Both the position numbers and the translations under genes were made by a program. Of a stretch of DNA of 64,000 nt, positions 1 to 64,000 are shown piece after piece. The notes beneath the pieces are model-generated. The model searched no databases. It had not been told where the DNA came from and was given only the letters and a program-made list of their open reading frames with translations. This DNA is from Chiloscyllium plagiosum (Eukaryota), in the NCBI RefSeq assembly GCF_004010195.1, contig NC_057718.1, forward strand, positions 91,936,892 to 92,000,891, in the 5' to 3' direction. Positions within the stretch are counted from its first letter, which is position 1. Every line of letters starts with the position of its first letter.

Positions 1-320
1 TTGACAGTGAAGACGAAAAGATCATTGCCAACGGTAATGCAATTTCCTCTCTTGCTTCCCACATAATCCTAGGATATATCCCATCAGGCCCGGGGGACTT
101 ATCTATCCTCAAGTTGTTCAAAATGTCCAACACATCTTCCTTCCCAACATGTATCTCCTCTAGCTTACCAGTCCGTTTCACACTCTCCTCTTCAACAATA
201 CGGTTCCTCTCATTCATAAATACTGAAGAAAAGTACTCATTCAAGACCTCTCATATCTCTTCCGACTCAATACACAGTCTCCCACTACTGTCCTTGATTT
301 GACCTACCCTCGTTCTCGTC
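1..320 (-). mobile_element. CR1 LINE ORF2 fragment
   Basis: Reverse complement resembles the CR1 segment upstream of the RT core; compare 10780-11090 and 28400-28600. Confidence 0.7.
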
Positions 321-449
321 ATAAAGGTTGTCCTTGTAAATTATAGAAATCCCATTGCCTGACAGTGAACCAAACATTTTTTTTCATTATTTCAGTTAAA
401 GAGCAATATTAAAAGGAAAGTGTGTGTCTTGGCTGGTGCTTGAGAGATG

Positions 450-2250
450 AAGAATTGCAAACATTATGTCCTTGTTCAAAAGAGGTCACAGAGATTGGTC
501 GGCAATTGCAGGACTTGGGCAATGAGTTAAAATATTCAGAGAGCCAGTGCAGGCATTAAGAGGCAATGGTCTCCTTCTGCACCATAACAACTGTAGCTCT
601 AAGTGTCTTCATTCAGTGCTAATGGCCCTTGTCTCTGAGTCAGTTGCTTATTGATTTAAGTCTTAATCTGGACTGTCTCAGCAGGAAGAAATTAAATTTA
701 TCCATCGGATCCCTGGCTTAAATGTCGATGGTTAGCCTGTCAGCCTAACTTAGGTGGTAGGGATCATTTCTGGAAACAATTATTGAGGATAGAAATAAAG
801 TTACAGAAAGAATGTGGGTTGATTCATTAGAATTCAGCATGGATTTGATAAGACAAACTCATGTCCACTTAATGTCCTGGAGACTTTTTGATGAAGTAAC
901 AGAGGGTTGATGAGGCCAAGGCTGTGGACGTGCATAAAATTCCAAAAGGCACGCAATACAGTGCCACACAACAGACTAGAGAGAAAAGTTTAAGTCACGA
1001 AATACAAGGGACAGTAGCATTGTGGATACTAAACTGGTTGACTGATAGGAAACAGACATAACTTAATGGGCATTGTTTGGGCTGAAAAATTTGTTATGGA
1101 GTTCCCAGAGTTCAGCATTGGAAACTTCATTTTTCCTGATAATATAAATGACTGTGATGTTGATGTGCAGAGACATAGGCTTAGCTGGGATCACCATCAA
1201 CAGTTATGCCAAGGGAACCCATAAATAAATTTAATTTCTTTCTTCCTGCTTACACTGTCTGGATTGGGACTTAAATCAATAAGCAACTGACTTAGAGACA
1301 GGACTATTACCACTGATAGAAGACACATGGAGCCACAGTTGTTAGGGTGCGGGAGGAGGCCATTGATCCATTATGCCTGCACTGGCTCTCTGAGGATTTT
1401 AACTTATTGCCCATGCCCTGCAATGTTTGACAATTTTAAAGTTAGCAGATGACAAAAAAAAGTGAGAATCTTAATCAGAACTGGCTATCGTGGAAAACTT
1501 CAAAAAGGACATTTACATGGGTGGAGTGGGCAGACAAGTGGCAGATAAAGTTTAATATAGAAAAGTGAGAGATGCACTTTGATATAAAAAACATGAAGAG
1601 ATAGTATAAAATAAAGGGTATGATTCTAAAGGGTGTGCACGAGCAGAGAAACCCTGGTGTATATGTATACAGGTCTTTAAATGGCAGCAGGGCAGATAGT
1701 GATTGCTGTTAAGAAAGGATTAAGTACAGAGTGCAAAAGCAGGGAGCTGAATGACAAACTTAAATAGGTTATTGGTTAGACCATTACTGAAGTAATATGT
1801 GCAGGTCTGGATTCCATATAATAGGATGTGAATGCACTGGAGAGAGTGCAGAATAGGTTTCCGTGAATAGTTCCAGCAATGAGACCCTTCAGATACAATA
1901 CAGAATTGGGATTATTTTTCTCGGCAAGAAGGCAAAGAGGAGATTTAATAAAAGTTTTCAAGATCTTGAGCCTGGATGAAGTAAACAGGCAGAAAATTCC
2001 CTTTTGTAAATAGAACAAAGTAAGAGGGTAGAATGAACTTTTTCACAGTGAGCCTGGAACGCACTTCCTAAATAAAAATGGTGGAGACAGGTTCAATTAA
2101 GGCATTCAAGAGGGCATTATTGCTAATTTTAGAATATCATCCAATGTGCAGGGTTACAGGGCAAATGGGCAGGACATGTGCATTAAGTTAAAATGTTCAG
2201 AGAGCCAGTGCAGACATGATGGGCCAATGGCCTTCTGTAACAACGGTAAC
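450..2250 (+). mobile_element. Old degenerate CR1 LINE (RT core to 3' tail), interrupted by two approximately 240-bp inserts
   Basis: Decayed GNYRPVSL, QHGF, GVPQ, KFADD, YCVQFW and CR1 3' tail motifs occur in the expected order. Confidence 0.8.
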
Positions 2251-3321
2251 TCTGAGTGTCTTCATTCAGTGGTAATAGTCCTGTCTCCAACTCAGTTGAT
2301 TATTGATTCAAGTTCATTTCCAGACAGTTTAAACAGGAAGAAAGAAATCAAATTTACCTGGGGGATCCCTCCGTATTGGTGAACCCAGCTAAACTAGGTA
2401 GGTTCATCCAGCAACCAATTTTAATTGGCTTGAGGTGGAATTCTGCTTCTATTGGAGAGGAGTCCCTCGCCAATCAAATGGTCAGCAGGTGTCGTCCCAG
2501 CAGCACAACTGGCAGAAGTGTTCATTGCTAAAACTGAAGCAATCCCAATAATGAGCAACGTTAGAGCTGGACTTACAGGTTAGTCCAATCTGCAGGGTTA
2601 AATACGTAAGAGGGGAGAGCTCCAATGGGCATAGGTGCCTAACCCAAAAAAAACACACATCCATGCTTCCACTCTTGCTGTTAATCCACCACCAGCTGGC
2701 TAAAAATTTCAGCTCTGATTTCCAAACACCAACTTGACATTTTTCTAGCAAGCCACTGACACCTAATGGGAGCAAAATGGCAAATAGCTAATTCTTCAAC
2801 TGAATAATGGAGAGTTTGGCCAAGCCTGAATCTCTATAAAAGATCCAAATTAGTTACAGAAACAAGCTAGAACACAATTTGCAAGGGTGAAAAGCTGTGA
2901 AAGAACAGTGTAGAGGGCATTTTTTTGAAGTTGCAACTGAGCTTTAATAGTCGTAAGTACTGCATTCATAAACATCAAGTGAATAAAAATTCCTCTTGTA
3001 ATGAAACATATCTCGCCCATTAAACTAAAAAAATCAACACTTAATACAAAATAACTTCAAAACTGCACCAATACTCTTCTGAATTAGGGGTATCAATGGT
3101 TGAAACATTTGCACAGGTACTCAAACCCAGTGCTGAACAGCTTTAAATGCCCTCTTATACAATGACCTTGGTTTTGAGATATAATATTTCTATCTGAATG
3201 CCGCTGCTCAAATGAGCACAAAATTTTAAAATAATGTCCACAACTTCATGTTAGAGGCCTACAGGCAACACCACAATATTAAAATCAGCAGCAGAAACAT
3301 TACAAAATCAACTGTACATTA

Positions 3322-3535
3322 GGAGGGGGGGGGGTTGCAGAAAACAATGAGGGAGGTGCGGTAAAGGGGGAGAGGGGGAGGGAGCGAGAGAGGGGGAACA
3401 GGGATAGATACACATACCGAGAACAGTGTGGACATCCCGAGGTGAGAGAAACAGAAGAAGAGGAAAAAGGACAGAGAGCAAGAGAGGGGGTGTGGGGGAG
3501 AGAGGGAGGGATGGAGCGAAAGAGAAAGAGATAGC
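3322..3535. repeat. Purine-rich (GA) low-complexity tract
   Basis: G/A-rich degenerate repeats. Confidence 0.8.
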
Positions 3536-3540
3536 ATTCT

Positions 3541-4815
3541 TGTCAAGTACAAGTTGGGCTACAAAATAAACTGCAGAGAAAATCCAAAATTATAAAACCT
3601 TTTGTTACATCTTTATGGGCTAGCACACTAGAAATCAAGCCCTTCTATCCCCAGTACTTAAAAATGTTCAATATTAATAATCCACTCAAAATCCTTTTTA
3701 CACATGCATACATTACAACAAATGGACGTTATGTATGGAGAGAAAGACTGGTAAGGCAGTTCAGTGACCCCTAGCCAAAGGATTTAGTGAGATGATCCTT
3801 CTGATCAGAATACTGCTTCTTGATCTTCCTTTTTCAGGTACATTCATTTTTTGCAGGAAGCACAGGGTGACTAGTTCTCACTTACAAAGATGTATGACAT
3901 CAATTAAAAGCCACAGCCTCCAGAAACTGATTATGAGAAATCGGATGCCTGCTGCCAACCAAATCTTCATTCTTACAGAGTCTCCTGACTTGACCTCATC
4001 TCTAACTGGGGTTTCTCCACTGCTTGAACCAATAGCTATGTAAACAACACTTACAGAGTGCAGGTCATTGTTCCTTAGAAGTGAAGTCCCAGGTAGATAG
4101 AATAGTGAAGTCAGCGTTTTGCATGCTTGCCTTTATTGTACAATGCATTGGATATAGGAGGTAGGAGTTGTGGCTGTACAGGACATTGGTTAGGCCACTT
4201 CTGCATTCAATTTTCATCTCCCTGCTATGGGAAGGATGTTGTGAAACTTGAAAGGGTTTAGAAAAAGTTTACTAAGAATGTTGCCAGGGTTGGAGGGTTT
4301 GAGCTATGGGGAGACACTGAATCGGCTGGGGCTATTTTCGCTGGAGCATCAAGGTTTATAAAACCATGAGGGGCATGGATTTGGTAAATAAACAAAGTCT
4401 TTTCTCCAAGGCATAGGTTGAAGGTGAGAGGAAAAAGATTTAAAATGGATCTAAGGAGCAACTTTTTCACACAGAAAGTGGTGCACATATGGAATAAGCT
4501 GCCAGAGGAAGCGGAGGAGGCTGGTGTGATTACAATATTAAAAAAAGCATCTGGATGGATATCTGAATAGGAAGGGTTTAAGAGGGGTTTTGGGCCAAAT
4601 GCTGTCAAATGGGACTAGATTTATTTAGGATATCCGGTCAACATGGACAAGTTGAACCAAAGGATCTGTTTCCACGTGTACAGCTCGATGAGTCTATAAT
4701 TTGCTTTAGAAAAAGTGCAGCAATCCTTCAATAAATCTTGGCTTTAAATCTAGTTCTCACCTCATTTCACTCCACAACCAAAAGTACAGAATAATGAAAC
4801 ATTACAGTCTTTATT
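3541..4815. mobile_element. Degenerate solo-LTR-like repeat, interrupted by a CR1 3' fragment
   Basis: Begins TGTCA. Segment 4701-4813 is similar to 55793-55902 (ttgcttt..aaa..gcaatccttcaat..ggcttt..aaaa.tacaga..gtcttta). Confidence 0.45.
4058..4700 (+). mobile_element. 5'-truncated CR1 (HER1-like) LINE 3' end
   Basis: Similar to 24705-25305 and 61935-62627 (ORF2 C-terminus and 3' UTR). Confidence 0.9.
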
Positions 4816-5619
4816 CTTTTTACTAAGTCACCTGAGCTACTGTGTTTGTAACATTTTCAGAGACCAGCTCAAAACTACTCAGCTATGGCTTCCAGATACA
4901 GAATTCTACCACTGGCATCAAAGTCACAAACTAGAATTCAACTGAGTTAAACAAGAATCACTGGAATTAAACTTTCTTTCCCAAACTTGTCCATATGGAA
5001 ATTCACACATTAGTAATTTCAAAACACAAGAATTGATAATTATTTAAATTTATTGTGCAGAAATAAATTGCACTGGTGAAACTTTTATTTTAACCTCCAA
5101 GTAACAGGATTCTATTATCACTTTAGAACAATCGTAAAGGTGGCAGTCATTGATAACTGGTCACTAGTCTATGGACTAATTCACGACTGATTCCTATCAC
5201 AGCATCATTTGTACACACCCTCAGCTCTAGTTTGTCTGCAACCTCACTTCAAATACTCTGCATATTCAAACAGCAACATAAACAATGCTTGCCATAACTG
5301 CCAACTGATTCATTTTTCCAAAACATACAGCAATCCTCATAAGTTACTGGTTTCAATAAGTTCTCTCTTTTCAATCCACAATTTTTTTTTTTAAGAAGCA
5401 CAATTTAAACGTCATGATTGTTTCCAACTTTGTTTTCCATTAACTTTGGTTCTTCTTGAAAATTGTCCTGATCAGTGAAAAATGACAAGCTTCAACAATA
5501 TGTCTTTTTCAGGAATACTTAACACAGTGATTTCAAATCATCAGCTGCCGAAATGGGTCGCCATATTGCAAAAAATTGAGGTAATTTTTGTCAGAAGAAT
5601 CAATACATAATAACTAGTG

Positions 5620-6400
5620 CAATTTTAAAGGGGTGGGTTGCAATCTAAGAGAGAGAATCCTAAAGATGCTTGTGCACGAATCTTTGAAGTGGCGGGACAG
5701 GTTAAGAAAACAAAAAACAGCTTACTGAATATTGGGCTTTACAAATAGGGCCACAGACTACAAAAACTGGGAAATTATGTCAAATTTATATTAAGCACAA
5801 GTTCAAAGGTTCAAACCCAGCAAATGTTTTGCGCCCAATTCGGAGCACAACATCTAGAAAGGATGTGAAGGCTTGAAAGTGACAGAAGAATTTTCTACAA
5901 TGGTTCCAAGGATGAAAGGTCACTTTCTCTGCTCAAAGGCCACAGTAAACAGATAAATAGTTTCTGAAAGGTCAATAATTAAAAAGAAAGAATTTGGGTT
6001 TAAAAATAATCAAGTAACACAAGGAAAATAAAAATATCCTACGTGCACACACATCTGTATTTGGTATGCCCAGCCTAACAGGTGGTGGATACAGATTCAT
6101 CTATGCCTTTCAAAACAGAATGGGATAATTTCATGAAGGAGAACGGGTTACAAAGATATGGAGAAAGACTAGCAACATGGGAGTAACTGGATTGCTTGTC
6201 AAGAGAATTAGTGTAGATTCAATTCGCAGTGGTCACCTTCTATACTTCACCTGACGAAGGGGCAGTGCTCCGAAAGCTGGTGATTTCAAATAACGTTGGA
6301 TTATAACCTGATGTCGTGTGACTTCTGACCTTGTCCATCCCAGTCCAACACTCGCATGTCCACATCAGACCTTCTGTACTGTTCACTCTGAACAATTCTG
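5620..6400 (+). mobile_element. Old CR1 3' fragment
   Basis: Decayed ORF2 C-terminus and tail; hosts the 6247-6368 insert. Confidence 0.6.
6247..6368 (+). mobile_element. Short Penelope-derived insertion with a hammerhead motif
   Basis: tcac-CTGACGA-aggggc-agt-gctcc-GAAA-gct-g-gtga. TSD accttctatact (6235-6246) / accttctgtact (6369-6380). Confidence 0.75.
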
Positions 6401-6679
6401 CTCTACTATTTCAAACTCAAGCTGGCTTTCCTGTGGGATGATCCAGCTATTCATCTCTCCATTGCCCTTCCAATTACTCAAATTAGTACCAAAGCCCACT
6501 CACCATTTGCCTTTTTCAACAGCATACACCATCAAAACCACCAGGGTCACCTAGCTCCTGACCTCATGATAGCCTTATTCAAGATGAGACCATTCACAAC
6601 CCTCTCCAGCTTTTCATCAATGACCTTTGATCCATCAAAGCCAGCTGTTCACTTATAAACTTGCAGTGTTAGCACCATT

Positions 6680-7570
6680 CACAACTCTTCAGACACTGAA
6701 ACAGTCCGTGTCCACATTCATTAAGACCTGGACAGCATTCAGACTTGAGCTAATAAAAGTCAAGTGACATTTCTGGTACACAACTGCCAGACAATGAACA
6801 CTGCCAGTAAGTCTCACTAACCCCTGTTGATGATAAATGGGAATACCATTGAGTCCCTACCATCAACATCCTGGGGTTTACGAGGTAAAAACAATTCCTG
6901 ATGAAGGGCTTTTGCCCAAAATGTCGATTTCGAAGCCCCTTGGATGCTGCCTGAACTGCTGTGCTCTTCCAGCACCACTAATCCAGATCCTGGGGCTTAC
7001 CATCAACCAGAAACTGAACTGGACAAGCCATTTAAATACTGTGGTTACACAAATATGATTGAGAATTCTAAGGCAAGTAACTCAAGTGCCAGCTCCCAAA
7101 TGTCTGCTTTCAGTTTACAAGGCACAAGTGAACAGCATGATAGCATACTGCGCGGGTGGCTGTGGCTTCAGTAACACGTGAAGCTCAACACCATCTGACA
7201 TAAGATAGCCATCCACTCCATTCACCACCAATGGCAGCCATACAGAATGCACTGCCACAATACTCTAGTGCTCTTCCAACAGCATCTTACAAACCCACAC
7301 TTCCAAATCACCTAGAAGAAAGTACAGTGGATACATTGAAACACCAGCTGCAAGTTCCACTTGAAGTCTTACATTAACCAGAGCTAGAATTACATCATTG
7401 TTCTTTCACTGTCACTGCATCAAAATCCTGGAAATTCTTCCCTAACAGCACCATGCATATGCCTAAACGCCACATGGGCTGCAGATCAAGGCAGTATCTC
7501 ACCACCACCATCATAGGGGAAATTCAGGGATGGGCAAGAAATTTTGGCTTTGCCAGCAACCCCACATCCA
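6680..7570 (+). mobile_element. CR1-group LINE of a second family, 3' part
   Basis: Decayed QDLDNIQAW..KWQVTF..HKCQ-type RT C-terminus. Same family as 15165-16885 (-) and 13790-13900 (-). Confidence 0.65.
6882..6986 (+). mobile_element. 105-bp Penelope-derived insertion with a degenerate hammerhead motif
   Basis: attc-CTGATGA-agggc-tttt-gccc-AAAA-tgtc. 14-bp TSD atcctggggtttac (6868-6881) / atcctggggcttac (6987-7000). Confidence 0.8.
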
Positions 7571-8489
7571 ATGAAGGTGGTGGATTGAGGAGGGTCAGAC
7601 TATCAGAAAAATATACAGAAATAACAACATATATAACCGCTCTGATTTACTTATGGACAGAGTCCAACTGGGAATCCTCATTTTCATTGATTTCAGTAAT
7701 ACTTAATAATTCTACAACTTAGACAAATGGGTGAGGGCACAGAAACAACTTAAAAGTGGGTATGAAAGACAGAAAAAGAGATGGAGAGACAGCACAGGAA
7801 CGAAAGGCAGAGACACAGAGCTGAGATGAGAAGACTAAATAGGTGAGAATAAAAGGGGACAAAAATCCTTTATGAAAGTTGTGAAAATGAATCTATTAAG
7901 GAGACAAAACACTAAAATAGGCAAGAAAAAGGGAAAGAATTGACATTATTGACAAGGGAACAAACGAGGAAACAAAAGCAATGGACCATGTTGTGAGTTA
8001 GATGAGTTAGGGAAATTTGGCAAAGAGAGTGAATGAGCAGCAAATGAAACTGGTCACAACAGAGGACTATATATTTCTTTAGATTAAAGAGCTAGTAAAT
8101 TGAAATGACCTTTCAAAACCTGTGCTCCATTACCAATGAAACCTTAATATCGCTTAATGATAAAATAAGCAGTCAATACTAAATAACATGCTTGAAAGTC
8201 AAGTTGCTGAAAGAGGTCAGCAATCTCATAGGAAAAACAAATACCAAAGCTTTCATCTGCCAATCTTGAACAGTAACATGATAAATTACCAGTTAAACGT
8301 GACTTTCCAATGTCCTGGTTTTATCACATTAAATGATTACAGTTTAAACTTGTTCAAGGAACTTCACTTTTGTTTAATTAACAATTTGGAACTATATCAG
8401 GTAGACTGATGGAGGATTTAGAAAGTTTTAAAATACACATCGTCTACAAAAGAGGCCTTATAAAGTCATATGTAGAATTTTAAAATGAT

Positions 8490-9127
8490 GGAATCATCAA
8501 ATTTTACAGTGCAGAAGGAAGCCATTCAACTCAATGTCTGTACCAGCTCCCTGCCAGTCCCAGTCTCCAGCCTTCTCTCTGTAGCCCTCTAATTTAATCA
8601 CTTTCAAATATATATCCAACTCTCTTTTGAAACCTCCAATGGAATCTGCCTCCACCACTGTCCCAGGAAGCACATTCCAAATCCAAACAACCCTGACTAA
8701 AGTTTCTTCTCATCCCACTCCTAGCTCTCTTGCTAATAATCTTGAAATTGTGACTCCAAGCTACTGACAAAAGATGATATTATATAACCAGTTGACTATG
8801 CCAACACTCAATCCTGCTTTGCCACTTAAGATAATGGTTTATCTCTTTGAGGTTGCAACTATTTATTATCACTTACACCAGATAACCCTCAAATTGTTCT
8901 TTTCAGTCAAGAATCTACCTCCCTTTGTCTTAAAACTAATCTATGAAGCTGCCTCTACCACACTCGAGGTAAGAGTGTCCAAAGACTCTCAACACTGAGA
9001 AGAACATTTTTACTTATGATGGAGAGGAGAAAAAGAACCCTATTTTTAAACTGTGTTCCCTAGTTCTCATCTCCCCATTACAGGAACCATTAATGTAGCA
9101 TCTACCCTGTCAAGTTCGCTCAGGATT
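8490..9127 (-). mobile_element. Old CR1 3' tail fragments
   Basis: Typical reverse-complement CR1 tail (gaaggaagccattc..., tctaccctgtcaag). Confidence 0.6.
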
Positions 9128-9404
9128 GCAAAGGCTCATTATAACTTGTTTGGAAACTTCGGTTCTAAAGCGGATGAAAGACTGATTTGGATTCGCAGTT
9201 GCTTCGAAGAAAATCCCAGAAGTAGAGGCTGTGGAGATGTCAAAGGAGGCATCATACAAATCTGTTGAAGAAATGAGTTTAAGGAACACATGCTCAGCAG
9301 CAGTAGTGAGATGAGCTCGCAGCTTGATAAAGGTCTCGGGCAAAGAAATTAATTGCAGAAAATAACACTAAGTTAATGCACAGAAACTTGCTGAAGAGGA
9401 AGTT

Positions 9405-11092
9405 CATCATCATCATCATCCGCGTGTTTATCCAAATATTGTTTAATGTGGCTGAGATAACGACATTGGCAGGCAGGGCATTCCATGCCCTTACCACTCT
9501 GAGTAAAGAACCTGTCTCTGACACCTGTCTTAAATCTATCACCCCTCAATTTGCAGCTATGCCCTTCATACAAGCTGATGTCGTCATGTTAGGAAACAAA
9601 ACCTTCACTGTCTACCCTATCTAATCCTCTGAGCATCTCATATGTCTCTATCAAATCCCCTCTTAGTCTTCTTCTTTCCAATGAGAACAGACCCAAGTCT
9701 CTTAGCCTTTCCTCATAAGACATTCCCCCTCCAGACCAGGCAACATCCTGTTAAGTCTCCTCTGCACTTTTTCCAATGCTTCCACATCCTTCCTGTAATG
9801 GAGCAACCAGAACTGTACACAATATTCAAAGTGCGGCCACAATCGCATTTCGTTTAGTTGCAGCATGACATTACGGCTCCAGAACTCAATCCCTCTACCA
9901 ATAAAACCTAACACACCGTATGCATTCTTAACAGCAATATTAACCTGGGTGGCAACTTTCAGGGATCTACGTACACGGACTCCAAGATCCCTCTGCACAT
10001 CCACAATACCAAGAATCTTTCCATTGACCCAGTTTTCTGCCTTCCTGTTATTCTTCCCAAAGTGAATCACCTCACATTTAGCTGCATTGAACTCCATTTG
10101 CCACCTCTCAGCCCAATTCTGCAATTTATCCAAATCGCCCTGCAACCTGCAACATTCTTCCACACTGTCCACCACTCCACCGACTTTAGTGTCATCTGAA
10201 AACTTACTAACCCATCCACCTTTGCCTGCGCCCAAGTCATTTATAAAAATGACAAACAGCAGTGGTCCCAAAACAGATCCTTCTGGCACACCCTAGTCAC
10301 CAAACTCCAGGCTGAATATTTTCCATCAACCACCACTCACTGCCTTCTTACAGAAAGCCAGTTTCTAATCCAAACTGCTAAATCACCCTCAATTCCATGC
10401 CTATGCATTTTCTCAAACAGCCTACCATGTGGAACCTTATCAAAGATTTTAGTGGAAGTCCATGTACACACATCAACTACCCTGCCTTCATCCACATGCT
10501 TGGTCATGTTCTCAAAAAAGTCAATGAGGTTTGTGAGACATGACCTGCCTTTGATGAAACCATGTTGGCTATCTGCAATCAAATTGTTGGTTGCTAGATG
10601 ATTATAAATCCTCTCTTATAATCCTTTCTAAAACTTTTCCTACAACAAATATAAGGCTCACTTGTCTATAATTACCTGGGTCATTTCTACTGCCCTTCTT
10701 GAACAAGGGCATAACATTTGCAATCCTCCAGTCCTCTGGTACTAAACCTGTAGACAATGACGACTCAAAGATCAAGACCAAAGGCTCCAATATCTCCTCC
10801 CTAGCTTCCCAGAGAATCCTCCGATAAATCCCATCCGGCCAGGGGACTTGTCTACTTTCACTCCTCCTAGAATGGATAACACCCCCTCCTTACTAACCTC
10901 AAATGTTTTCTAGCCTAACATCCTGTATCTCATTCTTCTCTCCTACAATATTCTCCTTTTCCTGAGTGAAAACAGACCAGAAATATTTGTTTAGCACCTC
11001 TCCAATCTCTACAGGGTCCACACAAAACTTTCCACTTCTATCTTTGACTGGCCCGATACATACCCGAGTCATCCTTTTATTCCTCACATACC
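9405..11092 (-). mobile_element. CR1 LINE ORF2 (RT) copy, 5'-truncated, frameshifted
   Basis: ORFs 9702-10289 ([16 protein letters not shown]...KFSDDTK), 10337-10582 (QHGF..SCLTNL) and 10602-10790 (PEDWRIANV..PGNYR). Confidence 0.95.
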
Positions 11093-12620
11093 TATGTTCT
11101 ACGTATAATTGAAGCATAACCTCCCTACTTTTGTAATCAATTGCCCTCATAATAATCAATAATATTTCATCATTCCTCCCAATTGTTTGTGTTACTGCAT
11201 TCCAAACTTGTGATTCATTCACCCAGATCCCTCTGCATTTTCTCATTGTTTAGATTTTTTAAAACTCTTCCTATCAAAATGGAAAATTTCACATTTTCCC
11301 ATATTTCCTCGATTTGCCACATCTGTAAACAATCACAGGGCAGCATGGTGGACCAGTGGCCATGACTGCTGCCTCACAGCGCCAGGGACCCGGGTTCAAT
11401 TCCATCCTCAAGCAAATGTCTGTGTGGAGTTTGCACATTCTCCCCTTGTCTGCATGAGTTTTCTCCAAGTGCTCCAATTTCCTCCCACAATCCAAAGATG
11501 TGCAGGTTAGGTGGATTGGCCATGCCGAGTTGCCCACAGTGTACAAGGATGCATTGGCTATGTGGATTAGCCATGGGAAATGTAGGGTGACAGCGATAGG
11601 GCAGGTCTGGACAGGATGCTCTTTAGAAGGCCAGTGTGGATTCGATGGGCTGAATAGCCTGCTGACACACTGTAGGGATTCTATGATTCGATAATATTTC
11701 TACATCCTTATATAAGCTCCTTACGTCTCTTCACAACTTAATTTCCTACCTATCTGTGTCATCTACAAATTTAAAAACCGTAACTTCAGTGCTTTCATCC
11801 AAGTGATTAATACCAGTAGTAAACAGTTGAAGTCTCAGTATCAATCCCTGTAGCACAACCTGTAAAGATCCATCTAAATATACTCCCTGCTTCCCGTTAG
11901 CCAGTTATTCTTCTGTCCGTGTCAATATGCTATCCTCTGCACGGCAAACCTTTATTTTCCATAATAACTTTTGAAGTGGAAACTTATCAAATGCTTTCAC
12001 TAAACCACGTTAGCTTTGCATGATAACCTTGCCCATACCCAAGTGCTCTGGCACAATCTCATTAATAATAGTTTGACATTTTCCAAATCACAAATGTTAA
12101 ACTGACTGGCCTGTAGTTTATTTTCTGTTTCCCTCCTTTTTTTTTTAATGCAAGAGTTATATTTGCTACTTTCTAGTGTATTGATAACTCTCCCCATGCT
12201 GAACCAAGGAAGTTTCAAAAAAATTGAAACCAATAGATTGTCTATCTCATCAGCCATCTCTTTAAAGAGCCTAGGCACATGTTAGCCCTCAGGCCCAGCA
12301 ATTTACTCATTACCTCTTCTCTGGTAATCATGCCTCACTCCCTTTCACAGCCTTCTGGGATATTATCTTTATCCTCTATAATGAGGATGAATGCAAAATA
12401 CAAGTTCAATTGATCTATCATCTCCTTACTCACTAATTCACCTGACTTGTTCTCAATCAGACCAATGCTCACTTTATTAACTTTATAAACAAACCATAAA
12501 AAATTTTTATGTTTGTCTACTCTGGCTGTTTCTCATTTTTTAAAATTATTTTATTGCCATTCTTTGATTTTTTTTGAGCAAAATATTTTGAGCAATGTTC
12601 TGAACTGGCACCTGATTTTG
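11093..12620 (-). mobile_element. Older CR1 LINE remnant (host of an HE1 SINE)
   Basis: Decayed RT motifs; ORF 12000-12278 begins MPRLFKEMADEI. Confidence 0.7.
11338..11690 (+). mobile_element. HE1-type tRNA-derived SINE
   Basis: A-box-like head, gggacccgggttcaattcc B box, tgtgtggagtttgcacattctcccc core, CR1-like tail gtagggattctatgattc. Confidence 0.9.
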
Positions 12621-12959
12621 CACAATTAAATGCTTACTGAAGTTCTCAAGTATGAGTGTCTATTGTTGTTGCTGTGGTAATAGGTTGAACAATCCTTTCT
12701 GATCTTTGTAATTAATTTGCTTGAAATAGTCTGTGTGCAGTCTAATGCCATTTGTGCATTTCTTTTGCATAATAAACTTCTTTGTTTCTGTTAAAAGTAT
12801 ATTGGCAGCCTCTTGTGAATATGTTCAGTGACTGACCTCCATGGTAAACAAATGGAAAAAAATAAAACTTATGGTCTATCAATCCAGGTCTCACTTTAGG
12901 ATGCGATTTGCCCAGTATCATCATCAGTTGGGGTCATAGCAAGATTTTACATGTTGCAA

Positions 12960-13430
12960 TAAAATCCCCACTCATTCTTCAATCTCCAATGGATGTAGAC
13001 ACAACCTGTCAAACCTTTCCTCCTAAGGTCATCCTGCTAACCTAGGAGGAGTTTCTCCGAACTGCTTCTAGCACATTTGTATCCTTTCTTAAAAAAGACC
13101 AAACAGTACACAATACTTGAATGTGATCTCAATAATGACTTGTATAACTGTAACAAAATATGCCTACTTTTATTTTCACTCCTTTTGCAATAAACAGAAT
13201 TCTATTTAACTACATCACTTGTTGCACCTGCATATTAACCTCGTGAGTCATGTGCCATCACCACCAAATTTCTCTCCATTTAAAAAATATGCTTTCTGAT
13301 CTTCCTGCCCACTCAACCTATACACTTTTGACTTTTTAAGATGTATTTATAATTTGCCTTTGCAGCTATCCATGTGTGAGCAGTAAATTTTGTTGCCATA
13401 TACTTGGCCCTTTATTCCAAGTCATTGAGT
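12960..13430 (-). mobile_element. Old CR1 fragment
   Basis: Reverse complement of a decayed ORF2 C-terminus. Confidence 0.6.
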
Positions 13431-14474
13431 GTTACAACTGTAACAGAAAGATGGCACTGATAATCAATACCACTCCTCCAATCACACTATTAGCATGAGT
13501 TTATTGATTCAATTACCAAAAGGGCTTGTTGAGTCTTTTTTGTAAGACTACCCAGAATAAGAGGGGCTTTCACAAAGATTCTTCTATGAACTCAAAATCA
13601 TCCATTTGTTAAAACAAAATTTACTTTTAAAATAAGGGACAATGGTTAGCATTAAAACTATAGTCCGGAATTAGAAACACATTCCTTTAATCCCAAACAT
13701 AACATAGCCATTTTACATAAAAAAGCCAGAGTTCAGAAAAAAATTGTCAAGGGTCTGAAAACACAGGATAGAATGTGAAGATAATTAAAAATTCATTCAT
13801 GGGATGTGAACCTGGCTGGCTGGGCAGCATTTATTGCCCATCCTTAATTGTCCTTGAGATGGTGGTTTACAGCTGCCTTCTTGAACCCCGGGAGTCCTTG
13901 TCCACAATTTCTCAAAGTACATTGGATTTCCTGTCAACCAAATCAAATTACTGAAAGCTGTAGACTGATGGAAGATCTTCAGTTTGGACTGAAATCAAAC
14001 TGGTTGACTCTTTGGGAAGTGAACACAACATGCCTGAAAAGGATGATTAAAATAGAGAATTATAATAAAGGTGGTGAACGTGGGAACAGAGGTAGGCAAG
14101 AGCAATCATTAAGAAGAAACTACCCAGAGAAGGTGCACAATGAAGTAACATACCATCTCTTCAACACTGGTTGACAAAAATTCAATGAATGTTTAGTTTC
14201 AAGTAGCTTTTCAGGCAGTACAATGAGGGATTCTTATTACGGATTTTGCATATTATGCAGGCGAATGCCTGAAGTATAACAACCCAAAGAATAATTAGGG
14301 TACTATGAAAGGGTTTCACTTAACCCGCAAGTAAATTAAACGTTTGTTCATTAACTGTTGATGATTTATCCATCATCTGTCCAGACTGCTCCAACTCTGA
14401 AAATTGCTTTGATCAGGGCACATAAGTGAAAGTAGTGATGGGTTTGCCACACCTCCACTTCTCAGTGACAGATC

Positions 14475-14948
14475 AGGGTATGATCCCTAGAATGGTAGGT
14501 CTAACATTCGAGGAACGGCTGAGGATCCTGGGATTGTACTCATTGGAGTTTAGAAGGTTAAGGGGAGATCTAATAGAAACTTACAAGATAATACATGGCT
14601 TGGAAAGGGTGGACGCTAAGAAATTGTTTCCGTTAGACGAGGAGACTAGGACCCGTGGGCACAGCCTTGGAATTAGAGGGGGTCAATTCAGAACAGAAAT
14701 GCGGAGACATTTCTTCAGCCAGAGTGGTGGGCCTGTGGAATTCATTGCCGCGGAGTGCAGTGGAGGCCGCGAAGCTGAATGTCTTCAAGGCAGAGATTGA
14801 TAAATTCTTGATGTCACAAGGAATTAAGGGCTACTGGGAGAATGCGGGTAAGTGGAGTTGAAATGCTCATCAGCCATTATTGAATGGCGGAGTGGACTCG
14901 ATGGGCCAAATGGCCTTACTTCCACTCCTATGTCTTATGGTCTTATGG
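14475..14948 (+). mobile_element. CR1 3' end (younger subfamily)
   Basis: [37 protein letters not shown]; tail tatgtcttatggtcttatgg. Confidence 0.9.
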
Positions 14949-15164
14949 TACAAAACAGGAATAAAACCAAAACTAAGCAAATGCAAAGCAGATCCGGTTG
15001 CATCTGTGGAGAGAGAAACAGAATCAACGTTTCAAATTGATGATAAAAGTAGTCATTGAACTGAAATGTTAACTCTTTTTTTTGGAATATTTCCATTTTC
15101 AGCTTCCCCCCTCTCTCCCCAAATTTCAAATTTCCAAAGTATATAATTTTGTTTGTATTGTTTT

Positions 15165-16885
15165 AAAATTCATTCATGGGATGTTGGCTGAGCAGCATTT
15201 ATGGCCAATCCTTAATTGTCCTTGCATAGGTGACAATGAGCTGCCTTCTTCAATGCTGTAATTCATTTGGTATAGGCAGAGAACCATGGAATCCCTACAG
15301 TGCAGATAGAGGCCTTTTGACCCATCAAGTCTGCATCAATCCTCCAAAGTGCATCCCAGATACAGTACCCTCCTCAATCCCCAAAACTCCACATTAACCA
15401 TTAATCACCTAACTTGCACATCTTTGGACTATGGGAGGAAACCAGAACATCTGTATAAACACATGCAAATATGAAGAGAATGTGCAAACTCCACACAGAC
15501 AGCTGCCGAAGGCTGAAATTGAACCCAGGTCTCTGGTGCGAACCACTGTGTTAGCATGCCGCAACAGATCCAAGAACTACACATAGTTAAAGAGGGAGTC
15601 CCAGGATTTTGACACAGTGGCAATACATTTCCACGTCAAGGTGGGTGCCTTGGAGAAGGTCTTGCAGGTGATAGTGTTCTCACGTATATGCTACCATTGT
15701 CCTTCCAGATGGTAACGGTCATGGGTTCATAACAGCCTTTGTGAACTTCTGCAATGCCTCTTGTAAACTGTACATATTGCTGCTCTTGTGAATTGGTGGT
15801 AGAGGGAGTGAATGCTTGCGAATGTGATTCCAATATTAGTAAGCTACTTTGCACTGGATGGTGACAAGCTTCTTGCGAGTTATAGCAGCACCCCACCACA
15901 TTCCTGACTTGTACCTTGTAGATAGTGAACAGTCTTTACGAAGGAGGAAAATTAGATTACTACAGATTCTTATCCTCAGACATACTTGTGTAGCCACCTT
16001 ACTGATGTGGATAGTCTAATGAGTGTCCAGTCAGTGGCAAGCCAAGGATTTTAATATGGGGGAATTCAGCCATGATAATGCTACTGAATGTCATGGGGTA
16101 ATGGTTTGATTCTTTCATTGGAAATGGCCATTGCCTAGCACTTGTGTGGCACCAACGTTACTTGCCACTTTTTAATCCATTCTTCAAGATTGTCCAGATC
16201 TTGGTTTATTTGGACTTGGACTGCTTTAGAATCTGAAGAATTGAGCTCAGTGCTAAACACTTGCAAATTGCAAACATCCCCAATTACGCAGCTGAAGGTG
16301 GTTCAGTCTAGGATCGTATCCTGAGGAACTCCTGCAGTCATGCCCTGGAGCTGAGATAACTGACCTCTTATAATCACATCCATCCTTCTCTGTGCTTGGT
16401 ATGGAAATCCAGAGAGCACATGTCCCCCAGTACCACTGACTCCAGTTTTTCTCAAGTTTCTTGATGTCAAGGTCAGTCATTATCACGTCATCTCTGGAGT
16501 TCAGTTCTTTTGTCATATTTGCATCAAAGCCAGAATGAGGTCAGGAGCTCAGTGGCCCCATCTGAACCAAAATGTTACAATGAGAAGGCTATTGTTAAAG
16601 AATAACTGCTTGCTAGCATGATTGATGGCTCTTCCATCATTTTACTGATGATTAAGAGTAAATTAATAGGGTTGTAACTGGCCAGATTGAATTGGTGCTG
16701 TTTTGTTTGTAAAGGACAATTTTCCACATTGCTGAGTCAATGTCAGTTTTGAGAACGCAGTGGAATAGTTTGGCTAGGGACACAGGTAGTTGTGGTGCAC
16801 AACTCTCCAATTGCTAGAATATTTGCAAAAGATATGGATCTTGATGCGTCCAGTGCCCTCAACTATGTCTTGAAATTACAGGAAG
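15165..16885 (-). mobile_element. CR1-group LINE (second family), with an HE1 SINE inside
   Basis: 3' end aattcattcatgggatg... is shared with 13790; internal decayed RT segments. Confidence 0.65.
15280..15562 (-). mobile_element. HE1-type SINE
   Basis: Reverse complement of the 11338-11690 element. Confidence 0.85.
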
Positions 16886-16949
16886 TAAAACAAACTACAG
16901 TGCAAAATATTACTGGCCATACATCTGAGAAACCTCAGGAGAGGGACTA

Positions 16950-17400
16950 AGTATCTGGAGAAAGTCCATGGTTTCTGGACTTTGTAGCTGTCTTGTATAA
17001 CTATTTAGAGAGGTATGACAATCCATTTGCTTTATACAAAATTCAGCAGTTGTAAGTTTGCCAGTCATTGCAAAAGTTTTTTAAGTCAGTATGTTCTTTC
17101 TGCCGCTGTCAACAATTAATTTTCTGACATGATGATTCAGTGGTGCCAAAATGATTGTTGCTGCAGTAGGCAGGCTTGAGCAATGCAGAAGCACAATGCG
17201 TAGATTTGTTATGGATATGTTCTGTGAACCCAAGGCCTTTCCACGCAGTCCTGTGCCCAATATGTAGCATTTGTGCCACAGTGCAAGAAGTTGTGTTAAA
17301 GATCCAACCCAGTACTTGTTAACCACTGAAGAAGCATTAATGTAGTTGAAGATATCAATAACTAGCCACACCTCCCACAATATGCCAAACACGGGAAAAA
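16950..17400 (-). mobile_element. Very old GIY-YIG endonuclease remnant (Penelope-like)
   Basis: Minus frame reads SCTVAQMLHIGHRTAWKGLGFTEHIHN...NNHF, resembling the C..C..LYIG.T.....RF.EH...HF pattern seen at 49753-50193. Confidence 0.4.
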
Positions 17401-18074
17401 TGTGCAAAGTTATCATACAAAAAAAAGGTGGTTTTGGAGCATTTAAGTCATAAGATGTAGACATTCAGCTCTGAGTGAGATACAGTTTAGGTTTTGAAGT
17501 AGCACACACCAGACAGAAAAGGACTTAATTTGTAATAAAAATTTCTAATATTCCATTATCTTTGCCTATTTATTTTTCCTGTGCATGATCTTGCACAGAA
17601 CACATAATCAAACACTGCTGTTATACAGAACAGAAGTAGGCTGTTCATTCTATCATTCAATTAGATTATGCCTGATCTCTTCCTCAACTGCACCAACCGA
17701 GCTTGGTTCCGTATGCTTTCTTATTCTTTCCCAACAAAAATCCATCAATCTCAGTTTTGATTTTCTCCAAACAACCTAGCTTCAAACTTATTGAGGGAAG
17801 GGAAACAATTTTCCACTTCATGACAATATCCTTGAGTGGCCCAAACTCTAATTTTATGGAGATTTTACATTCACCTCAATAAGACAACGAAACAACACAC
17901 AAACCTTTTTTTAATATCTACTATAACACTGGTGCTAAATACCACCAAAGCCATGCAGTACAATTTTACCTGGACATTTAACATATTGATCAAAAACAAT
18001 ATCTGTTCCAGGTAAACATGTTAAGTAAAACAAAAATCTAAAATCCAGGCACAACAATTTCAATACACAAAAAG

Positions 18075-18210
18075 CTGAAAGGATTGCAGATGGTGAAAGT
18101 CAGAAGCTAAAACAAATTGCTTGAAAAACTCAGCTGGTCTGGCAGCATCTGTGGAGAGAAATCAGAGTTAAATGTTTCCTGTCCAGTGACCATTCTACAG
18201 AACTGGACCA
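18075..18210 (-). mobile_element. Penelope-derived short repeat with a degenerate hammerhead motif
   Basis: Minus: CTGTAGA-atggtcactggacag-GAAA-cat, followed by ctctgatttctctccacagatgctgccagacc. Confidence 0.55.
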
Positions 18211-18218
18211 GCTCTGAA

Positions 18219-18541
18219 GGGGCATAGTGGCTCAGTGGTTAGCACTGCTACCTCACAGCATCTGGGAACTGTGTTCAATTTCAGCCTTGGGCTGACATTC
18301 TCCCCATGTCTGCGTGAGTTTCCTCTGGTCTCTGGTTTCCTGCCACAGTCCAAAGATGTGCACATTAGGTGAAGTGGCCATGCTAAATTGCCCATAGTGT
18401 CCAGGGTTGTGCAGGCTAGGTGGATTAGCCATAAGAAACACAGGGTTATAAGGTTTGGGTGGGATGCTCTTCAGAGGATCAGTGTGGACTCGATGGGCTG
18501 GATGGCCTGTTCCCAGGCTGGAGGGATTTTGTTCTATTCTA
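18219..18541 (+). mobile_element. HE1-type SINE
   Basis: gtggctcagtggttagcactgctacctcacagc head and the conserved core. Confidence 0.9.
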
Positions 18542-18916
18542 TATGCAGGAAAGAAATGATAACTAAGGGAAAATGGACTAGCGCAGCAAGATGGATCATT
18601 AAAGGATCTAATCGTGTTTAGGTGCCATATGAAGACAGACATTTTTACTTACTGCTAACATCTCTGAGGTGTGGAATAGCATGTTGAACGAGAATGGTCC
18701 CTTGCCAGAACCAACAGCAACATTTTTGTCCTTGATCCTATAAAACATCTCTCATCTTTCCCTGCTAAGGTACATACAGATTAAATGTTATCTTATCAAT
18801 TCTTACATATTCCTTTACAAAGATTTTTAATGATCAAAATCTCATCATGCTTACCAGAAATGACACCGAAGCATAAAGCAAATAAACAAAGTTCCTACTT
18901 GGGCACTTCCTAGAAC

Positions 18917-19100
18917 TTGCAAAGTGTGGCTAGAAAAGTGCAGCAGGTCAGGCAGCATCAGAGGAGCATTCCTGTTGAAGGGCTTCTGCTCGAACCATTG
19001 ACTCTCTTGCTCCTCTGATGCTGCCTGACCTGTTGTGCTTTTCCAGTGCCACACATTTCGACTCTTGACTCTCCAGCACCTGCAGTCCTCAATTTCTCCT
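18917..19100 (+). mobile_element. Palindromic Penelope-derived short element with a decayed hammerhead
   Basis: Arm 18925-18968 is inverted relative to 19008-19055; core CTGTTGA-agggc-ttct-gctc-GAAC. Possible TSD acttcctagaac / acttccgtgaac. Confidence 0.7.
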
Positions 19101-19548
19101 ACTTCCGTGAACCTTTTGCATAATATATTTAGAACACCAGAAAAAAATAACATCTCCATCATATGGACAGAGAAACAATGTATTAACAGCTAGGAATAAA
19201 ACTAAAACTTTAGTTTTATTTGGATGGAAATCAGTTTTCAGGCTTCACAAAGTTAACAAAAAAAAAACAGGAAAATCTGAAAATGCGAGAAGTCTGAGGT
19301 TTAAAAAATAATGTATTCATAAGCTCAGATCGAAGATACATTTCTGAAAGTTATCTTGCTGTTTCTTCTCTTCTTTAAAAATGCTTGCTGACCTGATGCA
19401 TATTTCCAGTATTTAGTGTGTTTACATTTCATTCCATTGTGAATTAACTTCAGAGGGAAAATTAGAATGATGATCAAAGTTTGAGAGAAGATTTGTACCT
19501 CGGATGTTCATTGTTGTGGTTCTGTTCGCCGAGTTGGGAATTTGTGTT

Positions 19549-19586
19549 GCAGACGTTTCGTCCCGTCTTGGTGGCATCCTCAGTGC
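19549..19586 (-). ncRNA. Minimal type I hammerhead ribozyme motif
   Basis: GCA-CTGAGGA-tgccacc-aagac-gggac-GAAA-CGTC-TGC: intact core, GCA/TGC stem I, palindromic ACGT stem III; stem II imperfect. Confidence 0.7.
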
Positions 19587-19879
19587 TTGGGAGCCTCCTG
19601 TGAAGCGCTTCTGTGATCTTTCCTCCGGCATTTGTACTGCTTTGAATCTGCCGCTTCCGGTTGTCAGTTCCAGCTGTCTGTTGCAGTGGCCGTTATATTG
19701 GGTCCAGATCGACGTGCTTATTGATTGAATCTGTGGATGAGTGCCATGCCTCTCGGAATTCCCTGGCTGTTCTCTGTTTGGCTTGTCCTATAATAGTAGT
19801 GTTGTCCCAGTCAAATTCATGTTGCTTGTCATCTGCGTGCGTGGCTACTAAGGATAGCTGGTCGTGTCATTTCGTGGCT

Positions 19880-19974
19880 NNNNNNNNNNNNNNNNNNNNN
19901 NNNNNNNNNNNNNNNNNNNNNNNNNNNNNNNNNNNNNNNNNNNNNNNNNNNNNNNNNNNNNNNNNNNNNNNNNN
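19880..19974. other. Assembly gap (95 N)
   Basis: Run of N. Confidence 1.
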
Positions 19975-21397
19975 CCTGTTGTCTGTTCTGTATGTCCAGC
20001 AGGTTGGCTATTGTTTCTCTGGCTAAGGTTTTGTCGATAGAGGTGAACAGTGCCATTACATCGAACGAGACCATGGTTTCTTCCTTGTCTATGTGTGTAT
20101 TTCTGATGATGTCCAACAGCTGGAGTTTTAGATCAACTGTGAGCCACCTGATCCTAGGGAATTGCATTACCTTACTAGTGGTAAGTTTAATGCCTCAGGT
20201 GAGAGGCAAGGTTGTGATGGCTAGGCTTTCATGGTGATCTCAGCCAACATCAGAATTGAACCTACAGTTTTGTTGTCATTCTACCTCACAAACCACCTGT
20301 CTAGCTAAAAGAGTGGGATTTTAACCTGTTGTCAAGGCCACAACAGCAGGTGGAAACTAAAAAGAATCCTGTTGACCAGACTGCTGGTTCTCCAGTTACA
20401 CTCATTTGCTACACCATTTTGGGTACAGGCAGCCATTGGGAAGCAGCATGGTGATGCACCTCATACAGCTTATTATGAGTCTTTGGAGGCTGACTGGAAC
20501 TTTCCTTTCTGCCTTCAGGTTCCCAGAGGAGGTGGAGACATGTTTTGATACTTGCAGGCAGCCTTCCTGCAGCATGTTGAGGGGTGGTATGCAACAACCC
20601 TATCTGCCCTCCTGCCCACTTGAATGCAGGAGCAGGCACAGGCACTATAAAAGGGCTCCCACCTGACACCAGTTGTTATCTGGCTACAAGGTCTGTTTGG
20701 TAAGTTAAGATTTAAAGAAGGTGAGAGAATTTACCTCCATTTCAATGTGTCCTTTCACTTACCTATTATTGCAGCCTTTGGCCATCTAACTTTATGGTTC
20801 CATGGCTGCTGAAAGACCAGTTAAGATGCCACTTCTATGAAAATCGCAAGGAGTGGCGGTTACCCCAAAACGCTGGTTCAAGACCTGGAAACAATCTCAA
20901 CATTTCTCTCACACTCTTAGAGGGAAAAGCCTGGCATTTGGTTTGCTATCCAATAGTTCTAATCAACAACTTCTTAGAATGGGAGGAGAAATTACAGGCA
21001 GTATTATCTAGTCCGTTATCGGTCTGTCAATAGTTTGAGAAGAGTTTGGAAATCTGTAGCTTAGACAAGTTTTAAATTGTTAGCCCTCTACAACACCCTC
21101 AAGTTAGGAAGGAAATTAAAATGATGTAGCTGTGGCAATGACTTTTCTACTGCAAACTGAATTTTAAGTTAGAAAGATATTTGTAGCTATTTATCAAAAT
21201 GCATAAAGCTAAACTAGGTGCAAATTTCATTTTGTTGCTGTCATAACATTTGAATCTCACCCAATTAAATTTAACAGACAATAAAGAAATTAAACTGTAT
21301 TACACAAACTGTAGAATGCAGTTTTGTACCAGAATCCATGAAGATTTGTTCATGATGAAATTTATGGATTCAAATTTCGTGCCGTGTGAATTTTGAT

Positions 21398-21780
21398 TTC
21401 CCTGGAGGGTCGAAGGCCGAGGAGTGATCTTATAGAGGTTTATAAAATCACGAGGAGACATGGATAGGTCTTTTTCCTGGGTGGGGGGAGTCCCGGAACT
21501 AGAGGGCATAGGTTTTGGATGAATGAGGAAAGTTACAAAATGGACCTAAGGGGCAACTTTTTCATGTAGAAGGTGGTGCGTGTACGGAATGAGCTGCGAG
21601 AAGAAGTGGTGGAGGCTGGTACACTTAAAAGGCATCTGGATGGGTATCTGAATAAGAAGGATTTAGAGGGATATAGGCCAAGTGCTGGCAAATGGGATTA
21701 GATGAGGTTGAGGTATCTGGTCAGCATGGACGATATGGACTGAAGGGTCAGTTTCCGTGCTGTACACCTCCATGACTATG
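21398..21780 (+). mobile_element. CR1 3' end
   Basis: Similar to 62230-62627. Confidence 0.9.
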
Positions 21781-22506
21781 ACATAGTTAAAAAGGAACAT
21801 GCCATCCTGATCACATGTTTGTTCACCTTCATTTATTTATCATTTTTGCCAATCCAATGACAGATTTTACATGTTTCAGCTGAGTTTGATGCATGCATAT
21901 TTCCTGAGAATTATTCATGTTTTACCTGTTGATAATTGTCTTTGAACATGATCAATTAGCAACTTTCATTCTGTTTGTGCCTCCTTTTGACTTTAGGGAA
22001 TACTTTCATATAATGCTTTATCACTTGTGCAGAAATTACCTCTACGACATAAAACTCTTCAGTCAACCTTATTTATTACCTGTCATCTTTATAAACTTAA
22101 CCCACTTTCATAATCTGACACAAGCACTAATTATCCAAAGAACACAGGAATTAGGAGCTGGAGTAGGCAATTCAGCCCTTTGAGCCTGCTCTGCCATTTA
22201 ACATGATCATGGCTGATCTTTTCCTGGTCTCAACTCCAATTTAGTGCCTCCTACTCATAGCTTTTTATTCCATTTGTCACCAGAAACATACGTATTTCTT
22301 GACACTGTTGATTGATTCTACCTCCACTGGACTCTGTGGTGGTGAGTTCCACAGATTCACAAACACTGAAAGAAATGGTTTCTCCACTTCATAGTACTGA
22401 ACCTAACTGTTCTCACTATGTCTATGCCCTTTTGTTCAAGACTATCCCACAAGGGAGAACACCTGTTCAATGTCCACCTTATCAATCCCCTTTAGGATGT
22501 TATATA

Positions 22507-23166
22507 CAAGTAGTTGTCCTATCATGCCGTTGTTGCATTCCAGCGAAACCTTGCTTAATAGAAAATCACTTAATAGAAATAATGGGGCCGATTGGAAAAG
22601 TGGGGTTAGGGTCAGACCAGCAAAAACATATCACGAACAATCGCTCAAAAATCACCCAGAAATCTAATGCAAAGTATAGCACAGCCTAAATGAAGGTTGA
22701 AATCATATTTATTAACGAAGCAAAAGTGAACGTAAAAAAGTACATTTGAAAAAGGTAAGAAAGCTGCTCTCTACTGGACCTCTCACAGAAAACTGCTCTG
22801 TCAGCAGCTGACATTGCCGCATGTGAAGAATGGCATGAAAACTGATGCTGATATTGTGCATGTGCAGGATGGCATGAAGACCAGCGCTGACATTATTGCA
22901 TGTGCAGAACAGCACGAAGACTGGCATCAATGTCGCGCATACGCAGACATCAGTGCGTGCACAGAAGAGCTAGAACACTGGCGCATGTGCAGAGATTTCG
23001 GTGCACACAATGGCGCATGCGCAGAGCGAAGCACATGAACTAATCCCCACTGGAATTGCGCTATTGCCAATGGAGGCAAGCTTTCTCCAAAATGCCATTC
23101 CTAATTCTTCAGCGACATTATAGTCAAAATGCGCTACCGAAACACGTGTTATCACAGAACTACTTG
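22507..23166. mobile_element. Tc1/mariner (Tigger/pogo-like) non-autonomous DNA transposon
   Basis: TA|CAAGTAGTT ... AACTACTTG|TA terminal inverted repeats with TA duplication; internal minisatellite. Confidence 0.85.
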
Positions 23167-23437
23167 TACCTTAATCAGATATCCCCTCATTCTTCTGAAC
23201 TCCAGCGAGTACAAGCCCAAGTTATTCAACCGCTCAGTATGACAACCCTGGAATCAACCTGGTGAACTGCCTCTGAACTGTCTCGAATGTCACCACATCA
23301 TTCCTTAAGTAAGGAGACCAAAATGGCACAATACTCCAGGTGTGGTCTCACTAACATCTTTATACAATTGTAACAACACCTCTTTACTTTTATTATCCAG
23401 TCCTTTTGCATTACATGCCAGGATTTAATTCGCCTTT

Positions 23438-25305
23438 ATAATTCAATTAGTTTTAAAATCGTGATGGAAAAGGATAGACCAGATCTAAAAGTTGAAGTTC
23501 GAAATTGGAGAAAGGCCAATTTTGACAGTATTAGGCAAGAACTTTCAAAGACTGATTGGAGGCAGATATTCGCAGGTAAAGGGACAGCTGGAAAATGGGA
23601 AACCCTCAGAAATGAGATAACAAGAATCCAGAGAAATATATTCCGGTCAGGTTGAAAGGGAAAGCTGGTAGGTATAGGGAATGCTGGATGACTAAAGAAA
23701 TTGAGGGTTTGGTTAAGAAAAAGAAGGAAGCATATGTCAGGTATAGACAGGATAATCGAGTGAATCCTTAGAAGAGTATAAAGAAAGTAGGAGTATACTT
23801 AAGAGGGAAATCAGGAGGGCAAAAAGGGGACATGAGATAGCATTGGCNNNNNNNNNNNNNNNNNNNNNNNNNNNNNNNNNNNNNNNNNNNNNNNNNNNNN
23901 NNNNNNNNNNNNNNNNNNNNNNNNNNNNNNNNNNNNNNNNNNNNNNNNNNNNNNNNNNNNNNNNNNNNNNNNNNNNNNNNNNNNNNNNNNNNNNNNNNNN
24001 NNNNNNNNNNNNNNNNNNNNNNNNNNNNNNNNNNNNNNNNNNNNNNNNNNNNNNNNNNNNNNNNNNNNNNNNNNNNNNNNNNNNNNNNNNNNNNNNNNNN
24101 NNNNNNNNNNNNNNNNNNNNNNNNNNNNNNNNNNNNNNNNNNNNNNNNNNNNNNNNNNNNNNNNNNNNNNNNNNNNNNNNNNNNNNNNNNNNNNNNNNNN
24201 NNNNNNNNNNNNNNNNNNNNNNNNNNNNNNNNNNNNNNNNNNNNNNNNNNNNNNNNNNNNNNNNNNNNNNNNNNNNNNNNNNNNNNNNNNNNNNNNNNNN
24301 NNNNNNNNNNNNNNNNNNNNGTTTTTCAGACTGGAGGCCTGTGACCAGTGGAGTGCCACAAGGATTGGTGCTGGGTCCTCTACTTTTTGTCATTTACATA
24401 AATGATTTGGATGCGAGCATAAGATGTACAGTTAGTAAGTTTGGAGAAGACACCAAAATTGGAGGTGTAGTGGACAGCGAAGAGGGTTACCTCAGATTAC
24501 AACAGGATCTTGATCAGATGGGCTAATGAGCTGAGAAGTGGCAGATGGAGTTTAATTCAGATAAATGTGAGGTGCTGCATTTTGGGAAAGCAAATCTTAG
24601 CAGGACTAGGGAGTTTTGCTGAACACAGAGACCTTGGAGTGCAGGTTCATAGCTCCTTGAAACTGGAGTCGCAGGTAGATAGGATAGTGAAGAAGGCGTT
24701 TGGTATGCTTTCCTTTATTGGACAGAGTATTGAGTACAGGAGTTGGGAGATCATGTTGCGGCTGTACAGGACATTGGTTAGGCCACTGTTGGAATATCGC
24801 GTGCAATTCTGGTCTCCTTCGTATCGGAAAGATCTTGTGAAACTTGAAAGGATTCAGAGGAGATTTACAAGGATGTTGCCAGGGTTGGAGGATTTGAGCT
24901 ATAGGGAGAGGCTGAACAGGCTGGGGCTGTTTTCATTGGAGCGTCAGAGGCTGAGGGGTGACCTTATAGAGGACAAAATTATGAGGGGCATGGATAGGAT
25001 GAATAGACAAGTCTTTGCCCTGGGATCAGGGAGTCCAGAACGAGAGGGCATAGGTTTAGGGTGCGAGGGGAAAGATATAAAAGAGACCTAACAGGCAACT
25101 TTTGCCAGAGGATGTGGTGGAGGCTGGTACAATTGCAACAGTTAAGAGACATTTGGATGGGTATATGAATAGCAAGGGTTTGGAGAGATATGGGCCAGGT
25201 GCTGGCAAGTGGGACTAGATCGGGTTGGGATATCTGGTCGGCGTGGACAGGTTGAACCGAAGGGTCTGTTTCCATGTTGTACATCGCTATAACTCTATGA
25301 CGCTA
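23438..25305 (+). mobile_element. Young CR1 LINE, 5'-truncated sibling of 58480-62627
   Basis: Close match to 60630-62627; [28 protein letters not shown]. Confidence 0.95.
23848..24320. other. Assembly gap (473 N)
   Basis: Run of N. Confidence 1.
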
Positions 25306-26604
25306 TAATTATATGCTGCATCTGCATACCCACTTTCCGTGATTCATGCACAAAAAAACCTAGAACCCTCTATAGCGCCACACTTTGAATCTGCTTGCCA
25401 TTTAAATAATAATTTGCCCTCGTATTTTTCTAGCCAAATTGGACAACCTCACACCTATCTACATTAGATTCTGGCCCATTCTCCTCGCCTATCATTATCC
25501 ACCTGTAAACTCATTATTGCATTACATTTGGTCCAGTCTTTCATGAGGCACCTTGTCAAATGCCTTTTGAAAGCCTAGATATACCAAATCCACCAGATCC
25601 CCATTATCCACCTTGCTGGTTACATCCTCAAAGAACCCTGACAAGTTTGTCAAGCACAATTTATTGATAGCTTTCTTCTATCAATGTTATTCAGCTTATT
25701 TTAAAGAAATAACCTGCATCACATTTTAATTTTCTTTTGTCAAATTAAGTTAAACTCAGTCAATCCCTTCATGTGTTGAAGTTTTATATATTTAAGATTC
25801 ATTTTTGGTTCTGTGGTGTCTTCAATATTGCACAGAATTATCCCTTTGACACAGAATACTCAAGGCTGAATATAACATTGCTTTAGAAAAAAACTGAAAA
25901 TGTTGTTGTGTAATAGAACTTTCAGCCTCTGTTCAAAGAAAATGCAAGATACATTACTTCACTTTACTGTCCAAAAAGCTACAACTTGTCTTTTTCCTTA
26001 AACTTACCTGTTTTATGCTGCAAGCATTTTATTTCAGACATAGAAGAATCATAGATATGTACAGCATGGAAATAGACACTTTGGTCCAACTTGTCCACGC
26101 TGACCAGATATCCTAAATAAATTTTGTCCCATTTGCCAAAATTTGGCCCATCTTCTTCTAAACCCATCTTATTCATGTACCCATCCAGATGCCTTTTACA
26201 TGTTCTAATTGTACCAGCCTCCACCACTTCCACTGGCAGTTCATTCCATGCATACACCACTCTCTGCGTGAAAATGTTGCCCCTTTCGCCACTTTTAAAT
26301 CTTTTCCCTCTCATCTTAAACTTCTAATTTTGGACTTCCCTATTCGGAGGAAATGGCCTTGATTATTCACCCTATCCATGCTCCTCATGATTTTATAAAC
26401 CACTATAGGATCACCCTTCAGCCTCTGACACGCAGGAAAAACAGCCTTAGCCTATTTAGCTTCTTTCTATAACTCAAAATCTCCAACCCTGCCAACATCC
26501 CTGTAAATCTTTTCTGAAACTTTTCAAATTTCACAACATCTTTCCTGTAGCAAAGAGACCAGAACTGAATTCAGTATTCCAAAAGTGGCGTAACCAATGT
26601 CCTG

Positions 26605-26799
26605 GGAGAAAGAGAGGACTGCAGATGCTGGAGATCAGAGTAGAGAGTGTGGTGCTGGAAAAGCACAGCCGGTCAGGCAGCATCCAAGGAGCAGGAGAAT
26701 CGATGTTTCAGGCATAAGCCCATCAGGAATGATGAAACGGCAAATTTCCTGCTCCTCGGATGCTGCCTGACCCGCTGTGCATTTCCAGCACCGCACTCT
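26605..26799 (-). mobile_element. 195-bp palindromic Penelope-derived insertion with a degenerate hammerhead
   Basis: Inverted arms about 26645-26710 and 26734-26798. 14-bp TSD taaccaatgtcctg (26591-26604) / taaccgatgtcctg (26800-26813). Confidence 0.85.
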
Positions 26800-26833
26800 T
26801 AACCGATGTCCTGTATACACTCAACATGACCTC

Positions 26834-27522
26834 TGTTATGAACATGTGGGTGAACTATACCTTTTAAGAGGGTGACAAGCTAGCAGTGACAGCACCAAGT
26901 GTTCTCAATAAAACACAATGTAACATGTGCTCCAGCTACTGAAGTAGTTGGTTGCCTGGAAGCAACAAAACAGATTCAAATTAGCAGTTTAAATTATGTC
27001 CCAAAAAATACCAAATTCCAATCAAGTTTGAATTGAGTATATTGACAATATCTAAAGCCAATGACACAATCCAATGCTCTGAGGTATAAGACAGGGAAAA
27101 AATTTAACAGTTGGAGGAGAACTGCCCAGCTACCAGCATGTAAAAGGCTGCCTGAAAAATAGCTCTCTTAAAAGTATCTTTATTGATCAGTAACCTGTGG
27201 AGCAGAAATCCCTAAGGAAAGAAGGCACAGGAAGATCCAAATAGAATAACCGAAAGCTGCCTGGTTTTGAGATAAGAGGTTTTGTTTTGTAAATCTTAAT
27301 TGGGAGTTTTATCAGACTAGTATTATAGAAGGGAAGATAAAGATAGGGTAGAGTAAGGACTTGTAAATAGTTGTTAGTTAATTATTCTCTGTTATATTTT
27401 AAGTAATAAAGTTTTTAAGTTTACTTTAAATAGTTCTTGGCTAATCGATTACTGCATTTGTTAAGTCTTTTCTGTGTTGCTGGTTTTAAATTAAGCAGGA
27501 GGGTTTACCTCTTTTCGTAACA
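26834..27522 (+). mobile_element. Solo LTR
   Basis: TGTTA...TAACA termini; 4-bp TSD cctc/cctt; cleanly interrupts the CR1; internal AATAAA. Confidence 0.8.
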
Positions 27523-30500
27523 CCTTCCAATTCCTATACCCAATGCACTGTCCAATAAAGGCATTTACCAAATGTCTTCTTCACTACCCTGCCTACGTGC
27601 AACTCAATTTTCAAGGAACTATGAGCTTGCATTCCAACAATTCTTTATTTGGCAACACTCCCTAGGACCCCACCATTAAATGTACAAATCTTGCTCTAAT
27701 TTGCCTTTCTAAAATGGACCACCTCACATTTATCTGGATTGAACTCCATCTGCCACTCCTTGGCCCATCAGATCAAGATCCTGTTGTACTCCGAGGTAAC
27801 CTTCTTCACTGTCCACTATACTACCATACCTCCTATGTTCACATCCAAATCATTTATATAAATGACGAAAAGCAGTTTTCCCAGCACTGATCCCTGTGGG
27901 ATACCATTAGTCACAGGTCTCCAGGCAGAAAAGCAACCCTCCACTGCCACCCTCTATCTCCTGCCTTCAAGCCAATGTTGTATCCAAATGGCTACTTCTC
28001 CCTATATTCCGTGTAATCTAACCTTGTTAACCAGTCTACCATGCAAAATATTGTTGAAGCCTTATTGAAGCCCATGTACACCACATCTACCACTCTGCCT
28101 TCATCAATCCTCTTTGTCACATCCTCAAAAAACTGAATCAATTTAGTGAGGCACAATTTCCCACACACAAAGCCATGTTGACCATCTCCAATCAATCCTT
28201 GCCTTTCCAAATACACATAAATCTTGTCCCTCAACCCCCTCCAACAATTTGCCCACCACTGACATCATGCTCACCAGTCTCCAGTTCTCTGTTTTTTTCA
28301 TACCATCTTTCTTAAATAATGGCACCACGTTTACCAACCTCCAGTCTTCCAGCACCACACCTATGGCTATTGATGATAGAAGTATCTCAGCAAGGGGCAG
28401 GGTAATCACTTCCTACCTTCCCACAAAGTTCTAGGGTACACCTAATCAGGTCCTGGGGATTTATCCATCTTTATGCACTTTAAGGCATCCTCTGTAATAC
28501 GGACATTTTTCCAAGATGGCTCTATTTATTTCCCCAAGTTCTCTAGCTTCTATTTCCTTCTCCATGGTAAATATTACTGCAAAATACTCATTTAGTATCT
28601 CCTCCATCTCCTGTTTTCCATACATAGGCAGCCTTGCTGATCTTTCAGGGGCCCTATTCTCTTTTGTCCTTAATGTATTTGTAGAAACTTTTTGGATTTT
28701 CCTTAACCCTATTTGCCAAAGCTATCTCATGTCCCCTTCCGGTCCTCCTGATTTCCCTCTTAAGTTTACTCCTGCTGCCTTTATACTAGTCTAGGGATTC
28801 ACTTGATCCATGCTGTCTTTATCAGAAGCTCAATTTCTCTGGCCATCCAGCATTCCCTACAACTACCAGCCTTGGCTGTCACCAGAACAGGGACACATTG
28901 TCCCTGGACATCAACTTTCTCTTTTCATATACAATATTCTGAATTTAGAAGTTTAGTAATTTTAAAACTATGGAATGAGGAGTATGAAAGGAGGCCATTC
29001 AGTTCATCTTGACTGTACTGGCTCTTTGAAAGAACTAATTAGTCTCACTTCCTTTGTCTCTCGCCATGTCATTGCAAATGTTTCAATTTTATGTGTTTAT
29101 CCAATTTCCTTTTGAAAACTGTTAATACATAGTTCTATCTCCTTTCAGGTATTGTAATCCAGAACCCAAAAACCTGCTGCGTAACAAAATCCTTCCATTT
29201 CTCCTCTGAGCCTTTTGTTAATTATTTTAATTTTCATTGGTTACTGATCTTTCAAGTATGCCGGTTTCTCCATATTTACTCTACCAAAACTATGCATGAT
29301 TTCAAACACATCTTAAATCTGACCATTAAATTATGCAGCACTGAAGACGAAAACTGAAAATTTTATACCAAAGAGATTATTCAGCAAATCATCTCAGTGA
29401 CAGCTGAAACAGACTATCCTGTCCGTAGCCCTGTCTGGCACTTCAAGTTCTCAGGGTTTCTACTTCTTCTGTCCTTTCAAGTAGTTAGTTCCAGAATCCC
29501 CCACCCTCATGGCGAAAATGTCTCCTTGACTCCCTGCTAATACTGCAATCACTTTAAATTTATACTCCCTGGTTTTTGACATTGCTGCCAAAGGAAAACA
29601 GATGTTTCCTATCTTTGTTATTTAGGCCTCTCAAATTTACACACTTTAGTTAAGATCTTCTTTCAAACTCCACTTCCACAGAAAACAACCCCAATCTAGT
29701 CAATCTTCCTCACAGCTAAAGTTTTCCACTCCCGGCAAAATCTTGTGAATCATTTGCGACTGCTCTCTTGCAATCTCATCCTCCCTAGAGGCGGCAGCTG
29801 AGGAAGATGATGGGGTGGATTTGTGGTGTGTAAAAATGAGGAACCTCAACAGCACAGATAGGAAGAACCTATTGCAACATACTCTGCCATTAACAGTGGC
29901 CTGTTCTTTTCCTTTGTAGAACAGGTTGTTAAAAACATTTTATGATTTTACCTCAAAACAGGGATTGTGTGTAAACAGAGGGCAAAAATACTAAAATTGC
30001 TACTAAGCATAAAAATACAGTAGGAATTACATGACAAACCAATCAACTGCTGTGCAGAAAACAGATAAGTAATAACTTCAGGTGTGGACGCTTCACCACA
30101 AATTTGACATACAGTCTTATTCAGCATCTACAACAGAAATATTCAGTCTCTCCAACAGAAAAGCCTGCTGAGTATTTCCAGCATTTTGCTCTACAGGCCC
30201 TGCACTTTCCAGCTGACATCTTCGGCAAATCTGCTCTAATGTCAAAAATATCTTTCGTTCAACTTTTAATTACTCAACTCAAATGATCTGTTTCATTATT
30301 CAATCATTCCATTAGTATGCAGTCCATGTTCATATGACATTTTTTCACCTCTCTTCCTATCTAATAAACTGAAGGATGCAGTTGCCATTTTCTGTAATCC
30401 CAAACCAAGACATTAATTGTTCCTTTCACGAGTGCTAGCTGACCTGCTACACTTTTCTATTGCTTCTTGGTTTTGCTAAAAGCAAGAACGTGTTCCACTT

Positions 30501-31089
30501 TATAATCATGCATCAGAGAACATATTTGATCAACATTGTTTGGAATAGTTTTACATAATCTAGATTCTTTCAATGCAATCAATATTCACACCCAAATCTC
30601 CCACTCAATGAATCTCTGGTCCCTGTGAATAATGCACAAGAAATGTAGCAATAATGATATAATGGTTATTCTACTCATTTATTCTATAATTATAATTCTA
30701 ACTTTCATCTTGCATAATTTTGTAAATATGTCACATTAATTTATTTTCTGGCAATTCTATAATGTTCCTGTAAGAAATTTAAACAAATCTGATTGTCCAG
30801 TGAACAGTTCTAAAAACTGGTCTCTTAACTAAGCAGGGCATGATGTACTATATATTTACACTGAATGAGAAGCCATCAATGCAAACCAGATGCAAGCACA
30901 TTCATGAAATTTAGCAAAATTACATCATGATGCGATTGTAATACCCAAAAGTTCATCTTCCATTTTTGGGGATAGGCTAGCTATTGATATTTATTACAAA
31001 TCCACCAACTCCCATGGTCAAGTTGATTATACATTCTCGCACACTGGTTCCTGTAAGGATTCCATTCCAGTCTCTCCATCTCCATTGCA

Positions 31090-31370
31090 CCTATTCTGGA
31101 TGTCGGTTTGCTCACTGAGCTGGAAGGTTCATGTTCAGACGTTTCATCACCATACTAGGTAACATCTTCAGCGAGCCTCTGGACAAAGCATCGCTGATGA
31201 TTCCTGCTTTCTATTTATATGTTTGGGTTTCTTTGGGTTGGTGATGCTATTTCCTGTGGTGATGTAATTTCCTGTTCTTTTTCTCAGGCAGTGGTAAATC
31301 GGGTCCAAGTCAATGTGTTTGATAGACCCGATTTACCACTCATCAGAAAAAGACAGTTGAGCCTCAGAGT
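31090..31370 (-). mobile_element. Penelope-like 3' end with hammerhead and short inverted end
   Basis: Similar to 19505-19750; agtggtaaatcgggtc is inverted as gacccgatttaccact. Confidence 0.8.
31135..31174 (-). ncRNA. Minimal type I hammerhead ribozyme motif
   Basis: TCG-CTGAAGA-tgttacc-tagtat-ggtgat-GAAA-CGTC-TGA. Confidence 0.7.
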
Positions 31371-31810
31371 TCAAAGGGATAGTGAATATGTGGCAAGGCA
31401 CGGGGAGGGGTTTTGGGGGTCCTGAGGAGTATGTCCGAACCTGTCCAAATTCTTCTGCAGTGTCCTATGTCTTCAATTCTATCTGTCCCTCCATATTTGT
31501 ACCATTTGTAAAATTATCCAGAATGCCCTCAGTTCCTTTATCTCGATCATTAATGTATGAAGCAAAAAGTTGTAGCCCCAATACTGGCCCTTGCGGAACT
31601 CCACAAGTCATTGGCTGCCAACCTAAGAAGGATCCTTTTATCCCCACTCTGCCTTCAGCCAGCCAATCTTCTCTCCATACTCTTCCCTTGCCTCGAACAT
31701 GATGGGCTCTTCTCTTACTCAGCAGCCTCCTTTGTGGCACCTTGTCAAAGGTCTTGAAGTCCATTGGATCTCCTTTGTCTAACTGACTTGTAATCACCTC
31801 AAAGAATTCT

Positions 31811-34800
31811 TAAGGGGATCCAATATGACATCGAACTTAGCAGACCTGCCTTCCTGACCTCTGCACCCCAGTCCAACAGTAGTGATAGTTTTACCCCCAA
31901 CCTCCCAACTTCCTTTCTTTGGAGAAAATTGATGTTAAACTGTTGTGAAACTGTTTAAATCCATTCGTGGTGGAGCAGAGTGTCTGAATGAGACAGGCAG
32001 AGAGCAGTTGGTTTGGATGATTGATCATTCAGGTGGCTGAAAACGAGCGGTAAAGTTGTTCAAGCATTTCTCTATTATCCAGCAATGTATGCCATAATGC
32101 TTGTTATCAAACATCCCTCGATTATCTGGCAAGGCATGCCATAATGCCATTTAACTGATAACTGAATGCTGGTGCTGTTTTTTTTGCAGAGCCTTGACAT
32201 CTTGTTTGAATGGTCTGTGATTTGGATGGTTGATGATCAGATAGTCGAGATTCTACTGTAAATTCTTTTTGTACGAGCGAGAATGACCAAAGGAAAGCAT
32301 AAAGCCAAGCTCCAACACACCGGACACTCGCCCAACGCATCAGGTGGGCCTGCAATTGTGACTGCAGCTGCAGCTCCCTCAGCAGCAGCTCCCTCAGCAG
32401 CCGAGAAAGAGGTACCTGCACAGCAGAGCGTTGCTGAAGAACTCGTGGCATACGAGGGATGATCAAGAAGTCGATAGAAGACAACTGTACTCGGCTGGAG
32501 CTGATTTCGGTCATGCTACAAAAGCATGAGAACGAGTTGGAAGGGCTTCACTGGAGCCAGAAACAGAGGTTGAGTCCTTGGAGGTGTAGTTCCAGGCCCT
32601 CGAAGAAACAGGTCCGGGCCTTGATTGAACAGGTCAGTGATTTGGAAAATCGAGGTAGGAAGAAAAATAACCGGATCGTTGGGCTGCAGGAGGGATTGGA
32701 AGGTGGGCAGCTAGCAAGCTTTTTTGAAGAATGCCTGCCACAGTTTCTTGGCTGGGATGCTGAGGCGGACTGGTGAAGACTGACAAGAGCTCACCGGGTT
32801 GCTGTGTGCAGATCTGGTCTGGATCAGCACCCCACTTGGTCCTGTTACGATTTCAAAGTTCCAGGGACAAGCAGAGTTCTGGAATCATGGAGATGGATGG
32901 GGAAAGATCCACAGGCCCTGACTTATCAGGGCACTAACAATGTTTTTCCAGGATTTTTTCTGTGGCAGTGATCCATAAAAGAAAATAGTTTCATGAGGTC
33001 AAGAAAAACTTAAGTGACCTTGGTATCGAATACTGAATAAAATACCCAGCAGTGTTTCGTCAGACAGTGCGGTCATTTGACTCCACGGAACAAGTGAAAT
33101 ATTTCTTGGGCGCTTTAAATTAATTTGGATGGATTTATATCCTGGACAATAATGTTTTTTTTCTCTTGCTATGTTTCTTGTAATGTTACCATTTTCTTAA
33201 AGAAGCTGCTGTTGGTATTTTCTTCTCCAATTAGGATTGGTGTTGATATGTAGTTGGGGGGTGAGCAGAGTGCTCACTATTTTGTCTATTGCCTTCTTTT
33301 GCTTGGGTCTGGGGTGCGGCTTGAGCTGGACGGGGAATGGAGATGTGTTTGGGAGGTCTAAGCGCCCTCTATGGGGAGGGGATAGAGGCCTCCATTAAGT
33401 GCCTTTTGTGTTTTGTAATTAATTTAGTTTTTTGGTTTTTCGTAAATAGACTCCATGAGTCTTCTTTTGTATCTGCTCAGTGTATTGTAAGTCGAATTCT
33501 TCCTCTTGGTGGGTCAAAGGTGGTTGTAAAGGATTATGACTAGCAGTGTTCTGAAATGGTGCACCTGGAATATTAGAGGGATCCATTTGCCAATTAAACG
33601 GCAAAATGTGTTGTCGAGCCTCAAAAAGGAGAGGGTAGATGTTGCCCTGTTGCAGGAGACTCACCTTAATGACAAGGAACACTTCAAGTTACTGCAGGGC
33701 AGGTTTGATCAAATGTTTTTCCCGTCCTTTAACACGAAGAGCAGGTGGGTGGCCATACTCATCCAGAAGAAACTTCTATTAATTTAATAGATTGTGTTAA
33801 AGATGAATATGGTCGGTTTGTTATCCTCAACGCCCTAATACATAGCAAGGAATATGGTATTTTGAATATCTAGTGTCCTCTGGCCCAACCCCTTAAATTT
33901 TTGACCGTTGCACAATCTAAGCTGATGGCCTTAGCATCACGGCATATTATATCATTGGGTGGAGGGGGGGTGGTCTTTCACTGCCTTATGGATCCTGTGC
34001 TGGATAGAATGCCCAAATGCCCCCCAGAGCTTTCTCCACAATCTAAACAGTTGGGTGATCGGTCTGTGAAACTGGGGTTGGTAGAAATTTGGAGACATCT
34101 CCACCCTCCGGGCAGGGACTTTACATTCTTTTCCAATCCTCGTAAGTGCCATACGAGGATTGATTTTTTTTCCTAACTCCCTCAGCTCTTCTAGATTCGG
34201 TGGTATCTTGTTCAATTGGGAATATTGCCATCTCTGATCACACAGCAATATATTCAGTTGTCGAGATTAAGGATGATGCAATGAGCTCACAGGACTGGTG
34301 AATGGACCTGTTCATCCTCAAGGGCTCCAAGGAATACCTGGCATGGAAGGTGGGTTCCCCTTTAAGGGGGCAAAGGGAGGTTTTCTTTACTTGGGCCTCT
34401 CTGTTACCCCTAGATTTGATCAGTTATTCAAAAGATAATTTTGTTCATTTGTTTGACAAGATTAAACAAGACCTTCAAAGGTGGGGGACCCTTCCAAGAT
34501 CACGGTTGGGTTGAGTCACTCTTTTCGAAATGAATGATCTTCCTTGCTATTATACCCTTTGCAGATGCTCCCTTTGTTCTTTCCGAGACAAACATTTCAG
34601 AAGCTGAATGGCTGGTTTAGTTCTTTTATTTGGAGTGATAAGCTGCCCCTTATTAAGCTTGCGAAACTGCAATTTCCCCAGGGATTGGTGGGAGTGGACC
34701 TCCTGGACATTAGATGATATCAACTGAGCTCCCTCCTATCATTTTTAAGTGATTGGGCCTGTGGGGACTTGGTGTCGACATGTTTGGACATTGAGGCCTC

Positions 34801-36150
34801 CCAGACAAAGTGTTCTCTTAGGACACTTGTTTTTAGACAAAATGAGGACAGTTGCAGAACACAGCCATAATCCAATAGTTACGAACATCAAAGCACGGAG
34901 CGCAACGAGGCAGATGGAGAGTAATAGGTCTAAAACATCTTTTCTTCCTCCCACAGTTTCCGGCTAAGGACAATGGATCTCAGGTTTAAACTTTGGGCAG
35001 ATAGGGAAGTCTCTTGTTTGGGTGATCTGTTTGAGGGTGAAACGTTGATGTCGTTTGATCAAATAGCTCGGAAACATGGATTATCCAGTAGGGACCTCTT
35101 CCATTTCTTTCAATTTAAAGATGCTATCCGAAAGGAGACCACACTTTTGACTGAGTGTTATAGATCTGATACAGAAAAGATGGTGCTTCAGGCTAAGAGC
35201 ACTCTTTCAGCGAGTAGTCTATCATATGTTTGGGGGGGGGGGGAGGGAAGAGTTTCCTTGGGTGACATCAAGCCTCTACATCAAGGAGTTGAGATCACTA
35301 CGAAAATGTGAGGGGACATCTGCGACAATGCGAAGAGGATTCCGATATGCAGTAGGACCCATGTTATGAAGTTAAAGATTCTTCATAAAGCTCATCTGGA
35401 CTCAGATTGTCTTGTGAAGTGTATGCAGAGAGCATCTTCAATGTGCCCCAAGCGTTATATAAATATGGGTACCCTCACTCATTGTTTGTGGTCCTGTCAG
35501 AGGCTCGGTGCATATTGGAGCACTGTGACAGCAGTGATAGAGGGGGCCTTGGGGACCGACGTCAAGGTGGACCCGTTCACTTTGTTTCTCCAGTCTGCTG
35601 AATTTACCTCACTTAGATGTACATGGGAAAAAGCTTCTTAACATTCTCACTTTTTGTGCAAGGAAGAATATTCTAATGTATTGGGTATCCGAGAACTCCC
35701 GGATTTGTCAGGGTAGTGCAAGTTAATTATGGAACACATTCTTTTAGACTTTCTTATAAATATAGTGCATCAGAAAACTGACAACTGTTACAAGACGTGG
35801 CAGCCTTTTTTGAATTACTTGGAAGCAGATCTGTTTGCCATTGTGTTTAGGGCTTTTCTCCCGCCATGATGGTTTGGTCTGATAAACCTAAGGGCCAGGA
35901 GAAGAAGAATTTTGAACAAATGTGGGTTTCATAATTGATGCTCTCGAAGGTTGGAAGTTATGGTCTTGTTGGGTTGAGCGGTGTTATTTATTTGTATATT
36001 GATTTATAAAAAGTGTAGGTTTTATTTCTTTTGTAAAATAGTATGGTAGTTGGTTTATTGTTTTTGATGTTATGATGCTATATTTTCATGTTTCAGTAAC
36101 TTTCTAATTTTGAAAAGAAAATTTTTCAATAAAAGTGTTTAAACAAAAGA
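31811..36150 (+). mobile_element. L1-clade LINE with both ends present and the RT core deleted
   Basis: ORF1 remnant DLENRGRKKNNRIVGLQEGLEG..RAHR; APE WNIRGI..LLQETHL..RIDFF..SDH; C-terminal CPK..GTLTHCLWSC; AATAAA at 36128; TSD aaagaattc (31801-31809) / aaataattc (36151-36159). Confidence 0.9.
31965..32258. mobile_element. Partial Tigger/pogo-like DNA transposon inside the L1 5' UTR
   Basis: Ends in atagtcgagattctactg|TA, a TIR-like end; the opposite TIR was not found. Confidence 0.5.
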
Positions 36151-39100
36151 AAATAATTCGTACTGATTTGTCAGGCATGACCTTCCCTTATGGAAACCAT
36201 ACTGACTTTGCCCTATTTTACTATGCACTTACAAGTATTCAGAAATCCCACCCTTCACAATGGACTCCCAAAATCTTATCAATTACCGAGGTCAGGCTAA
36301 TCAGCCTCGAATTTCCTGTCTTTTATCTCACTTCCATCTTAAACAGGGGGATTACATTTGTGATTTTCCAGTCCTCTGGAACCCTCCCTTACTCGAGGGA
36401 TTCCCGAAAGATCACCACTAATGCCTCCACTATCTTTTCACCTATATCATTCAGAACTCTGGGGTGCACTCTATCTGATCCAAGTGATTTATCCACCTTC
36501 AGACCTTTCACTTTTTCAAGCTCCTGCTGGGTGACGGCCACCATAATCTTCTCTGACTCTCCTGAAGTTTTGGAAATTTGCTCGTGTCTTCACTATGAAG
36601 ACTGACGCCAAGTACTCGTTCAGTTCCTCCACCATTTCCTTGTTCCCCATTACTACTTATGCAGTGTCATTTTCCAGTGACCCAATGTCCAGTTTTTCCT
36701 CTCTCTTACCCTCAATGTATCAAAAGAAGATTGCAAGAGTTTCTTTAATGTTACTGGCTAGCTTACCCTCATATTTAATCTTCTGACAGAGTCTTACAGG
36801 AGAGATGTCAGAGAGAGTGTACCAGCATGAACCTGCTTCTTTGGGTCCATTAGTTTCAACAATGCCTGACTTCTTTCAGTGAATAGCCAGACTGCTGAAA
36901 CCAACTGAAGCAGAGAAAAGCTGAGCTGGGAGAACTGGCTACTCCCCTTTCATTGTACAAGTGGTTTTTTTTAAACTTAAAAGCCTTTTGCCTGAGGCAG
37001 TATCTGTTAGCCATAATCAAACTGGCTCTAAAACCCTTCAACATAGACTTTTCACAGGCTCTCTCTTTCATGACCTGTCTGGAAAAAAAGCCAAGGACAA
37101 CATAACCTTGTTAAAGGAGCAGCATTATCATACCATGCGCCTTAAAACAAAAGAACCATCAATATCCAAATATGGCCTCATTTTTAAAAACCCCTAATCT
37201 TAAATTGTTAGTACACTACAACACGCACATACATTACATTCACTATAAATATGCAAACACGCACAACTACATTCTGTTTCAATCTTTCACTCTTGCCAAA
37301 TGCGAGTTTTTCAACCAAGTTGCAATAATGTGCCAGCAATCACATTTTCTCATCCCACCACACACACAACTTTCAAATTGAATGGCTGTAACAACAAGCC
37401 CCATCTAAACAGTCTGGCATTTTTCTCCATAAATTTCTCCACAAACTTCTATGGGTTTTAACCAGTGTATATGACTATCTCAGAAATGTTACTGGTAACA
37501 TAAAAGTTGAAATGTTCTAACGCCAACACCAAGCTCAAAGTCTCCTTTTTAACTGTCATATTTCTGATGAATGTTCAATTTCATGGAGAAATACCCGGCT
37601 GGTCTTTCTACCTTCTCGTTATCTTCTTGCAAGAGCACAGCACCAACACCCGCATCGATATCCACCTTCAATGGCTTTACATAATTAGATATGGCGAATA
37701 CTAGGGCAGTGCTAACACAACTTTCAGGCTGTCAAATGCCTTCTGACAATCCGCTGTCCGCTGAAACTTCTTGCCTTTCTTCAGAGTGGAGCAACCACAC
37801 TGCCAAAATTTAGTACGAATTTTCAATAAAGTCCACTCAATCCCTGTAATTGTAGTACTGCTCTTTTTTGTTGATGGTATGGGAAACTCCCCAATTACCT
37901 TTGGTTTTGCATTACCTGGGGTCATTTATCCATGTCCAACAACATGGCCCAGGAACGTGACTTGGGCTTTGGCAAATTCACTTTTAGCCAGTTTAATCAC
38001 CAAGCCTGCCTTCCAAAGTCGATCAAACAAGTCTGTTAAATGTTGCAAATGTTCCTAATGTGTGACTAAAAATCACCAGGTCATCGATATATACAACACA
38101 GTTAGGTAATCTGACAATGACCATATTGGTAAGTCTCTTAAATGTGGCTGCATTTTTCATACCAAATGGCATGACTTTAAACTGATACAGTCCATTCGGT
38201 GTTACAAAAGCTGAAATTGCCTTTACTCTTTACCAACTTAGAAATATAAGTTGCTTGTCCCACCTTTTCAACAGTCTTCCAAACATGGAATCGGGTACGC
38301 ATCAGTCTTTGTAACTGCATTGACTTTGCGATACTCCACACAGAATATATGTGAGCATATATATATAAATATATATATGACACACACAGATTTTTTTTTC
38401 TGTCTGGAGTCCTTATCAAATAGTTCACCTCACTCAATTTCCTTCCGACTTGATAGGATCCACTAAACCTTGCTTTTAGAAGTTCACCTATCACTGGAAG
38501 TAACATTAACACCTTATCCCCGATAGCAAAATGGCAAGTTTTTGATTTCTTGTCTGCTTCCCATTTCATTGTATGCTGTGATACTTTTAAATGTTGTCGA
38601 GCCAACTCCTCCACTCTATTTAATTGTTCCCTAAAAATTGACACATAGTCCCAATATGTGGTCTCTGTATTCTGACTACTTACCCACTTCTCCTTAATCA
38701 ATTTTAGCAGTCCTCTCACTTCATGCCCAAAAACTAATTCAAATGGACTGAATTTCGCTGATCTCTGATCACAAAAAGCACCAATGGAATTTTTTTACCC
38801 CAATCATCTGGTTGATCTTGACGATAAGCCCTCAACGTGGTCTTTAATGCCTGATGCCACTTTCCTCACACTCACTGCTATCCTGGATTGTACACAGTAG
38901 ATTTGAATTGTTTTATTCCTAAGCTATCCATAACTTCTTGGATAATTTTGATGTAAAGTTTGACCCCTGATCTGATTGTATCTCTGTGGGTAGTCCATAT
39001 CTAGTGAAACATTTGAGTAATTCCTCTACAATACTTTTAGCTGTGATATTGCATAATGAAATGGCCTCTGGAAGTCTAGTGGACACATTTATTATTGTTA

Positions 39101-40450
39101 ACAAATACAAATTCCCACTTTTAGGGAGGGGTCGTATGCAATCAATTAAGACTCTTGTAAAAGGTTCCTTAAATGCAAGAATAGGTATTAAAGGTGCAGG
39201 TTTTATTACTGACTGTGCTTTTCCAATTACCTAACATGTATGACACGTCTGGCAAAATTCAACTACATCCTTGTGTGGTCCAGGCCAGTAAAAAATGTTT
39301 TTGTATTTTAGCTTGAGTTTTTCTCACTCCTAAATGATGCCCTAGTGATAGCTCATGCGCCACTCGCAACACCTCCATTCTATAATGCATTGACAATACG
39401 ACTTGATGAACTTCTGCCCATTTCTCATCTGCCTGAGTATGTGATGGTTTCCATCTCATCATTAAACCACCACTTTTAAGACAGTAGCATTCAGGAATAC
39501 ATTTGGATTCTTTTTCTGTGTATGCCTTTTGATACAATCGCTTCAAGTGTTCATCTTTCTGCTGTAAGTCAGTTAATTTATCTGAGCTAAAGATGTCTAC
39601 TTTATCATCCATCTGTTCCTGGTTTGTCTCCACCATCTGATCAAACATATTCTCTGCTAATTCCACTTCAACTTTCTTATCTGTACTCTTTGATCTCTCC
39701 TGTTTCAACTGGTGATTTTGTGACCTCATTACCGCACAGCCCCGAAAAATCCCAGGACGTGTGCTGCAATAGTTCAGTTGCCCGAGTTTCCACTGGCTTT
39801 TCAACCACAGTAGGCAGCACTCCTATCTGTGAACCAGCTATATCATTAGCAAGGACAAATTGTATTCCTGGAGGAGAGAGTTTGTCCAGTACTTCGACCA
39901 TGATGTTTTCACTCTTCACTGGACACTCTAACCTCACTCTACATAGCACTTCCTGTCTCATCGTGAATTCCCGTTACTAGCACCTTTTCTGGTAATATTC
40001 CTTCAGAGGGAACATATTTCCTCATCTTTCAGCATAACAGATTGAGAGGATCCTGTATCTCTTAATATTGTAACCTCTTCATCTGCTGCTCCTGGCCGAT
40101 GCAAATAAACTTTACCTTCACAGGTATATGGTTTAAGATGATCTGGCACTTCCTCTTTAATCAACCACCAACTAGCTTGTACATTCTGGTACAGCTTTCT
40201 AGCCTCCACTGTACTTTCCATTACCACTTCAACAAAATTCACTGGGTTATCCTGTTTCTCTACTTCTGGCTTCAAGTGCGTTTCCTAATCCATTGACACT
40301 GATTTCATGTGGCCTACTTTATTGCAATGAAAACACCGGAGCGTTTTAATTTCTATTTCCCCTTCAAGGGTTTCCTTTTTACCCTGTGCTAAGTAATCCT
40401 CATAATCTTCAAGATCTACCTTTCCCTTTCCATGCAAGGATTTCTTTTTT

Positions 40451-40751
40451 TTAAGATTAGATTAGATTAGATTAGATTAGATTAGATGAGATTACTTACA
40501 GTGTGGAAACAGGCCCTTCGGCCCAACAAGTCCACACCGACCCTCCGAAGAGCAACCCTCCCAGACCCATTGCCCTACACTTACCCCTTCACCTAACACT
40601 ACTGGCAATTTAGCATGGCCAATTCACTTAACATGCACATTTTTGGACTGTGGGAGGAAACCAGAGTACCCGGAGGAAACTCACGCAGACATAGGGAGAA
40701 CGCGAAAACTCCACACAGACAGTTGCCCGAGGCAGGAATTGAACCCGGGTC
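40451..40751 (-). mobile_element. HE1-type SINE inside gag, head truncated, with (TTAGA)n tail
   Basis: SINE core reverse complement; ttaga repeats at about 40456-40495. Confidence 0.9.
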
Positions 40752-41354
40752 ATTTCAGCTGCTAATCATGTCGTTTTAATCTCTACTCTTCCACATGACT
40801 CTCCCTATTTCAGAAAGTGAATTTTTGAACTATTTAAGTGCCAATAACTGAAACTCAAACTTTCTCTCTTTCTTCCTTTCTTCTCTCTCTCTCTATTTCT
40901 TTTTCTTCTGCTAAAGCACATTTTTCTCTTTCCTCTGCTTTTAATCGCAATTCAAACTGTTTCATTCCTGTTGCCCTTTCCTTGTCTTTTGCCGAACGCA
41001 AATTGCTTCATTTGCAATTGAATTTTAGCCATCTGTAAAGATTCTGATGACATTTCCAGCAAATTTAAATGCTGACATATTGCAGTAATTAGCTCTCCAT
41101 TCCTCATGGAAGGAGGCAGTTCCAACTCCAGCTTGTCTGCTAATTTTGGCATCTTAGCTTTAACCACCTTTTGCAAAACCCTCCAGATCACTCCTTCCAC
41201 CCCCAGAAAACACTTGGTGACTGAAAGAGCCAATATTATCTCAAGCACCATTTAAACCAACCAAATTGAACACCCAGACTAAAACACACTGACACCTACC
41301 ACTCGCTGTCTTAGAGACCAACAACCCTAATCCCAAATATGAATAACAGGAGAA

Positions 41355-41372
41355 ATCCTGGACGAGCCCCCA
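41355..41372 (-). promoter_or_regulatory. Primer-binding site complementary to the tRNA-Pro 3' end
   Basis: Minus strand TGGGGGCTCGTCCAGGAT, 3 nt after the 5' LTR; 17/18 match to the canonical tRNA-Pro PBS TGGGGGCTCGTCCGGGAT. Confidence 0.9.
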
Positions 41373-42737
41373 GTCTGTCATGGACCAGGCCAAACACCCT
41401 CAAAACATTTCAAGAAAGCAGCCCAGATCCGAAGTTTGCTAGCTGTTTTAAGTAGGTGTAAGTGGATATTCCAGGAGAGATGCTGCTGGACAAACCACTT
41501 GGTTTTCAACAGAACAGATTTTATTTACAAGATTACCAAATGAAACATACACAAAAAAGAGAACAGAATACAGAATAACTGAACCTATCTAAAAATCTAG
41601 TAGATCGTCCCAACTTAATAATGCTATTCCAAATACTTGTCACAATCCCCATAAACACCTCTTGGCACAAAAGGTAAAAATCAAACATTGACATCTCTCC
41701 TGTAAGATTCTAAGAGACAGTACCAGCATGAACCTGCTTCTTTGGGTCTCGCAGCTTCAGAACTTGCCTGACTTCTTTCAGTGAATAGCCAGACTGCCAA
41801 AACCAAATCAAACCAGAGTAAAGCTGAGCTGATAGAACTGGCCATTCCCCTTTCATTGTACAGGTGTTTTTCTTAAAAACTTAAAAGCCTTTTGCCTGAG
41901 GCACTATCTGTTAGCTATAATCAAACTGGCCCTAAAACCCTTCAACGTAGACTTTTCGGAGACTTTGATTTTTACAACCTCTCTGAAAGAAAAGCCAAGG
42001 ACAACATAACCTTGTTAAAGGAGCATCATTGTTACACTTCTCTATCCTTATTTCTTTTTAGTTGTCCTCTGTTGGTCTTTGTAGGCTTCACAATCCCCTT
42101 CGCCACATCATATGCTTTCTCTTTTGCTTTTGTGCTATCCCTTACTTCCCTTATCAGGCATGGTTGCCTCATCCTGCCTTCACAATGCCTCCTTTTCCTC
42201 GGGATAACTTTTTGCAGCATTTCTCGAATTGCTCTCAGAAACTCCTGCCATCGCTGTTCCACAGTCTTTCCTGCTAGGCTCCTCTCCCAGTCAATTCCAC
42301 CCATCGCCTCCCTCATGTCTCTGTAGTTACCCTTATTCAACGTTACACCTGATTCCAGCTTTTTCCTCTCAAACTCCAGAGTCAATTCTATCATGTTATA
42401 ATCACTGCCTCCTAAGGGTTCCTTCACCTTAAGCTCCCTTATCAAGTCAGCTTCATTACACACCACGACATCCAAAACTGCCTGTTCCCTAGTGGGCTCC
42501 ACCACAAGCAGCTCCAAACAGCCATCTCATAGTCATTCCCTGTATCCTTCCTACAATACAATTCCTACATCACATTACAATTTATCTTATGTATGCACTT
42601 GCTACTTCCATCCTTAGACAAGAATAGAGAGGGGAGCATTAGTAGCCAGATAAGACACAGATAGATCAATGATATTAATAGACACTTCAAACATAGAACA
42701 TTCCTGAATCTGTAGTTTATTGCCAATTATGACTTAC

Positions 42738-42787
42738 CTCAAATACAAAGAGAATGGAGTCCAGCTCCTCCCTCTGAGACTTATTCC
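42738..42787 (-). CDS. RALGAPA2: RALGAPA2 coding exon (probably exon 3), 50 nt, phase 1-0
   Basis: Minus strand: polypyrimidine tract, ...ggatttAG|GGAATAAG...TTTGAG|GTaagt. Translates (G)NKSQREELDSILFVFE. The phase fits the upstream exon and it continues the RALGAPA2 motif KSQREELDSILFxFE. Confidence 0.93.
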
Positions 42788-43559
42788 CTAAATCCAGACC
42801 AAAAGAAAGAAGAATGAGCAATTTCTGTATTTTCAAACACAATTTGCACAAGAGTAATATGAACTTTGGAAAAACAACATATCATATATGACAAGCAAAC
42901 ACCACGATATAGTTCAGACAGCTCTTAAAAATGAAAGCCAAGTATGTATGTTGTACAAACACTTTGTAACGACCTGGTATTAATAATTTTTCATTATAAA
43001 TTCAAAATATTAAGATCAGATGGAGCGATTTAATAAAATAAACATAATGGAGATTAATGGAAAGTTCACAAAAGGATAAAGCTATAATTATGCCATACAT
43101 CACTCTGTAATGGAGCATGAATGATTAACTAGTTTTTCAAAACTTGGAATTAATAGATTCCTTGTATACAATAGCACAGGGGCTCCAGTCTCTGCAAAAT
43201 CTAGATTTTCCAGTAATCGTTTGGTTTGCACTAGTTATGACCCCAGTCAGTGAAGAGATTCCCCTCCCCCCATTTCCATTTTCATTGATGGGTTTTATGA
43301 AAACTCAAGTGATATCTTGATGCCAAATTAACCACCAAAGAACAACGGTGGTGAAGTTCAAAACTGAAGGACTCTAATGAAATCCCTCAATGTCAGTAAA
43401 CAGCATTTTGGTGAATAAGTGTCATGTGATAGCATTACTTTCAACATCATAGATCATTTTGCTAATGACTGAAGCTGTAATATATATTGACGAAGTGATA
43501 TTTGGCAACTTGAAGTCCTGCTTTTGTGAACTATACTGAGCAATCCTGTCAGATAGATC

Positions 43560-43790
43560 GATGAATTGAACTGAATTGAATTCATTGTCACGTGTACCAA
43601 GGCACAGTGAAAAGCTTTGTCTTGCGAGCAATATAGGCAGATCACAGAGTTAAGTAGCATGGATAAGTAAATAATAGGTAAACAGCGACAAAAACAGAAC
43701 CACATGTACAGCCGTTTGAGAGTCCGTTCAGTATTCTAACAACAGTAGGGTAGAAACTGTTTCGAAAACCAACTAGTGCGTGTGTTGCAG
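43560..43790 (-). mobile_element. Rex1/Babar-like LINE 3' end
   Basis: FRNSFYPTVVRILNG C-terminal motif; (TTCAA)-like tail. Confidence 0.65.
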
Positions 43791-44104
43791 GCTGGTGTGT
43801 AATTTGCCAGTGTTGTTGCTGTACAGGAACAATTTGGCCAGAAATGCAGCTAGTTCTAGAGCAGAAATCATCAGTGCTAAACATGAGATGTTGGCAAGGC
43901 CCATAGACTGAACTTTATCCAGCACTCACAGTCCTTTCTACCCATGTGGTTAACTATTTGATTATGCACCACCATTCACAATTAGATGTGGTAGCGAAAC
44001 AAAGTTTTGATCCATACACACATTGATAACACATGAACAAATGATAATCCCAAAAGAACTGTGGATGCTGTAAATCAGAAACAAAAACAGAAATTGCTGG
44101 AAAA

Positions 44105-45760
44105 AGGCAATGTTGTCAAGGAGAATACGGAGGTACAGACTACGAGACGTGGTTGAGGTTCACAAGGAGGAGGTGTCAGCAATTCTGGAGAGTATGAAAA
44201 TAGATAAGTCCCTTGGGCTGGATGGTATTTATCCTACGATTCTATCGGAAGCCAGGGAGGAGGTTGCAGAGCCTTTGGCTTTGATCTTTATGTCATCATT
44301 GTCTATAGGAATAGTGCCAGAAGACAGGAGGATAGCAAATGTTGCCTCCTTTTCAAGAAAGGGTGCAGAGACAGCCCTGGTAATTAGAGACCAGTGAGTC
44401 GTACTTTGGTTGTGGGTAAAGCGTTAAGGTTATAAGAGATAGGATTTATAATCATCTAGAGAGGAATAGGTTGATTAGGGACAGTCAACACAGTTTTGTG
44501 AAGGGTAGGTTGTGCCTCACAAACCTTATTGAGTTTGAGAAGGTGACCAAACAGGTGGATGAGGGTAAAGCCGTTGATATGGTGTATATGGATTTCAGTA
44601 AGGTGTTTGATAAGGTTCCCCACTGTAGGCTATTGCACAAAATACAGACGCATGGGATTGAGGGTAATTTTAGTGATCTGGATCAGAAATTAGCTAGCTG
44701 AAAGAACACAGAGTGGTAGTTGATGGGAAATGTTCATTCTGGAGGTCAGTTACTAGTGGTGTGCCATAAGTATCTGTTTTGGGGCATTTGCTGTTTGCTA
44801 CTTTTATAAATGATCTAGATAAGGGCGTAGAAGGATGGGGTAGTAAATTTGTGGATAACAAAGTCAGTGGAGCTGTGGATAGTGCTGAAGGATGTTGCAG
44901 GTTACAGAAGGACATAGATAAGCTGCAGAGCTGGGTTGAGAGTTGGCAAATGGAGTTTAATGGAGAAAAGTGTGAGGTGATTCACTTTGGAAGGAGTAAA
45001 ACGAACAAAGAGTATTGGGCTAATGGTAAGGTTTTTGGTAGTGTGGATGAGCAGAGAGATTTCTGTGTCCATGCATATAGACCCCTCAAAGTTGCCAACC
45101 AGGTTGATAGGGTTGTTAAGAAGGCATACAGTGTGTTAGCTTTTACTGGGAGAGGGAATGAGTTTCGGAGCCACAAGGCCATGCTGAAACTGTACAAAAC
45201 TCTGGTGCAACTGTACAAAACTCTGGTGCAGCCGTACAAAACTCTGGTGCAGCCGTACAAAACTCTGGTGCAGCCGCATTGCAGTACTGCATACAGGTCT
45301 GGCCAATGCATTACAGGAAGGATGTAGAAGCTGTGGAAAGGGTTCAGAGGAGACTTACTAGGATGTTGCCTGTTATGGAGGGAAGGTCTTATGGGGAAAG
45401 GCTGAGGGACTTGAGACTGTTTTCGTTAGAGAAAAGAAGGTTGAGAGGTGAGACATATAAGATAGTCAGAAGGTTAGACAGGGTGGACAGTGAGAGCCTT
45501 TTTCCTCAGATGGTGATGGCTAGCACGAGGGGACACAACTTTAAACTGAGGGGTGATAGATAGACGTAGTTTCTTTACTCAGAATATCAAGGGCAACAGT
45601 AGTAGACTTGCCAACTTTAAGGGCATTTAAATGGTCATTTGATAAACATATGGATGAAAATGGAATAGTGTAGGATATATAGGCTTCAGACTGGTTCCAC
45701 AGGTCGGCGCAACATCGAAAGCGAAGGGTCTGTACTGCGCTGTAACATTCTATATTCTAC
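44105..45760 (+). mobile_element. CR1 LINE ORF2 copy inserted into a Penelope-derived short repeat
   Basis: RT ORFs 44110-45563. The host repeat lies at 44055-44104 and resumes at 45761-45835. Confidence 0.92.
45190..45276 (+). repeat. 21-bp tandem repeat x4 inside CR1 ORF2
   Basis: (c[t/c]gtacaaaactctggtgca[a/g])4, encoding (L/P)YKTLVQ four times. Confidence 0.97.
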
Positions 45761-46790
45761 CTCAGGAGGTTTACCATCATCTATGGAGAGAAATCTGAGT
45801 TAATACTTTGGGTTGAGTGATCTTTCCTCAGAATGGAATAATTCCTTTCCTGCGCTGGGTATTCAACATCCATTTGTTGTGGTGGCAGGGATTCATCTAC
45901 AGTATTCTTTTAAAAAGGTCACTGTTGGAAGTTTTCAGGAAAGATAAACTCCTCAAAAAAATTGTCAAGAGTTTTGTTGAAACCTGGTCATGCAAGCAGT
46001 GGGACAAAATTGTGTCTTTATAACATGCTACAGTACAGATTTTCAAATTTATTTCCTTTCTCCTCAGTTCAGCCTATTGGCAACTAGTCAATCTATGTGG
46101 TTCCACACACCCCTTAACATATCAGTACTGCTATTTCAAAAGGAAGTAATATGTTACCTTGGGATATAATAAGCAATTACCAGACAGATTCATCCATCCA
46201 TTTAATTATGAGGCTACATACAAAACAAACATACATAATTTCTAACTTTAGCAACTTTAGACCTATATTTCCCATTGTTTCTCATTAGCTAAGTTTCATC
46301 AACATATCTGATCAAGGACCAGAATATTTTCCACATAGGCAGGAAATAAACTTGCACATATTACAACAAAGAATGTTCAACTAGCTCAGCAAAAGTAAAA
46401 CCAATAAAGTATGTTGCAATTTTAATCACTCAGTAACAGATGTGGTTTAGAAACATCCAAGGCAACTAAAAGAAATTTCCAGGATATTGCATCTTTATCC
46501 TGTGAATATTTCATTGGGAAAAAAAAATTGCATTAGAAGAAATAGCATCAATTCTTCATTGATGCTACCATATCCAAGCTTTCTAAAATTAGGTGCTTAG
46601 TGGTATAATGTGTGTATCACTGCATGTTAGTTTTAATGGAGCAATGATAGTAAAACAACTATTGGCCATGAAACATTTGTCAAGATTGAAACGAAACATC
46701 TTAAGTTGTTCATTTTTGGTGAGAATTTTCCTGCACCTTTTGACAGAAAACTTTTACTCTGTAATTGCTCAAAGTGGAAGCTGATAACAG

Positions 46791-47420
46791 TGTTATAAAG
46801 ATCTGTGTCTTTAAGAAGAATTTGTGGTGTTCTGGTTCTCTTGAAGAGGGGTGTTGTAAACCTATTGCTGACGTGTCTGCTGCATGGAAAGTAGAATGAA
46901 TAGTTTGGGAAAGTTTTTTAAAAAGCAGACAAAACAAACATGAGATCACACTGACCCAAGGTTTCAATTTTGCTTTCAGTTGTTGAAGCTGTGGTTTTAT
47001 AGTTGTATCTGCAAGATATAGCTCTCTCTCTGCTGCTACAAAAACTGAGTTCTCTCCCTTTTACTAGATTCATTCCATTGGTGTTTCTTCTCCTGAACTA
47101 GAGAAGTGAGGGAAGTCTGTTTTGTTGAATGTACCTTTCCATGTTTATTAGATGCTGCTATATTGGAACAGTAAATGAGTAGCAGTTAAATAATATATTG
47201 CTTTAAGAATTTCAATAAAGTCAAAGTTCTGCTAATTCGTTTTAAGCTTGTATTTTAACCGTGGCCTAAGAACGAAGTAGGTTTTGCTGAAAGTCTAGTA
47301 GTTTGACCAAACCAATCCATCTGGAATGTTGCATTTTACGTTTCCTTTGAAATATGATAAAAGTTAGGGTCTAGACTACACCTTGATATGTTTTAAGGGA
47401 ATGTAGTCTGATCCATAACA
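46791..47420 (+). mobile_element. Solo LTR related to the Gmr1-like LTR
   Basis: TGTTAT...ATAACA termini; 47360-47420 resembles the reverse complement of 41376-41436. TSD not evident. Confidence 0.7.
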
Positions 47421-48216
47421 ATGATGAGGGCAAAATGCTATCTAGAATTTTAATGAACATTGGAACAAACAGTCTAGCTCTTTGACCAATAAGATTTTAT
47501 GAGACTGGGAACAAATGCGCAAAGGAAAATTTAAAATATAAAATGATTTGTTTCCCACAAATCCATAAAAAAATTGCTACATGTACAAAAATCACAATTT
47601 AAAGTTACTCCATTTCTGGGTCAATAAGTTGATTTGCACTTTATTAACAATTGTCACTCATGAAAAATCTAATCATACTCTTAATTCCTGTCATAGTATT
47701 TTGTGGTGAGTTAAATGGGTAATTATTGTGCAAATCCAATATGTTCCTTAAAAAATAACAAGGAAGCCAAGGACAAGATGCTATCTGTGCAAAGCAAAAG
47801 ATGGAATGATGTAAATCAACCAGCACATTTTCAAGATTCACAACATATCTCAAACTTACTGGCCAATGGCACATTAGTGATAGCATGCCACATTAACATT
47901 CTGTTCTTTTCCCAGCAAGTTCCAATCTAGTATTTATTGCCAGACCATACATGGCCTTAAAGAGTGTACACAACATTGAAATCACAAGGCATGCCTGCTA
48001 AAACAGAAAACTTCAGAACGTGAACCAGAAATATTCAAATTGCTGCAAGTCACGAGTGTATAAATACAGTTGACACATATTTACACAATAAACACTAGGT
48101 TTATTTATATTTTAAATATAAATGATTCAACATCTATGGGAAAACTGCATGCCAGAATGCAAGTACTTTTAAGCAAACACAAAACAGGGAACTAAATTTT
48201 CAGTAATCATTCTTAC

Positions 48217-48327
48217 CTTTTTGTTTTAAACTATTTTCCAGTGTGAATAGATTTTCAAAGAATATAAAATAAATCTGAGAGTAGTTGGTTTCAAAGAATT
48301 GCTTCAATTCACATCTTTCCAAAGTAT
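48217..48327 (-). CDS. RALGAPA2: RALGAPA2 coding exon (probably exon 2), 111 nt, phase 1-1
   Basis: Minus strand: ...tattattacAG|ATACTTTGG...CAAAAAG|GTaaga. Translates (D)[36 protein letters not shown](G). This matches the recalled N-terminus of vertebrate RALGAPA2 ([19 protein letters not shown]...LENSLK) better than RALGAPA1 (LKQFFDQHFSHIYYVFFEN). Confidence 0.93.
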
Positions 48328-48488
48328 CTGTAATAATACAATACATACTGTCAATGGATGCAAAAGAAGATGGTATTAAAGGTTTAAGTGAGAAAACAGA
48401 TTACAAGCAGATCAATGTGAGATAGCAGGGGAACAATGGGCTTACGTCTGACAAATAAAATTTAATATAGAAGGTTTATTACTAGGTA

Positions 48489-48706
48489 CAGGTAATTCTT
48501 CTATAACACAATGGTTGTGTTCTTGTGTGACCCCACGCTATATAAAAATTATACATAAAAATAGCAGTTCAAGTGTTGGTGACGCAATTACATTATAGCC
48601 AATACACGTTTTAAAAGTTTGCGCTATAGATGCAGCATCCCCTATTCGTCAAGCACGTTATCGCCAATTTGTGTTGACAGAACACGCATTATAGCGGAAT
48701 GACCTG
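48489..48706. mobile_element. Tigger-like MITE
   Basis: TA|CAGGTAATTCTTCTATAA ... TTATAGCGGAATGACCTG|TA. Confidence 0.85.
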
Positions 48707-49269
48707 TACATAAACTGAAATGCCAAGCACATTCCCATAATGCCAGGTTGTATGCTTAAGTCTCCTACATAAGAAACAGTGCATGAACATTGGAGAATCC
48801 AAGACCAGTTCCACAAAGTTTATGAAAAAGCATTCGGAGTGTTGGGGTACACTGCAAGGATGAATAAATACAAAACTTAAATAAGTGGGACCGTCATATA
48901 AAGCTTTCATTAAGACTCGCTTAGAACGTAGTGATCAGTTTTGGACCTTTAAAAGGTTCTAATATGGACCACTGATTGGCACCTAATTTTGCAATAGCCA
49001 TTATATTCACATAGATTACATTTTAGAGAGATTTCATTTCTTTTTTAAAATAATGTAAGGGTCACATAAAACATAGAAAAGTACAGCACAGAACAGGCTC
49101 TTTGGCCCACGATGTTGTGCCGAGATTTAATCCTAAATGATTCAGCTATTTCAGTTGCAAGTTTAGAAAAGTCAAGGGAGAGAGCAGCAAAAGTGATTTA
49201 AGCAGATGAAGATGCTAGATATGAGTTACAGCAACACTATCCAAGAGAGAGCTGGGCAAGTTCATGAAA

Positions 49270-50425
49270 GCTGGAAAAGCACAGCAGGTCAGGCAGCATC
49301 CGACGGAGCAGGAAAATCGACGTTTCAGGCAAAAGCCCTTCATCAGGAATAGAATTAGGAAGCCTCCAGGGTGGAGAGATAAATGGTGGGAGGACAGGCT
49401 GGGGAGAAGGTAGCAAAGAGTACAATAGGTCAATGGGGGTGGGGATGAAGGTGATAAGTCAGAGGGAAGGGTGGAGCAGATAGGTGGGAAGGGAGATTGG
49501 CAGGTAGGACAGGTCAGGAAGACAGTGCTGTGCTGGAAGGCTGGAACTGAGGTAAGGTGGGAGGAGGGGAAATGAGGAACTGGTGAAGTCAACATTGATG
49601 CCCTGGGGTTGAAGTGTTCCGAGGAGGAAGATGAGGCGTTCTTCCTCCAGGCGTCGGGTGGTGAGGGAGCGGCGGTGGAGGCGGCCCATGACCTGCATGC
49701 CCTCAACTGAGTGGGAGGGGGAGTTGAAATGGTGGGCCACGGGATGGCGGGGTTAATTGGTGAGGGTGTCCCAGAGATGTTCTCTGAAGCGCTCTGCTAG
49801 GAGGCATCCAGTCTTCCCAATATAGAGGAGACCGCATCGGGAGCAACAGAGACAATAAATGACATTGGTGGATGTGCAGGTGAAACTTTGATGGATGTGG
49901 AAGGCTCCTTTGGGGCCTTGGATGGTGGTGAGGGAGGAGGTGTGGGCGCAGGCTTTGCAATTCCTGCAGTGACAGGGGGAGGGTGCAAGGATGGGAGGGT
50001 GGTTTGTTAGGGGGTGTGGACCTGACCAGGTAGTCACAGAGGGAATGGTCTTTGCGGAAAGCGGAAAGGTGTGGGGAAGGAAATGTATCTCTGGTGGTGG
50101 GGTCCTCCAAATGTCCTCCCAGGACGTACAGGTCCTGGACCTCCTCCACTGCCGTTCCCTCACCACCCGACGCCTAGAGGAAATACACCTCATCTTCCGC
50201 CTCGGAACACTTCAACCTCAGGGCATCAATGTCAACTTCACCAGTTTCCTCATTTCCCCTCCCCCCACCTTACCTCAGTTCCAACCTTCCCGCTCAGCAC
50301 TGTCTTCATGACCTATCCTACCTGCCAATCTACCTTCCCACCTACCTGCTCCACCCTCCCCTCTGACATATCACCTCCATCCCCACCCCCATTCACCTAT
50401 TGTACTCTTTGCTACCTTCTCCACC
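49270..50425 (-). mobile_element. Penelope-like element (GIY-YIG endonuclease) with an inverted pseudo-LTR
   Basis: FTCTSTNVIYCLCCSRCGLLYIGKT...ERFREHL; 50122-50422 is an inverted copy of 49404-49700. Confidence 0.92.
49314..49350 (-). ncRNA. Minimal type I hammerhead ribozyme motif (intact core)
   Basis: attc-CTGATGA-agggc-tttt-gcct-GAAA-CGTC-gattt. Confidence 0.75.
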
Positions 50426-51992
50426 CACCCATATGGTAAAAGCTAAAAATGCTCTGCTCTCTTGTTCACTATCATTTCATATGTGCATACGAATTATCCA
50501 AAGGATGGAAGGTTGGAAAATATTAAACTCTATTCAAGAAACTGGATGAGAATAATGGAAAGGTTCATCTTAAATTTGTAGCTACGCTTATAAGGTTCAT
50601 ATAATTAAGTAAAAGTAACAGGTATTTTAAAATGCCAACTCCCAACAGGAACAGCATGTTTGACTAACTTGAAATAATCAAAACATTCAGTGAATGAGAA
50701 AGGGAATGCCATATGTTTTGATATGGATTTTCAAATGTATAACAGATCAATAAAAAGCTTAATGCAAAAGCTGTGATATATACATCTACAGTACAATACT
50801 TGGATGTGGAGCAACATAATTAAATTGAGAAGAGTGGAAATAAACATGTGCCCCAATCAATACGTACCCCAGAAATTAGGATAAAACCTCTTCCAATTTG
50901 AAAATGGACAGAGGAGGAAACTGCATCAAAATTTTAGGCTTGCACCAAATAGGAGGTATGGCACGTTGTGAGAAAATGTGCAAAAAAGCCATGACAGATT
51001 AACCAGTAGACAGAGGTAGTAACTGGCGTGGCATGTAAGGGTGCACGTATAGGTAATGGACAGGTGAAATATATTTACCCCAAGCAGAAGAATGTTTAGA
51101 TTAAGGAAAGAGAGGTACTTCCTGGTGCAAATGCATAGATCGTTAAATTGAGAATTAAGATACCCATGGCTATGAAAGCAAATGGCATTCTAAGTTTCAT
51201 ATACAAAACACAATTTCCACAGGAGATTTGCTGAATCATACTTAAGACACTGTGTGCAGTTATGCTAGAATTAGAAATAGAATTAGGTTTTATTGTCACA
51301 TGTATTCAAGTAAAGAACTAGAGAACTACAGTGAAAAGGGTACAAGTTGCCATTCTTTAGTACCAGTGTAGGTACAAACAAAACCTGTATTTTAAAAAAA
51401 CAAACTTAGATATAAAAACCAAGACAACCATCTGAGATCCAAAAACCAGATTTACAAAAGCAGAAACACACTCCAGGAAGCATTTTAGTCCAGAGAAAAG
51501 GGAGGTCAAATCAAGTTTGAAAGAATAGGTTGGAAGTCAGGCTGAAGGAATGAAGAGATCGTTACAACAGATAGGTTAAAAGAAAAAAAAAGTGACTTTC
51601 AAAATTTTGAAAGATGTTTTTTCAGGAGTCCTGAATCCATAACAAGTGGACACTCAGAATAACCAAGCTACAGGAAAACAAAGCTACAGGACATGCTTTC
51701 TTACTATTACAGTATGCAAAGTTTTATCAAAACAGTAATGACAACATTGCAACAGCAATTGAAAATGAATTAATGGAGAATTATTTTCAAGGTATACAAG
51801 ATACAGCTATGTGCAGATAAATTGTTTTCTCTTGGGAGCAAGCAAAGGGAGAATGCCGTGGCAATTTCTGTAATTCTATAGATAGCTGCCTTGAGCGCAG
51901 TTCAGACCCTCAAAACTTAATGATGCAATTTCAATTTCAGGATCACTGGGGGTAAAACCTACAAGGAGATCGGCAATGAAACTGACCATCAA

Positions 51993-52300
51993 TTAGAATC
52001 ATAGAATTCCTACAGTGCGGAAGCATTTGGCCCATTGAGTCCACACCAACAGTTCACACCTCACCCACCAAAAAATCCCACTTCATCCCTGTAATACTAA
52101 TTCCCAGGGTTAATTCATCTGGACACTGAGGAATTTAGCCTAACCTGCACATCATTGGACGGTGAGAAGAAACTTGAAGGAATCTCACATAGACACAAGG
52201 TGAATGTGCAAACTCCACACACAGTGTCATCCAAGGGTGGAATTAAACCTGGGTCCCTGGCAAGATAGCGGTGCTAACCGCTAAAGCGCCATGCCACCCC
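51993..52300 (-). mobile_element. HE1-type SINE
   Basis: Reverse complement of the SINE head, core and tail. Confidence 0.85.
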
Positions 52301-52349
52301 AGTCATTAGCATAACAGGAATGCCAAATGACACTATTCCTAAGGTCAAA

Positions 52350-54016
52350 AATCAAAGAATACCACGTTATAATCCAACAAGATAACTTGATATTGCAAGC
52401 TTTAGCAGCACTGCTCCTTCATCAGGACTGATGTGAAAGGGAGGTATATGACACAGTATTTATAAGTAAAAGTTAATGTTAAAAGTAGCCACCCTTCTAG
52501 AATCCTTTAGTCAGTCAGGAGGTAGACTAATTAAAATGCAAAATCCAGATTCCTTTCACGTTTCTGTCCATAGATAATTATAGGTTTTATCAATATACAA
52601 GAGGTGATATCTCAGGCTAAACAATGCATTTTAGATCTGAGGTCACGCTTTGAATCAGTCTAAGTTTTAAACTGAGTCCTGGCTCTATTTATGTGAGAGA
52701 AAACCATCTTGAGTGAAAGTATTCCACCCAGGGTGTGTGAGAGAGTGAGTTTGGGGATGTGGGGGGGGGGGGGGGGAGGAAGAGAGAGAGAAGAGGGCAA
52801 AAGGGCACATGCAAGCAAGCGACAGCGGGAGGGCCCACGTGTGCGTGCGACAGAGAGACCGAGACTGCATGCATGCGAGTGAGCAAGAGGGAGGATGGAT
52901 TGCTGCATGCATGCGAGAGACAGAGGGTGCGTGCTTGGGAGAGAGAGAGAAAGAAAGAGAGAGGGTGTGTGTGTGTGTGCGCGTGAGAGAGAGAGAGCGC
53001 ATTTGAGACACTAAGAGTGTGCATGCTTGTGTGTGTGTGATTGTGCATGCTTGTGTGTGGAAGAGGGTCTACGTATGCGTGTATAATGTGGTGGGGTTAC
53101 CCTATACTGTGACATGAACTCAAATTCATGGCTGAGACCGTCCTCATGAGTATAGAACTTCACTATCAGACTCTGCTCTGTAATTTTGTGTTGTTGCACA
53201 TCTTGAAGTCAGCATTGGAGGACACTCACCCAAAGATCGGAGGCTGAATGTCCTGGACCATTGAAGTGTTCCCCTACTGGAAAGGGACCACCATATGTTG
53301 ATTGTTGCTTGGTGTCCATTCATTAATGTCATTGCATCTGCATGGTCTCGCCAATGTACCATGCGTCAGGGCATCTCCATCATCTCAGATAGATGACAGT
53401 GGCCGAGTCATAAGAGTACCTCTAATGTATATGGTGGGTTGTGTTCCCACGTGTGACGGCAGTATTCATGTCAATGATTTGACATGTTCTGCAGAGGTTG
53501 CCATGGCAAGGTCATATGGTATTGTGGTCGATGTTGGCCTGAAAGCTGCGTAGTTTGCTGCGAACAATGGTTTGTTTAAGGTTCAGTGATTGTTTGAAGC
53601 AAGAAGTAGAGGCAGAAGGAAGATCGTGGCAAGGTGTTCATAATCACTGATGTGTTGAAGGTTGTAAAGGACATGGCATTATTTCTCCACTCTAGGGAAG
53701 TACTGGACAACTAAGGGTACCCTATCAGTTGTATCGCGTGTCTGTTTTCTGAGGAAGTCATTACAGTTTTCCACTGTATATTTCTGTTGTCCCTCTAATC
53801 CGAGCAGCTATATAAGGCTTGTCCATAGGTGATGGCTGTTTTAATATGTTTAAGATGGAAGCTGGAGAAGTGCAGCATCTTTAAGTTAACACTAGGCTGG
53901 AGGTAGACTGTGGTTCTGAGGTGTTCGTCTTTGCTGGAGATGCTTGTGTGTCCAAGAAGAAGCCTGACTCTAAACAGTAGTCAAGCCCAGTCCAACTCCA
54001 GCATCTCCATATCATC
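52350..54016 (-). mobile_element. Penelope-like element (GIY-YIG C-terminus, microsatellite-rich 3' UTR, decayed hammerhead)
   Basis: Minus: CPDAWYIGETMQ..NGH and EQSLIVKFYTHEDGL. Hammerhead remnant CTGATGA-aggagc-agt-gctgc-TAAA at about 52397-52426. Inverted tail at 53985-54016. Confidence 0.8.
52735..53060. repeat. Compound (GA)n/(GT)n/poly-G microsatellite region
   Basis: Direct inspection. Confidence 0.9.
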
Positions 54017-54282
54017 ACTAGAGTATACTTTTCAAGTTTAGTTATAAATTTAAAGAGACAAAATGTTTTGAACAGCCAGCAATAATCCAGTATTGTTAAA
54101 TGACATGAAGCAGTTCTTAGGTTTTATCAGCTTTGGGTATCTTACACCAACATTTGCAAAGACCTGTAAAAAAATACTCCAGCTCTTCTTGCCAAAATTT
54201 CCTGTTTGTACAAGTCTCTTTGTTCAGCTGGCCACAGAAACATTTGTCTGTGCCTCAGACTGGACAGTCCCCTAACAGTAAA

Positions 54283-54955
54283 CAGTTGAAAGTAGAATCG
54301 CAGGTAGATAGGATAGTGAAGAAAGCATTTGGAATGCTTTCCTTTATTGGTCAGAGTATTGAGTACAGGAGTTGGGAGGTCACATTACTGCTGTATGGGA
54401 CATTGGTTAAGCCACTTTTGGAATATTGCGTGCAATTCTGGTCTCCTTCCTATCAGAAGATGTTGTGAAACTTGAAAGGTTTAGAAAAGATTTACAAGGA
54501 TGTTGCAAAGATCGGAGGATTTGAGATACAGGGACAGGTTGAATAGGTAGGGCTGTTTTCCTTCGAGCATCAGAGGCTGAGGGGTGACCTTATAAAGGTT
54601 TATAAAATTATGAGAGGCATGGACAGGGAAAATAGACAAGGTCTTTTCCCGAGGATGAGGGAGTCCAGAAATGGAGGGCATAGCTTTAGGGTGAGAGGGG
54701 AAAGATATAAAAGGGATCTATGGGGCAGCTTTTTCATGCAGAAGATGGTGCGTGCGTGGAATGGGCTGCCAGAGGAAGTGGTGGAGGCTAGAACAATTGC
54801 AACATTTAATAGGCATCTTGATAGGTATATGAATGAGAAAGGTTTGGAGGGATATGGGCCAGATGCTAGCATGCGGGACTAGATTGGGTTGGGATATCTG
54901 GTTGGCATGGCCGAGTTGGACCAAAGGGTCTGTTTCAGTGCTGTATGTCTCTATC
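54283..54955 (+). mobile_element. CR1 3' end
   Basis: KVESQVDRIVKKAFGMLSFIGQSIEYRSWEV..YCVQFWSP. Confidence 0.92.
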
Positions 54956-54975
54956 ACACCAGCTGCAATAGACAT

Positions 54976-55902
54976 TGTTACCCTACACTGGAGGCAGCAC
55001 ATTGGAAATCAAACCCAACTATCCCTGGAGTCATCACAGAAGTTGAAAGATTTCATAAAATCAAGCAAAATTCTTCAATTACCAGTCTTTTAAGAATCTG
55101 AACTAGAGAAAGTACAGACCAGATACCCGTACTCAACAAAAATTCCTATTTATTTCAAGTAAATAGATTGCAACTCCAGATAAACAATTATAACTGCTGA
55201 CATATAGTGCTACAGTTAAAATGCTACCATCTTTACAAACTCTCCCTCGACACAAAGAAAAAAAGGGTGTTATAAGCTGTCGGAAAAACTTGTCAGGTGG
55301 TTAAATGGTCCCTGTCACCCAGGGTTACTGAAATGTTCCTTTTGGCTTGTCAAAACATACTGCTCCTTTCCAGATATGTTTGCTTGTTTGTAGAAGTTAG
55401 TATGGCTATTTCACCCATGCAAGATCTCCGAGCTACTAGTTAAGAGCCACAGTTACAGCTACTATGGAGGGAAATAAAAATTGGCAATTTTGAGGCTTGA
55501 AATACTTTTTACTGCAGAGCTAAAACAGCTCCTTCTCCTGCAAATATCTGATTGGTTCTGTCAAAACATTCATGGCCCCAAGCTATTCAGCTATCTTGTA
55601 GCCAATCACAGTTGTTGACAGAGAGAACGTATTTGTCATCAATAACTGGTCCACAAACCAATCAGCTACTTTCTGCAAACCAAAGCTCCATTCATACACA
55701 TTCCTTGGCTCCAGCTCATTTGTTAACCAGGGTTCTAATATTACTTGAACAAGTAATTGTGTAAAGAGGACTTACAATGAGTGTCAGGTTATTTGCTTTT
55801 ATAAAGCGTAGCAATCCTTCAATGATCATTGGCTTTTCTTCGTTTCTCTATTTCAGTTCAGGAATCAAAAATACAGACAAATAAAAAGATACTGTCTTTA
55901 CA
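54976..55902. mobile_element. Solo-LTR-like repeat
   Basis: TGTTA...TTACA termini; flanks acat/atat; shares its end with 4701-4813. Confidence 0.55.
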
Positions 55903-56604
55903 ATATTTGAAAAATGAATTGTTAGGAATAGTGTAAGTACATATGTTCTGGCATTATTAATGCTTGTGTACTACAATACATAACAAAATGTAAAAGGTGG
56001 CAGTGCTGGAGATCTGAAAGAGAAACAAAGTGCTGGAAAAACTCAGGAGACCTGGCAGCATCTGTAAGGTGGTGCATGCATGGAATGAGCTGCCAGAGGT
56101 AGTAGCGGAGGCTGGCACAATTATAACAATTTATAAGGCATTTGGATGGATATAAGAATAGAAAGGGTTTAGCAGGACATTGGCCAAATACTGGTAAATG
56201 GGACTAGATTTATTTAGGAATCTGGTTGGCATGGACGAGTTGGACCGAAGCATCTGTTTTCCTGTCATATGTCGATAGATCCATGCTGTACATCTCCATG
56301 ACTCTAGATACCACCACCTTTTGCCTCAACTTCTTATACTACACTGTTGGCATTTTATCTTCTTCTACCTTTCCTGCTTCTCTTACCATACAGCACTCTC
56401 CAATTCTTATAATTACATTTAGTACTAAGAGATCCTCCTTTAGCTTTTCATTGAAATATTCTTCATCCTGGTGATTTGACATCTACCTAATCTCGACTCA
56501 CCATATCCACTCACCCCATCCGTACTCTACTCTATTGTTCTAATTTCACCATTCACAATCTTTGCCACCTCCATTCACACACTCAGCCTTGCCACTTCAC
56601 ATGT

Positions 56605-57730
56605 CCTTCATTTTGTGAAAGGGAAGTCATGCCTGACTAACTTATTAATTTATTTGAGGAAGTAACGCAGATAAAGGGGAACCTGTGGTTCTGCTGTCTT
56701 GGATTCCCAGAAGGCATTCAACAAGGTGTTACATCAAAAGATTACTACACAAAAAGTGCAAGGTAAAACATATTTGCACAGTTAGACAATAAGCTAACGA
56801 AAGGAAGCAGATAATGCACAAGCCGGGCATTACAAATTGGCAAAATGTAACAAATGGAATATCATAGGAATCAATGCTTGGGCCTCAAATCTCCAATCAA
56901 AATCGAATAAATTTCTTGGATGATAGGAATGAATGTATTTACCAAATCTACTGATCACACAAAGATGCGTAGACGAGAAGGACGCATAGTCTGCAAATGG
57001 ATACAAGTAAGTGAAGTGAGAGGCAAAAATCTGACAGATGGCAATAACACGTGAATAAGTCAACTTGGCAGGAAGAATTAAAAATACATCATTTGAATAG
57101 AGAGAGATGGCAGAACACTAGTACTTGGAGGACTCTGGATATATTGATACACAAAGCACAAAGTTAGTGTATAGGTTCAACAAGCGATTAGGAAGAAAAT
57201 GGAATATGTGTACTTATTGCAGGGGTATGGACATAAAAGTAGGGAGGTTTTGATGTGTAGATCATTGATAAGATCACATTTAAAGTAATGTGTGAAGTTT
57301 TGGCTTCCTTACTTGAGGGAGGATACAATTACATCAGAAGTGGTTCAAAGAAGGTTGACTCAACTAATTCCTGGGAAGAAAGGGTAAGCTTATAAGAAAT
57401 GTTGGACAGATTGAGCTTGTATCCATTGAAGTTTGGGGAAAGAAAAGGTGATCTTATTAAAGCATACAGGATCCTGAGGGGACTTGACTGAATGGTTGTA
57501 CAAAAGATGTTTTCCTTTGCGGGAAGGAATACAATTAAGGCACATAGTTTAAAATAGGGATTCACCCATTTAAGAAAAATGAGGAGAGTTCTTCTTCTCT
57601 TAGAGGGCTGTTAATCTGTGGAATTCTCTTTCCCAGAGAGTAGGCAAGGCAATTAAATATTTTTAAAGGCACAATTAGATCGACTGCCTTATTAGGCAAG
57701 TATCTAAGAGCATTTGGGGGAGGTGCGGGG
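56605..57730 (+). mobile_element. Old CR1 RT-to-3' remnant
   Basis: Decayed FVKGKSCLTNL, FNKV and C-terminal motifs. Confidence 0.7.
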
Positions 57731-58557
57731 GATGTGGACAAAAATGATTTAACAAAGCTTGTGTCTGAATCTCACGGTCACATTGGAATTATTCTAATAA
57801 TTATTATTATAATGTCTGAACATCCCACACAAAAAGTAACTAGATACAGATTATGTGCCAAGTCATTCCACGAGCTTTGTTAAGTGCCAACAAAAGTGAA
57901 ATAAATTGTACCAGGATACATTGATAAACCATTAGAGACAACAGCATTTAATAGCCTTGATTATTCTGATCCAATTAATAGTCTTCATTTTTTGAACAAA
58001 TTGGTAGGTATCTAATTTGATGTTGCCCACAAGGAAAGAGGATCTATCATTATCCTTGATCCAGAATGACATTTACCAAGGATGAGAAGTTTTAGTCATG
58101 GACCTTCATGTGAATAACGGGCCAATTCTCCATCAGCATTTCTTTGGCCACACAGGATAAGATAACCTGAGAGGTAGTTTGACCTGGAGTACAGGATTGG
58201 ATTCCTTTTCTTTCCTTCTCTGCCACTGTGTGCTACTATTGAGACCTGCCACTCAAAGTAAGTTTGAGCTTGATAAGACAAATTTTCACCATTCTGAACA
58301 ACTTGTAACGAGGTCCTCAGAGTCAGACGTTCAATGCCAAGATGGAGGACGGGAAAAATTTCTAGCTGTAACAGTTGCTCCTTTTGTGAGGAATTTAAGG
58401 TGCTAGAGATGATTTCCTCGAATTGCAGGTGCATCAATTACTGTTTCATATGCTGTTGCATTGTTTTATATCTTTGGGAAAAGAAAGTCAAAACAACAGC
58501 AGTTTTAAAAGGGAGAACAGACAAAGGAAGCACATGGTAAAGTCATTGCAGGAGAGC

Positions 58558-58560
<3 letters not shown>

Positions 58561-58608
<48 letters not shown>
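58561..58608. repeat. (AG)24 microsatellite in the CR1 5' UTR
   Basis: Perfect dinucleotide run. Confidence 0.98.
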
Positions 58609-58617
<9 letters not shown>

Positions 58618-58957
58618 ACAGGTACTGCCTTTGATGTTTGAATTCGCGTATCGCTGAACATCGGAGTGACATCTGGGAAAGTTATCAAACAGTGAAATTC
58701 ACAACTGATCTTGGAGGAACTGTTGGGCGAAGTTCACAGCACAGAATCAGATAAGTTAGTTGTTGTTTCAAGTGCGGTCTACAGAGAATCTGCAGTAGTG
58801 AATAGAGTAGGTTCTTTCTTGATTATAGGTTTTTGGAGATAAGCCTCTTGATTAAACTTGAAATATAAGCCATAACTATTCATTTAACCTGGGGCAGTGT
58901 TTGTAGAGGGATAAGATGGTGTTATTTTCTGGGTCTGTAGATTGTGAAGGAGCAAAA

Positions 58958-59879
58958 ATGGCCTTTAATAGAGTGATATGTACTTCTTGTCAGATGTGGG
59001 AGTTTAAAGAGAGTTTAAGGGGAACTGCGATAATATCTGCCATAAATGCTGCTGGCTGCGAATCTTATCAGATCGAATGGATCGGTTGGAGAGACAGTTA
59101 GAAGCAATGAGAAATTTGCAACAGCAACAGTATGTGATAGATGGCAGTTATAGGGAGGGGGAAAAGTCCCAGATACAGTCACATGGATGGGTTAACTCCA
59201 GGAAAAGTTAAGAGAGTAGGCAGCTAGTGCAGGAGTCTTTTGTGGATATACCCATTTCAACAGGTATGCTGTTTTGGAAAGTGTAGGGGGTGATAGGTTC
59301 TCAGGGGAACGGAGCACAAACAGCCAAGTTTCTGGTTCTAATGCAACGAGGGGTATGTTGGGTTCCAGGAGATCAATTGTGTTCGGGGATTCTCGAGTTT
59401 GCGGTACAGACAAGACACTTCTGTGGCCAGCAGCGAAAAAGCAGAATGGTGTGTTGTTTCCCTGGTGCCAGGATCCAAGACGTCTCAGAGAGGGTGCAGA
59501 ATGTTCTCACAGGGGAGAGGGGCCAGCAAGAGGTCATTATCCACATTGGAACCAACGAGACAAGAAGGAAAAAGGTTGAGATTCTGAAGGGAGCTTAGAG
59601 AGAGTTAGGCAGAAATTTAAAAAGGAGGTCCTTGAGAGTAGTAATATCTGGATTACTCCCGGTGCTACGTGCTAGTGAGGGTAGGAATAGGAGAACAGAG
59701 CAGACGAATGCATGGCTGAGGAGCTGGTGTATGGGGAAGGATTCACATTTTTCGATCATTGGAATCTCTTTTGGGGTAGAAGTGACCTGTATGAGAAGGA
59801 CGGATTGCACCTAAATTGGAAGGGGACTAATATATTGGCAGGGATATTTGCTAGAGCTGCTCAGGATGATTTAAACTAG
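58958..59879 (+). pseudogene. CR1 ORF1 (zinc finger + SGNH esterase-like), frameshifted
   Basis: MAFNRVICTSCQMWEF... ending DGLHLNWKGTNILAGIFARAAQDDLN* (TAG 59877-59879). Confidence 0.85.
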
Positions 59880-62520
59880 TAAGGTGTGGTGGGGTGTGGG
59901 GGGGTGGGACCCAGGGAGATAGTGAGGAAAGAGATCAATCAGAGACTGGTACAGTTGAGAACAGAAGTGAGTCAAACAGTCAGGGCAGGCAGGGACAAGA
60001 CAGCTCTAATAAATTAAACTGCATTTATTTCAATGCAAGGGGCCTAACAGGGAAGGCAGATGAACTCAGGGCATGGTTAGGAACATGGGACTGGCATATC
60101 AAAGCAATTATAGAATCAAGGCTCAGGGATGGGCAGGACTGGCAGCTGAACGTTCCAGGCTACAAATGCTACAGGAAGGATAGAAAGGGAGGCGAGAGAG
60201 GAGAGGGAGTGGCAATTTTGATAAGGGATAACATTACAGCTGTCCTGAGGGAGGATATTCCCAGAAATACATCCAGGGAAGTTATTTGGGTGGAACTGAG
60301 AAATAAAAAAGGGATGACAACCTTATTGGGATTGTATTACAGACCCCCTAATAGTCAGAAGGAAATTGAGAAACAAACGTAAGGAGATTTCGGCTCGCTG
60401 TAAAACAAAAAAGGGTGGTTGGGATTTTAACTTTACAAACATAGACTGGGACTGCCATAGTGTTAAGGGTTTAGATGAAGAGGAATTTGTTAAGTGTGTA
60501 CAAGACAATTTTCTGATTCAGTATGTGGATGTACCTATGAGAGAAGGTGCAAAACTTGACTTACTCTTGGGAAATAAGACAGGGCAGGTGACTGAGGTGT
60601 CAGTGGGGGAGTACTTTGGCGCCAGCAGCCATAATTCTATTAGATTTAAAATAATGATGGAAAAGGATAGACCAGATCTAAAAGTTGAAGTTCTAAATTG
60701 GAGAAAGGCCAATTTTGACGGCATTAGGCAAGAACTTGCGAAAGCTGACTGGGGGCAGATGTTCGCAGGTAAAGGGACAGCTAGAAAATGGAAAGCCTTC
60801 AGAAATGAGATAACGAGAAAGTATATTCCTGTTAGGGTGAAAGGAAGGGCTGGTAGGTATAGGGAATGCTGGATGACTAAAGGAATTGAGGGTTTGGATA
60901 AGAAAAAGAAGGAAGCATACGTAAGGTATAGACAGGATAGATCAAGTGAATCCTTAGAAGAGTATAAAGGAAGTAGGAGTATACTTAAGAGGAAAGTCAG
61001 AAGGGCAAAAAGGGGACATGAGATAGCATTGGCAAATAGAATTAAAGAGAATCCAAAGGGCTTTTACAAATATATTAAGGACAAAAGGGTAACTAGGGAG
61101 AGAATAGGGCCCCTCAAAGATCAACAAGGTGGCCTTTGTGTGGAGCCACAGAAAATGAGGGAGATACTAAATGCGTATTTTGCATCCGTATTTACTGTGG
61201 AAAAGGATATGGAAGATATAGACTGTAGGGGAATAGATGGTGACATCTTGCAAAATGTCCATATTACAGAGGAGGAAGTGCTGGATGTCTTGAAACGCAT
61301 AAAGGTGAATAAATCCCCAGGACCTGATCAGGTGTACCCGAGAACTCTGTGGGAAGCTAGAGAAGTGATTGCTGGGCCTCTTGCTGATATATTTGTATCA
61401 TCGATAGTCACAGGGGAGGTGCCGGAAGACTGCAGGTTGGCTAACATGGTGCCACTATTTAAGAAGGGTGGTAAGGACAAGCCAGGGAACTATAGACCAG
61501 TGAGCCTGATGTCAGTGGTGGGGAAGTTGTTGGAGGGAATCCTAAGGGACATGATGTACCTGTATTTGGAAAGGAAAGGACTGATTAGGGATAGTCAACA
61601 TGGTTTTGGGCATGGGAAATCATGTCTCACAAACTTGATTGAGTTTTTTGAACAAGTAACAAAGAGGATTGATGAGGGCAAAGCAGTAGATAAGGTTCCC
61701 CATGGGAGATTGATTAGCAAGGTTAGATCTAAAGGAATACAGTGAGAACGAGCCATTTGGATACAGAACTGACTCAAAGGTAGAAGACAGAGGGTGGTGG
61801 TGAAGGGTTGTTTTTCAGATTGGAGGCCTGTCACCAGTGGAGTGCCACAAGGATCGGTGCTGGGTCCTCTACTTTTTGTCATTTTCATACACTTAATGGT
61901 AAGGTCCTAGGGAGTGTTGCTGATCAGAGACCTTGGAGTTCAGGTTCATAGCTCCTTGAAAGTGGAGTCGCAGGTAGATAGGATAGTGAAGGTGGTGTTT
62001 GGTATGCTTTCCTTTATTGGTCAGAGTATTGAGTACAGGAGTTGGGAAGTCATCATGCGGCTATACAGGACATTGGTTCGGCCATTGTTGGAACATTGTG
62101 TGCTATTCTGGTCTCCTTCCTATTGGAAAGATGTTGTGAAACTTGAAAGGGTTCAGAAAAGATTTACAAAGATGTTGCCAGGGTTGGAGGATTTGAGCTG
62201 AAGGCAGAGGCTGAACAAACTGGGGCTGTCTTCCCTGGAGCGTTGGAGGCTGAGGGGTGACCTTAGAGGTTTACAAAATTGAGGGGCATGGATAGGATAA
62301 ATCGGCGAAGTCATTTCCCTGTGGTTGGGGAGTCCAGAACTAGAGGGCATAGGTTTAGGGTGACAGGGGAAAGATATAAAAGAGACCTACGGGGCAACTG
62401 TTTCACGCAGAGGGGGTACGTGTATGGAATGAGCTGCAAGAGGAAGTGGTGGAGGTTGGTACAATTGCAACATTTAAGAGACATTTGGATGGGTATATGA
62501 ATAGGAAGGGTTTGGAGGGA
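59870..62520 (+). pseudogene. CR1 ORF2 (APE endonuclease + reverse transcriptase), disrupted
   Basis: ORFs 59894-60382, 60366-61745 and 61914-62201; a deletion near 61885 removes the YINDL..FADD segment. Confidence 0.9.
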
Positions 62521-63369
62521 TACAGGCCGGTTGCTGGCAGGTTGGACTAGGTTGGGTTGGGATATCTGATGGCATGGACAGGTTGGACCGAACAGTCTGT
62601 TTCCATGCTGTGCATCTCTATGACTCTAGGAAGAGCTTCAAACATCTGTGTGAAGAGTTTTCTTTGTGGGTCACTCTTGATCAAAAATTCAATTGGGCAA
62701 ACAAAATAAATGGCTATGGCAACAAATCAGAGAATGGGTATTCTGTAGCAGGTTTCTCACCTTCAATCCCCAAAAGTCTTTCTCCCATTAACATAAATAC
62801 TGGCAAACTACAGTGTACTCCATACATTACCTGTAGGCTGCTGTGCAACATCTCACAAAAACTTTTCCTGCAACATGTCCCATAGATAGTTCCAAGTTTT
62901 ATGACCTAAATGTTTAAAGTGCAATTATCCAGACTTTACTGGTCCATTATTGAGCAGAGGGGAAGAGGATGAAAAACTAATAGACATTCTGTGCACAAAT
63001 TATGAAAAAAAATGCTTTTCTGAAATGCACTTCCATTGAATGCACAGATATGCAGTCAAACGTTCATCTTTTTGATTCTAATTTATATCAATAAACTTCA
63101 TACCTTGGTAATAAAATATTTCAGTTTATTATAAACCACAACTTGTTATCCTGTATATTTCACAAACCTACGTAACTTTCATTTTAAAATAAGTTTTTAC
63201 TTTCAAGCAGAGACAAAGGCTAAACACTGATCTTACAACTGACCAAAATATTTGCTCAAATGTTTTATTACTACATTAGTTATTTTTTAGTACTATGTTA
63301 GACAAATGAATGTCCATTTTGCTACATTCCCACCTCCGATGCCCTGCTGATTAAGTGATGCATTCGCAG

Positions 63370-63900
63370 TAACAACTCTTTCATAGCATTTACTGCATAG
63401 TAAATGCCCCAAAGTGCTTTGTCATCAAATGTTGACACCAAGCCATATTAGGGCAGGTGACCAAAACGTAATCAGAGAAAGGGTTTAAAGAATATAAGGA
63501 TGTGATTGAGACGCAAATTTAATATGGTAGAAAATTACGTAGGTTTGTGCAAGTAGCTTTAAACATGACCCCAATCTTGTGATGACTGAAATTTTCCAGA
63601 ATTTTAGAATTGGAAGAATCTACAAATCTCAGAGTTTATGGCTTGGAAGAGGTGACATAGATAAAGAGGGTTGAAAATAAAGATAGCTCTAAAACAGACT
63701 TTGTCTGATCAAGAACCAAAGCTGGTCAGTGAGCACAGTGACAAGTTAAGAAGACTGAATGTAAGCTCTGAAGCAGTTAGCACAGTTTTCAGTTAGTTTT
63801 TTTTTGGGGTGGGAGGGGTGGGGGAGGTGTGGGCGAAGAAACCAGGGGACATGTTAGAAGTTGGAAGCAGAATGATTTGCTTAAGGTGGAAAATACTGGA
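63370..63900 (-). mobile_element. Old L2-like LINE 3' remnant
   Basis: cccaaagtgcttt...tgaccaaaa...gggtttaaag pattern typical of reverse-oriented L2 tails. Confidence 0.45.
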
Positions 63901-63911
63901 ATTAGATATGA

Positions 63912-63974
63912 TTCGGAGATGCCGGTGTTGGACTGGGGTGTACAAAGTTAAAAATCACACAACACCAGGTGTTG
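63912..63974 (-). mobile_element. 63-bp Penelope tail insertion
   Basis: Reverse complement of the 6305-6366 tail; perfect 15-bp TSD tggaattagatatga (63897-63911 / 63975-63989). Confidence 0.8.
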
Positions 63975-64000
63975 TGGAATTAGATATGACATTCAAAAGG

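What the first reader, a model, noticed from the sequence alone, without database searches (positions are those of the whole stretch)
59861..59920. Candidate -1 programmed ribosomal frameshift joining CR1 ORF1 and ORF2
Seen: ORF1 ends GAT TTA AAC TAG, an in-phase X_XXY_YYZ heptamer T_TTA_AAC (59870-59876) directly before the ORF1 stop. The -1 frame from 59870 (TTT AAA CTA GTA AGG TGT GGT GGG GTG TGG...) is the ORF2/APE frame. That frame is closed immediately upstream by TGA (59867-59869), and its first ATG is at 60314, well inside the endonuclease domain. About 6 nt after the heptamer a G-rich tract begins (GGTGTGGTGGGGTGTGGGGGGGTGGGACCCAGGG) that could form an RNA G-quadruplex. Established: UUUAAAC is the coronavirus slippery sequence, and a structure 5-9 nt downstream stimulates -1 frameshifting. 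Inference: this CR1 may make ORF2 as an ORF1-ORF2 fusion, as in retroviral gag-pol, rather than by reinitiation as described for L1. I am not aware of an experimental demonstration for CR1, but could not check the literature.
Basis: partly seen in the sequence, partly recalled or inferred. Interest (0 to 1): 0.78.

Follow-up and report, generated by a model that had tools for sequence, protein, structure and literature searches.

The report
Conserved frameshift signal in CR1 LINEs
A very common jumping gene (a CR1 LINE) in this shark-like genome ends its first gene on a seven-letter slippery sequence that most relatives examined keep or swap for another slippery sequence, and its second gene continues one base back, so its copying enzyme is likely made as a fused protein when ribosomes slip back one base.

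Summary
The coordinates are right: T_TTA_AAC (59870-76) precedes the ORF1 stop, and the -1 frame runs into the endonuclease with no ATG until 60314. This copy is dead, so the claim concerns the family. The heptamer is in 48 of 56 family copies. At the modal spacing only the -1 frame is open (11 of 11), and 10 of 11 lack an upstream ATG. Other CR1 families here, published vertebrate CR1 sequences and bird-like contigs keep it, although TTA is only 11% of ORF1 Leu codons. Two distant contigs carry G_GGA_AAC instead. One family keeps the heptamer with its stop moved. Two details fail: the TGA at 59867 and the long G-tract are copy-specific. A short G-run 8-12 nt downstream is widespread, but a G-quadruplex is predicted in only 7 of 20 junctions. 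Against: most other lineages have an in-frame ATG in the linker, one family has a SART1-like TAATG, and no translation data exist. Verdict: likely conserved -1 frameshift giving an ORF1-ORF2 fusion (0.75). I found no description for CR1 in ten literature searches; a review states -1 frameshifting for Dictyostelium TRE5-A/TRE3-A. This scan already noted it on other genomes.

The parts
58958..59879 (+). CR1 ORF1 (Cys motif, coiled coil, SGNH esterase), broken in this copy by stops and frameshifts; ends ...DGLHL...QDDLN-stop
   Evidence: homologs of a family copy carry PF13472/PF00657
59870..59876 (+). Slippery heptamer T_TTA_AAC in ORF1 phase
   Evidence: 48 of 56 family copies
59877..59879 (+). 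ORF1 stop TAG directly after the heptamer (followed by an in-frame TAA)
59883..59917 (+). G-rich tract, expanded by 12 nt over the family mode; candidate stimulator, structure not established
59867..59869 (+). Copy-specific TGA in the -1 frame (family allele G at 59867)
59877..60031 (+). ATG-free linker in the -1 frame, from the shift site to the first Asn of the endonuclease (AAT 60032-34)
60026..60382 (+). N-terminal half of the APE endonuclease; first in-frame ATG at 60314; frame broken near 60380 in this copy
   Evidence: Pfam PF03372 E=7.7e-6
60318..62550 (+). Rest of ORF2 (endonuclease end, reverse transcriptase), fragmented; right end approximate
   Evidence: RVT_1 E=9.7e-6, below the curated cut-off

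Best explanation
CR1 LINEs with an esterase ORF1 keep a slippery heptamer at the end of ORF1 with ORF2 one base back, and likely make ORF2 as an ORF1-ORF2 fusion by programmed -1 ribosomal frameshifting. Shown: the heptamer, its phase, the -1 register, the open linker and their conservation. Inferred: with tRNA-Leu on UUA and tRNA-Asn on AAC, a minority of ribosomes re-pair one base back on UUU AAA, read CUA next, bypass the ORF1 stop and translate a 45-70-codon linker, endonuclease and reverse transcriptase. The predicted junction peptide is ...D-L-N-L-V-R.... Most ribosomes would stop, giving excess ORF1p and little fusion, as in gag-pol. The adjacent stop and the G-run 8-12 nt downstream are predicted stimulators; the structure involved is unknown. 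The window's copy is broken and would make neither protein.
For: (1) Family A, the window's family: heptamer in 48 of 56 copies. At modal spacing -1 is open in 11 of 11, frames 0 and +1 are closed in 11 of 11, and 1 of 11 has an ATG before the endonuclease Asn. (2) Two other families of this genome, found with ORF1 protein queries that stop short of the last residues: heptamer in 21 of 30 (B) and 36 of 44 (C), modal register -1 in both. Family C ends L-N-F-stop, so the heptamer stays when the stop moves, and its -1 frame is closed one codon before the heptamer in 9 of 9. (3) Metagenome contigs found by esterase peptide patterns: of 12 CR1-type junctions, 7 have T_TTA_AAC, 2 G_GGA_AAC and 1 G_TTA_AAC, and the -1 frame runs open into the endonuclease in 7. 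L096 has G_GGA_AAC-stop after an ORF1 tail over 100 residues longer. U_UUA_AAC and G_GGA_AAC are listed among the most shifty heptamers, and G_UU(A) is a natural variant (PMC5009743 passages). (4) Codon use does not explain it: TTA is 20 of 188 Leu codons and AAC 34 of 82 Asn codons upstream in these ORF1s. (5) Proteins: 33 of 60 DGxH[LF]-type ORF1 representatives end in Asn (23 LN, 7 GN), against 2 of 50 DGxHP-type; named LN-ending members come from a turtle, a lizard and a swallow. (6) 17 of 23 TTTAAACTA hits in the supplement of PMC13343379 lie, by eye, at CR1-type ORF1 ends across jawed vertebrates (the search used the motif, so it shows range, not frequency).
Against: No measurement of translation. 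In-frame ATGs lie in the linker of most other lineages: family B has TAATG overlapping the stop in 7 of 9 modal copies, family C has one in 9 of 9, and all 7 open metagenome junctions have one. A UAAUG stop-start also predicts the -1 register. Only 23 of 45 family A copies are in register. L132 (endonuclease in frame 0), L166 (T_TTT_AAC, decayed) and an old lineage here (L228, L239: T_GTA_AAC) do not fit. No stimulator was found: no hairpin above shuffles (z -1.1 to +1.0), G-quadruplex in 7 of 20, no shared long-range partner, no Rfam match. The test of the residue before LN was borderline (P=0.053). No full-length ORF1-ORF2 fusion of this type was among the 4 hits of the longer-protein search (weak evidence).
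Confidence: 0.75

Rival explanations
1. Termination-reinitiation: ribosomes stop at the ORF1 stop and restart in the -1 frame at an overlapping or nearby AUG (SART1-like UAAUG), or without an AUG as described for L1, making a separate ORF2p.
For: Family B has TAATG in 7 of 9 modal copies, and family C and all 7 open metagenome junctions have a linker ATG. Reviews give this route for SART1 and L1 (passages of PMC3708506, PMC3894237, PMC2881922, PMC5009743).
Against: Family A, with at least 2142 first-look candidates, lacks an ATG before the endonuclease in 10 of 11 modal copies. ATG positions differ between lineages while the heptamer does not. Reinitiation does not predict the swap T_TTA_AAC / G_GGA_AAC or retention of the heptamer when the stop moves. 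Both routes could operate in families with TAATG.
Confidence: 0.15
2. The sequence is kept because ORF1p needs a C-terminal Leu-Asn, and the codons are shared by descent; the slippery pattern is incidental.
For: 24 of 110 esterase ORF1 representatives end in LN, 21 of them at the same distance from the DGxH motif. Conservation among copies of one family is only identity by descent.
Against: TTA is 11% of Leu codons in these ORF1s, yet it is used at this site across lineages; Leu changes to Gly where the DNA reads G_GGA_AAC; family C adds Phe after Asn; DGxHP-type esterases end in anything.
Confidence: 0.05
3. The conserved junction is an RNA or DNA signal with another job (splice donor, polymerase slippage site, protein-binding or packaging site), and ORF2 comes from a processed RNA.
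For: The G-run is conserved beside the heptamer with no clear fold. The family A junction contains GTAAG, donor-like by my recall of the consensus.
Against: GTAAG is absent from families B and C and the bird-like contigs. In 376 reads laid from one RNA run, no joint skipped the junction and no indel reached 5% at 59870-79 (depth there only about 13-20, and the reads come from many copies).
Confidence: 0.05

Closest known systems
Vertebrate canonical CR1 LINEs with esterase ORF1 (PMC13343379; section 15, passages and supplement rows seen)
   Same: Esterase ORF1 followed by APE-RT ORF2; CR1 rows of the supplement end ORF1 on the same heptamer.
   Different: The paper's main text has no occurrence of frameshift, overlap, start codon or translation.
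Dictyostelium TRE5-A and TRE3-A (APE-type non-LTR elements)
   Same: A review's figure legend says both require a -1 frameshift for ORF2 (PMC5911963 passage).
   Different: Different host kingdom and elements; I did not see the primary papers, so whether it was measured and which site is used is unknown to me.
Viral -1 frameshift sites (U_UUA_AAC, G_GGA_AAC, G_UUA_AAC; retroviral gag-pol)
   Same: Same X_XXY_YYZ heptamers, in phase, at the end of the upstream ORF with the polymerase in -1 (PMC5009743 passages).
   Different: No pseudoknot or hairpin found downstream. That 2016 review knew G-quadruplex stimulation only from synthetic constructs.
SART1 (UAAUG stop-start) and mammalian L1 (unconventional reinitiation)
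   Same: Bicistronic LINE RNA; UAAUG also puts ORF2 in -1; family B here has TAATG.
   Different: Those make a separate ORF2p; family A has no ATG at or near the stop.

Membership tests
CR1-clade LINE, esterase ORF1 type | ORF1 with SGNH esterase domain | tested here: met
   Homologs of family copy L025 at 50-60% identity carry PF13472/PF00657; the window's own broken fragments gave no esterase hit.
CR1-clade LINE, esterase ORF1 type | ORF2 with APE endonuclease then reverse transcriptase | tested here: met
   PF03372 above cut-off; RVT_1 E=9.7e-6, below cut-off in this broken copy.
CR1-clade LINE, esterase ORF1 type | Placement in the CR1 clade on an RT tree | not tested
   No tree built; assignment rests on likeness of the ORF1 end and junction to CR1-labelled supplement rows.
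Programmed -1 ribosomal frameshift | X_XXY_YYZ heptamer in phase with the upstream ORF | tested here: met
Programmed -1 ribosomal frameshift | Downstream ORF open in -1 from the shift site | tested here: met
   11 of 11 (A), 7 of 9 (B), 7 of 9 (C) modal copies; 7 of 12 metagenome junctions, 2 more cut by contig ends
Programmed -1 ribosomal frameshift | Site conserved beyond protein need | tested here: met
   Rare TTA codon kept; G_GGA_AAC swap; heptamer kept when the stop moves
Programmed -1 ribosomal frameshift | Stimulatory 3' structure 5-9 nt downstream | tested here: inconclusive
   G-run starts 8-12 nt downstream in 16 of 20; G-quadruplex predicted in 7 of 20; no hairpin or shared long-range pair
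Programmed -1 ribosomal frameshift | Measured shift or trans-frame protein | not testable with these tools
   No ribosome profiling, reporter or proteomics available
SART1-type stop-start reinitiation | AUG overlapping or beside the ORF1 stop | tested here: not met
   Absent in the window and in 10 of 11 modal family A copies; present in family B, 7 of 9

The most novel reading that the evidence does not exclude
The dominant LINE group of non-mammalian vertebrates expresses its polymerase like a retrovirus: CR1 makes an ORF1-ORF2 fusion by an ancient -1 frameshift shared with invertebrate-type lineages, stimulated by a conserved G-run rather than a pseudoknot, while fish L2-type relatives reach the same fusion by UGA-C stop readthrough, mirroring the frameshift/readthrough split of gag-pol.
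Probability: 0.35. Interest if true: 0.85.

Novelty: new variant of a known kind. Interest (0 to 1): 0.7.

Why it matters
How LINEs translate ORF2 is called an open question in reviews (PMC3894237, PMC3708506 passages), and the assumed answer is reinitiation giving a separate protein. If CR1 uses a -1 frameshift, its endonuclease-RT carries an esterase ORF1 at its N-terminus at a set ratio, ORF2 annotations that start at the first ATG are wrong, and CR1 reporter constructs need the intact junction. The junction is about 40 nt, so the question is directly testable, and it could supply a natural case of G-run or G-quadruplex stimulation.

Tried and rejected
Viral contig scans: two unrelated loci (L061, L062) and two blanks. 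A broad alignment was too divergent for a scan, and genome contigs was not scanned. Hairpin or pseudoknot stimulator: not above shuffles; long-range pairing of the G-run: one hit in L207 (-25.7 against null -19.9, sd 2.2) not seen in sibling L205, which has masked stretches, and none shared across lineages. Rfam: no match. The 1591-aa and 524-aa open frames listed are runs of masked bases, not fusions; the 622-aa frame was not fetched. Longer-protein search: 4 hits, none a CR1-type fusion (two of the four read). DGLH-codon searches of the supplement gave no counter-example (5 of 5 visible junctions), but the strings were chosen from rows already seen, so they are not independent. Residue-before-LN test: P=0.053, inconclusive. 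No RNA holder listed for this exact copy; run X20 laid no reads. One search printed nothing (pattern error) and was redone.

Full report
Observation. The window holds a decayed two-ORF LINE at about 58.9-62.6 kb on the + strand. ORF1 ends GAT GAT TTA AAC TAG; the heptamer T_TTA_AAC is at 59870-76 in ORF1 phase. The frame one base back is open from 59870 to 60382 and matches Pfam Exo_endo_phos over residues 53-148; its first ATG is residue 149. Both ORFs carry stops and frameshifts elsewhere, so this copy is dead. TTTAAAC occurs 27 times in the window and TTTAAACTAR once, so context, not the motif, carries the claim. The genome is 3.56 Gb, and the nearest named ORF1 homologs are from sharks and rays.

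The window's family (A). Two searches of the own genome gave 60 loci, 56 distinct. The heptamer is exact in 48 of 56 and reads TTTAAAT in 4. An endonuclease anchor was found in 45; 23 are in the -1 register, 14 and 8 in the others, and the modal spacing is 150 nt (11 copies), which is -1. Most of the scatter comes from the unstable G-run. In the 11 modal copies the -1 frame is open in all, frames 0 and +1 are closed in all, the -1 frame is closed 5 codons upstream in all, and one has an ATG before the endonuclease Asn. The TGA at 59867 and the long G-tract are private to this copy. Agreement among copies of one family is inheritance, not selection, so I looked at other lineages with queries that do not contain the heptamer.

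Other families in the genome. Family B: heptamer in 21 of 30, register -1 in 11 of 19 anchored copies; family C: 36 of 44, and 10 of 16 (queries, plus 20 regions). Family C ends L-N-F-stop, so the heptamer sits one codon before the end, and its -1 frame begins one codon before the heptamer in 9 of 9 modal copies. An outgroup query gave 20 loci: 8 exact, 3 displaced by upstream indels, 5 with one change, 2 with two changes, and 2 from a lineage with T_GTA_AAC. Against the frameshift model, family B has TAATG over its stop in 7 of 9 modal copies and family C has a linker ATG in 9 of 9.

Other hosts. Among 146 new cluster representatives, 110 have a DGxH motif; 24 end in LN and 7 in GN. Split by motif, 33 of 60 DGxH[LF] proteins end in Asn against 2 of 50 DGxHP proteins. 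Named LN-ending members are from a turtle, a lizard and a swallow. From the GN ends I predicted G_GGA_AAC before seeing DNA (note). A metagenome scan with esterase patterns returned 80 loci. Most are non-LINE SGNH hydrolases; I read 28 closely: 12 are CR1-type with a readable junction, 3 are L2-like, 5 end before the junction and 8 show no LINE ORF2. Of the 12, seven have T_TTA_AAC (L099, L100, L101, L103, L104, L111, L126), two G_GGA_AAC (L093, L096), one G_TTA_AAC (L098) and two do not fit (L132, L166). The -1 frame is open into the endonuclease in seven, in register with one stop in L111, and cut by the contig end in L093 and L103. All seven open linkers contain an ATG, at differing positions. 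'Bird-like' is my label from likeness to the swallow protein; hosts of the other contigs are unknown. In the supplement of PMC13343379, of which only the first 400 characters per row are held, 17 of 23 TTTAAACTA hits lie by eye at CR1-type ORF1 ends, in rows whose abbreviations I read as alligator, crocodile, tortoise, bowfin, bullfrog, coelacanth, chimaera, sharks and rays; the other 6 are elsewhere. That search used the motif and gives range only.

Is it protein constraint? Upstream in these ORF1s TTA is 20 of 188 Leu codons and AAC 34 of 82 Asn codons, and T is usually 20-40% of third positions (20 junctions, several from the same family). Holding all three by chance is about 1-2% per independent lineage (my arithmetic from those rates). 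The swap to G_GGA_AAC changes the residue but keeps X_XXY_YYZ; both heptamers are named among the most shifty in PMC5009743 (passages). The separate test of the residue before LN was borderline: 1 of 24 against 18% background, P=0.053.

Stimulator. A run of four or more G starts 8-12 nt after the heptamer in 16 of 20 junctions. A G-quadruplex is predicted in 7 of 20, strongly in family A and L104, not in family C. No hairpin beats shuffles, no long-range partner is shared, and Rfam has no match. The G-run is a conserved feature with no established structure.

RNA. One single-cell poly(A) run laid 376 reads from about 2% of the run, mostly 85-95% alike and so from many copies; no joint skips the junction and no indel reaches 5% at the heptamer, at depth about 13-20. 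The second run laid none. This is modest evidence against splicing or polymerase slippage and says nothing on translation.

Mechanism. Most likely (0.75) a tandem -1 slip at the heptamer lets some ribosomes bypass the ORF1 stop and make ORF1-linker-endonuclease-RT. Reinitiation (0.15) remains, may coexist in TAATG families, and could work without AUG as stated for L1 (PMC5009743 passage). Protein constraint and another RNA role get 0.05 each.

Literature. Ten searches of the held library listed no paper proposing frameshifting for CR1. I saw passages of PMC5009743 (first 300,000 of 449,034 characters held; CR1 0 times), PMC3708506, PMC3894237, PMC2881922 (frameshift 0 times in each of these three), PMC2734521, PMC5911963 and PMC13517186, and passages, section 15 and supplement rows of PMC13343379; other papers only as listings. 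PMC5911963 states a -1 frameshift for Dictyostelium TRE5-A and TRE3-A, so the route is not new to non-LTR elements. Older subscription papers on chicken and turtle CR1 and Repbase entries were not searchable and may mention it; bioRxiv supplements were closed. One search, made after my sequence analysis, showed eight unreviewed notes of this scan reaching the same reading on other genomes; they gave me the TRE5-A lead and are not independent evidence.

Verdict. Observation confirmed; interpretation supported at family level; a new variant of a known mechanism, untested at the bench; interest 0.7.

Noticed in passing
L095:1082, L097:1818, L102:1260: Three L2-like esterase LINE contigs (DGxHP motif; fish type by likeness to one search hits) have ORF2 in frame 0 directly behind a single TGA followed by C (TGACTAG, TGACATC, TGACGTC), open into the endonuclease; two have no ATG before it. 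UGACUAG is a known readthrough context (PMC13517186 passages). Candidate stop readthrough; only 3 of 3 readable loci.
   Followed up: partly
P0014 (Hypanus sabinus, NCBI) and P0160: Database proteins that read from the ORF1 esterase through F-K-L into the ORF2 frame (P0014 reaches LYLNARS); probably copies or gene models with a one-base indel at the junction.
   Followed up: partly
P0005: A protein named '40S ribosomal protein S24 isoform X2 [Pristis pectinata]' aligns over its length with CR1 ORF1 esterases; likely a misnamed model.
   Followed up: no
   Followed up: partly
L228, L239: An old CR1 lineage of this genome ending V-N-F-stop with T_GTA_AAC, not a slippery heptamer; both copies are decayed and nearly identical at the junction.
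   Followed up: partly
L204-L208 and others: A younger CR1 family (C) of this genome with many intact 321-codon ORF1 copies.
   Followed up: partly
window 54700-57700 and 58555-58615: Further CR1-like fragments upstream of the element, and a GA microsatellite in or near its 5' region.
   Followed up: no
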